DNA from: Squalus acanthias | Lineage: Eukaryota | Reading direction: 5' to 3' | DNA: 64,000 nucleotides | Assembly: GCA_030390025.1 (NCBI GenBank) | Contig: CM059426.1 | Location: 173,910,001 to 173,974,000, forward strand | In this document: piece by piece, positions 1 to 64,000 of the stretch | How the letters are laid out: the number at the start of each line of letters is the position of its first letter | Position numbering within the stretch: position 1 is the stretch's first letter | Notes under the pieces: generated by a model | What the model saw: the letters and a program-made list of their open reading frames with translations, nothing else | Database searches by the model: none | Told to the model about the DNA's origin: nothing | Translations under genes and position numbers: made by a program

Positions 1-809
1 GTTATCCTCCTGTAACAAATTTGACACTGTATTTGACTTGAGGCTGGCCGGAGATGCAGTACATTGGCATATTAATGCGGGAGGGTAGGGGCTACAGAGA
101 GCAGTGGAAAAACGAAGTGGACAGCGCCAGTGGGAGCAAAGTACCAACTTTGGAATTCAAATGTTTTTCACAGGTGTTAAGATGAAACACATTAATGACA
201 TGAAAATATAAAACTATTTTCATATCTAGGCTATAAAGATTCAAAATCTAAAGCATGCCACAATTAAAATAATTACAATAAAATTAAAGGTTAGCACAAA
301 CTTTGCTAAATCAAAGCAATTTTTTTTAAGAAATAAAAGTTTTCAAGGTTTGTAAAAAGCTGAAAAATGACAACAAAACAATTACAAGATACAGAAATAT
401 AAAAAATCACCAAGCTTACAGCAAGATGCACAAAACTAAGATATAAAATTGTAAAACTATTTTTTAAAAAACAAAATTCTGCTTCTGAGCCTAAAAAGCA
501 CTCCAAATACATTTCAATGAGTCCAAAACATATAAGAAAATATATGTGTTGTTTCATGAAAATTAATTCAAGTCAATTTTTTTTTAAAGGGAATTGTATA
601 TTGCTTTTAAAATGTTGTGCTAGCTGGGGAACAGAAAGAGTTCTCATTTCTGGCATTCCTAAGTTCCCTCTACCCAAACATTATGCCTGAACCCCAATCT
701 CAAAAGTATACACTATAATGCACCAGTGAAATTTCCATTTCTCATGTTAGCCATGCTACAGCTTCTCCAAATAAGATAGCCGATTGTGGGGCAGTTTTAG
801 CTCAGGGCT

Positions 810-1960
810 TACGTCAGGGATATAAAGAAAGTAATAAGTAAAAAAAGAAGAAAAAAATTGCAAGAGATATCAAACCAAACAGCAAAAGTTTTTATAAATT
901 TATTAAGAGAAATCGTGGCAAGGGGGAATGTGAGCCCATTAAAGACAGATGTAGGTGAGAGTATAATGAACACTAAGTAAATGGCGAACTTGTTAAATTA
1001 ATACTTTGTATCCATTTTCACAGTGGAGGAAGAGGATCAGCAGTACCAAAAAACCTTAATTGAAGTCAAAAGGGAGGAACTTAGTGAATATAATATACAT
1101 TTTAAAATGGTAATGGAGAAAATAATGGGATTTACGGTAGACAAATCTCCAGGACATGATGGTTTTCACCCCAGGGTATTAAAAAAATAGATGAGGAAAT
1201 TGTAGGCACATTAATCATAATTTTCCAAAGCTCTCTTGATTCAGGAATTGTGCCTTTGGTTTGGAAAATTGCAAATATCACTCCATCATTTAAGAAAGGA
1301 GGAAGGGAGAAACCAGATAACTGCAGATTTGTCAGTTTAGCATCAGTTGTGATGAAGTTACTGGATTCTATCATCAGGGACAGAGTGACTGAGCATGTGG
1401 ATATGTATGAGCTGATCAAAGTGAGTCAGCATGGATTTGTGAAGGGTAGGTTATGTCTGACTAATCTAGTTGAATTTTTTGAGAAGGTCACTAGCATGGT
1501 GGATAGGGGAATGTCTAGGGACATTGTCTATATGAACTTCCAGAAGATATTTGATAAGGTTCTGCACAAGAAATTATTAGGAAAAATGAAAACGCATGGA
1601 ATTGAAGATACTGTTGTGACATGGGTTGGTAATTGGTTGGGAGGAGTCAGAGAGTAGGGAATAAAAGTAATGTTCTCTGATTGGCAGGCTGTGACAAGTG
1701 GTGTTATCCAGGGATCTATACTGGGATATTAGCATTTTACCATATATATCAATGACTTGGATGAAAGAAGAGAGAGTTATATGTGCAAGTTTGCAAATGA
1801 CACAAAGTTGGGAGGCACAGTAAGTTGCGTAGATGGGAGCAGGAAGTTACAAAGGGACATTGAAAGATTAAGTGAGTGGGCAAAGCTAATGGAGTTCAAT
1901 GTGGGGAAGTGTGAGGTCACCCACTTTATATCCAAGAAGACAAATCAGAATATTTCCTCA
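810..1960 (+). mobile_element. Decayed CR1 LINE fragment (RT region), in JCHAIN intron 1
   Basis: Broken ORFs with CR1 RT motifs (KKGGREKPDNCRFVSL, QHGFVKGRLCLTNL, KFANDTKLGG). Ends approximate. Confidence 0.85.
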
Positions 1961-2395
1961 ATAGTATTTGTATTTCCTTATACCAGGCAGCATCCTAGTG
2001 AATCTACATTGTACCCTTTCTAAATCCTCAATATGCTTTCGTTAGTGTGGAGCCTAATATTGCACTCAGTAGTCTAACTGAGGTCTTATCAAGGTTTTAG
2101 TTTCCTGCTTATCAATATCCCTTTGCAGTTTCCTCTGTTATGGAGGATATAATAATTTAATCACTTGTGTAGTTTAGAATCTGAATCCCATTCTAGAGTG
2201 TACCTTGGTATATTATTTTTCAGAATAACGGTTTTTTCCTCACACTCTGAAACCAAACTATTACTCGTACTGGTGAGGCAATTAATATGTGAACTGAGCT
2301 TACACCTGGGCTTTCAATACAGGAAACACTAGTTCCTCATTTTTATTAATAGTGCTTCAGATTTAGAGAGCTAGTAACCATGTCTATCTTTACAG

Positions 2396-2522
2396 CTGAC
2401 TCCGAAAGCCACCTTCTAGCTGAATCGAAATGTAAGTGTTTGAAGGTGGCATCCAGATTTGTCGTTACTGAACTACCTACTGGCGCACAAGTGGAGCATC
2501 TCGTGAGAGATATAAAAATTGT
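2396..2522 (+). CDS. JCHAIN: Immunoglobulin J chain, exon 2
   Basis: Acceptor tctttacag, donor GT|gtaagt; 127 nt, phase 1 to phase 2. Reads DSESHLLAESKCKCLKVASRFVVTELPTGAQVEHLVRDIKIV, aligning with mammalian VLVDNKCKCARITSRII...VERNIRII. Confidence 0.93.
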
Positions 2523-2934
2523 GTAAGTAGCTGCATTGTTGTTTGCTGATCATATTCACCGCACAGTAAGAAAAGGGAAAGGCGTATTACCAGAAACTGA
2601 TTGCAGGCAGTTTTGTGCTGTGAACATATGTCCACAAGAAAATGGGTTCAGACAATCTACTGGGTCCTTACAACAGAGAGGAAACAATCATCCCATCACT
2701 CAGGACTGGATCCCAGGTATAGCACAGTTCTCCTGTCGGGAACGTATATCAGGAATTTGACACACAACCCCCTCCCCCACCATAACCAACAATTTTATCT
2801 CCAAGCTGAGGCCAGAAAATCTGTCAAATTTACTCCTACATTTCTACTTCTGCATACATGAGACAGAATTCTAGGGAATTCTATTGCCTGAAAAATAGTT
2901 CCAGTAGCAGGAAAAGCAATGTGCACAGTTTTGG

Positions 2935-5900
2935 TGCACTCCTAGGGGGAGTGTTTGCTAGTGCTGTTGGGGAGGGTTTAAACTAAAATGGCAGGGGGTT
3001 GGGAACCTGTGCAGGGAGACAGAGGAAAGGGAAGCAAGGATAGAAGCAAAAGACAGGAAGGAGAAAAGCAAAAGTGGCTGTCAGTGAAATCAAGGGTGTA
3101 AATCAAACATGGCCACAGTAAATAATAATTCTAAAAGGTCTAAGAGTGTTAAAAAAACAAGCCTGAAGGCTTTGTGTCTTAATGCGAGGAGCATTCGTAA
3201 TAAGATGGATGAATTAGCTGCGCAAATAGATGTAAACGGATATGATATAATTGGGATTACAGAGACATGGCTCCAGGGTGACCAAGGCTGGGAATTCAAC
3301 ATCCAGGGGTATTCAATATACAGGAAAGACAGGCAAAAAGGAAAAGGAGGTGGGGTAGCATTGCTGGTTAAAGAGGAGATTAACACAATAGTAAGGAAGG
3401 ATATTAGCTCTGATGATGTGGAATCTGTATGGGTAGAGCTGAGAAATACCAAGGGGCAGAAAATGTTAGTGGGAGTTGTATACAGACCCCCAAACAGTAA
3501 TGCTGAGGTTGGGGATGGCATTAAATGGGAAAATTAGAGATGCGTGCAATAAGGGCACAGCAGTTATCATGGGTGACTTTAATCTACATATAGATTGGGC
3601 TAACCAAATTAGTAACAATACTGTGGAGGAGGAATTCCTAGAGTGTATACGGGATGGTTTCCTGGACCAATATGTCGAGGAACCAACTAGAGATCAGGCC
3701 ATCTTAGACTGGGTATTATGTAATGAGAAAGGATTAATTAGCAATTTTGTTGTGCGAGGCCCCTTGGGGAGGAGTGATCATAATATGATAGAATTCTTCA
3801 TTAAGATGGAGAGTGAAATAGTTGACTCAGAGACTAGGGTACTGAATTTAAATAAAGGAAACTACGATGGTATGAGGTGCGAGTTGGCTAGGATGGATTG
3901 GGGAATGTTACTTAAAGGGTTGACGGTGGATAAGCAATGGCAAACATTTAAAGATCGCATGGATGAACTACAGAATTTGTTCATCCCTGTTTGGCATAAA
4001 AATAAAAACAAAAAAGGTGACTCAACCGTGGCTAATGAGGGAAATTAGGGATAGCATAAGATCCAAGGAGAGGACATATAAATTGCCAAGAAAAAGCAGC
4101 AAACCTGAGGATTAGGAGCAGTTTAGGAATCAGCAAAGGAGGACGAAGGGATTAATTAAGAGGGGGAAAATAGAGTATGAGAGTAAGCTTTCAGGGAACA
4201 TAAAAACTGACTGTGAAAGCTTCTATAGATATGTGAAGAGAAAAAGATTGGTGAAGTCAAGCGTAGGTCCCTTGCAGTCAGAATCAGGGAATTTATAATG
4301 GGGAACAAAGAAATGGCTGACCAATTAAATACATACTTTGGTTCTGTCTTCACAAAGGAGGACACAAATAACCTCCCAGAGATGTCGGGGAACATAGGGT
4401 CTAATGAGAGGGAGGAACTGAATGAAATCAGTATTTGTAGGGAAATGGTGTTAGGGAAATTGACGGGATTGAAGGCCGATAAATCCCCAGGGCCTGATCA
4501 TCTACATCCTAGGGTACTTAAGGAAGCTGCCCTAGAAATAGTAGATGCATTGCGGTCATCTTCCAAAATTCTATAGACACTGGAACAGTTCCCATGGATT
4601 GGAGGGTAGCTAATGTAACCACACTATTTAAAAAAGGTGGTAGAGAGAAAATGGGGAATTATATACCGGTAAGCCTGACATCAGTAGTGGGGAAAATGCT
4701 AGAGTCCATTATAAAAGATGTAATAGCAGAGCACTTGGAAAACAGTGACAGAATCGGACAAATTCAACATGGATTTACAAAAGGTAAATCATGCTTGACT
4801 AATCTACTGGAATTTTTTGAGGATGTAACTGGTAGAATGGATAAGGGAGAACCAATGGATGTGGTGTATTTGGACTTTAAGAAGGCTTTCAATAAGGTCC
4901 CGCATAAGAGATTAGCATGCAAAGTTAAAGCACATGGGATTGGGGTAAGGTACTGACTTGGATAGAGAACTGGTTGGCAGACAGGAAGCAAAGAGTTGGA
5001 ATAAACGGGTCTTTTTCCGAGTGGCAGGCAGTGACTAGTGGGGTACCGCAGGGATCGGTGCTAGGACCCCAGCTATTCACAATATATATTAATGATCTAG
5101 ACGAGGGAACTAGATGTAATATCCCCAAGTTTGCAGATGACACAAAGCTGGGTGGGCAAGTGTGCTGTGAGGAGGATGAAACCCCAGTATGATTTGGACA
5201 GGTTGGGTGATTGGGCAGATGCATGGCAGATGCAGTATAATGTGGATAAATGTGAAGTTATCCACTTTGGTGGCAAAAACAGGAAGACAGATTATTATCT
5301 GAACGGCAATAGATTGGGAAAAGGGGAAGTGCAATGAGACCTGGGTGTCCTTGTGCACCAGTCACTGAAGGTAAGCATGCAGGTGCAGCAGACGGTTAAG
5401 AAGGCAAATGGTATGTTGGTCTTCATAGCGAGAGGATTCAAATACAGGAGCAAGGATGTCTTGCTGCAGTTGTACAGGGCCTTGGTGAGACCACACCTTG
5501 AGTATTGTGTGCAGTTTTGGTCGTCTTATCTGAGGAAGGATGCTCTTGCCATGGAGGGAGTGCAGCGAAGATTCACCAGACTGATACCTGGGATGGCAGG
5601 AATGATGTATGAAGAGAGATTGGGTCGATTGGGCTTGTATTCGCTAGAGCTTAGAAGAATGAGAGGGGATCTCATTGAAACTTATAAAATTCTAACAGGA
5701 CTAGACAGACTAGATGCAGGAAGGATGTTCCCGATGGCGGGAGAGTCCAGATCCAGAGGTCACAGTCTAAGGATAAGGGGTAAGCCATTTAGGACTGAGA
5801 TGAGGAGGAATTTCTTCACGCAGAGAGTGGTGAACGTGTGGAATTCTCTACCACAGAAAGCAGTTGAGGCCAATTCATTAAATATATTCAAGAAGGAGAT

Positions 5901-6055
5901 AGATATATTTCTTAAGGCTAAAGGGATCAAGGGATATGGGGAGAAAGCAGGGACAGGGTACTGAATTTGGATGATCAGCCATGATCTCATTAAATGACAG
6001 AACAGGCTCGAGGGGCCGAATGGCCTACTCCTGCTCTTATCTTCTATGTTTCTAT
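2935..6055 (+). mobile_element. CR1 LINE, end of ORF1 plus near-complete frameshifted ORF2 (APE endonuclease + RT), in JCHAIN intron 2
   Basis: ORF pieces 3109-5964 contain [37 protein letters not shown] and RPHLEYCVQFW; CR1 3' tail gggccgaatggcctactcctgctc...ctatgtttctat. Confidence 0.95.
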
Positions 6056-6870
6056 TATTCTTGCATGCTTTTTCCTAAATAAACTGTAAACTGTTGCTGC
6101 ACTGACTAAAAATGGAAAACAGTAGCATCCACAGTCAGGATTCACTGGATAAACAGTTAGTTGTTGTCCATGTTGCTGGACAAGGCGCTGTATGAGCAGT
6201 TCATGGGAGGTGTAGTGACTGTAAGAGGTGCCAGTCCATGGAAAACAGCTGATACCAGCTGATCACAAGCTGAGGAAGACCATTCATCGCTCTTCAGTTT
6301 TACCCATCCCAAAAGGCCCCAGCACATTCTGGCACCCAATTGTTTCCTAATTCATTCTAGAGTTCTTGCCCCCACTATTTTATTCGAAGTTCAACCGCCT
6401 GATATCAGTTCTAAGTCATAGAGCTACTCAGTCAACCCAGATGCTTACATAAAAAGTTCACTGTTCACCAGTTTCAATCGCACAACGTGTAGCTCAGTTG
6501 GTGTGAAACTACATTCTTAAATCATGCTAGAAGGTAAAACCCCGAAATGACTCCGGTTCAGTTTGAGTTATGCTACAAACATTGTCTCACTCTGAAGTTT
6601 AAAGTTACTTAACAGGGGCAATATAACCAATTCTTGACTTTATTAATTATCCAGCCTGTGCTCCGTTTCAGCGTTATTGCTATTCAGCCACATTGCAAAG
6701 AATTTTGGATGATTGATTTGAATTATTATTTTTGTTTTAATTGTTTTAATTAGCAGCATTATATAAACTTCATCAACAATGAAAGATGGCCACATGCAAA
6801 GTGATCTTGGAGCACATGGCTGAGAGTCTATGTAATCTTGGGATGACTGTTAATTGCTCTTTTATTACAG

Positions 6871-6951
6871 AGTTCCCATGAGAAGCAGAGAGAACATTTC
6901 AGATCCAACCTCCCCTCTTCGGACCAAGTTTGTCTACAAAATTTCAGATTT
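6871..6951 (+). CDS. JCHAIN: Immunoglobulin J chain, exon 3
   Basis: Acceptor ttttattacag, donor TT|gtatga; 81 nt, phase 2 to phase 2. Reads VPMRSRENISDPTSPLRTKFVYKISD versus human VPLNNRENISDPTSPLRTRFVYHLSD; the NIS glycosylation sequon is kept. Confidence 0.97.
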
Positions 6952-7119
6952 GTATGATTGCTATTTTTGTCACTTTTGCAATGTATAATTAGAGTGGACT
7001 TCAGATTTTATAATATATTGTGCACATGGTGTGTAGCAGAAGGAAAACAGCAGCTCAGTTATCCAGTATTAGTTATTTGAAGTAATGTTGCCTCTGGGAA
7101 ATGGATCAGATCATTCAGA

Positions 7120-9460
7120 AACAAAAGTTCTGTTAATGGGTAAGACAACAGAAGATCAGTGGGAGATGTTCAAAAAAGAATTTACGGTGATACAGAACCG
7201 GTTCATACCCCTGAGGGCCAAGAGCTCTACTTGCCAAAAAAAATGCCATGGATGACTAAAGAGGTAAGGGACAGCATAAAACTAAAAGAAAAAGCATACA
7301 AAAATGCAAAAAAATAGCACAGATCCTGGCAAATGGGAAAGATACAAAGAACAGCAAAGGGTCACAAAACAGATAGTAAGAGCTACAAAAAGGAAAGGAA
7401 ACTTGCAAGGGATATCAAAATCAACACAAAGAATTTTTACAATTATATTAGGAAAAAGAAGTTGGTCAGGAGCAATGTTGGTCCGTTAAAAACTAGAAGT
7501 GGTGTTATTGTCAATGATAATAAGGAAATGGCGGACATGTTGAATAATTACTTTGTGTCAGTATTTACAGTAGAGGAAGAGGATAGCATGCCAGAAATCC
7601 CAAGGGAACTAAATCAGGGACAGGGACTCAATAAAATTAACGTAAGTAAAATAACAGTAATGAAGAAAATAATGGCACTAAAGAGTGACAAATCCCCAGG
7701 GGCAGATGGTTTCCATCCCAGGGTTTTAAAGGAAGTAGGTGAGTACATTGCAGATGCCCTAACTATAATCTTCCAAAGTTCTGTCAATTCAGGAACCGTT
7801 CCTTTAGATTGGAAAATTGTGTATGTCACTCCACTATTTAAGAATGGTGAGAGAGGGAAACCAGGGAACTATAGATCAGTTAGCCTAACATCTGTTGTCG
7901 GGAAATTAGTAAAGTTTATAATTAAAGATTAAACACCTTGAAAATTTTCAGTTGATCAGAGAGAGCCAGCATGGATTTGTGAAAGGTGGGTCATGCCTGA
8001 CAAACCATCCTGACTTAGAAGTATATCGCCGATCCTTCATCGTCGCTGGGTCAAAATCCTAGAACTCCCTCCCTAACAGCACTGTGGGAGTACCTTCACC
8101 ACACGGACTGCAGCGGTTCAAGAAGGCGGCTCACCACCACCTTCTCAAGGGCAATTAGGGATGGGCAATAAATGCTGGCCTTGCCAGCGATGCCCACATT
8201 CCATAAACAAATTTTTAAAAAACCTGATTGAATTTTTTGAGGAGGTGACTAAAGTAGTGGACAGGGAAATGTCTATGGATGTTATTTATATGGACTTCCA
8301 GAAGGCATTTGATAAAGTTTCACATAAGAGACTGTTAACTAAGGTAGAAGCCCACAGAGTTGAGGGCAAATTATTAACCAGGTTAGGAAATTGAGACAGG
8401 CAGTAGGGATAATGGGTAGATACTCAAATTGGCAGGAGGTGACTAGTGGTGTTCCGCAGGTATCTGTGTTGGGGCCTCAACTATTCACTGTATTTATTAA
8501 TGACTTAGATGACGGCATAGAAAGTCATATATCCAATTTTGCCGATGACACAAAGATAGGTGCCATTGTATGCAGTGTAGATGAAAGCATAAAATTACAA
8601 AGGGATATCGATAGATTAAGTGAATGGGCAAAACTGTGGCAAATGGATTTCAATGCAGACAAATGTGAGGTCATCCACTTTAGACCTAAAAAGGATAGAA
8701 CAGGGTACTTTCTAAATGGTGAAAAGCTAAAAACAGTGGAAGTTCAAAGAGACTTTGGGGTTTCAGGTACATAGATCATTAAAATATCATGAACAGGAAC
8801 AGAAAATAATCAAAAAGGCTAATGGAATGCTGGCCATTATATCTAGAGAACGAGAATACAAGGGGGTAGATGTTATGTTGCAGCTATACAAAGCCCTGGT
8901 TAGACCACACCTGGAGTACTGTGAGCAGTTCTGGGCACCACACCTTAGGAAGGATATATTGGCCTTGGAGGGAGTGCAGCGTAGGTTTACCAGAATGATA
9001 CCCAGACTTCAAGGGTTAAGTTACGAGGAGCGATTACACAAATTAGGGTTGTATTCCCTAGAATTTAGAAGGTTAAGGGGTGATCTGATCGAAGTTTTCA
9101 GGATATTAAGGGGAACAGATAGGGTAGATAGAGAGAACTATTTCCGCTGGTTGGGGATTCTAGGACTAGGGGGCATAGTCAAAAAATTAGAGCCAGACCT
9201 TTCAGGAGTGAAATTAGGAAACACTTCTACACACAAAGGGTGGTAGAAGTTTGGAACTCACTTCCGCAAACAGCAATTGATGCTAGATCAATTGTTAATT
9301 TTAAATCGGAGATTGATAGCTTTTTGTTAATTAAAGGTATTAAGGGATATGGGCCAAAGGCGGGGGGTATATGGAGTTAGATCGCAGATCAGCCATGATC
9401 TCATTGAATGGCAGAACAGGATCCAGGGGCTCAATGGCCTACTCTTGTTCCTATGTTCCT
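7120..9460 (+). mobile_element. 5'-truncated decayed CR1 LINE, in JCHAIN intron 3
   Basis: RT ORF fragments 7333-9246 and CR1 3' tail near 9385-9460; interrupted at about 8005-8220. Confidence 0.9.
8005..8220 (+). mobile_element. 3' end of a second LINE family, inserted in the CR1
   Basis: Ends in ...gggcaattagggatgggcaataaatgctggccttgccagc; the same 3' UTR is at 12320-12675 (-) and about 34690-34830 (+), where it is attached to RT sequence. Confidence 0.75.
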
Positions 9461-9499
9461 AAGTAACTGTATGATTACTTTAGTGGGACATTTTAATGG

Positions 9500-9850
9500 A
9501 AGGTTAAGGGGAGACTTAATAGAAGTAATCAAAATTATGAGGCGTTTTGATAGAGCAAGTAGGGAGAAAGTATTTCCTCTGGCAAGTGGTTTGGTAACCA
9601 AAAGGTCATTGATTTAAAACAATTGGCAAAAGAACTAGAGAAGAAATGAGGAGAAATTTCTTCACACAGGGGGTTGTTAAGATCTGGAGCACACTATCTG
9701 AATAAGATTCCATAGGAACTTTCATAGAAAGGCAATTGGACATATACTTGATGAGGGCTAATTGCCAACAAAATTGGACTGCTCTTTCAAAGAGCCGGCA
9801 CAGACGTGGCAGGCCGAATGGCCTCCTTCTGTGCTGTATGTTTCTATGAT
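9500..9850 (+). mobile_element. Short CR1 3' fragment
   Basis: RLRGDLIEV motif and tail ggccgaatggcctccttctgtgctgtatgtttctatgatt. Confidence 0.8.
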
Positions 9851-10411
9851 TTATTATGTTCAAATGTTCGTTCCATGGTGTACAACACTGACAAGGTTGA
9901 AAAGAGTAGAAGAGGAGTTCATGCATGAAGAAGTAATAGTTAGCTGACACTAATGCCAGAACCTTCCTGGAAGCTGTTCCTGCTCCCGCTCCGCTGACGT
10001 AACTTCGCTGGAAGTGTGGCGGAGACCCTGTTTACACGCGCAAATGGGTTTTCTGCTATTCTTTCAGGAAAGTTAGGGTGGCAGAGTGCGAGCAGCTCAG
10101 AGGAAATTACCAGCATTATGTGGAGTTTTAAAAGCCTGTAGAGTGCAGTCGGTAGGGAAAATGAGGAAGAAAGGTATTTTGAGGACCCAGGAAAGAATGA
10201 ATTGGGGTCAGAGACTGTGCAATTTCAACACAGTGAGCATTCAGGGAGGAGAAAGTATGAGATAACATATTTGGAGCAATGACCACAGTAGTGTTGCTAG
10301 AATATAGAATGCCTACAGCCACGCATTTGTGTTGTGGATTTGTCACCTCCTCGTGACTGTTCGGTGAGAAGTTAAAGCTACATCAATTATAGGCAAAGTG
10401 GTAGAGATAAT

Positions 10412-12966
10412 GGGGGTAAGTTTTATAACCCCCGAAAACGTGCGCGGCGATCGCGATGTGCATTCAACCTGCGCCCATTCAATCTAATGCAGGCAGCACG
10501 CCAACTTCGTGCTGCCTGCTCCTTTACATGATTTCAGTGTGCAGTCAGCACTAACCACAATGTTGATTGGCTGCATGCATCAGCAGGGGCCCAAAATCGA
10601 GAGAGGCTAGCACCACTTAAAGCTAGCCTGCACCTCTTAAAGGGGAGGTGAATTGTTGCTGGAGCAGGTGCTGGAAGTCATTCTACAAGTGAATCTCACC
10701 TGGGAAACACTCAAGAATAGCACAACATGGGAGAGACTGGGCTCCAAGATTTTCTGCGCTGCACTGGAGTCCTTGGTGGCAGAGGTGGAAAGGAGGAGAG
10801 ATGTGCTCTATTCCACAGGGGGCCAGGCGGCCCTCCAGACAGGTGCTCAGAAGGCAGTGGGAGCAGATAGCCATGGTGGTCAATCCCAGGAGTCAAGTCC
10901 CGAGGACCTGGATGCAGTGCCGCAAGATGTTCAACAACCTCACACGTGTGGTCAATGCCAGTCAATGCATCTTCAAATGCCATATCCTACCAACTGCAAC
11001 ACTAGCCTCAGCAACTGCTCAATGCACCACACTCCCATCACTCACCTATCAACAATCTCTATCAATCAGGACTCATACCTCACATTCATAGTTTCACCTC
11101 ACCCTCGCACTTAACACTGCTGCAAGCCTCACACCCACATCTCACAGCTTGCACACACTATTCAACCATGCCAACCACATCATCCAAACAGATTCCATGA
11201 CACTCACTGACACACTTTCCTTTCTCTTGCAGGAGAATCTTGACACCTGCTCTGCTGATTACTGCAGGGCTCTTCCCAAGCGATCCATGCAGCAGAAGCA
11301 TTGTTTCACGATGGTCTGCTCAATGACATTTCTTGTAGCAGCATGGCTCTCATTGTATGCATTCTGCGCACGTGTGTGTGGATTGCGCACCGGAGTCATG
11401 AATCATGTCGTCAGCGGATAACCCCTGTCGCCCAGTGGTCACCCTGTGGTTTGCCGTGGTGGCTCAAAAGCAGCTGGCACAGCGGACTGCCGCAGAATGA
11501 AGGCATCATGGCTGCTGCCAGGATACCGGGCATCAACCTGCAGGATTCGCTGCCTATGGTCACACACCAGCTGGACATTGAGGGAGTGGAATCCCTTTCG
11601 GTTCCGGTACATGGCAGAGTTGACATGCAGCACCCGCAAAGTGATGTGCATGTAGTCTCTGACAAGAGAGAATGAAATGTAATCAGCTCTCTTTGAATAC
11701 AGAGCCTCAGTGACCTCCTTTACGCAACAGTGGACATCAAACTGCGAGATGTTGCAAATATCTCCATCTCCAGCCTGGAAGGAGCCAGACGCATAAAAGT
11801 TCATCGCTACGGTCACCTTCACAGCCACAGGCAATGCAGCCCATGCCCTGCTCTGAGGTTGCAGTTGTGGCTGCAGCAGGTGGCAGATTTCAGTGAGGGC
11901 ATCCTTACTGAAGCACAGACATCTCACACACTGTTCCTCACTGAGATTCAAGTACGAGAATTGCTTCCTGAACACCCTGGCCTCCTGCTGAGAGCCCTTC
12001 TCCCCCTCCCTGTTCCAGCAGCTTGTCCTGCTCTGCGTAGCCTCTGTTCAATCTCCAAATGATGCTGTATTCCAAGGGGAATGCTTATTAATGCATCCAT
12101 GTCTGACAGCAAGGAGAAGCCTCGAGGTCAGCAAAAGGTCCTTCAGCACCTGCCACACCCTCCCTGTAGATTTTCGCAACTTTAAACAACTATAGAAAGC
12201 ACCAAACACTTGTACAAGCGTATGAACAGCCAGAAGAAAACAACCAGCGACTAACCTGTAAGTAGTCGATGATCCCTTTAAATAGCGCTGGCGGGGGAGT
12301 CCTTCCTGGTGCTTTTTCTTTTATATGTTCATAGGATGTGGGCATCGTTGGCAAGGCCAGCATTTATTGCCCATCCCTAATTGCCCTTGAGAAGGTGGTG
12401 GTGAGCCGTCGCCTTGAACTACTGCAGTCCGTGTGGTGAAGGTACTCCCACAGTGCTGTTAGGCAGGGAGGTCCAGGATTTTGACCCAGCGACGATGAAG
12501 GATCGGCGATATACTTCCAAGTCAGGATGGTGTGTGACTTGGAGGGGGGAACTTGGAGGTGATGGTGTTCCCATGTGCCTGCTGCCCTTGTCCTTCTAGG
12601 TGGAAGAGGTCGCGGGTTTGGGAGGTGCTGCCGAAGAAGCCTTGGAGAGTTGCTGCAGTGCATCTTGTAGATGTAGAATGCGTGTTCAGCTGTGCGAGGT
12701 TAAGAGAGGGCGTTAGCTGTAGCGTTGAGCTCCAAAATTGCAGCGGTGGCGTCAAATCAGCATTGCAGGCTGAATGACGTCATGATCTGCCTGCTCTGCA
12801 TACTGCCGGCGGATGTTCACTGTTCACGTGCTAATGCCCTCACCAATATGGCGTCCAGCGCGATTCGCCCCACAAGTGTGCGTGTGCACCGCGGACGCCA
12901 TTTTTGAGCTCTAAGGGCACTCGTAGCAGCCAAAATACGCGCGCTATGGATCCGAATTTTACGCCA
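10412..12966. mobile_element. Degenerate, internally deleted PIF/Harbinger transposon, in JCHAIN intron 3
   Basis: Myb/SANT-like relic on + (about 10720-10955: APRFS, ALESLVAEVERRRDVLY, RTWMQCRKMFNNLT). HARBI1-like transposase relic on - (about 11237-12100: NFYASGSFQ, NRKGFHSLNVQLVCD, GDRGYPL). Weak TIRs with a candidate AAT TSD at 10409-10411 and 12967-12969. Confidence 0.85.
12320..12675 (-). mobile_element. LINE 3' end (same family as 8005-8220), inserted in the Harbinger relic
   Basis: Reverse complement of the same 3' UTR. Confidence 0.75.
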
Positions 12967-13667
12967 AATGGGTTTAATAATGCTTTATAATCCTTTTATA
13001 ACTTGGTTCTAGTGTAGCGATGGCAGTGCAGGAGCTGAGCAGATGCCGCTAATGATTTATAAGTGTAGACATTCGCAGGACTGGTGGGATATTGTGTTGT
13101 GCCATATCACTTGTCCTACTGTTCAGATTATTCTGGTGTGATGTAGAGCAGAGGCTCAAAATTATGTTCTAACAAGACCCACTTACTTCATTCATCAATT
13201 TTACAGATGGGACTCTTCCCTCAATCCTGGTTTTTATGGGGTCAGAAGAAGTCTCTCTCTTCTTTCATCCTAAGTTTCTGTTCTCTCTTGGCATCAGCTA
13301 CTCTTCCTTTTTCTGTTCCTCTTCCCCTCTCTTTGTTACTCTCTCTGATTGCTTGTAGTCCTTTCTCTGCTATTCCATTAATCTTTCGAGCTGCATTCCT
13401 TTTCCCTCAGTGATCTCTCCCAATTGCAGCTGCAGCACCCCAATCTCTTTTACAATTGTGTCTCCTTAAGTTCTATCTCTTCAAACCGTTTATCAGTTGG
13501 AGGATAACAATAAAAGATTTGAAAAGAAACAGAAAGTCTGTGCCATTCAGTATTTGACCACAGTCTGCCACAAGAGGACCCTGCAGGGAGAAAAAAATCA
13601 TTGAGCCCTGCTCCGCTGACGGAAGTGCGGCGAGTAGGATTTTCAGCCTCCACATTTGGGTGTTGAC

Positions 13668-13816
13668 CAATGTTCCCATTATGCTGCATGGCGCGGTCCC
13701 GCGCAGGCCGCTCGCCGGCTTTTAAATGGAAAATAACGCGTATGCGCGATAATTTGAATAGCCGCACATGCCGTTAAAGGGGCCACGTACCCATAAAATA
13801 ATTAATGGGAACATTG
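13668..13816. mobile_element. 149-bp hAT-like MITE
   Basis: Perfect 14-bp TIR CAATGTTCCCATTA; 8-bp TSD GTGTTGAC at 13660-13667 and 13817-13824. Confidence 0.88.
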
Positions 13817-14194
13817 GTGTTGACCCAAATCCTCTTTCAGTCAAAGAGTTACACTTCTAGGGAAAATGTTGGCAGTTTCTATGGAGTCATTTTCCTAACG
13901 GCACTGTGATTGACTGTCATTAGCAAGCCAGCATTAGTCCCCCATTTCCTAGCTTGTACAGTCAGCATGACTGCATCATGGATTGTTCTCTTGAATTCAC
14001 TATAAATGGATGTTAGTTTCATGCAAAAGAGTTTTCAGACATTTGGAACATACTAAATGAATTGGAAAATTAATTATAAAATTATTCCACTGCACATTAG
14101 GTCAATTATTTTTTCCTGAACATCTAATGACTTTCAGAAAGCAGTACCATGTGTTCGATTGCAATTATATCTTTGATAATATCTTTTGTTGCAG

Positions 14195-14450
14195 CTTAAA
14201 GAATTGCACCCAGAAGGCAAATCCGCTAGAACCTTGGTGCAACCCCCAACCTCCACCTGACGATACATGTTACGCCTATGACAACAGAAAATGCCTGTAC
14301 CGTAAAATCAACTTGGGAGATGGCAAACAAGTGAATACTGTCCTGAATCCTGAATGCCTCAAACATGAAGATAAGCACTGGATTCCAGAACCTACACTGC
14401 CACCTGTTGCAACAACACAAGATTTGGCATCTATGTCAGATGCTCCGTAG
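14195..14450 (+). CDS. JCHAIN: Immunoglobulin J chain, exon 4 (last coding exon)
   Basis: Acceptor cttttgttgcag, phase 2. Reads LKNCTQKANPLEPWCNPQPPPDDTCYAYDNRKC...VNTVLNPEC...SDAP-stop, matching human CKKC...ETCYTYDRNKC...VETALTPDAC. Confidence 0.93.
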
Positions 14451-14583
14451 ATTGCTCTAAAGATCATACAAATAATTGCACCTGTTTCTTTATGGCATTT
14501 TAGCTTTGGCATTTAGCCCTACTGACCTTTTGCCTTCTTCAAGCAGACCATAAAACGCTTCATAGCTTCAACTCTTGTTTCAT

Positions 14584-14589
14584 AATAAA
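14584..14589 (+). terminator. Probable JCHAIN polyadenylation signal
   Basis: First AATAAA after the stop codon (about 133 nt downstream), followed by T/GT-rich sequence. Confidence 0.6.
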
Positions 14590-15039
14590 CACTGTTCTCT
14601 ATATTATGGTGTCATTTGTAAATGTGTCACTGTTTGCTTCACTTCATGGTGAGAAACAAAATGGAGACAATGGGAAAACATGGCACGCTAGTGCTCAATA
14701 CCTGTTTTGTAGAAATGCACAAACTGCAACTGTTAAAATATAAAAAACATAGGAAAGCATGGAACAGGAAAAGACTATTTGGTCCATCAAACCAGTTTCC
14801 TCCACTGGCCATGTACAATTCTTTCTTTCATGAACTCTATCCAAACCATTTAAACTGCCTGATGATGGGTCCTGCATATTTTCACCTTCTTCTCCACCAA
14901 ACGTAATTCAAGTCAAATATCGATATAACTTTGCATCCTACATTATGCACCTTAACGTGACATCGACATGGACCGAGCAGGTCAGCACCACTATGTTCCT
15001 CGCCGCACTAAATTTACTCTCGCTGCACTTATCCTTAGA

Positions 15040-16225
15040 ACTCTCAATTCTACTTCTAAATAAGATGAAGGTGGAGAGAGATGTAACAAGATGGAAGGGT
15101 TTAAGAAGAGAATTCAGGAGTGCAGAGCCATGATGCCTGAAGATGATACAGAGAAAGATGGGGAGGACACACAGTAGGCCAGAGTCTGAAAAACAGAGGT
15201 CACAAGTTAAGAGATAGGACTAGAGGAGATTGAAAAGGTAGGGTAGGACAAGGCCGTGGAGGGATTTATAAAAGACATAGAGGATTTTGAAATCAATGCT
15301 TTGAAGACAGGGAACCATTGGTGATCAGCACAGACAGGAGTGACAGATGAGTGGGTGTCAGTACTGGATAGGATGTGAGTGACGACATTTTTGACGAGTT
15401 AGAGTGAAGCACAGAAGACCAGTGAGGGGAGAGTGTTGAGGTAGCAGGGCATGGTTGAGAATTTCAGCAACGAGATGGGAACGGAGGCTGGTAATATATT
15501 AGAGGTTGGAGATAGATGATTTTGGTGATTGATAGGATATCAGAATTGCAACTCAGCTCATGATCAACCAGGTCTCTGTTCGCATGTGTTCAGCCTGACC
15601 GAGCAGTTTGAGGGGGTGGAATTGGGGTGAGGGTGCAGGAGCCAAAACAAGATGGTTTTTCCAATGTTGGATTGGAGAAAGCTGTGGCTCATCTTCGATT
15701 TGATGTCAGGCAAGCATTCAGACAGCACAGTACACTATCAAGGGTCGTCAGAGAGGTAAGACTGGATGTTGTCAACATGCATATGGTTGATGTCACTGAG
15801 GGGCAACATCTAGACAAAGAATTAGAGCAGGCCATGGGTGGAAGCTTGTGGAAAACCAGTGGTGATGATGTGGGAGAAGAGGTTATTGTAGGAAATGTGC
15901 TGGTTACATGTTGACAGGTAGGAGTGGAACTGTGCGCAGGGGGTACCATGGAGAAATGCAGTAGCGGACAATGGAGTGAATGACAATATTGAAGGGTACA
16001 GAGAGATCAAAAAGATCAAGGAGAGATAATGGGTCATGGTTGCAAAGAAAGGATGCCATTAGTGACATTTACCAGGGCAGTCTCAATGCTGTGGGGTGAT
16101 GGGAACAACAACAACAACTAATTGCATTTATATGGCACCTTTAATGAAGTAAAATGTCCCAAGGCACTTCACAGGAGCATTATCAAACAAAGTTTGACAT
16201 CAAGCCACATAAGGAGATATTAGGT
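15040..16225 (-). mobile_element. Old L2-like LINE relics
   Basis: Purine-rich + strand typical of antisense L2; L2/SINE-type 3' tail aacaacaac...ttgcatttatatggcaccttt at about 16105-16225. Heavily decayed. Confidence 0.45.
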
Positions 16226-16480
16226 CACCACCACCATCAATATCCTGGGGGTCACCATTGACCAGAAACTTAACTGGACCAGCCATATAAATACTGTGGC
16301 AACTAGAGCAGGTCAGAGGTTGGGTGTTCTGCAGTGAGTGTCTCACCTCCTGACTCCTCAAAGCCTTTCCACCATCTACAAAGCACAAGTCAGGAGTGTG
16401 ATGGAATACTCTCCACTTGCCTGGATGAGTGCAGCTCCAACAACACTCAAGAAGCTCGACACCATCCAGGACAAAAGGCA
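16225..16480 (+). mobile_element. Fragment of the second LINE family (RT C-terminus)
   Basis: caccatcaatatcctgggggtcaccattgaccagaaactt matches 63960-64000 and 34215-34260. Confidence 0.75.
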
Positions 16481-17351
16481 GTCGGCAAGATGAGCAAGCT
16501 GTTGAGAAGATTGGGGGATGAGAGTGGGCTTTCTTTTTTTTTCCTGTGTTCAAAGATCACTTACACACATTTTGTGAAGTCACTGTATTGTTTTACACAG
16601 CATTCACAGGAGAATAAGGTGACACATTGAAGTTGTTGGCACAATTAAGAGTAAGCTGGATACACTTTGGGATGTTCAGCAAAATGTGCTGGCATGCCTC
16701 AGGTTCAACTGAGTCAGCCATTCAGGGTCCTGTCTGCACAGCGGAACTCACAGGCCTTGATCACTGCCCAATGAGGAGCTTACACTGCCCAGTCAATGTT
16801 CCTATTGACCCATTCTAAAGACAGCCAGGGTGTATCGATGGAGTTAAAAACAGAAAATGCTGGGAATACTCAGCAAGCCGGCACAGGCTCGATGGGCCGA
16901 ATGACTTCCTTCTGTGCTGTAACCATTCTATGATTCTAAGTCCAGCAGCATCTGTGGAGAAAGTTAACGGCCTCGCTTTAAACCCCTCCTCTGACGTTGG
17001 GCGGGAGGGGGGGCTAAAATATCGGGATCGTGCAACCTGACCCCATTCCCTTTGGTTTAAATTTTTACTGACCCAAATCAGTCCGTCGACAAGGTTCCCG
17101 CAAAAGGCAGACGGGGGCCTAATTAACATTCAAAAGCCGCGGCCCAATGACATCATCGGCGCAGCACCTTAAATTTAACTGCAGGTCGGGGAAGGCCACG
17201 CTGCCGGCCGGCAGACCCAAGAGGGGAGCCGCCAACTGCCCTAAGGTAAGTGCTGAAGATCACCTCCTTTTAGCACCGCTTGTGCACCAGGAGGATCAGG
17301 ACTGCTTTCCCCCCACCGCTCCCCCAGGCCTCAAAAGAAAGCCTTTGGCAT

Positions 17352-20300
17352 CCCAACCCAATCACTGCCCGGACCATCTCCCCCCCCCCCACAACCCAAT
17401 CACTGCCCGGACCATCTCCCCCCCCCCACAACCCAATCACTGCCCGGACCATCTCCCCCCCCCCACAACCCAATCACTGCCCGGACCATCTCCCCCCCCC
17501 CACAACCCAATCACTGCCCGGACCATCTCCCCCCCCCCCACAACCCAATCACTGCCCGGACCATCTCCCCCCCCCCACAACCCAATCACTGCCCGGACCA
17601 TCTCCCCCCCCACCCCCCCAACCCAATCACTGCCCGGACCATCTCCCCTCTCCCCCCCCAACCCAATCACTGCCCGGACCATCTCCCCTCCCCCCCCCCA
17701 ACCCAATCACTGCCCGGACCATCTCCCCTCCCCCCCCAACCCAATCACTGCCCGGACCATCTCCCCTCCCCCCCCCAACCCAATCACTGCCCGGACCATC
17801 TCCCCACCCCCCCCCAACCCAATCACTGCCCGGACCATCTCCCCTCCCCCCCCCAACCCAATCACTGCCCGGACCATCTCCCCTCCCCCCCCAACCCAAT
17901 CACTGCCCGGACCATCTCCCCTCCCCCCCCCAACCCAATCACTGCCCGGACCATCTCCCCTCCCCCCCCCCAACCCAATCACTGCCCGGACCATCTCCCC
18001 TCCCCCCCCCAACCCAATCACTGCCCGGACCATCTCCCCTCCCCCACCCCCCAACCCAATCACTGCCCGGACCATCTCCCCACCCCCACCCCCCAACCCA
18101 ATCACTGCCCGGACCATCTCCCCTCCCCCCCCAACCCAATCACTGCCCGGACCATCTCCCTCTCCCACCCCCAACCCAATCACTGCCCGGACCATCTCCC
18201 CTCCCCCCCCCAACCCAATCACTGCCCGGACCATCTCCCCTCCCCCCCCCCAACCCAATCACTGCCCGGACCATCTCCCCTCCCCCCCCAACCCAATCAC
18301 TGCCCGGACCATCTCCCCTCCCCCCCCCAACCCAATCACTGCCCGGACCATCTCCCCTCCCCCCCCCAACCCAATCACTGCCCGGACCATCTCCCCTCCC
18401 CCCCCCAACCCAATCACTGCCCGGACCATCTCCCCTCCCCCCCCAACCCAATCACTGCCCGGACCATCTCCCCTCCCCCCCCCAACCCAATCACTGCCCG
18501 GACCATCTCCCCTCCCCCCCCCAACCCAATCACTGCCCGGACCATCTCCCCTCCCCCCCCCAACCCAATCACTGCCCGGACCATCTCCCCACCCCCACCC
18601 CCCCAACCCAATCACTGCCCGGACCATCTCCCCACCACCCCCCCCCCCAACCCAATCGCTGCCCGGACCATCTCCCCTCCCCCCCCCAACCCAATCACTG
18701 CCCGGACCATCTCCCCTCCCCCCCCCAACCCAATCACTGCCCGGACCATCTCCCCTCCCCCCACAACCCAATCACTGCCCGGACCATCTCCCCTCCCCCC
18801 CCAACCCAATCACTGCCCAGACCATCTCCCCTCCCCCCCCCAACCCAATCACTGCCCGGACCATCTCCCCTCCCCCCCCAACCCAATCACTGCCCGGACC
18901 ATCTCCCCTCCCCCCCCCAACCCAATCACTGCCCGGACCATCTCCCCTCCCCCCCCAACCCAATCACTGCCCGGACCATCTCCCCTCCACCCCCCAACCC
19001 AATCACTGCCCGGACCATCTCCCCTCCCCCCCCCCAACCCAATCACTGCCCGGTCCATCTCCCCCCCCCCCCGCAACCCAATCACTGCCCGGACCATCTC
19101 CCCACCCCCCACCCCCCCAACCCAATCACTGCCCGGACCATCTCCCCACCCCCCCCAACCCAATCACTGCCCGGACCATCTCCCCACCCCCCACCCCCCC
19201 AACCCAATCACTGCCCGGACCATCTCCCCACCCCCCACCCCCCCAACCCAATCACTGCCCGGACCATCTCCCCTCCCCCCCCCCAACCCAATCACTGCCC
19301 GGTCCATCTCCCCCCCCCCCCCGCAACCCAATCACTGCCCGGACCATCTCCCCTCCCCCCCCGCAACCCAATCACTGCCCGGACCATCTCCCCTCCCCCC
19401 CCCCAACCCAATCACTGCCCGGTCCATCTCCCCCCCCCCCCGCAACCCAATCACTGCCCGGACCATCTCCCCTCCCCCCCCGCAACCCAATCACTGCCCG
19501 GACCATCTCCCCTCGCCCCCCCAACCCAATCACTGCCCGGACCATCTCCCCTCGCCCCCCCCAACCCAATCACTGCCCGGACCATCTCCCCTCCCCCCCC
19601 AACCCAATCACTGCCCGGACCATCTCCCCTCCCCCCCCCCCAACCCAATCACTGCCCGGACCATCTCCCCTCCCCCCCCAACCCAATCACTGCCCGGTCC
19701 ATCTCCCCCCCCCCCCCGCAACCCAATCACTGCCCGGACCATCTCCCCTCCCCCCCCGCAACCCAATCACTGCCCGGACCATCTCCCCTCGCCCCCCCAA
19801 CCCAATCACTGCCCGGACCATCTCCCCTCGCCCCCCCAACCCAATCACTGCCCGGACCATCTCCCCTCCCCCCCCAACCCAATCACTGCCCGGACCATCT
19901 CCCCTCCCCCCCCCCCCAACCCAATCACTGCCCGGACCATCTCCCCTCCCCCCCCAACCCAATCACTGCCCGGACCATCTCCCCTCCCCCCCCCCCAACC
20001 CAATCACTGCCCGGACCATCTCCCCTCCCCCCCCCAACCCAATCACTGCCCGGACCATCTCCCCTCCCCCCCCCCAACCCAATCACTGCCCGGACCATCT
20101 CCCCTCCCCCCCCCAACCCAATCACTGCCCGGACCATCTCCCCTCCCCCCCCCCAACCCAATCACTGCCCGGACCATCTCCCCTTCCCCCCCCAACCCAA
20201 TCACTGCCCGGACCATCTCCCCTCCCCCCCCAACCCAATCACTGCCCGGACCATCTCCCCTCCCCCCCCAACCCAATCACTGCCCGGACCATCTCCCCTC

Positions 20301-22372
20301 CCCCCCCCCAACCCAATCACTGCCCGGACCATCTCCCCACCACCCCCCCCCCCCCCCCCAACCCAATCACTGCCCGGACCATCTCCCCACCACCCCCCCC
20401 CCCCCCCAACCCAATCACTGCCCGGACCATCTCCCCTCCCCCCCCCAACCCAATCACTGCCCGGACCATCTCCCCTCCCCCCACAACCCAATCACTGCCC
20501 GGACCATCTCCCCTCCCCCCCCCCAACCCAATCACTGCCCGGACCATCTCCCCTAACCCCCCCCCCCCACCCAATCACTGCCCGGACCATCTCCCCCCCC
20601 CCCGCAACCCAATCACTGCCCGGACCATCTCCCCTCCCCCCCCCAACCCAATCACTGCCCGGACCATCTCCCCTCCCCCCCCCAACCCAATCACTGCCCG
20701 GACCATCTCCCCACCCCCCCCCCCCAACCCAATCACTGCCCGGACCATCTCCCCTCCCCCCCCGAACCCAATCACTGCCCGGACCATCTCCCCTCCCCCC
20801 CCAACCCAATCACTGCCCGGACCATCTCCCCTCCCCCCCCCAACCCAATCACTGCCCGGACCATCTCCCCTCCCCCCACCCCAACCCAATCACTGCCCGG
20901 ACCATCTCCCCTCCCCCCCCCCAACCCAATCACTGCCCGGACCATCTCCCCTCCCCCCCCCAACCCAATCACTGCCCGGACCATCTCCCCTCCCCCCCCC
21001 AACCCAATCACTGCCCGGACCATCTCCCCTCCCCCCCCCCCAACCCAATCACTGCCCGGACCATCTCCCCTCCCCCCCCCCAACCCAATCACTGCCCGGA
21101 CCCTCACCCCTCCCCCCCCCAACCCAATCACTGCCCGGACCATCTCCCCTCCCCCCCCCAACCCAATCACTGCCCGGACCATCTCCCCTCCCCCCCCCAA
21201 CCCAATCACTGCCCGGACCATCTCCCCTCCCCCCCCCAACCCAATCACTGCCCGGACCATCTCCCCTCCCCCCCCCCCAACCCAATCACTGCCCGGACCA
21301 TCTCCCCTCCCCCCCCCAACCCAATCACTGCCCGGACCATCTCCCCTCCCCCCCCCAACCCAATCACTGCCCGGACCATCTCCCCTCCCCCCCCAACCCA
21401 ATCACTACCCGGACCATCTCCCCTCTCCCACCCCCCCACCCCGATCACTGCCCGGAGCATCTCCCCTCCCCCCCCCCCACCCCGATCACTGCCTTTGGAT
21501 CTCCCCTGCCCCCCCACCCCAATCACTGCCCGGACCATCTCCCCTCCCCCCCCCCCACCCCGATCACTGCCTTTGGATCTCCCCTGCCCCCCCACCCCGA
21601 TCACTGCCCGGACCATCTCCCCTTCCCCCCCCCCCCCCACCCCGATCACTGCCCAGAGCATCTCCCCTCCCCCACCAACCCCGCTCAATTCCCGGGGCAA
21701 CTGCCCCCTTCCCCCCCTCCAACCACGATCACTGCCCGGACCATCTCCCCTTCCCCCCCATCCCACCCCGATTACTGCCCGGACCATCTCCCCTCCCCCC
21801 CCCCCTCCCAGTCCGATCACTGCACGGACCATCTCCCCTCCCCCCCCCCCCCCACCCAGATCACTGCCTGCAGCATCTCTCCCCCCCCACCCCGATCACT
21901 GCCCGGAGCATCTGCCCCCCTCCCCCCCGATCACTGTCCGGAGCATCTGCCCCCCTCCCCCCCGATCACTGCACGGACCATCTCCCCTCCCCCCCCCCCC
22001 CCCCCCCCACCCCGATCACTGCCCGGAGCATCTGCCCCCCACCCCCCCAATCACTGTCCGCAGCATCTGCCCCCCTCCCCCCCGATCACTGCCTGGACCA
22101 TCTCCCCTCCCCCCCCGACCCCGATCACTGCCTTTGGATCTCCCCTCCCCCCCCCACCTCGATCACTGCTCGGAGCATCTCCCCTCCCCCCCCCCCCCAC
22201 CCCGATCACTGCCTGGAACATTGCCCCCCTCCCCCGGTCACTGCCCGGGGCATCTGCCCCCCTCCCCCAGCCCCCATTACTGCCCGGAGTTACTACCTCC
22301 CCCCGGCCCCCCAGCAATCACTGCCCAGAGCTTTTGCCTCCCCCCAGCCCTACAGCTCCAATCACTGCTGAG
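17352..22372. repeat. About 5-kb C-rich minisatellite, unit about 39 bp AACCCAATCACTGCCCGGACCATCTCCCCT(C)n
   Basis: Roughly 100 near-identical units to about 21420, differing mainly in C-run length, then diverged units. Confidence 0.97.
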
Positions 22373-22374
22373 GC

Positions 22375-25300
22375 CTAACCAATAATTTATAAAGTTCCAG
22401 CATGATCTCTTTGTTTTTATATTCTATTCCTCTATTTATAAACTGAGTAACCCATATGCTTTTTTAGCCACCTTATCAACTTGGCTTGCCACCTTTAAAG
22501 ATTTGCGTATATGGACGCCAAGGTCTCTCTGCTGATCTAGACTTTTCAAAACCATGCCATTTATAGTATACTGTCCTTTCCATTTTAGTCCTCCCGAAAT
22601 GCATCACTTCCATATTGAAGTTCATTTGCCATGCTTCTGCCCATTTCACCATCCTGTCTGTGTCATCATGAAACTTGTAACTATCCTCATCACTATCTAT
22701 TACTTTGCCAAGTTTGGTATCATCTGCAAACTTTAAAATGCTGCTCCCTACACCCGAGACTAGGTCATTTATAAAAATTGAAAAGAGTAATGGACCCAAA
22801 ACTGACCCTTGGAGACCACCACTGCAAACCACCTCCCAGTCTGAAAAACATCCATCACCACCACCCTCTGCTTCCTGTCACTGAGCCAATTCCGTATCCA
22901 TACTGCCACTTTCCCCTTAATTCCATGGGCTTCCATCTTCTTAATAAGCCTCCTGTGTGGCACTTTGTCGAATGCCTTCCGAAATCCATATATGTATAGA
23001 GTCATAGAGTTATACAGCACAGAAAGAGGCCCTTTGGCCCATCGTGTCCACGCCGGCCATCAAGCCCTGTCTATTCTAATCCCATTTTCCAGCACTTGGT
23101 CCGTAGCCTTGTATGCTATGGCGTTTCAAGTGCTCATCTAAATGCTTCTTGAATGTTGTGAGGGTTTCTGCCTCTACCACCCTTTCAGGCAGTGAGTTCC
23201 AGATTCCAACCACCCTTTGGGTGAAAAAGTTTTTCCTTAAATCCCCTCTAAACCTCCTGCCCCTTACCTTGAAACTATGGCCCCTGGTTATTGACCCCTC
23301 TAGTAAGGGGAAAAGTTCCTTTCTATCTGCCCTATCTATGCCCCTCATAATTTTGTACACCTCAATCAGGTCCCCCCTCAGCCTTCTCTGCTCTAAGGAA
23401 AACAACCCCAGCCTGTCCAGTCTCTCTTCATAGCTGAAGCGCTGCAGCCCAGGTAACATCCTGGTGAATCTCCTCTGCACCCTCTCCAATGCAATCACAT
23501 CCCTCCTATAGTGTGGCGACCAGAACTGCACACAGTATTCCAGCTGTGGCCTAACTAGCGTTTTGTACAACTCCATCATAACCTCCCTGCTCTTATATTC
23601 TATGCCTCGGCTAATGAAGGCAAGTATCCCATATGCCTTTTTAACCACCTTATCTACCTGTCCTGCTGCCTTCAGGGATCTATGTACATGCACACCAAGG
23701 TCCCTCGGATCCTCTGTCCTTCCTAGGGTCCTACCATTCATTGTGTATTCCCTTGCCTTGTTAGTCCTCCCAAAATGCATCACCTCACACTTTTCAGGGT
23801 TAAATTCCATTTGCCACTATTCTGCCCATCTGACCAACCCGTCTATATCATCCTGTAGCCTGAGGCTTCCCTCCGCGCTATTTACCACCCCACCAATTTT
23901 CGTGTCATCTGCGAACTTACTGATCATACCTCCTACATTCATATCTAAATCATTAATGTACACTACAAACAGCAAAGGACCCAGCACCGATCCCTGTGGT
24001 ACACCACTGGACACAGGCTTCCAGTCACAAAAACAACCTTCGACCATTACCCTCTGCCTCCTGCCACTAAGCCAATTTTGGATCCAATGTGCCAAGTTGC
24101 CCTGGATCCCATGGGCTCTTACCTTCTTGACCAGTCTCCCATGCGGGACTTTGTCAAAAGCCTTACTGAAGTCCATGTGGACCACATCAATTGCACTACC
24201 CTCATCCACACACCTAGTCACCCCCTCGAAAAATTCAATCTATTATACTACCTTGCTCAACCTTCTATGTTACCTCAAGTTAGTCAGACACGATTTGCCT
24301 TTAAGAAATCCATGCTGGCTCTCCTTGATTAACCCATTCCTTTCCAAATTAAAGTTTATTTTGTCCTTGGTAATGGTTTCCAATAACTTCCCCACCACCG
24401 AAGTTAGGCTGACTGGCCTGTAGTTTCCAAGTTTATCCCTCTCCCCTTTCTTGAATAGTGGTATAACATTAGCAACCCTCCAGTCCTCCAGTATGACTCC
24501 TGCATCCAATGAGGATTACATAAGAGCATAAGAATTAGGAGCAGGTGTAGGCCATACGGCCCCTCGAGCCTGCTCCGCCATTCAGTAAGATCATGGCTGA
24601 TCTTTGACCTCAACTCCACTTTCCAACCCGATCCCCATATCCCTTGATTCCCCTAGAGTCCAAAAATCTATCTCTCTCAGCCTTGAATATACTCAACAAC
24701 TCAGCTTCTACAACCCTTTGGGGTAAAGAATTCCAAAAATTCACAACACTCTGAGTGAAGAAATTCCTCCTCATCTCAGTCTTAAATGGCCTACCCCTTA
24801 TCCTGAGACTATGCCCCCTAGTTCTAGACTCTCCAGCCAGGGGAATCAACCTCTCAGCGTCTACCCTGTCAATCCCCCTCAGAATTTTATATGGTTCAAT
24901 GAGATCACCTCTCATTCTTCTAAACGCCAGAGAGTATAGGCCCAATCTACTCAATCTCTCCTCACAGGACAACCCTCTCATCCCAGGAATCAATCTAGTG
25001 AACCTTTGTTGCACCGCCTCCAAGGCAAGTATGTCCTTCCTCAGATAAGGAGACCAAAACTGTGCACAGTACTCCAGGTGTGGTCTCACCAAAATTGAAA
25101 GATTGTGACCAATGTCCCTGCTATTTCTACCTTTGCTTCTTTTAGCAACCCAGGATGCATTTCAACAGGACCAGGTGACTTACCAACTTTGAGTAATGCT
25201 AATTTTTTTAGTACGTCTTTTCTATCTATTACTATCCTGTCCATAACTTCCCTCTCCTCTTTTAGTGTAATCTTCACAACATCTGCTTCCTTTGTGAAGA

Positions 25301-27160
25301 CAGATGCAAAGCACTCATTTAATATTTCAGCCGTGTCCTCTGCCTCTGCATGAAGATTTCCCTTTGGGTCCTTAATAGGCCCAACTTTTTTTCTAGCTAC
25401 CATACTTTATATGTGTATAAAATGTTTTAGATTTCAATTTAATAGTGCCTGCTAATCTTTTCTCGTAACCTCTCTTTGCCTTCTGTATTAACTTTTTCAA
25501 TTCCCTCATGTACTTTCCATAATCTTCCTGGTTATTAATTGAATCTTGCTCCTGACATTTGTCATAAGTTTCCTTTTTCTGTTTTAATTTAACTTTTATT
25601 TCCTTTTTTTTTCCAGGGCACATTAGCTTTGGAAGCTCTACCTTTTCCCTTCAAAGGAATATGCCTAGTTTGTACCTGAACTATTTCGTCGCTGAATGCC
25701 TTCCATTGTTTCCTTACTGCTTTACCCTGCAATCACCTTTTCCTGTGCTCCATCCCTTCTTAAATCACTGAACTTAGCCCTTCCCCAGTTGAGCATTTTT
25801 ACCTTTGATATTTTCTGGTCTCTTCCATAATTACTTTAAACAGAATTATGTTGTGGTCTCTGTTAGTTAGATAATCTTTTACTGTAACACACTCCACTTG
25901 CCCTACTTCATTTCCCAGAACCAGATCCAACACTGCTTCCTTCCTTGTTGGACTGGAGACATATTGGCCCAGAAATTGATCTCGCTCTGTTCCCGCGGGG
26001 GTAAGGAGCAGGCACGATCTCTCACTCCGCGTTGGCTTTTTCAGATCCAGCTCGCACGAACTTGATGTTCTAGACATCAGCTGGGCAGTGCTTGCGTATC
26101 CCACCGGCGTAGTGAATTCGTGCGAGCTGTGGGATCACGTGACTCAGTTAGAGCCAATGGCAGCACACCATCTTCCATTCATAAGTTTCACATACGTGCT
26201 GTGAAAGCTATGAATCTTACACACCCTCAAAATAACAGCTAAACCTCAATTAATTTTTTTTTTAATCATCACATTAATAAAATAAGTATAGTTAAATAAA
26301 TTAACCATTTTAAATAAAAAATTAAATTTTTGAAAAAATTTAAAATCTTTTAAAAAGTTATAAAAATAAACTTACCTGTCTTTAAAGTCTCTAAAAAAGA
26401 TATACCTGTTAAAAAAAATTCAAAATAATACTTAATTTACTACTTACCTTGTTAAAAGTGGGTCTTACTCCTCCTTTTTTCATTTCTAAAATCTTCCGTC
26501 CTTACCTGCGCGTCCAAAGCACTAAGTGCACAGCGTGCGCGCAGCCTGTAGCGCGCACGCGGTGCACCGAGGAACCGCCCCCTTTTCCAAAAACCAAGTG
26601 CCGGTTTTCAGCGCATGCGCAGTGCATGCAGAAAACCGGCAATTGGTGACAGAATATGCGAGAGTACACAGTGCGTACTCTCGCGTCGCGGGACTAATTT
26701 TTGGGCCATTGATTGAGAAAGCCCCTACCCTTAGCACTATGTCTATATTAGGGTAATTAAAGTCTCCGAATATTACTACTCTATTTTTATTACACGCCTT
26801 TGAAATTTGCTGACAAATTTGCTCATCTATCTGCTTCTCACTGTTTGGAACTCTATAAAAAAACTCCCAACAATGTAACAGCTCCCCCTCTGTTCCTCAA
26901 CTCAAGACAAATAGATTCAGTCCTGAACCATCTCGTATATCCTTTCTATTTAGAACTGTAAAGCCATCCTTCATCAATACTACCATGCCCACTCCCCTTT
27001 TCCTTCTCTATCATACCGTAATATTTGGTAACCAGGAATATTAAGAACCCATTCCTGGCCTTGTTTGAGCCATGTCTCTGTTAATGCAACTGCGTCATAA
27101 TCCCATGTGGCAATTTGTCCCTGCAGCTCACCAAGCTTATTAGTTACACTAAAGACATTG
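22375..27160 (-). mobile_element. Nested CR1 cluster: older host CR1 with younger CR1 insertions (about 22994-24238 and 24518-25090) and a MITE
   Basis: Minus-strand EN/RT ORF pieces; internal CR1 tails (atagagtcatagagtt at about 22996, cataagagcataagaatt at about 24519); the host reading resumes across each insert. Confidence 0.88.
25966..26707. mobile_element. 742-bp Harbinger/Tourist-like MITE
   Basis: 12-bp TIR GGCCCA(G/A)AAATT; 3-bp TSD ATT; it splits the CR1 endonuclease sequence FLNQ|YVSSPTR. Confidence 0.85.
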
Positions 27161-27352
27161 ATGTCTGACATACATGTCTGGAAATAGCTTCAGACTGCCT
27201 GCTTCCTCCAGATAATTATCTGTTCCAACTGGTATGTGTCCCACAAGTGTTTTATCCATATATGCTATGGGGAGAGTTGCACTTGCCACATCTTGTGGCT
27301 GTCAATGATAGCTCCATTAGCTTAAGTGCTGCCAGGGGACTCTTCCACAAGT

Positions 27353-29183
27353 GGGAAGAGAATAAGATTGGTGAAGTTAAGCGCAGGTCCCTTGCAGTCA
27401 GAATCAGGGGAATTTATAATGGGGAACAAAGAAATGGCTGACCAATTAAATACATACTTTGGTTCTGCCTTCACAAAGGAGGACACAAATAACCTCCCAG
27501 AGATGTCGGGGAACATAGGGTCTAATGAGAGGGAGGAACTGAATGAAATCAGTATTTGTAGGGAAATGGTGTTAGGGAAATTGATGGGATTGAAGGCCGA
27601 TAAATCCCCAGGGCCTGATAATCTACATCCTAGGGTACTTAAGGAAGCTGCCCTAGAAATAGTAGATGCATTGCTGGTCATCTTCCAAAATTCTATAGAC
27701 TCTGGAACAGTTCCCATGGATTGGAGGGTAGCTAATGTAACCCCACTATTTAAAAAAGGTGGTAGAGGGAAAACAGGGAATTATAGACCGGTAAGCCTGA
27801 CATCGGTAGTGGGGAAAATGCTAGAGTCCATTATAAAAGATGTAATAGCAGAGCACTTGGAAAACTGTGACAGGATCGGACAAAGTCAACATGGATTTAC
27901 AAAAGGTAAATCATGCTTGACTAATCTACTGGAATTTTTTGAGGATGTAACTGGTAGAATAAATAAGGGAGAACCAGTGGATGTGGTATATTTGGACTTT
28001 CAGAAGGTTTTCGATAAGGTCCCGCATAAGAGATTAGCGTGCAAAGTTAAAGCACATGGGATTGGGGGTAAGGTATTGATTTGGATAGAGAACTGGTTGG
28101 CAGACAGGAAGCAAAGAATTGGAATAAACGGGTCTTTTTCCGAGTGGCAGGCAGTGACTAGTGGGGTACCGCAGGGATCGGTGCTAGGACCCCAGCTATT
28201 CACAATATATATTAATGATCTAGACGAGGGAACTAGATGTAATATCTCCAAGTTTGCAGACGACACAAAGCTGGGTGGGTGTGTGTGCTGTGAGGAGGAT
28301 GCAGAGAAACTCCAGTATGATTTGGACAGGTTGGGTGATTGGGCAGATGCATGGCAGATGCAGTATAATGTGGATAAATGCGAGGTTATCCACTTTGGTG
28401 GCAAAAACAGGAAGACAGATTATTATCTGAATGGCAATAGATTGGGAAAAGGGGAAGTGCAACGAGATCTGGAAGTTCTTGTGCACCAATCGCTGAAGGT
28501 AATCATGCAGGTGCAGCAAGCAGTTAAGAAGGCAAATGGTATGTTGGCCTTCATAGCGAGAGGATTCGTGTACAGGAGCAAGGATGTCTTGCTGTAGTTG
28601 TACAAAGCCTTGGTGAGACCACACCTTGAGTATTGTGTGCAGTTTTGGTCGCCTTATCTGAGGAAGAATGTTCTTGCCATGGAGGGAGTGCAGCGAAGAT
28701 TTACCAGACTGATACCTGGGATGGCAGGAATGACGTATGAAGAGAGATTGGGTCGATTAGGCTTATATTAGCAAAAGTTTAGAAGGATGAGAGGGGATCT
28801 CATTGAAACTTATAAAATTCTAACAGGACTAGACAGACTAGATACAGGAAGGATGTTCCCGATGGCGGGGGAGTCCAGAACCAGAGGTCACAGTCTAAGG
28901 ATAAGGGGTAAGCCATTTAGGACTGAGATGAGGAGGAATTTCTTCACCCAGAGAGTGGTGAACCTGTGGAATTCTCTACCACAGAAGACAGTTGAGGCCA
29001 ATTCATTAAATATATTCAAGAAGGAGATAGATATATTTCTTAAGGCTAAAGGGATCAAGGGATATGGGGAGAAAGCAGGGACAGGGTACTGAATTTGGAT
29101 GATCAGCCATGATCTCATTAAATGGCGGAGCAGGCTCGAGGGGCCGAATGGCCTACTCCTGCTCCTATCTTCTATGCTTCTAT
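27353..29183 (+). mobile_element. 5'-truncated young CR1 LINE (same subfamily as 2935-6055)
   Basis: 423-aa RT ORF, a few stop codons, intact 3' tail; sequence nearly identical to about 4235-6055. Confidence 0.95.
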
Positions 29184-29589
29184 GGTAGGCTGAATAGGCA
29201 TAGGCCTGGGTGCAGGAATTGTGAGCCCTGTCATATTTTCGTTGATCCCTTGTCCAAGTTTACTGAATGTCCGGACACAATCGGAATATGTGTATCAGTG
29301 TGCCTTTTTGACCACACCCACTTTACAGTCATCACTCGGGGAGGAGTGGAATTTGTAAGGCATCTGTGGAGTTCAGAGTATTTGATGTATTTGCAAAATG
29401 TCGGGTCCCTGTGGGTTTGTCAATGCTCTTCATTTGGAACAGAAAATGAAATTTGTCAGTAGATTAGTCTTCGTTATTTACAGCAAAACTTTGCAAAAGG
29501 CTCCTATTGAAGAAATATTTAACCCTATGTTTTTACTGTATGTTTGTAGGCTATGCATTCTGAAATCTGTCTTCAGACTTACAAACAGA

Positions 29590-29900
29590 GACTTGAGCAT
29601 ATAATGTAGGCACTACTGAGGGAGTGCTACGTTGTCTGTGGTGCCATCTCTCACATAGGGTGTTAAACTGAGGCCCTCTCAGGTGGCACTTTTCGAAGCG
29701 TTCTCCTGCTGTCCTGGCTAACATTTATCCCTCAACCAACATCACCAAAAACAGATTATCAGGTCATTATCTCATTGCTGTTTGTGGGATTTTGCTGTCC
29801 CCATTTGCCTACAGCAGAAACTACACCTTTGGCTGTGAAGCGCTTTGGGGCATCCTGAGGTCATGAGAGGTGCTATATAAATGCAAGTTTTTTCTTTCTT
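29590..29900 (+). mobile_element. Truncated, deleted Deu-domain SINE copy
   Basis: Shares blocks with 58205-58676 (tttatccctcaaccaacat...cagattatc, tail tatataaatgcaagt). Confidence 0.75.
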
Positions 29901-30341
29901 CCGTCTTAAAAGTGCTGTGGCTAATGTAATCCACAGAAGCTAGATGACAGAATGAAGGAGAAAATCTGGTTCTCGTGCAGTAATGGATCGATATTTTGAA
30001 ATGTTTCACAGTTACAAAAGAGGAACTTTGGAACTACATGAGTTTCAGTGAAGAGCTGAGAAGTCAAACTCAGGTGCACCCGACAGAATATTCAGCCACC
30101 ACTGCATGCAGAAATGGACCCTCCCTCCCCACGCTGACTGGAAGGGGACTTTCCCCCTTACCATTGAGGCTCATTCTTTTTTCCCACATTTCCCGCCATC
30201 TCTTGCAGCTGAAAAACTGCAATTTGTGAAATACTGACTAGATATAACTCAAAAGCAGAATTTATTTTCAACAGCTATATCCCTTGAGATAGTGAAAAAA
30301 ACTAGCAGGAAAGTGTAAGATTTCACCCCAAATAAAACAGC

Positions 30342-30405
30342 CCACTTCATCACCACAGTAAACTTCATCACCACAGCCTACTTCATCACCACAGTAAACT
30401 TCACT
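30342..30405. repeat. 18-bp tandem repeat, about 3.5 copies
   Basis: acttcatcaccacag(taa/cct) repeated. Confidence 0.8.
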
Positions 30406-30519
30406 GCTTTGCAGAGCAGTATAACTCGAGCAGTAAATTTTCAGAACGCAAGCCTGAGAATAATTTTCCAACAATAGCTCCATCTAGTGCTATGTTTTCA
30501 GATAAACTCCTTCATTTAA

Positions 30520-31152
30520 TACCCATGATGCGGAGATGTCGGTGTTGGACTGGGGTGGACAAAAGTGAGAAGTCGCACAACACCAGGTTATAGTCCAACA
30601 GGTTTATTTGAAATCACAAGCTTTCGGAGCTGCTGCCCCTTCGTCAGGTGAAGTGAAGGAATACGAATCGGCAAAGCATAAATAGACAGAGAACAATGCC
30701 TGTGTAGCGTACAATCTCAGACGACTACAGTTAATCTATCTGATTGCCTTTCATCACACCTCGGCAGAGAAACAATCAGGTCAGCCAGGAAGGCACCACA
30801 TCAAAGACATAGCAAGATACAACTGAGACAATGAGGTGGGGTCACAGGGGGTCTAATGTGTCAAATGCAGTCTGTATGGAAAACCATAAACTTTAACATT
30901 TTTACTTTTTTTTTACTGGAAATCACATCTGTGAACAAGCCAACGACGACTCGAGTCTGGATGACTCTACGTCCTGTAGCGTGACATGAACCCAAGATCT
31001 CGGTTGAGGCCGTCCTCATGGGTGCGGAACTTGGCTATCAGTTTCTGCTCGATGATTTTGCGTTGTCGTGTGTCTCGAAGGCCGCCTTGGAGAACGCTTA
31101 CCCGCAGATCCGAGGCTGAATGTCCTTGACTGCTGAAGTGTTCCCCGATTGG
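30520..31152 (-). mobile_element. Penelope-like element 3' fragment
   Basis: GIY-YIG C-terminal-like peptide PIGEHFSSQGHSASDLRVSVL...EQKLIAKFRTHEDGLNRD, followed by a pLTR with a hammerhead core. Confidence 0.8.
30614..30651 (-). ncRNA. Minimal type I hammerhead ribozyme motif (Penelope pLTR)
   Basis: tcac-CTGACGA-a-GGGGC-agca-GCTCC-GAAA-GC-TT-gtga: stem I, both core boxes, stem II and a palindromic stem III. Confidence 0.7.
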
Positions 31153-31315
31153 GAGGTAAGCATGCAGGTGCAGCAGGCGGTTAAGAAGGCAAATGGTATG
31201 TTGGCCTTCATAGCGAGAGGATTCGAGTACAGGAGCAAGGATGTCTTGCTGCAGTTGTACAGGGCCTTGGTGAAACCACACCTTGAGTATTGTGTGCAGT
31301 TTTGGTCGCCTTATC
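31153..31315 (+). mobile_element. Short internal CR1 fragment
   Basis: VSMQVQQAVKKANGMLAFIARG...PHLEYCVQFWSPY, matching about 5370-5530. Confidence 0.85.
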
Positions 31316-32264
31316 ACTTTGAAGACAGGCCCACTGATTTCAATATGTCATTCCCACTGCTTGGCCTTTGAGCCAAGGATATTTGTGATCTCTTCATGAC
31401 CTCCCCAGCACATCCTGAGCCAGTGAAGGTGTCACATTCTTCCTACTTGGTGAGTGCTCCTGTGTTGGTGATTCACTAAGTTGCGGAAGTGCAGATGTCT
31501 CTGTATCTGGCCTGGTGTTTGGAAGGGGCAATTGGGACTATGGTGCAGCAGGGGTCCTGAGCTGTCTCAGTTCAAATTTTGCCTCAGCAAGACGGTTTCC
31601 AGACTCTGAATTGTGTCCCAGTTGAGGGGAGGTGTCTTCGGTCACCCGATTCTGGGTCAGTGGGAGTGGCCATCATTTTGTGCGTCAGCAGGGGTGGGGG
31701 TTTAGCCTGCCATTTGAACTTAGCAGGCCCCTAATTTGTGTCTCAGTAGGGAAGTGGAATGCAGTCAGACTCCTGTCAGGGTGAGTATTATTGTTCGATA
31801 TCTGTTAGCCTGGGTTTCTTCAGCAAGATTCCAGACTTTGGCCCATTTCCAGCATTTGAAAATCAGAGGTAAGTGAGCTTCACTGGCACATCATTTTGGT
31901 TCCTTTGCACTCTTTATTATTACCTGAATTTTGCTTAATAACAGTAAAGTAGAATTACATTCAAGGTCCAAGATTACAGTATGGTTTTAATGGGATAAAA
32001 TTCAAAGTCTACATTTAGTGTATCACCGGTAGGTCTCCAGTATTAAGGTAGTTTGAACTTAAAAAAATCATACAACCTCTTCTCGAGTAGCAGCAGAAAG
32101 TGTTGCTCTCTCATTGCTCTGGGGACACATCTGCAATAAGTAGTCATCGTCTTCTTATCTGAGCTAAGCTGCCACATACTGCAAATTTTCTCTTGGCTGT
32201 TGTATGGAGCTTTTCTTAGTGCTTTAAAGTTGGGCCATTAAGACTTTGTACTCTTAACCTTCTG

Positions 32265-33715
32265 CATATAACTAAGGAAAGGAGGATATCTAAGGAAAGA
32301 GTAGGGCCTATTAGAGACCAAAAGGGTAACCTGTGTGTGGAGGTAGAAGACGTAGGTATGATTCTTAATGAATACTTTGCGTCTGTCTTCACAAAAGAGA
32401 GGGACGATGCAGACATTGTAGTTAAGGATGAGGAGTGTGAAATATTAGATGAGATAAACATAGTGAGTGAGGAAATATTAAGGGGTTTAGCATCTTTGAA
32501 AGTGGATAAATCACCAGGCCCGGATGAAACTTATCCCAGGATGTTAAGAGAAGCAAGAGATTAAATAGCGGAAGCTCTGACCATCATTTTCCAATCCTCT
32601 CTGGCTACAGGTATGGTGCCGGAGGACTGCTAACCATTGTTTAAAAAGGGAGAAAGCGATAGACCGAGTAATTACAGGCCAGTCAGCCTAACATCGATGG
32701 TGGGCAAATTATTGGAAAAAATTCTGAGGGACAGTATTAATCGTCATCTAGAATGGCACGGATTAATCAAGGACAATCAGCATGGATTTGTTAAGGGAAG
32801 GTTGTGTCTGACTAATTTGATTAAAAAAATTTGAGGTGGTAACAAGGAGGGTCAATGAGGGTAGCGTATTTGATGTCATCTACATGCAAAGCTTTTGACA
32901 AGGTCCCACATGGCAGACTGGTTAGAAAAGTAAAAGCCCATGACATCCAAGGGAAAGTGGCAAGTTGGATCCAAAATTGGCTCAGTGGCAGGAAGCAAAG
33001 GGAAATGGTCAATGGGTGTTTTTGTGACTAAGGCTTTTTCCAGTGGGGTTCCACAGGGCTCAGTACTAGGCCCTTGTTTTTATTGGTATATATCAATGAT
33101 TAAGATTTCAATGTAAAGGGCATGATTAAGAAGTTTGCAGATGATACAAAAATTGGCCGTGTGGTTGATAGTGAGGAAGATAACTGTAGACTGCAGGAAG
33201 GTATCCAATGGACTGGTCAGGTGGGCAGAAAAGTGGCAAATGGAATTCAATCCGGAGAAGTGTGAGGTAATGCATTTGGGGAGGGCTAACAAGGCAAGGG
33301 ACTACACAATAAATGGTAGGATACTGAGAAGTGTAGAGGAACAGAGGGACCTTGGAATACATGTCCACAGATCCCTGAAGATAGCAGGACAGGTAGATAA
33401 GGTGGTTAAGAAGGCATACGGGATATTTTCCTTTATTAGCCAAGGCACAGAATATAAGAGGGAAGTTGAGGAGAAATGTTTTCACCCAGATGGTGGTGGG
33501 GTTCTGGAACTCACTGCCTGAAAGGGTGGTAGAGGCAGAAACCCTCATCACATTTAAAAAATGCTTGGATGTGCACTTGAGGTGCCGTAACCTACAGGGC
33601 TATGGACAAGGAGCTGGAAAGTGGGATTAGGCTTGATAGCTCTTTTTTGGCCGGCACAGACACGATGGGCCGAATGGCCTCTTTCTGTGCTGTAAATGTC
33701 TAGGATCCTATGATA
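32265..33715 (+). mobile_element. Decayed CR1 LINE
   Basis: RT fragments (LNEYFASVFT, NYRPVSLTS, WQMEFNPEKC) and a 3' tail. Confidence 0.88.
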
Positions 33716-33789
33716 TAGGTAGACCCTTTGCAACCTTGGTTCTCCAGAATCACTTTAGGTGAATACAATCTCCTTAAATATCTTAAGCT

Positions 33790-34830
33790 ACCATAAAGAA
33801 AATCACATCTGAGGTGACAACCCATCAAAGGCCACTTTGATTACATAGATCACTTTATACTGTGACTCAGGCTGTCATTGGTGACTTTGATCAGCAAGGT
33901 CTTCATGCTGAAGGGAAGATCGAAACTGGATTGAATGGATTTAAACATGGAGTTAGCGGAGAGGTGAGCACAGATTTGGCAGATAATAGGGAGTGGGACA
34001 GTTACGGATGATTCCATAATGTTCAGCTTCATTCACAACTGCTCTGATAATGAAGCAGCCCATGCTGGCATACAGCAGGAGTTCGACGATATCCAGGCTT
34101 GGCAAGTGACAGTAATATTCATATGATACAAGAGCCAGGTAATGACCATCTCTAACAAGAAATATCTGAACCACCTCTTCCGATGTTTAACAATACCACA
34201 ATTACTGAGTACCCCACCATCAACATCCTGGGAGTCACCATTGACCAGAAGCTTAAATGGACCAGCCACATCAACAGCATGACTACAAGAGCAGAGCAGC
34301 GCAGCGCCCTTGGTATTCTGCAATGAGTGGCTCACCACCTGACTCCTTAAAAGCCTCTACACCATCTGCAAGGCTCCAATCAAGTGTGTGATGGAATACT
34401 TACCACTCACCTGGATGGTGCAGCTGCAGCAACACTCAAGAAATTCGACACCATCCAGGGCAGAGCAGTCTACTTGATTGGCACTCCTGCCACTGAACTC
34501 AATATTCAACCTTTCCACCAGTCGCAAACTGCGGTTGCAGTAGGTACTATCTACAGGATGCACTGAACAACTTGCCAAGGATACTTTGACAGCAGCTCCC
34601 TCCCCTGCGACCTCCACCACCAAGAAGGGCACGAGCAGCAATATCATTGGAACACCACTGACTCCAATTTTCCCTCCGAGTGGCACATCATCCTGACTCG
34701 AATATATGTCACCATTCCTTCAGCGTCAGAATCCTAGAATTCCCTACCGAACACCAATGTGAGAAGGCCCACCATCACCTTCTCAGGGCAACTAGGGATG
34801 GGCAATAAATACAGCCTTGCCAGTGTCGCC
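33790..34830 (+). mobile_element. Decayed copy of the second LINE family (RT end + 3' UTR)
   Basis: Matches 63780-64000 and the 8005-type 3' UTR. Confidence 0.75.
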
Positions 34831-35299
34831 TTACAGAGCAAATAAGGGTTAGAAATGAGACAGTATTTGAAGAATACAGTGGTCGAAGGCAGGCATTTTA
34901 ATGATGGGGTAACAATGATAGCTTTGAAGAAGTGGGGAATGTCCCAGAGCAAAGGGAGCTATTTAAAACATTAGCAAGCATTAAGGTAAGAAAATTGGGG
35001 CGGGGGTCAAGGAAGCAGACAATGGGTCTTATGGAAGAGATGAACTTGGAGAGGGCATGGGAAAATGGGGAGAAGCTATAGAGTGATAGGTGGTTCGGGC
35101 CAGGATGATGGCGGGGCTGGGAATTGGTCTGAGATGCGGGGGGGGGGGGGGGGGGGAGGAGTAGGAAGCAGGGGCTGAGGTAGCTGTATGGATAATCACA
35201 TCATCTAAAACACAAGTAAACTCATCAAATTAAATTTATATCTCTTCCAGAGGCTGCTTCCCGTTCTGTTAAAATGTCCTTGCTGTGCAGTTTTCTTCA

Positions 35300-35952
35300 T
35301 ATGAGCATAAGAAATAGGAGCAGGAGTAGACCATTTGGCCCTTTGAGCCTGCTCCGCCATTCAATAAGATCATGGCTGATCTTCTACCTCATCTCCACTT
35401 TCCTGCACTATCCCCATATCCCTTGATTCCCTTAATATTCAAAAATCTATCGATCTCTGTCTTGAATATACTCAACGACTGAGCCTCCACAGCCCTCTGG
35501 GGTAGAGAATTCCAATGATTCACCTCCCTCAGTGAAGAAATTTCTCCTCATCTCAGTCCTAAATGGCCGACCCCTTATTCTGAGACTGTGACCCCTGGTT
35601 CTATACACCCCAGCCAGGAGAAACATCCTCCCTGCATCTACCCTGTCAAGCCCTGTAAGAATTTTGTATGTTTCACCCCTCATTCTTCTAAACTCTAGAG
35701 AATATAGGCCTAGTCTACTCAATCTCTCCTCATAGGACAATCCCCCCATCCCAGGAACCAGTCTGGTGAACCTTAGTTGCACTCCCTCTATGGCAAGTAT
35801 ATCCTTCCTTAGGTAAGGGGACCAAAACTATACACAATACTCCAGGTGTGGTCTCACCAGGGCCCTATATAATTGCAGTAAGACGTCTTTACTTTTATAC
35901 TCAAATCCTCTTGTAATAAAGGCCAACAAACCATTTGCTTTCCTAATTGCTA
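35300..35952 (-). mobile_element. CR1 3' fragment
   Basis: RFTRLVPGMGGLSYEERL ORF; tail cataagaaataggagcagg. Confidence 0.9.
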
Positions 35953-36619
35953 ATGGCAAGTACCAAAAACGTGTGATTTGCTTTGCGATGGACATGTGCT
36001 TCAATAGCGTATCACAAATTGACTCATCAACAGATCTGCAAATTAATTCCAGTATGGAAACACTCCTCTCCCACTAAAAATAAACTCTCCCCTTCATCAA
36101 AAAGGTTTTTAACCCTAACCCTTATACTAACCCTAAACCTAACACAGGGAGATTATATTTTCAAATGGCTCCACATGCGTTTTTGGAACATTCACACAGG
36201 AGTATCACAATACAGTAGCACTTATGCATTTCTATGAGCTTTTTCCATGGGTTTCAGAATTGGTAATCAAGCATTACCCAATTGTGTTTATGCCCAAACT
36301 TAGAGGTAAATACTATATTTAGTAAGATAGAGAAAATGAATGCAGAAAGATACTTTCAGATAGACAAAACAACAGGGCCAAGGGCTCAGAGTTAAAGACA
36401 AGTTGAGGACAGATAACAGGATGCATTTCTTTACAGAGGGAGACCAACAATAGCATGTGCTCCCAGGAAGGGTGGATGAAGCCAGACAAGGACTTATTTA
36501 AGGTAAAACTACAATCGACCCCCATGTACAGCAACATTTTTTTAATGAAATATGTCATAGCAAAATAATTTCTATTACGAGAATTTTGTGTTTGTAGTTC
36601 CAGAATAAATCCACTTGAA

Positions 36620-38330
36620 GCAAGGTGACATATCCCTTAGTAAAGTTATACTGACATTACGGAAAGGAATTTTGATGTCTGATAAAATTAATTTTACTTC
36701 AGAGATGTTGAAAGTGGATGACCGTAACCTTAATGAGAGGTGAAAGTCACAGGACGTGGTCCGCAGAGCTTCACTAAGAAATTGGAGACTGCATGCTGTG
36801 GCAGATTAAAAGAAAAAAGCATGAGGTTGCAGAGCAACTCGGTACCACCACTCCTTTGGTCAAGAATGAAGAGCCCAGTTAGGCACTAATACAGCAGCCT
36901 GCCAATATGGACGTGAATCATGTGTGGTTGCACTAGTTTAGACAGGTACACACACAGTTAGATCAGTGCCTCAGCAGAGAAAACCGTCACCCTGTCCCAA
37001 CAACTTGCATGGAAGACGTCAAGGTCACCAACAGGTGTGAGAGCAGATGGAAGAAACCTCACTAAACCAACCTGCAAGACACCTGTAGTGAAGCAAGAGA
37101 CATAGTCCTAGGTGTTATGGATGGCTGGTGGAAGAAGATACTGGTAATTCTTTCAAAGTATGAACCATCATACGTTTTTAATGAAACGAGTCCTGTTTTG
37201 CATACACCGTCTGACAAGACCACATCTTTCTCAGAGAGATAGGCATGGGTGGTAAGAGTGTGACGAGGGTTGTCAAGCCTCCATGATTGGCTTGGAGTCT
37301 CCAGGAATTGAAGATTAATCTTCAGGATACTGCTGTGGGAAACACTGGAGAAAAATCATTGGGCATTAAAAAAAAGTTTTTTTTGTCATTTTCTTTGAAC
37401 ACTTCGGTTTATTAGCTATAAAAATATTGAAGATGGGAAAAACATCTGTTTGACCAACAGTCAAGAGTCATCCAATTGGGTAATGAGTCTGTTCGCTTTC
37501 CGATTAGCATGGGAAGGCGATGTGCCGTGAGGATGGACATGTTGGGCGATCAATGGTGGGAGTGAGGGGGCAGGGCAGGTGGAGACAGGAGGTCATGTGA
37601 TGAAACCTGCAGGAATACAATCAACCAGAGTTGCCACCCTAAGTGTGACTGTGCCACCGGATCCAACAAGATCACACCCTTTGTAGCCGGAGTCAAAGAT
37701 GTTGCAGGGTTTTTTTTTGTTACAGTAGCTTCCCGTGTGTTACAATGCAAATACAGAAACATGGATGATCTTGACCTTTTCTGAGCCCTGAATAAAATGC
37801 ATGTAGAAGGCATTTAACTTTTCCTTGATAACAGCACTGACTCCCTTTCTCTGCCACTCAACAATACCTCAAAGCTACAGCTTTGCAATATGGGAATTGT
37901 CAGATATTCTAAGGCAAAGTACAATCTCTATCTCCTCAAGCATTGTTTAGTGGCCTATGATGCCAGTCAGGGTATCCATGGATCTTCCTGTTACTTGGTC
38001 TGAGGTCACTCCACAGACCATCACCAGCCATTAACACAAAGCAAACATCACCAAAGAATGGGGATATGGAGCCAGGTCTATCATTTGGTGATGTTTCCAA
38101 CCCTGAACACTTCTTGGAATTGCGTTAAGGAGTTGCTCGATATGCCTGCTGAAATGGCAATTGAAGAATATTACCAACTGATGAACATCAAGGTGCTGTC
38201 TGACTTGGAGATCACAGAACAAATCAGGTCAATGCATAGTGATAGAAGAGGGTGATTTTAAAGATGACTAATCTGCAATACACCAACAATGTTAAACAGC
38301 TTGAAGACTCCACTTCTTTCCCCGATGCAG
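36620..38330 (+). mobile_element. Ancient pogo/Tigger-like DNA transposon fossil
   Basis: Broken peptides resemble a CENP-B-type HTH (KKHEVAEQLG) and DDE_1 motifs (FN-ETS, FLDNS, LQLCNMGIV..KAKY). Many stops; TIRs not identified. Confidence 0.5.
37265..37641. mobile_element. 377-bp hAT-like MITE, inside the Tigger-like fossil
   Basis: Imperfect TIRs (gagggttgtcaa / ttgccacccta); 8-bp TSD AGTGTGAC at 37257-37264 and 37642-37649. Confidence 0.8.
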
Positions 38331-38389
38331 TAATGATATCTTGTAGGTTAGTTATCCTTGCTAACCTAGGCGAGTATTAAGAACATAAT

Positions 38390-39153
38390 GGCCCAAAAAT
38401 TCAGCCGAGAACGGGTGAGTACTCAGTGCGTACTCACCCGTATTCGTTCCCGAAGTGCCGGTTTCCTGCATGCACTGCGCATGCGCGGGAAACCGGCACT
38501 TCCGGTATGGCGAAGGGGGCGGTTCCTAGGTGAACCGCGTGCGCACTAGAGGCTGCGCGCACGCAGCACACTTAGGTTTTTTTTCAGGTTTCAACGCGAG
38601 GGTAAGTATGGAAGATTCTACGCAAGTAAAAAGGAGGCGTAAGACCCCTTTTGAACAAGGTAAGTAGTTAATTAAGTATAATTTTAAAAATTTTTCAACA
38701 GCTTTATCTTTTTTAGAGACTTTAAAGAAAGGTAAGTTTATTTTTATAACTTTTAAAAAGTATTTTAATTTTTTCAAAAATTTAAATTTTTGTTTAAAGT
38801 GGTTAATTTATTTAACTATAGTTATTTTATTAATGTGATGGTTTTTTTTTTAATTTATTTGAGGTTTAGCTGTTCTTTTGGGGCCGATTTCAATTCATAG
38901 ATTTGACAGGTCTCCTGTCAAATATATGAATGAAAGATGGTCTGCTGCCATTGGCTCTCCATGGCCCACATGATCCCAGGGGTCGCATCGCACTAACTGC
39001 GCCCCTGGGACACACAAGCACTGCGCACCAGCACTTGGAGCAGGCCCAGGACCTGAAGTTCCTGTGGGCCCAAAACACAACGGCCGGCGCGGTGGGTGAT
39101 ATCGCGCGCGATCCTTACCCCCGCGGCAAGCCTCCGAATCGAATTTCTAGGCC
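38390..39153. mobile_element. 764-bp Harbinger/Tourist-like MITE, inverted relative of 25966-26707
   Basis: TIRs ggcccaaaaattc / gaatttctaggcc; TSD AAT; inserted in a CR1 tail repeat; shares the internal AT-rich and palindromic blocks. Confidence 0.85.
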
Positions 39154-39156
39154 AAT

Positions 39157-40620
39157 AACATAAGAATTAGGAGCAGGAGTAGGTCATACAGCCCCTTGAG
39201 CCTCCTCCGCCATTAAAGAAGATCATGACTGATCTTCGACTTCTACTTTCCTGCCCGATCTCCATATCCCTTGATTCCCCTAAAGTCCAAAAATCTATCT
39301 ATCTCAACCTTGAATATACTCAACGATTCAGCATCCACAGCCCTCTGGGATAGAGAATTCCAAAGATTCACAACCGTCTGAGTGAAGAAATTCCTCCTCA
39401 TCTCAGTCTTAAATGGCCTACCCCTTATCCTGAGACTATGCCCCCTAACTCTAGACTCTCCAGCCAGGGGAAAACAACCTCTCAGCGTCTACCCTGTCAA
39501 GCCCCCTCAGAATCTTATATGTTTCACTGAAATCACCTCTCATTCTCCTAAACTCCAGGGAGTATAGACCCAATCTACTCAATCTCTCCTCATAGGACAA
39601 GCCTCTCATCCCAGGAATCAATCTAGTGAACCTTTGTTGCACCGCCTCCAAGGCAAGTATATCCTTCCTCAGATAAGAAGACCGAAACTGTGCACAGTAC
39701 TCCAGGTGTGGTCTCACCAAAGCCCTGTACAATTGTAGCAAGACTTCCTTACTCTTGTACTCCAATCCCCTTGCAATAAAGGCCAACGTGCCATTTGCCT
39801 TCCTAATTGCTGTACCTGCATGCTAACTCTTTGTGTTTCGTGTACAAGGACACCTAAATCTCTCTGAACACCAACATTTATTAGTTTCTCACCATTTGAC
39901 AAATATTCTATTTTTCTATTCTTCCTACCAAAGTGAATAACCTCACATTTCCCCACATTATACTCCATCTGCCAATTTATTGTCCCCTCACTTAGCCTGT
40001 CTATATCCCTTTGCAGGCTCTTGGTGTCCTCCTCACAGCTTACTTTCCCAACCAGCTTTGTACTGTCAGCAAACTTGGATACATTGCACTCGGTCCCTTC
40101 ATCCAAGTCATTATTGTAGATTGTGACTAGCTGAGGCCCCAGCACTGATCCTTGTGGCACCCCACTAGTTACAGCCTGCCAACCTGAAAATGACCCAATT
40201 ATCCCTACTCTCTGCTTTCTGTCCGTTAACCAATCCTCTATCCATGCTAAGTTAGTATCGGGCTAACTGGCCTGTAGTTTCCTGTTTTCTCTCTCCCTCC
40301 TTTCTTGAATAGCGGGGTTCCAATCCGCTAGGACCATTCCTGAATCTAGGGAATTTTGGAAGATCACAACCAATGCATCCACTATCTCTGCAGCCACCTC
40401 TTTTAAAACCCTAGGATGTAGGCCATCAGGTCCAGGGGATTTGTCGGCTTTTAGTCTCATTAGTTTCTCAAGTACCTTTTCTCTACTGATATTAATTACT
40501 TTAAGGTCCTCACTCTCATTAGCCCCTTGGTTCCCCACTATTTTTGGTATACTTTTTGTTTCTTCTACTGTGAAGACAGATACAAAATATTTGTTTAAAG
40601 TCTCCTCCATTTCCTTATTT
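39157..40620 (-). mobile_element. Decayed CR1 LINE with an internal deletion
   Basis: Minus-strand RT ORF pieces 39451-40637; tail acataagaattaggagcagg. Confidence 0.9.
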
Positions 40621-41867
40621 TCATTCATTGAGTTCAATAGTTGAAATAAACACTCAAAAAGAGTAACCTGACGAAGAGGACCAGCTCATTGTCGAACCTT
40701 TTGTTCTATTGAACTCAATGAACAAAAATCAGGCAGGTTCCACAACGGGCAGGCCGCCCATTCTGTGAAGTTAAAAATTGCCCCCAATCACTTTTACTGC
40801 TATCCTTGTGAGAAAATGGTTCAACTGTAGTTACTCGGAGAACAGAAACATTGGTGTTCTAGAAGGGGAAGTTCAAATGGGCCGAGGGCCGTCTTTATAC
40901 AAACCTACCTTGTGAACAAATGTTGTAATTTACTGTATATTTTATTCATTTCAAGATGTCCTAATAATAGTACACGTATCACCTGGCGTTAATGGCCTCA
41001 AAAAGGGGTTAACCCTTTTAATATGCAAATTGGAGTCCTATTTACATTGCAAGATCCCCATTGAAATTTTAGGTTAGAACTGGTTGGAGCCTGCGCCGTG
41101 CGGGCTCGCTCGGTTCCATGGAGCAGACGAGGCCCAGCAAAGGCATGTTTGGAATTATTTTGTAGGGTGCGGAGCCCTCCAAAAGTAATCTGAGCCTCTG
41201 CAATCCAAAACCCACACCCCGAATTTACCTTGCTGCTGGCTGGGGGTGGCCCGATAGTGCTAGGCCTCAATCTGATGAGCTCGACCGAGAGTTGCCAACA
41301 CTGATTGGAGGAACTGCCGGAGGATTGATCACCTGACATCTGGCCACGTGCTATCTGACTACGTGACGTCTATAAGTGTTATGACATTCACCCATTAACA
41401 ATCGAGGCCCCTGTAGGTGAGTTTTGGTGCCTGTAGCCGTTCTGCAAGAAGCACCAAGAACACGTGATCAAGCAATGGAAACTGAAGGTGGGGAAGAGAT
41501 TCACGGGGGAAACCAGAGGTGGAAAACTCTGATTACGCCAGTAACTAATGGTAATACTGGTAACACTCAAATTCCCCTCATAACCAATAGTAATACTATA
41601 ACCCACTGCTAATCTGTATTTAAACTGGTGCAATGCCCCGATATCCTATCTGTGATTAGTAGTAATCATGTAGCCTGCTGATATTCACCCTGAAAATTCA
41701 ACTAGAATCCCCTTGCTCTGCACAAGGTGCGGTCAGGCTTCCCACAGTCAATGCCACTTTTAACAGGCCCCATCTCATTGGACTCTGGTTTGGAATCAGG
41801 TCCTGTGTACTCTTCTGGATGCACCCTAACCCAAATAAACTGTAACTAATTCAACATTAAATGAAAC

Positions 41868-44242
41868 TCTCTCCCAACCCAGTCCCCGTCTCTCCCACCC
41901 CATTCCCCGGTCCCCGTCTCCCCGTCTCTCCCACCCCATTCCCCGGTCCCCGTCTATCCGTCTCCCCCTCCCCATTCCCCGGTCCCCGTCTCTCCGTCTC
42001 TCCCTCCCCATTCCCCGGTCCCCGTCTCCCCGTCTCTCCCACCCCATTCCCCGGTCCCCGTCTCCCCGTCTCTCCCACCCCATTCCCCGGTCCCCGTCTC
42101 CCCGTCTCTCCCACCCCATTCCCCGGTCCCCGTCTCTCCGTCTCTCCCTCCCCATTCCCCGGTCCCCGTCTCTCCCACCCCATTCCCTGTCTCTCCGTCT
42201 CTCCCACCCCATTCCCCGGTCCCCGTCTCTCCGTCTCTCCCTCCCCATTCCCCGGTCCCCGTCTCTCCCACCCCATTCCCCGTCTCCCCGTCTCTCCCAC
42301 CCCATTCCCCGGTCCCCGTCTCTCCGTCTCTCCCTCCCCATTCCCCGGTCCCCGTCTCTCCCACCCCATTCCCCGTCTCCCCGTCTCTCCCACCCCATTC
42401 CCCGTCTCTCCATCTCTCCCTCCCCATTCCCCGGTCCCCGTCTCTCCCACCCCATTCCCCGTCTCTCCGTCTCTCCCTCCCCATTCCCCGGTCCCCGTCT
42501 CTCCCACCCCATTCCCCGTCTCCCCGTCTCTCCCTCCCCATTCCCCGGTCCCCGTCTCTCCGTCTCTCCCTCCCCATTCCCCGGTCCCCGTCTCTCCCTC
42601 CCCATTCCCCGGTCCCCGTCTCTCCCTCCCCATTCCCCGGTCCCCGTCTCTCCCTCCCCATTCCCCGGTCCCCGTCTCTCCCTCCCCATTCCCCGGTCCC
42701 CGTCTCTCCCTCCCCATTCCCCGTCTCTCCCTCCCCATTCCCCGGTCCCCGTCTCTCCCTCCCCATTCCCCGTCTCTCCCTCCCCATTCCCCGGTCCCCC
42801 CCCCCACCAACCACCAACCACCACCCCCCCCCCCCCATCCCCATTCCCCCCACCCCCCCCCCCCATTCCCCACCCCCCCCCCCATTCCCCACCCCCCCCC
42901 CCATTCCCCGGTCCCCGTCCCCCCCATTCCCCGGTCCCCGTCCCCGTCCCCGTCCCCGTCTCTCCCCCCCACCCCATTCCCGGTCCCCGTCCCCGTCTCT
43001 CCCCCCCACCCCATTCCCCGGTCCCCGTCCCCGTCCCCGTCCCCGTCCCCGTCTCTCCCACTCCATTCCCCGTCTCTCCCACCCCATGCCCCGGTCCCCG
43101 TCTCTCCCACCCCCCCCCATTCCCCGGTCCCCGTCCCGTCCCCGTCCCCGTCTCTCCCACTCCATTCCCCGTCTCTCCCACCCCATTTCCCGGTCCCCGT
43201 CTCTCCCACCCCATTCCCCGGTCCCCGTCTCTCCCTCCCCATTCTCGGTCCCCGTCTCTCCCTCCCTCCCCATTCTCCGGTCCCCGTCTCTCTCTCCCTC
43301 CCTCCCCATTCTCCGGTCCCCATCTCTCCCTCCCTCCCCATTCTCCGGTCCCCGTCTCTCCCTCCCTCCCCATTCTCCGGTCCCCGTCTCTCCCTCCCCA
43401 TTCTCCGGTCCCCGTCTCTCCCCCCCTCCCCATTCTCCAGTCCCCGTCTCTCCCTCCCTCCCCATTCCCCGGTCCCCGTCTCTCCCTCCCTCCCCATTCC
43501 CCGGTCCCCGTCTCTCCCACCCCATTCCCCGGTCCTCGTCTCTCCCACCCCATTCCCCGGTCCCCGTCTCTCCCTCCCCATTCTCCAGTCGCCGTCTCTC
43601 CCTCCCCATTCCCCGGTCCCCGTCTCTCCCTCCCTCCCCATTCTCCGGTCCCCGTCTCTCCCTCCCTCCCCATTCTCCAGTCCCCGTCTCTCCCTCCCTC
43701 CCCATTCTCCGGTCCCCGTCTCTCCCTCCCTGTCTCTCCCTCCCTCCCCATTCTCCGGTCCCCGTCTCTCCCTCCCTCCCCATTTCTCCGGTCCCCGTCT
43801 CTCCCTCCCTCCCCATTCTCCGGTCCCCGTCTCTCCCTCCCTCCCCATTCTCCGGTCCCCGTCTCTCCCTCCCTCCCCATTCTCCGGTCCCCGTCTCTCC
43901 CTCCCTCCCCATTCTCCGGTCCCCGTCTCTCCCTCCCTCCCCATTCTCCGGTCCCCGTCTCTCCCACCCCCATTCCCCGGTCCCCGTCTCTCCCTCCCTC
44001 CCCATTCTCCGGTCCCCGTCTCTCCCACCCCATTCCCCGGTCCCCGTCTCTCCCACCCCATTCCCCGGTCCCCGTCTCTCCCTCCCCATTCTCCAGTCGC
44101 CGTCTCTCCCTCCCCGTTCTCCAGTCCCCGTCTCTCCCACCCCATTCCCCAGTCCCCGTCTCTCCCACCCCATTCCCCAGTCCCCGTCTCTCCCACCCCA
44201 TGCTCCAGTCTCCGTCTCTCCCACCCCATCCCCCAGTCTCCG
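41868..44242. repeat. C-rich minisatellite, 28-bp core CCCCATTCCCCGGTCCCCGTCTCTCCC(T/A) with 32- and 36-bp variants
   Basis: Directly visible tandem units arranged in variant blocks. Confidence 0.96.
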
Positions 44243-44945
44243 TTGTAAAGGAATGAGCCAAACCTATACAGAAAAATACACCATCCTATGAACAGAAATC
44301 AGACTTTATTAAAATATAACAAACTGGGTTTAAAAATCTAAAAGCCTCAATGACACAAAGCTGTAAATACAGGCTTCTGAGATAAGATGAGTCACAAAGC
44401 TGTAAACACCATACAAGCTTTTGAAATGGGAAATGGTTATTGACACTGAGACAATGGCCTCATTGAAACAGAGGGTTGTAGGTTCCAAGGAGTCTGCAGT
44501 TTGGAACCGACACAATAGCTATACCCAGTTTAAAGTGTTAAAAAGTAACACTTTGAACAGAAACACAGAACATTAAAAAACCATGGGGGAGAAATTCAGT
44601 ATCGCCCCGTTTGGGGCGCAATTATCGGCCGGGCGCAAAGATTAGCGCCTGGCGCTAATTATCGCCTCCGACTGCAAACTTGACTTTTATCGCCCCTGGA
44701 GGTGATTGGAGCGCTAAATCAGGCGCTACACACCTGTCTTAAGGTGCAAAGGCCGAGGAGCGAGGCGCTAACTCAGAGCGCGGGCGCAGCGCAGGTGCTG
44801 TCAGTTAGCGATGGAACACAGACACACTGGCGCCAGACAGTTCTTAAAGGGGAGGGTCGATCTTGCACTCCAGCCACACCCTGCTCATTGGAGCCTTGAA
44901 TCTCGGCCTGGAGAGACCTGTGCCTAAATCTTCCAGCCAAGGACT

Positions 44946-46745
44946 ATGGAGAGGGTGAGAGAACAAGCTCAGCGCTTCAGCGAGCGGGCCTTGGAGGCTC
45001 TGGTTGGCGCGGTGGAGCGCAGAAGATCTATACTCTTCCCTGAGAGTGGCAGGAGGCCTTTGCCGCGCGAGTACAGAAGAGTGTGGAGGGAGGTGGCTCA
45101 GAGCGTCTCCTGCAGGAGCATGGTGCTCAGGACCCATGTACAATGTCGAAAAAAGTTCAACGACCTCACTCAGATTGGCAGGGTGAGTGGCTTTTTTTCA
45201 ATACCTCTCCATCCCTCCATCTCAACCTCACTCTATGGCCAGAGGGTCTTAAAACCCCAATGCCCAACACTCATCCAACACCTATGGCCCTCTCATGAAA
45301 CACGCACGCACATTCCACACTTTACATACATTAAGGGCTATTCAACCATGGGAGGCACATCAGGCAAGACCATGGCTGCATACAGTAAGGGCTATTCACC
45401 TATGGGAGGCACATCAGGCAAGACCATGGCTGTATATTTACTCAGACGCCGTCCTTTTTCTTGCAGGCCAAGCTATCTCATAATAGGAGACAGCAGCAAC
45501 GGACGGGTGGAGGGCGGCCTCAGCTGCAACCCCTCAGCGATCTTGAGGCGCGCGTCCAGAGGATTGTGGCAAGCCGGGTGATCGGTCCCGTCGCCACTGG
45601 AGACGCCGACCCCATTCTGGACAGCAATGGTAAGGTCATCACCTTTTTGTCCTCTGTCCTTCCACTTGTCCCTCACAACACCAGCCTTTGACACTTTCAA
45701 TCCAACTTACTAAATCGCTGCACTTATTCCTCCCTTACTGCCACCCTGTCCTCACGCTAAAGCCACTCTTGTACCTCCCTGCTTTCAGATGGTGATTCAC
45801 CAGCTGAGGAGACGGGCCTTCAAGCTGCTAGTGGGAGTGAAGCTGCAGGCGAGGAGGAAGATGAAGGCGGAGCATCAGTGCCACCCTCTCCCGAGGAAGC
45901 CCATACCCACACTGGGAACACGCCTTCCCTGGAGGGGAGCAGGGGGGGAAGGGTCTGATGAGGGTGAAGCTCCAGGACCCAGCGGGCTGCAGCAACGCCA
46001 TGGGGGTAGGGAAGAACGGGGGCCTTCTCCCCGGAGGGAGAGTATGCCAGCGACTCCTACTGCACTGGACGCAGAGGAGGAGCGGCTCATCGCTGAAATG
46101 AACACCCAGGTGGTGGACATGCACACTGAGCTCATGGGTGCAGTGGGAAGGGTGCCCGAATGCATTGAATCACTGGCAAGGAGTGTGGAGCACTTCGCTG
46201 TAGCACAGGCGGATGCCACACTAAAGCTTAGTGCTGCAATTCAGTCTCAGACTGCTCTCATGCAGACTCAGATTGAGGCCACGCGAGCACTGACTGCTGC
46301 CATCCTCGATGGTTCGTACACATTTCCCCGGGGCTCTCACCGCGCCGCAGCAGGCCAGCAATCTGTGCTCCAGCAGATTGCTCCAGATGCTGAAGTGCTG
46401 CCCCGTGGGAATGCCAGTGTGTCGGTCGAGCAGGGAGTTGCTGTCCTCTCTCAAGAGGACAGCATTCCTGCTGCCACCACTGTCACTTCTCCACTGCACT
46501 TGCCACCGCCTGTAGGACAGACTGCTGCCGCCCATGCAGAGTTGGTGCAGTCTGCAGCCGGGCCCTCCAGGCCCAGAGCTGGTCGAGGCCGTCCTTCAAG
46601 GGCATCTGCAGTCTCAGGTTCTGACAATCAGCAGCCTTCCACCAGCCTTGCTGCAGCCACTGAGGTCCCATTACGGAGGAGCAGTAGGGTGGGAAGGGGG
46701 GAAGTACGCAAGGGAAGGAGATCACCCTCGAAGGGCAAAAAGTAG
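44946..46745 (+). CDS. Harbinger Myb/SANT-like DNA-binding protein; 3 exons (44946-45182, 45467-45629, 45789-46745) with one frameshift
   Basis: RFSERALEALV..W..VA..RTHVQCRKKFNDL trihelix signature; GT-AG introns in phases 0 and 1; RTGGG motif in exon 2. One extra base, most simply in the G7 run 45942-45948, gives TGA at 45956. Confidence 0.82.
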
Positions 46746-47044
46746 GAGGTGTGACAAAATGTTGGTCATTCTTTTATTAAAGGCTAAGGTTCGTGGTCAA
46801 ACTTTTGGACATTATCTCCAGGTTATGAGAACCAGTTCTGTTAATGACTGTGTTTTTGTGTTTCTTTCTATTAGTTTGTCATGAGGAAATGACACACACA
46901 GAGTTTGTGAAATAATTAAGTTTTTGTATTCAAAATATACATGTTTGGTCTTTGGAATCATTGGTGCCTTGGCCGGCTTAGGGGTTGCGGGTTGGTTTCA
47001 TTCATGTTGTTCTCAATGGCAGAAGCCATTTCCTCAGCAGGGGC

Positions 47045-48188
47045 CTAGAAGCGGCTTGCTATTAGCCGTTGACGGACGGCCCTTGCAGTTTCAACATTGT
47101 GGGCCGCCTTGGTGCTGCTGATGATCATCCTTCTCCTCCTCTTCCTCCTCCTCCTCTGGTGGTGCTCCAAGGCCTGGTGGCATTGGCTGGGTCCTGAGGA
47201 TTGCCATGTTATGCAGCATGCAGCACACAACTACGAAGTGGGAAACTCGCTCAGGCGAGTACTGCAGGGCTCCTCCAGAATGGTCCAGACAGCGGAACCG
47301 TTGCTTGAGCACGCCGATTGTGTGCTCAACGATGTTCCTGGTAGCTTGATGGCTCTCGTTGTACCGCAGCTTAGCAGGGGTGTTGGGCGTACGGAGCGGT
47401 GTCATCAGCCAGGTGCTCAGTGGATACCCCTTGTCCCCAAGAAGCCAACCAACTAGCTGATGCGGTGCCTCGAAAAGTTCTGCCACAGTAGTCTGGCGCA
47501 GGATGAAAGCATCGTGGCAGCTGCCAGGATAGTAGGCATTGACAGCAAGTATCAGCTGTCTGTGGTCACAGACCAACTGAACGTTCAAGGAATGGAACCC
47601 CTTTCTGTTCCGGAAATCCTCGACATTCTCATGCGGAGCACGCAAAGCCACATGCGTGCAGTCAATGGCGCCCTGCACCATGGGGAAGCCCGCTATCCTC
47701 GCAAAGCCCAGAGCGCGTTCATGCTGCTTGTCTGGGGTCATGGGGAAAGAGAAGTACTCTTGTCTCCTTTTAAAGAGGGCATTTGTGACCTGACGGATGC
47801 AGCAATGCACCGCGAACTGGGAGATATTGGCGATGTCCCCAGCAGCAGATTGAAATGAGCCAGTAGCATAAAAGTTCAGAGCCACTGTGATCATCACTGC
47901 CACCGACAGAGACGTCCTGGACCTCAGTTGAGGCTGCAGATCTGGCTGCAGCAGGTGGCAGAGCTCAGTGACCACCTCCTTGGTGAAGCGCAGCCTTCGC
48001 AAACACTGCTCCTCAGACATATGAATGTAGGAGAGCTGTTGACGATATACCGTGGGAGGGTAAGCTCTCCTGTACAGACGCCTGTTTGCCCTCCTCCGTC
48101 TGGCCATGATTGCCACTCTCTCTCTGCGTCTCTGTGTCCTCCGATTCAGCTGGCGCAGGACGACGGCCCCAATCAGTGCAGCCCCCAT
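47045..48188 (-). CDS. HARBI1-like DDE transposase; 365-aa ORF to 47091, probable ancestral end at 47045
   Basis: Motifs GAIDCTHV, NRKGFHSLNVQLVCD, YPGSCHDAFI, LLGDKGYPL and RNIVEHTIGVLKQRFRCL. Confidence 0.93.
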
Positions 48189-48964
48189 AGTCTCTTAGCA
48201 AGCAAAGTTATGAAGGCCAAAAACCAAAGTACCTGCCAAGTTATGATCAGTAGCCAAAACTACCTCACACAGCGTTGACTCAATGCAGAAGTCTCTCTTT
48301 CTCTCTCTCCGAATCTCTCTCTCTCAGAACGAGTGGTGCAAAAATGTCAACCACAGAGAAAGACAGGAAGAGGCCCCCTTTAAACAGCGCCCCACCCCCC
48401 CAGCCCCACAGCGACTGATAGCGTTCCGGTCGTTGGTTACGCCAGGCGGAAAGGTTGGGGGCGCCACTCAATTTCCGCTCCGGGGTGCCACAAGGGCGTT
48501 GCACCCTCGTATGACGTCAAGATCTGCGTGCGCAGGAGATCGCGGCGGTAAAGTTTAGCGCCGCCGCAAAATGTCTAGTTAAGTTCGCGAGCGGCGCAAA
48601 CATCGCTGCGCCCAGGCGCTAGTTGCTTTGCGCCCCATTACCGCCCTCTTAAGGCGCTAACGGGAGGCGCAACCAACTGAATTTTTCCCCCCATGTGTCT
48701 TTGTAAAAGTAACATCAAATGAAAGACAGGAAACAGAAGTTTGTAATACAACCAATTGAAGTAGCTAGGAAAACAATTAAGTGCTCGGTTGAAGTGTTTT
48801 TGATTTACATATTGGAAGAAGTACAGACAGAAGACTTTGTAAATAATACATCAATAGATGTACCAAGCAATCACATGGTTTTTGTATTGAACTTGGAACA
48901 CACAGAGACGCGAAGTCTGTAATATAAGCAGTTAAAGTAATTTAATAATTCAATAGGAGATCTT

Positions 48965-49633
48965 CGTAAGAATGGCATCAAATAAAAAACTGTCAAATTG
49001 TTTTTTATGATAAGATATAAACACCTAAAGATAGAGACAGAATTCTGCAAGTTAACAGCTGAATTGACAGTAAGAATAGAAAGTGGTCAACAGGAAGATG
49101 ACTGGAGATAATTAGCTTACATCAACAGAAAACTTCAAAGACTATGCCACTGCAAAAAGAGTATAAAATATAGAGCTTTCAGATAGAAATTCAGAAGTCG
49201 CTAGAAGGGGCAAAGCAATTCTCAACTTCAGAGGCAGGCTCGAAGTTTTTAACTCTGAGTCTCGGGGATCAAAAGGTACTTTTATTTGATTTTGGTGGAT
49301 ATTCTGGATTAAGAATAAGTAGAAGAGTGTAAATGTAACGAAGTTAAGATTTGAGAATAAGGATCTCTGATAAGAAATGTAAGCTATTTGTATTTTGAAC
49401 TGTTAAAGTTGCGATTGAATCAACAGCTGTTAGCTGCATGTCGGTTCTTTAATAAATCTATATATTTTTAGAATTGTCACAGAGTACTTCTGTATCAAAC
49501 TCACACACTCAATTTCTGTACACTCTTCAGTGAGGAGTTGCAGAATTCTGGGGGGGTTTCCGGACCCTCATAATATCCGGAAGGTTACAGTCGAGTTAAA
49601 CTTATTAAAAGTGCTATCTGGAGGACGGTAACA
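48965..49633 (+). mobile_element. Probable solo LTR (669 bp)
   Basis: Ends cgtaag...ggtaaca flanked by TCTT (48961-48964, 49634-49637); TATAAATA at about 49163 and AATAAA at 49451. The 5' end reads CG instead of TG. Confidence 0.5.
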
Positions 49634-49799
49634 TCTTCAAGTCATTCCTTTCCTTTAGGGAGAGATAGTCTGACCTTTAGACCCAATTAAGCATCTCTAG
49701 GATTCAGCTATCTCTAACTTTAGTTGAAGGTGAACATCTGGGGAATACGTCTGATCTGGGGTAGCCCGAAGAGAGCTAGGACTAGTAATTATACCTTCA

Positions 49800-50410
49800 C
49801 CGTCTCGCCCACCCCATGCCCCAGCCTCCGCCGCCCCCTGCCCCAGCCTCCGCCGCCTCACCCGCCCCCTTCTCCAGCCCCCGCCTCGGGCTCCGCCTCC
49901 CCCGGTCTCCGCCTCCCCCGCCCCCCAGGCTCCGGTCTCCGCCTCCCCCGCAGCTCCGGTCTCCACCTCTCCCGCCCCCCATGTTCCGGTCTCCGTCCCT
50001 CCCACCCCATGCTCCAGTCCCTCCCACCCCATGCTCCAGTCTCTCCCACCCCATGCTCCAGTCTCCGTCTCTCCCTCCACCCATGCTCCAGTCTCCGTCT
50101 CCCTCCCCATGCTCCAGTCTCCGTCTCTCCCTCCCCATGCTCCAGTCTCCGTCTCTCCACCCCATGCTCCAGTCTCTCCCACCCCATGCTCTCTCTCCCA
50201 CCCCATGCTCCAGTCTCCGTCTCTCCCTCCCCATGCTCCAGTCTCCGTCTCTCCCTCCCCATGCTCCAGTCTCCGTCTCTCCCTCCCCATGCTCCAGTCT
50301 CCGTCTCTCCCTCCCCATGCTCCAGTCTCCGTCTCTCCCTCCCCATGCTCCAGTCTCCGTCTCTCCCTCCCCATGCTCCAGTCTCCGTCTCTCCCTCCCC
50401 ATTCTCCAAC
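49800..50410. repeat. C-rich minisatellite, 28-bp unit CCCCATGCTCCAGTCTCCGTCTCTCCCT
   Basis: Tandem units; C-rich low-complexity sequence continues to about 50840. Confidence 0.93.
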
Positions 50411-50837
50411 CCCAAGCTCTGACCCCCAGTCTTGATTCTTCTTCTCTTCCCACTGCCTGAGCTCCATTCGCCATGACCTTCGGTCTCCATTTCTCACCCG
50501 ATCCCCTATCGCTGGCCTCCATTCCCATTCTCCCTCTATCCCACAATCTCCCTCTGCCTAAGCCCCCATCCGCAAAACCAATTCCCATCTCCCTGTCCCC
50601 CCACTCCCCATTTCCCAGTCCCCCTCTCATTCCCATCCCCAAAACCTATTCTCCTCTCCCTTTTCACAGTCACCATCTAATCTTCAATCCCCAACCCCCA
50701 TTCCATCTCTCCGCATCCCCTGACTGACTCCCATTCCCCAATCTCCTTCTCTTTGCCCTCCAACTCCCGAGCCTCCCCGGACTCCCCAACCCCCACTCCC
50801 GACGCCCCCCGACCCCGACTCCCGGGTACCCCCCGAC

Positions 50838-50982
50838 CCACCTGCCCCTTCAACCACCGTCTGCCCCACCTGTGACAGAGACTGTAGGTCCCGCATTGAA
50901 CTCATCAGTCACCTAAGAACTCATTTTAATGTGGAAGCAAGTCAACCTCGGTTCCAAGGGACTGCCTAAGAAGAAGAAGAAG
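50838..50982 (+). mobile_element. RTE LINE 3' tip
   Basis: Matches the reverse complement of about 56945-57082; (AAG)n tail. Confidence 0.85.
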
Positions 50983-51421
50983 GATTTGTCAGCAAAGTTG
51001 CAGATGCAAGTTTAAAGGGATCTACAAACAACTCCAACTAACCAGATAGATGCCTTTTGAGAAACTGGGCATCAGGTGAACAGATACGGCCGTACAGCTG
51101 AAGCTGCCGTGTCCAACTAAACAAGGCAGATTTACTGCCAATGCCAAGCCCAAAACCACATACTATAACCATGGTGGTGAAAACCCACTCACCAAAGGTG
51201 TAGTCACATGGACTTACTGAAAAGGCAACAATTTTTCAAGAGTCTGCAAATCCGAAGGAATTCAACCAAAGAAACACACAAGACAAAGAAAAGCATGCAT
51301 AGCCCGGCACCGTGTAACATGTCCAGCCTGATGAAAATGAAATAAGATGGTTTTCCAATTTAACCTTCTTTTAAAAAGACAAGCATTTCGTATAAGAGTA
51401 TAAACATTTGAAAGTAGACAG

Positions 51422-54400
51422 TGTCGTAAGAATGAGCCTTACGCGTGGTGAACTTAAAGTAAGCTTTAATCAACTAAAAAGGTGCTACATACAAAAGAGG
51501 TCTTACTCTATGCCTCTCCAGGATCCAACTGATCAGTCCAGTATTTATCCTGGACTAATCACAGGAAGTGATGCAATAAAGTTCGAGTCACAGGAAGCTG
51601 TATTGTGTTACCACATTCTCCCCCCCCAAAAGATTAGGAGGCCGGGATGAAGTTCGAGTCACAGGAAGCTGTATTGTGTTACCACATTCTCCCTCCATTT
51701 CGTAGCCGCTGGACGAGGGAGAGTCGCACCCGTTTGGGTTCTCGTAGCGGTAGAGGGCCCCTAGCCCGTTTATCCGCTGCGGGCCATGGACCAGAGTCCG
51801 AGTGATCCAGCCCGCTCTGTGAGGGGTCAGGACGATCCTGACTGTGTACTGGTGCCCGAACGGGTGTCGGGCAGGGCTGTGGCAGATCCGTTTCCAAGCG
51901 TATGGTACGGGGTGGATCGTGGCTGCGCGTGCGAGCCCCGACGGGCTCATAGTCAGTCTGCCCCAGGTCGGCACGCTGGAGTGAGGTACCAGCCGGTGTC
52001 AGATCCAGATCGTGATGAGAGGCACCTGGCGAGCCCAGAGATGTGCCTGGTACAATATCATCCCCTGGTGTCCCTCTATGTTTCGGCGGGCAGGGAGCCA
52101 GATCCCGCAATGACACGGTAGATTCCCGACCGTCAGGATACCGAATATAGGCGTAGGTAGGGTTGACGTCAGTGAGCTCAACTCATCTACCAGGGGGTCA
52201 TTCTTAGACGCACGGACATATCTTCGGAGTAGCACTGGTCCCGGTGCAGTCAGCCACGACGGGAGAGATATCCCATAGGATGAGCGACGCTGAAATCGGA
52301 AGAACCGTTCATGAGGCGTCGTATTTGTGGTGGTCGAAAGGAGGGACCGTGTGGAGTGTAATGCATCTGGAAGTACTGCTTCCCATTGCTGGTTGGGTAG
52401 GCCCCGAGATCTCAAAGCCAGACGTACCGCATTCCAGATGATAGCGTTAAAACGCTCGACTTGCCCATTCCCGACCGGATGATAAGGCGTTGTTTTGCTG
52501 GCAGCAATACCCCGTTCCGAGAGATAGGCCTTGAGTTCTCCTGACATAAAAGAAGGGCCCCGATCCGAATGAACATAGGATGCCATGCCACAGAAAGCAA
52601 ATACCTGCTCAAGGCAGCTGATAACCGTGGTCGTCAGCATATTGGGGCAGGGAAAGGCAAAGGGAAAACGGGAATACTCATCGACCATGGTCAATAGATA
52701 AGTGTTGCGAGTTGAAGAGGGCAACGGCCCCTTAAAATCGATGCTAAGCCGTTGCATTGGCTGGGTCGCATGTATGAGTATACCACCCGAGGGGCGGAAA
52801 AACCGAGGTTTCAATTCCGCACAGACTCTGCAGTCCGAGCACATCTTCTTTACATCCCCGGTAGATAATGGGAGATTTCGGGACCGCACGAAGTGTAGCA
52901 TGCGAGTAACGCCCGGATGACACAACCCATCATGGATGTCTACGAGCATAGAGGGTGCCATGGCGGAGCAGAATGCTCGTTTAAGGGTATCCGGAGCCAC
53001 ATTCTCCTTGCCAGGTCGATAGTGGATGGTGTAACCAAAAGAGGCCAATTCCAGCCACCAAAGCTGGATTTTATTATTTTTAATTTTGGTCCGTTTTCGA
53101 TTATCGAGCATGAAGGCGACCGATCGCTGGTCCGTGATTAAGGTAAAGTGCTGGCAAGTTAGGAGATGACTCCACTTCCGTACTGCCTCTATGATGGCTG
53201 TAGCTTCTTTCTCGACTGGAGGATAATGTAGCTCAGCCCCTTGAAAAGTCCTGGACAAAAATGCCACCGGACGACCTTCCTGATTCAGAGTGGCCGAGAT
53301 CGCCACCTCCGAGGCATCACACTCAACGACAAAAGGAAGACTCTCATCGATGGAGTGAAGAGTCGCTTTCTCCAACTGTTTTTTCAGGAGGTTAAAGGCT
53401 GCAACAGCCGCTGTGTCTAGTGGGAATGTGCTGGCCTTCAGTAGAGTTTGGATTCGGTCCGAGAAGTTAGGAATCCATTTAGCATAGTATGCAAACAGGC
53501 CGAGGGCCCGGCACAAGGAGGCCAGATTCTTAGGTGGCGGGAGTTCTTGGAGTGGGCGAAGCCTTTCAGGGTCAGGTTTAATGATGCCATTGCCCACACA
53601 ATAGCCAAGGATGTTGATGGTTGGTTGTGACTCAATGGATTTAGCCGCATTTAATGTCAAATTACGGTGCTGGAGTGCATCCCAAAATCGTTGGAGATTG
53701 GCGTCATGTTCCCGCTGATTGCGACCTGCGACAGTAATATTGTCCAGATAAGGAAACGTATCCTTCAAGTCTTCCTGTTTCACCAGGTCATCCATTGCTC
53801 GCTGGAAGACAGCCACTCCATTAGTGACCCCAAAGGGGAGGCGACGAAATTGATACAGCCGTCCATTGGCTTCAAAGGCCGTATACTGCTTGTCTGAGAC
53901 CTTCAAGGATACCTGATGATAGGCACTTTTTAGATCATATGTTGAGAACACCGTGTACTCAGCCAATTTATTAACCATATCATCGATGCGTGGCAATGGG
54001 TATGCATCCAAGTCCGTATATTGATTGATGGTCTGTGAATAGTCAATGCACAGCCGTTTCTTGTGAGGTTGTAGAGGGTTCTTAACAATAACGACCTGGG
54101 CGCGCCATGGCGACGAACAAGGCTCGATGATATCCTCTGCTAAAAGCCAAGAAATCTCAGCCGCAATAAAAGACTGGTCTTCCTGACTGAAACGTCGTGA
54201 CTTTGTTATAATCGGTTTGCATCGAGGAGGGATACTGGAAAACAGTGAGGGTTCATCCAGTGAAGCTGCTGACAATGCACAGAACGGTAATCGAGGTAGT
54301 ATATTAGAAATAGTGAGTTCAGGTTTGGATCCGCCGAACTCAATGGTGAGCTTCTTATGCTGCTTTTGAAAATCCAGCCCTAAGATAAGATCACTACATA

Positions 54401-55888
54401 AGTCCTTGAGCACCGAAAGCCGGGTGGAGGGATACCTGCGACCATTAAGTGTTATTTCAACCATACAAAAGCCAGAAATTCTGGTATTAAGTGATGACTG
54501 AGCCATCGCAACTGCCTGGTCCGATGGGAAAACATGTAGCTTTAACTCCGCAACAATCTGTTCCCTAATGAAACTATCAGTGCTACCTGAGTCAATTAAG
54601 GCATCTAAAGTATGTCCATTAATTGATGCTTTTGTAGCTGCATGGAATAGGTTCTGAGGACAAGCAGCTGTAATTGGTGTCGTTGCACAAAGAGTGGCTG
54701 AAACTCTAGGTGTGTTTCTTCGAGAGGAAGCACGATAGATTTTAGCCGGAACATCTTGATAGGCCCTTACCGGGACAGTTCGGTAGGACTTAGCTTGATA
54801 AGCCCTCGTAGAGGCTCTTGATAGGCAAACCTTTGCAAAATGACCCTTTTTGTTGCAATGACTGCAAAACGCATTGCGAGCAGGGCAGAATTTCCGAGGG
54901 TGGAACTCATCACCACAAAAGAAGCATTTCTTAGATTGCCAAGAGGCTGCCACAGTGGGGTCATCATCCTCTTCATCAGTGAAGTCATCAGATTGATCGT
55001 CAGGGATAAAGACCTCCCTAATAGAGTTCACCTGTGGCCTCTTAAATTGCCTGACTGTAGTTAAGGCAGTAGACTGAGGTCTGGGCACTGTATAAAGGTC
55101 TGCATTCCTTTTTGCCAGATCTAGAGAGCAAGCCAGGTCATAAGCTTTCTGAAGCTCAAGTGTCTTACTTTCCAGTAGACGCTGGCGTATAAATGGGGAG
55201 GCAAGCCCGCAGATGAAATCATCACGGATCATTTCTTCACGGTACAGCTCAGCTGAGGCCGCCCGAAAGTTACAGTCCATACTAAGTCTGCGAAGCTCTT
55301 GGAGGAATTTATCAATGGATTCCTCCGGCCCTTGTTGGGCTGTAGCAAGTAGATGTCTGGCATAGACCTCATTCGGTGTCTTAGTATATAGTCTCTTAAG
55401 CGTCCGAATTGCCTCCTCGTAACTGTCCCATTTCTCCACATACTGAAATACATTCGGGGTGACACAGTTGATGAGTATCCGCAACTTTGAGTTATCATCA
55501 GCCTTACAATATTCAAGAAAATTGTCAAACGTGCGATACCAGTGTTTCCACACCTTACTGGCTGCTGGGGTGTTTGGGTCCAAGTCAAGACGCGATGGTT
55601 TAAGGATGTTTTCCATGATGGGTGATTCCCTGGATCCTTAGTTCCGAGTTCGTCCAAAAAGTTTGAGTGCGAAGTTTTCCAAAGTTGATTAAATTGTCGT
55701 AAGAATGAGCCTTACGCGTGGTGAACTTAAAGTAAGCTTTAATCAACTAAAAAGGTGCTACATACAAAAGAGGTCTTACTCTATGCCTCTCCAGGATCCA
55801 ACTGATCAGTCCAGTATTTATCCTGGACTAATCACAGGAAGTGATGCAATAAAGTTCGAGTCACAGGAAGCTGTATTGTGTTACCACA
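51422..55888 (-). mobile_element. Full-length Gypsy/Ty3 LTR retrotransposon (4467 bp)
   Basis: Identical 194-bp TG..CA LTRs (51422-51615, 55695-55888); 5-bp TSD GACAG; PPT GGGGGGGGAGAA next to the 3' LTR. Confidence 0.97.
51999..55616 (-). CDS. Gag-Pol polyprotein (Gag with two CCHC knuckles, protease, RT, RNase H, integrase); 1205 aa
   Basis: CFFC..H..C and CSHCNKKGHFAKVC, LIDSGS, YLDN, ECDASE, H..H..C..C, IDFKGP/SDRG/VERFN in Gypsy order. A probable 1-nt deletion at about 52181 shifts the C-terminus. Confidence 0.95.
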   Translation of the reverse strand: MENILKPSRLDLDPNTPAASKVWKHWYRTFDNFLEYCKADDNSKLRILINCVTPNVFQYVEKWDSYEEAIRTLKRLYTKTPNEVYARHLLATAQQGPEESIDKFLQELRRLSMDCNFRAASAELYREEMIRDDFICGLASPFIRQRLLESKTLELQKAYDLACSLDLAKRNADLYTVPRPQSTALTTVRQFKRPQVNSIREVFIPDDQSDDFTDEEDDDPTVAASWQSKKCFFCGDEFHPRKFCPARNAFCSHCNKKGHFAKVCLSRASTRAYQAKSYRTVPVRAYQDVPAKIYRASSRRNTPRVSATLCATTPITAACPQNLFHAATKASINGHTLDALIDSGSTDSFIREQIVAELKLHVFPSDQAVAMAQSSLNTRISGFCMVEITLNGRRYPSTRLSVLKDLCSDLILGLDFQKQHKKLTIEFGGSKPELTISNILPRLPFCALSAASLDEPSLFSSIPPRCKPIITKSRRFSQEDQSFIAAEISWLLAEDIIEPCSSPWRAQVVIVKNPLQPHKKRLCIDYSQTINQYTDLDAYPLPRIDDMVNKLAEYTVFSTYDLKSAYHQVSLKVSDKQYTAFEANGRLYQFRRLPFGVTNGVAVFQRAMDDLVKQEDLKDTFPYLDNITVAGRNQREHDANLQRFWDALQHRNLTLNAAKSIESQPTINILGYCVGNGIIKPDPERLRPLQELPPPKNLASLCRALGLFAYYAKWIPNFSDRIQTLLKASTFPLDTAAVAAFNLLKKQLEKATLHSIDESLPFVVECDASEVAISATLNQEGRPVAFLSRTFQGAELHYPPVEKEATAIIEAVRKWSHLLTCQHFTLITDQRSVAFMLDNRKRTKIKNNKIQLWWLELASFGYTIHYRPGKENVAPDTLKRAFCSAMAPSMLVDIHDGLCHPGVTRMLHFVRSRNLPLSTGDVKKMCSDCRVCAELKPRFFRPSGGILIHATQPMQRLSIDFKGPLPSSTRNTYLLTMVDEYSRFPFAFPCPNMLTTTVISCLEQVFAFCGMASYVHSDRGPSFMSGELKAYLSERGIAASKTTPYHPVGNGQVERFNAIIWNAVRLALRSRGLPNQQWEAVLPDALHSTRSLLSTTTNTTPHERFFRFQRRSSYGISLPSWLTAPGPVLLRRYVRASKNDPLVDELSSLTSTLPTPIFGILTVGNLPCHCGIWLPARRNIEGHQGMILYQAHLWARQVPLITIWI

Positions 55889-56274
55889 GACAGCATTTTC
55901 AGCCAGTTTTTGTTTCCACTTGTCTGGTCTTCTAAAAATTACCTGAAATATTTTCTCAGGAATTGAGCACCACTCTTTAAAAAGTCCTAATTTTCTAGTT
56001 TAAGAATGTGTCAGAGTTTCGTGTGATCTTCACCTGACCAAGTAAAAATAAAAATATCATTCAAATTATTGGTGTTTCTGTGTCAAGAGATCAAATATTC
56101 ATTAGTACTGATGCAGGAACATTAGTCAACCAAAAATAGAAAGGTTGAATGCTCAAAATATCAAAGACGTAAAAAGAAAAGGCCATTAGATCCAGCTAGG
56201 GTTACCACCTGGCCATTTTTCACCAACTCATCCAGCCATGTTTTTGAGATAATCTCTGATGCCCCGATCTCACT

Positions 56275-56770
56275 AATACGATAGCAAAATACTGCGGATG
56301 CTGGAAATCCGAAATAACAGAAAACGCTGGAAAAACTCAGCAGGCCAGACAACATCCGTGGAGAGAGAAAGAGAGTTAACGTTTCAGGTCGATGACCTTT
56401 CGTCAGAACTGGAAAGAGCCGGAAATCAAATAGATTTAAGGCCAGGATAAAGCTGGGAAAAGGGGGAGGGGGATAAAGGAACAAAGGGGGAGATAAAGAG
56501 ACATTAAGAGATATGCAAGACTAGAGGTGGTGTTAATGTGACAGGTTAAGGCTGAAAGAAGTGTGAAATGCACTGGCAGAATGAAGGACAGCTGCCAGCT
56601 TCTAGGAGGAAAAAAAAGTGGGGGGGGGGTCAAATAAAAGGGTGGATGAAAAAATAAAATATAAATGTGATTGGAGCGGAGGTTATGATCTAAAATTGTT
56701 GAACTCGATATTGAGTCCAGAGGGCTGTAGCGTGCCTAAACGAAAGATGAGGTGCTGTTCCTCGAGCTTA
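56275..56770 (-). mobile_element. 5'-truncated Penelope-like element with TSD
   Basis: Encodes KLEEQHLIFRLGTLQPSGLNIEFNNFRS-stop; 13-bp TSD CCCCGATCTCACT at 56262-56274 and 56771-56783. Confidence 0.85.
56374..56410 (-). ncRNA. Minimal type I hammerhead ribozyme motif
   Basis: agtt-CTGACGA-a-AGGTC-atc-GACCT-GAAA-CG-TT-aact. Confidence 0.75.
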
Positions 56771-56938
56771 CCCCGATCTCACTGTTTTTCTCAGCTGCGA
56801 TTTTCAAAATCACCACTAGATGGCAACAAGTATTTATTAAACATAAAACCAAGCTTCCGAGAAAAACGCCCTTGGGCAAATTTGGTCATATTTTAATGCC
56901 AGCTCAAGTATTAGAGTCCCTGGGTAATGGGTTTAAAT

Positions 56939-57884
56939 CTTCTCCTTCTTAGGCAGTCCCTCGGAACCGAGGATGACTTGCTTCCACATTAAAAATGAGT
57001 TCTTAGGTGACTGATGAGTCCAATGCAGGACCTACAGTCTCTGTCACAGGTGGGGCAGACGGTGGTTGAAGGGGCAGGTGGGTGAGGTGCTTGGATTGAC
57101 GTGCGCTCCTTCCGCTGTTTGCGCTTAGCTTCCGCTTGCTCCCGGCGAAGAGACTCGAGGTGCTCGGCGCCTTCCCGGATGCTTCTCCTCCACTTTGTGC
57201 GGTCTTGGGCCAGGGATTCCCAGGTGTTACACTTTTTCAAGGAGGCTTTGAGGGTGTCCTTGAAGCGTTTCCTCTGCCCACCTGGGGCTCTCTTGCCGTG
57301 CCGGAGCTCCGAGTAGAGCGCTTGTTTTGGGAGTCTCATATCGGGCATGCGGACAATGTGACCCGTCCATCGGAGCTGATCGAGCGTGGTCAAAGCTTCA
57401 ATGCTGGGGTTTTTTGGCCTGAGCAAGAACACTGACGTTGGTGCGCCTATCCTGTCAATGGATTTGCAGGATCTTGCGGAGGCAGCGTTGGTGGTACCTC
57501 TCCAGTGCTTTGAGGTGCCTGCTGTACATGGTCCATGTCTCTGAGGCATACAGCAGGGCGGGTATCACTGCTGCTCTGTAGACCATGAGCTTGGTGCTGG
57601 GTTTGAGGTCCTGGTCTTCAAACACTCTCTTCCTCAGGCGACCGAAGGCTGCACTGGCACACTGAAGGCAGTGTTGGACTTCGTCATCGACGTCTGCCCT
57701 TGTTGACAGTAGGCTCCCGAGGTATGGAAAGTGGTCCACATTGTCCAAGGCCTTCTCGTGGATTTTGATAATCGGGGGGCAGTACTGTGTGGCGGGGGCA
57801 GGTTGGTAGAAGACCTTTGTCTTACGGATGTTTAGTGTAAGGCCCATGCTCTCGTACGCTTCGGTGAAGGTGTTGACGATGGTT
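56939..57884 (-). mobile_element. 5'-truncated RTE-clade LINE
   Basis: GLTLNIRKTKV, FPYLGS, QLRWTGHIVRM and a C-terminal CPTC..H..H motif; (AAG) tail; TSD TGGGTTTAAAT at 56928-56938 and 57885-57895. Confidence 0.92.
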
Positions 57885-58204
57885 TGGGTTTAAATATCTG
57901 AGTAATTACTCTATGCTGGTTAGGGCTTGAAGTAAAGCATTGCATATATACATTCCGTGCAGAGTTGTTAAATAGTGACTCCAAAAGGTAATTTGGTGCA
58001 GTTTCATAATAACGGATCAAACATTAAATTATTAAATGTGATTTAAAAAGTGCCCGGTGTGATCACTCTATGCAAACACTTCAGATACAAATATTTTACA
58101 AATTCCTTTCAATGTCCATACAGTATATCCACAATAGTATTTTTATTACAATCTGAATTTGGTCTTAGACTTACCTTACCTCCCTATTTTTCTTACCAAA
58201 ATGT

Positions 58205-58676
58205 AAGAAAAAGAAAAGACTTGCATTTATACAGCACCTTTCATGACCACCGAACGTCTCAAAGCGCTTTACAGCCACTGAAATACTTTTGAAGTGGAGT
58301 CACTGTTGTAATGTGGGAAACACGGCAGCCAAATTGCACACAGCAAGCTCCCACAAACAGCAATGTGATAATGACCAGATAATCTGTTTTTGTTATGTTG
58401 GTTGAGGGATAAATACTGGCCAGGACACCAGGGATAACTCCCCTGCTCTTCTTCGAAATAGTGCCATGGGATCTTTTACGTCCACCTGAGAGAGCAGACG
58501 GGGCCTCGGTTTAACGTCTCATCCGAAAGACGGCACCTCCGACAGTGCAGCACTCCCTCAGCACTGCACTGGAGAGTCAGCCTAGCTTTATGTGCTCAAG
58601 TCCCTGGAGTGGGACCTGAACCCACAACCTTCTGACTCAGAGGTGAGTGTGCTACCAACTGAGCCACAGCTGACAC
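58205..58676 (-). mobile_element. Full-length tRNA-derived Deu-domain SINE (SacSINE1-like)
   Basis: A box tggctcagttgg, B box ggttcaggtccc, Deu-like core gatgagacgttaaaccgaggcccc...aaagatcccatggcactatttcgaagaagag, L2-like tail. Family name is from recall. Confidence 0.82.
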
Positions 58677-58679
58677 TAA

Positions 58680-59900
58680 TACTTCACATTTATTTGTGTT
58701 GAAATTTATTTGCCAATTATATGCCCATTCTGCAAGTTTATTAATGTCCTCTTGTAATTTGTTGCAATCATCCTCAGTATTGACTAACTCCCTAATTTGG
58801 TGTCATCACAAATTTAGAAATTGTATTTTTGATTCCAAAGTCTAAATCGTTAATATAAATTGTGAACAACAGTGGCCCCAGCACTGATCCTTGTAGAACA
58901 CCACTACCCACCTTCTGCCACTGTGAATAGCTACCCTTTACCCCTACTCTCTGCTTTCTGCCTTGACTTTAGCTAGTTATCCATTCTGCTTCTTGTCCCC
59001 TGAATCCACATTCTCTGACCTTATTCGTTAATCTATTATGTGGTACTTTATCAAAGGCCTTTTGAAAATCTAGATAAATGACATCTACCGCATTACCCTT
59101 GTCTATTCTCTCTGTTACTTCTTCAAAAAATTCAATGAGGTTGGTCAAGCAACACTTTCCCTTTTGAAATCCATGCTGACTATTCATTATTATATTTTTG
59201 ATTTCTAGATGTTCTTCTATTTTCTCCTTTTGTAGGGATTCCATTATTTTTCCTACCACTGATGTTAAACTGACTGGTCTATAGTTCCCTGGACATGTTC
59301 TATCCCCCTTCTTAAATATCGGTATTACATTAGCTGTCCACCAGTCCTCTGGCCCTACACCTTGTTCTAACAAATTATTAAATATGTGTAGTAATGCATC
59401 TGCTATCTCTTCCCTAAATTCTTTTAAAATGCACGAATGTAATCCGTCCAGACCAGGGGTTTTATCCTCTTTAAGTTTGATTAATTTATTTAATATTTCT
59501 CCTCTTTTTATTTTAAATTAATCTGATTTCTAATCTCATCATCTGATGTCATGTCTGTCTCTTCTGTCTCCCTGGTAAATACTGAAGCAAAGTAATTATT
59601 TAATATTTCTGCCATCTCTCTATCACTGCCTATGAGATGATCCTGTCCATCCCTTAGTGGCCCTATTCCCATCCCGACTTTCCTTTTTTTATTGATGTGC
59701 CTGTAAAATATTTTACTATTTTGTTTTATGTTCCTTGATAATTTAATTTCATCATTCCTTTTTGCCTTCCTAATTGTCTTTGAAATTCTCTCCTAATTTC
59801 TTCGTATTCTATCTTGTCATGCTCTCCCCTGCTGACCATGTACTTAGTGTACACCTCTTTCCTTACCCTCAGTTTTTCCCTTATGTCTTTATTCATCCAT
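58680..59900 (-). mobile_element. Decayed CR1 internal fragment
   Basis: ORF 58969-59373 contains NYRPVSLTS, QHGFQKG and YLDFQKAFD. Confidence 0.9.
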
Positions 59901-60214
59901 GCTCAGGAACATTCTGGAGTTTTGTTTAATTGCCTTCAGAATATTGAAATTTACAGCTTCCGTTAGCACACCAGCACACTCTATTCCAAAACATTTGATC
60001 ATCTCCTTTCTGTTCTCCATCGCACCTTCAATTCTACTCCAAATTAGATATTAATCCATTTAAATATTTACTTTAATATTGGACTCTCACAATGTTGGGC
60101 GCCTGTTCCACATAGTATTTATCCACACGAATAGAACTAATCACTGAACTTACTTTGGACTAATTAACCTTGTACTTATGTCTTCCAGCTTTGTACTCAG
60201 AGTCCAACTTCAAT

Positions 60215-60977
60215 GGACCGGATTTTGCTATCAGCGACGAATGAATGGTGCCAGACATTTGTTACACTTACCTACAGACCTTCTGTGGGGTTTTGCACTG
60301 GAAGTTGCTGTCAGCCAACTATCAAAAAAGTGCAGTGCCCTCTACAAAGCATCTGGAACCTGTGTGAACAGAGCAAGCAACTGTGTGTCTCCTTAATCAA
60401 TCAGATTGAGAACCATTAATGAGCAACGGAGAGTCTGAACCACGAATTGTCAGTTATAATATTGAATTCAAATGTCAAATCATGTACATAAAGCAAAATA
60501 AAGAGAGGGAAAGAAAGGTTGGATTGAGAGAAATCAAAGACTGAAAGAAAAGGGTAAAAACATTTATTTAATTTTTTTGAAATCTCCAACAATAATTAAA
60601 ATCTGAAGGAATTAGACTCCACACTTGTGAAAGTTAATTTTCAGTACCATAGAGGTTGTTTGGTAGTAATTAAGGCTTATCACGCCATTAAAAGGGCACT
60701 GGAGCAGACATGCCCTAACTTTTTCCGGTGAGTTTAGTGCTTATATATCAGGTAAGTACAGCATCTACGTTCCGTTCCATGTATTTGAATAGTGAGTCAC
60801 TCAGCGAGGTACCATTATCGCACTGATTGTGAAGGAGCAGCACAACTCTGACAGCAACTTCCTGATTTACGCATTTAACCGAGTATGTACGATCGTCAGA
60901 AGTTGCTGTCCGATTTCCATGTAAATAACGGTGAGCGCTGTTAGCATCACCGTTATTTCTACCGCAAAATCCGGCCC
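60215..60977. mobile_element. 763-bp Harbinger-like MITE (different family)
   Basis: 14-bp TIR GG(A/G)CCGGATTTTGC; TSD AAT at 60212-60214 and 60978-60980. Confidence 0.8.
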
Positions 60978-61789
60978 AATAATATTGCCCAACTGTGAGT
61001 CACTGTTTACATTGTTCCAGGGAAGTGGGGTTAGTGGTCCTGGATAGGGAAATGATATGTATGACTGCTGGAAGGATTTTTGGCAAAGACATAATCAGAG
61101 ACAAGTTTTTTGGTTGGTTCCTGGAAATTCTGCACCAAAGTTTATGTAACACAGAGTAAGCATAACACACAGCATTCCTGCATTAAAAAGAGAGATTAAA
61201 AATTGAGTAAATTAACTTTTCCTCACTCAGCAGGTAAGGAATGAAATGTTCATTTCACATAATCGGTTGCATAAATAAATTAATCTGCATGTAACATGCT
61301 GGAGTTGCATAAAGAAGCAACCCACTTGTGTATATATTACAACATTTTGCTGTCAATATTGCCTGAGCTAAAGTTCAACATAACATTTCTTTTTTATATA
61401 CAAAAACCAAAATCAGTCACACTCAAAATTATTCACTCATCCTGATAATGGCCACCCTGCCCATTAATATCATTAGCTCTTTTGCAATCACTGGAAAATC
61501 TCCCGGAATGGAGGATTTTTTTCCCAGGCACAACTACTGGCAACCCAACAGAAAAGTGCTTCACAATCCCGGTTTGCGCCGATACACTTTCACTTTTCGC
61601 AGGTCAGAGATGGGCCCATTCTGTAACCAGGAAACTCACAGTATTAATGAATTCAATTTCTTGATTTCCCTGCTCCCAACACAATTCTTCCTGGCCCTAA
61701 TCTTAATGGGATCCATTCCATGATTCTTGGGCTTCATTCTGGGGCTTAATGGCAGACTGACCTACCCAGAATGCACTGCACGCACGCAG

Positions 61790-64000
61790 TTGACCCTGCA
61801 AAGTCCTCCTCACCAACATCTGGGGACTTGTGCCAAAATTGGGAGAGCTGTCCCACAGACTAGTCAAGCAACAGCCTGACAGTCATACTCACAGAATCAT
61901 ACCTTTCAGCCAATGTCCCAGACTCCTCCATCACCATCCCTGGGTATGTCCTGTCCCACCGGCAGGACAGACCCACCAGGGGTGGTGGCACAGTGGTATA
62001 CAGTCAGAAAGGAGTGGCCCTGGGAGACCTCAACATTGATTCTAGACCCCATTAAGTCTCATGGCTTCAGGTCAAGCATGGTCAAGGAAACCTCCTGCTG
62101 ATTACCACCTACCGCCTTCCCTCAGCTGATGAATCAGTACTCCATGTTGAACACCACTTGGAAGATGCACTGAGAGTAGCAAGGGCACAAAATGTACACT
62201 GGGTGGAGGACTTCAATGTTCATCACCAAGAGTGGCTCGGTAGCACCACTACTGACCGAGCTGGCTGAGTCCTGAAGGAAATAACTGCCAGTCTGGGCCT
62301 GCGACAGGTGGTGAGTGAATCAACACGAGGGGAAAAACCTACTTGTCCTCATCCTCACCAATCTACCTGTCACAGATGCATCTGTCCATGACAGCATTGG
62401 TAGCAGTGACCACCGCACAGTCATTGTGGAGACGAAGTCCCATCTTCACACTGAGGACACCCTCCATCGTGTTGTGTGGCAAAACCACCGTGCTAAATGG
62501 GATAGATTCAGAACAGATCCAGCAGCTCAAAACTGGGCATCCATGAGGCGCTGTGGGCCATCAGCAGAATTGTATTCCACCACAATCTGTAACCTCATGA
62601 CCTGGCATATCCCTCACTCTACCATTACCAGTAAGCCAGGAGACCAACCCTGGTTCAATAAGGAATGTAGAAGAGCATGCCGGGAGCAGCACCAGGCATA
62701 CCTAAAAATGAGGTGCCAACCCAGGGAAGCTGCAACACAGAACTACATGCATACTAAAAAGCGGAAGCAGCATGCTATAGACAGGGCTAAGCGATCCCAC
62801 AATCAACGGATCAGATCAAAGCTCTGCAGTCCTGCCACATCCAGTCATGAATGGTGGTGGACCATTAAACAATGAACGAGAGGAGGAGGCTCCATGAATA
62901 TCCCCATCCTCAATGAGGGTGGAGCCCAGCACGTGAGATCAAAAGATAAGGCTGAAGCGTTTGCAACCATCTTCAGCCAGAAGTGCCGAGTGGATGACCC
63001 ATATCGGCCTCCTCCTGAAGTCCCCACCACCACAGAAGCCAGTCTTCAGCCAATTTGATTCACTCCACGTGATATCAAGAAACGGCTGAGCGCACTGGAT
63101 ACAGCAAAGGCAATGAGCCCTGACAGCATCCCGGCTATCGTGCTGAAGACTTGTGGTCCAGAACTAGCCGCACCTCTAGCCAAGCTGTTCCAGTTCAGCT
63201 ACAACACTGGCATCTATCCGACAATGTGGAAAACTGCCCAGGTACGTCTTGTCCACAAAAAGCAGGACAAATCCAATCCAGCCAATTACCGCTCCATCAG
63301 TCTACTCTCAATCATCAGCAAAGTGATGGAAGGTGTCATCGACAGTGCTATCAAGCGGCACTTACTCACCAAAAACATGCTCACTGATGCCCAGTTTGGG
63401 TTCCGCCAAGACCACTCGGCTCCCGACCTCATTACAGCCTTGGTCCAAAAATGGACAAAGGAGCTGAATTGCAGAGGTGAGGTGAGAGTGACAGCCCTTG
63501 ACATCAAGGCAGCATTGACAGAGCGTGGCATCAAGGAGCCCTAGTAAAACTGAAGTCAATGGGAATCGGGGGGGAAACTCTCCACTGGCTGGAGTCATAC
63601 CTAGCACAAAGGAAGATGGTTGTGGTGGTTGAAGGTCAATCATCACAGCCCCAGGACATCGCTGCAGGAGTTCCTCAGGGCAGTGGCCTAGGCCCAACCA
63701 TCTTCAGCTGCTTCATCAATGACCTTCCCTCCAACATAAGGTCAGAAATGGGGATGTTCGCTGAATACTGCACAGTGTTCAGCGCCATTCACAACTCCAC
63801 AGATAATGAAGCAGTCCATGCCCACATGCAACAAGACTTGGACGATGTTCAGGCTTGGGCTGATAAGTGGCAGGTAACATTCGCGCCACAGAAGTGCCAG
63901 GCAATGACTATCTCCAACAAGCGAGAGTCTAACCATCTCCCCTTGACCATCGCCGAATACCCACCATCAACATCCTGGGGGCCACCATTGACCAGAAACT
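61790..64000 (+). mobile_element. CR1/L2-group LINE (second family), decayed APE + RT ORF, runs off the window
   Basis: Fragments SDHRTV, QPWFNKEC, NPANYRSISLLS, QFGFRQ, LDIKAA and GVPQGSGLGP; many frameshifts. Confidence 0.88.

Follow-up and report, generated by a model that had tools for sequence, protein, structure and literature searches.

To our knowledge, self-priming of reverse transcription has been proven only in the fission-yeast element Tf1, and it is tied to the kin of that element. Like the element described here, Tf1 and Tf2 of Schizosaccharomyces pombe and Tj1 of S. japonicus are described as members of the Gypsy superfamily that have no TGG and whose LTR carries a segment complementary to the site after the 5' LTR (PMC7175516, PMC4600332, PMC5341516), and the complementarity reported for Tf1 spans 11 nt, the same length as in our element (PMC7175516). 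The trait is also described outside Tf1/sushi, in TAR, and for both Tcn1 (Gypsy) and TAR/Houba/Osr-1 (Copia) self-priming was, as in our case, deduced from sequence alone (PMC6317226). Here, we present an animal Gypsy element that very probably primes itself in some form, and that probably does so with an arm of its own 5' LTR, cut between positions 55738 and 55737.

The window analyzed is a stretch of 64,000 nucleotides from Squalus acanthias (contig CM059426.1), and all positions below are counted from its first letter. The element has all the hallmarks of the Gypsy superfamily (Table 1): LTRs bounded by TG and CA, a target site duplication, a polypurine tract, and the domain order Gag, protease, RT, RNase H and integrase. 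Its best solved structural relative is the RT of Ty3. The initial annotation had described a CCHC Gag and no visible chromodomain; we found two CCHC knuckles, and a domain scan detected no chromodomain. The gag-pol frame of the window copy is broken near the C-terminus of the integrase, while many sister copies are open and reach near 1,319 aa. The family is young and abundant: across LTR and site, each of the 40 matches scored in this 3.7-Gb genome shows 100% identity, and identity is 96-100% in the 150 Gag matches scored. A duplicate of the polypurine tract and of the first 40 nt of the LTR lies 71 nt before the real 3' LTR; it is present in both sister copies read (L304, L305) and was not seen in four copies from the other two families of this genome. 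Elsewhere, the window contains C-rich tandem repeats with units of 28-36 nt, which produce long stop-free frames (17123-22385, 41826-44298 and 49697-50645).

Table 1. Features of the Gypsy element and their positions in the window
Feature	Position	Strand	Remarks
Gypsy element, whole	51422-55888	minus	4,467 bp; young
Left copy of target site duplication CTGTC	55889..55893	minus	
5' LTR, TG...CA, 194 nt	55695..55888	minus	
TATA-like GATAAATA	55815..55822	minus	74 nt upstream of arm
LTR arm AGTTGATTAAA, predicted self-primer	55738..55748	minus	holds ATTAAA 55743-55738
Predicted cut	between 55738 and 55737		placed from Tf1 and defective insertions
Predicted short hairpin, starting at first base after arm	55725..55737	minus	
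Predicted U5 hairpin CGTAAG/CTTACG	55698..55716	minus	family-specific
Predicted primer-binding site TTTAATCAACT	55683..55693	minus	one base after LTR; no TGG
Single gag-pol frame, 1205 aa	51999..55616	minus	Gag, protease, RT (YLDN), RNase H, integrase
Internal duplicate: polypurine tract and first 40 nt of LTR	51647..51696	minus	
Polypurine tract	51616..51627	minus	
3' LTR, 194 nt	51422..51615	minus	100% identical to 5' LTR
Right copy of target site duplication CTGTC	51417..51421	minus	

The 5' LTR ends in ...CGACA at 55695, and after a single A at 55694 comes TTTAATCAACT (55693-55683), an 11-mer that contains no TGG tRNA-type site and whose exact reverse complement, AGTTGATTAAA (55748-55738), lies inside the LTR of the same element. 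These initial observations are all correct, as are the starts of the TTAGTT and ATTAAA motifs at 55750 and 55743 and the claim of a primer-compatible polarity. Counted from the LTR end, the register does not shift by a single base. A stem of CGTAAG (55716) and CTTACG (55703), also part of the original description, is present at those positions, but it does not extend to a clade-wide consensus helix. By chance, dinucleotide shuffling of the LTR gave an anchored complement of at least 11 nt in 4 of 20,000 trials. Folding of the 66-nt segment yields -15.3 kcal/mol and a z-score of -3.6, which fades to 0.1 when 141 nt are considered, and the probability of the arm/site helix is 0.91-0.93 under every assumed 5' end.

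We propose that the 5' end of the RNA would fold onto the site and that the RNase H of the RT would cut after ...TTAAA, by analogy with Tf1. From the freed 3'-OH, minus-strand DNA would be extended through U5 as far as the cut and would then jump to the approximately 20 nt of R that remain beyond the cut position at the 3' end. Copying of the primer in plus-strand synthesis would rewrite the site from the arm in every cycle, which would explain why changes in arm and site are matched. A short helix at the 3' border of the arm, predicted by folding, may position the cut.

We looked for this pairing in relatives of the element. A protein search returned 196 matches; the 120 listed are 44-66% identical and include named homologs from Trichuris, Actinostola, Armadillidium, Paragonimus and Biomphalaria, and further cluster members come from Porites and Pocillopora. 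Homologs from named hosts are known from proteins alone, and pairing was read in metagenome loci and in the S. acanthias genome. The metagenome scan yielded 80 loci, 25 of them with a Gag start, including two that lack upstream DNA; scans of viral contigs for relatives found 0, 1 and 1. Twenty of the remaining 23 metagenome loci were tabled together with the window element and three copies from its own genome, omitting three same-family copies (L033, L036 and L101), and as one locus (L084) has no junction, 23 elements were scored.

The initial annotation had named covariation of the two 11-mers across relatives as a check, and the relatives bear it out. Arm and site pair at 11 of 11 positions in 16 of the 23 elements, at 10 in four, at 9 in two, and at 6-7 in L107, that is, at no fewer than 10 positions in 20/23 and no fewer than 9 in 22/23; L068, L091 and L107 keep a better arm in the 3' LTR. 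At positions 4-11, 174 of 184 cells are paired against a permuted mean of 124 and a maximum of 148 in 100,000 permutations, and in a 16-row alignment drawn from rows that pair better than the rest, pairing is seen in 99.4% of cells, a level reached by 0 of 500 shuffles, while slid registers give 17-50%; because the rows of both sets are related, these shuffle counts are not probabilities. Seven of the 11 pairs in the alignment have changed on both sides, and RNAalifold recovered the same arm/site helix unaided. Matched changes in arm and site separate even close kin (L034 vs L039, L037 vs L038), and the families that keep the pairing are only 44-68% alike in protein. The 3' border of the arm is almost always TAAA followed by GC or AC, and the far end varies, so that the duplex measures 10-18 bp depending on the family. 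A helix beginning right after the arm is predicted in 14/23 tabled elements (energy minimum only, no control), often as GCCT/AGGC or ACCT/AGGT. We also found 58 eukaryotic-type Gypsy RT loci (L324-L381) inside prokaryote genome assemblies, presumably as contamination. Fifteen of the contaminant elements have a candidate pair of LTRs; among these, those of TGG type show self-complements of 3-7 nt, and L353, which has a Tf2-type SH3 domain, is alone in showing one of 12 nt; L324, which belongs to the self-pairing clade, has a partial arm only.

It had also been suggested that one 11-mer serves as start site, primer and poly(A) signal. This reading is supported in part. Covariation upholds the role as a primer; A[AT]TAAA ends only 14 of the 23 arms, and the pairing extends over 10-18 bp. 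In two families without this motif at the arm end, another signal lies just downstream. The overlap of arm and AATAAA is seen in L353 too, and is therefore not special to the self-pairing clade; a by-product such as masking of ATTAAA by the 5' duplex is plausible for part of the families only. These poly(A) data would suit a duplex of purely structural purpose, which hides the signal of the 5' LTR or aids packaging while another primer is used. We consider this unlikely, since pairing is kept in families without the poly(A) signal, the register is exact to the LTR end, the polarity is right for a primer and no other primer site is present.

Within the S. acanthias genome, one variant of the site points the same way as the comparison among relatives. 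Two more families of this genome, with Gag 62-67% identical, carry the same 11-mer on both arms. The normal site occurs at 3,151 exact junctions and a variant, TTTAATCGACT, at 39. We read 29 copies with the variant site: 17 have the exactly matching arm AGTCGATTAAA, eight the normal arm and four another one, and 10 of the 12 without exact compensation are explicable by CpG decay. Conversely, AGTCGATTAAA was found in 0 of 71 normal-site copies. In L301 and L307 the matched change is present in both LTRs, and the compensated change has therefore been inherited. Scattered site variants are uncompensated in 29 of 30 cases and behave like decay after insertion. L303 was considered as a further case of inherited compensation and rejected, because its change is found in the 5' LTR and the site and is absent from its 3' LTR. 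That pattern would be expected if matched changes arose by genomic template switching between inverted repeats, with no function attached. L303 is, however, one of 30 scattered variants, and the compensation inherited in both LTRs of L301, L307 and L034, together with pairing that persists across such diverged families, makes template switching extremely improbable as the source. A second LTR variant, compared over window positions 55693-55846, has 12 changed letters and one insertion with the 11-mer unchanged (contigs of four sequencing runs).

Priming by the 3' end of a tRNA is ruled out by the sequence because such a primer needs TGG, which is absent here. As recommended in the initial annotation, host tRNAs were compared with the site, and this search, which covered wobble-pattern tRNAs in D-stem context only, found one rival: a tRNA-Ile(AAT) 5' fragment that stops in the D arm (AGTTGGTTAGA, variants AGTTGGTTAAA) and could pair through G-U wobbles. 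The D arm does occur in host tRNA-Ile genes. Of the loci with the pattern, the first 12 contained no gene according to ARAGORN, and nine of 20 picked by hand contained 10. The predicted duplex reaches -9.2 kcal/mol as compared with -9.8 kcal/mol for the element's own arm, and 10 of 23 sites fit with wobbles only. Nonetheless, the fragment meets an outright mismatch in the other 13 sites and pairs at 11 of 11 positions in none. Moreover, copying it would write C at site position 6, where 0 of 3,154 junctions have C and 3,151 have T, and it leaves unexplained why the LTR arm tracks the site. We therefore regard a tRNA-Ile primer as very improbable. The arm plus GC (55748-55736) shares 11 of 13 letters with the D arm of one tRNA-Ile(AAT) locus (L238), both differences being A for G, a likeness that could be due to chance or be the trace of a captured tRNA fragment.

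Defective insertions provide information on where the RNA may be cut. Four contigs each hold an insertion in which both LTRs have shrunk to 60 nt through a join at AGCTT 17-21/151-155; target duplications are present and the internal joins differ among them. As both LTRs are short, the deletion dates to reverse transcription, and the join fits the end of strong-stop DNA predicted if the RNA is cut after the arm, in a Tf1-like cleavage. Four of six shortened-LTR events of 29-150 nt use this join, among seven microhomologies of at least 5 nt (p about 0.005, noticed post hoc). One solo LTR has its join inside the arm, and the shortened-LTR signature, when sought in a second family, gave 0 matches. 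Taken together, covariation across the clade, the compensated subfamily in the same genome, the failure of the tRNA fragment and the insertions joined at the predicted cut support the tRNA-independent self-priming suggested at the outset.

A different set of insertions appears to preserve intermediates. At five separate junctions, the site is followed directly by the inverted LTR arm and U3. Of the window-family junctions followed by a non-T base (n=5), three pass into inverted LTR sequence from upstream of the arm and reach positions 96, 35 and 1; the inverted copy in L382 stops at LTR position 96, near TATA+30 (one event). A second family has three such inverted junctions (two of them duplicates), which continue into the inverted 3' end; in L398-L400 the site runs into the inverted 3' U3, the polypurine tract and the internal region. 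One element (L386) has copied its own 7-T run and must therefore have folded back on itself. These inverted junctions show that polymerase extends the end of the site on the arm as template, an outcome expected whatever the primer because arm and site are complementary. L386 (G000:C20:53244682-53247710) is an inserted fold-back product made up of LTR, site and inverted U3, with U3 at both ends and a 4-of-5 target duplication. Two further loci, L413 and L414 (G000:C1:562000-576000), consist of head-to-tail copies that share single LTRs, possibly as an artefact of assembly; tandem Tf1/Tf2 arrays are described with a similar arrangement (PMC11042837).

The position of the transcription start bears on the identity of the primer. 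A TATA-like box lies at -74 in the window element and at -92 in a sister family (L299, L301), and none of the tabled elements has one at -25 to -35 from the arm. The box at -74 predicts a start near 55792, about 45 nt upstream of the arm, and the resulting primer of 55 nt would have a tail left unpaired at the second transfer. We lean towards a start no more than a few bases away from 55748; a start near 55792 is possible but rather doubtful. Since alternative starts are described as being in use in Tf2 (PMC5341516), both may exist in the window element. A start near 55792, in keeping with the TATA-like box, would suit a primer derived from the arm copy in the 3' LTR, with the RNA cut or ending after that arm at its 3' end and looping to the site. 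The arm is present in both LTRs, and covariation does not distinguish between the two copies; the L398-L400 junctions, which reach the 3' U3 and beyond, are likewise in line with a 3' primer. Against this source stand the four two-LTR deletions at 151-155, which imply strong-stop DNA ending at the boundary of the 5' arm, and the unpaired tail that so long a primer would be expected to leave. Also, an ATTAAA poly(A) signal normally directs cutting downstream of itself. A 3' arm primer thus seems improbable, and priming by the 5' LTR arm remains our preferred reading.

In a 41-row phylogenetic tree that included no chromovirus, a 100/100 branch with a length of 1.14 separates the self-pairing elements and their named homologs from Mag-like and retroviral rows. 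A second tree of 43 rows contained nine from the self-pairing clade, and its chromoviruses were contaminant elements from GTDB, not Tf1/sushi themselves; the starred chromovirus groups of this tree (98/89, 99/89) do not include the clade, and the backbone lacks resolution. When the clade was forced together with a seven-row chromovirus core, the AU test did not reject sisterhood (p=0.209). No chromodomain or Tf2-type SH3 domain follows the integrase in P0001 and seven scanned homologs or in the precomputed domains of 120 homologs, and the same domain library did detect these domains in other elements. A search for a chromovirus in the S. acanthias genome found 0 of 16 Chromo hits beside an integrase; the SH3_Tf2-1 hits fetched from it are retrovirus-like where the RT motif is readable. 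The ESM Atlas returned only generic RT clusters. The RT motif is YxDN in 81 and YxDD in 24 of the 105 homologs that could be parsed, with 16 of 121 not parsed. YxDN also occurs in recently mobile elements (YLDN in P0001), and our literature search found no report of a YLDN motif.

Based on these findings, we tentatively suggest, as an idea with somewhat less than an even chance of being right, that a large unrecorded Gypsy clade, with members in cnidarians, flatworms, nematodes, molluscs, arthropods and vertebrates, evolved Tf1-style self-priming on its own, separately from chromoviruses, with a single 10-18 bp duplex that acts as primer, is cut between TAAA and GC and often hides the 5' poly(A) signal, and with an RT that is mostly YxDN. 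Within the literature searched, no paper turned up that describes self-priming for an animal Gypsy clade outside the chromoviruses. Some invertebrate Gypsy families in Repbase are reportedly called self-primed, and prior cataloguing is therefore a real risk. If our proposal is correct, self-priming would be a common animal strategy, with over 3,000 junctions in one genome, and it would inform the question, raised in PMC3601003, of whether hairpin priming is an ancestral trait or has evolved several times. Self-primed elements might escape silencing by tRNA 3' fragments, and LTR finders that rely on tRNAs would score them as lacking a primer-binding site. The defective insertions offer a cut prediction exact to the base, and YxDN in recently mobile elements poses a separate question of enzymology.

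Among described animal lineages, the one we take to include our Mag-like elements, Mag (A, B and C clades, SURL), likewise comprises short animal elements with a single gag-pol frame and paired CCHC knuckles. The Mag-like elements differ in having TGGCGACGAG sites, an RT about 32% identical and a separate starred clade. One young Mag-like family of the S. acanthias genome (L288, L289) has a TGGCGACGAGG site and a 1,335-aa frame. The Cigr-1 and MolGy clades, compared by description only, are likewise non-chromoviral animal Gypsy elements (PMC6238403, PMC8556966); Biomphalaria, for which a Cigr-1 family of high copy number is listed, also harbors a homolog of our element (P0093), and the main text of the two sources makes no mention of a primer-binding site. 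The other lineages with self-priming deduced from sequence are described from plants and fungi, Tcn1 as a chromovirus and TAR as Copia, whereas the clade of the window element is animal Gypsy. In comparison with Tf1/sushi, the animal clade lacks a chromodomain or Tf2-type SH3 domain, has two CCHC knuckles and an RT that is mostly YxDN, falls outside the chromovirus core in the tree, pairs over 10-18 bp and is hosted by animals of several phyla. Judging from its sequences, the clade would thus work like Tf1 but is a member of neither Tf1/sushi nor Mag, and it likely shares the known self-priming design of Tf1/sushi, Tcn1 and TAR.
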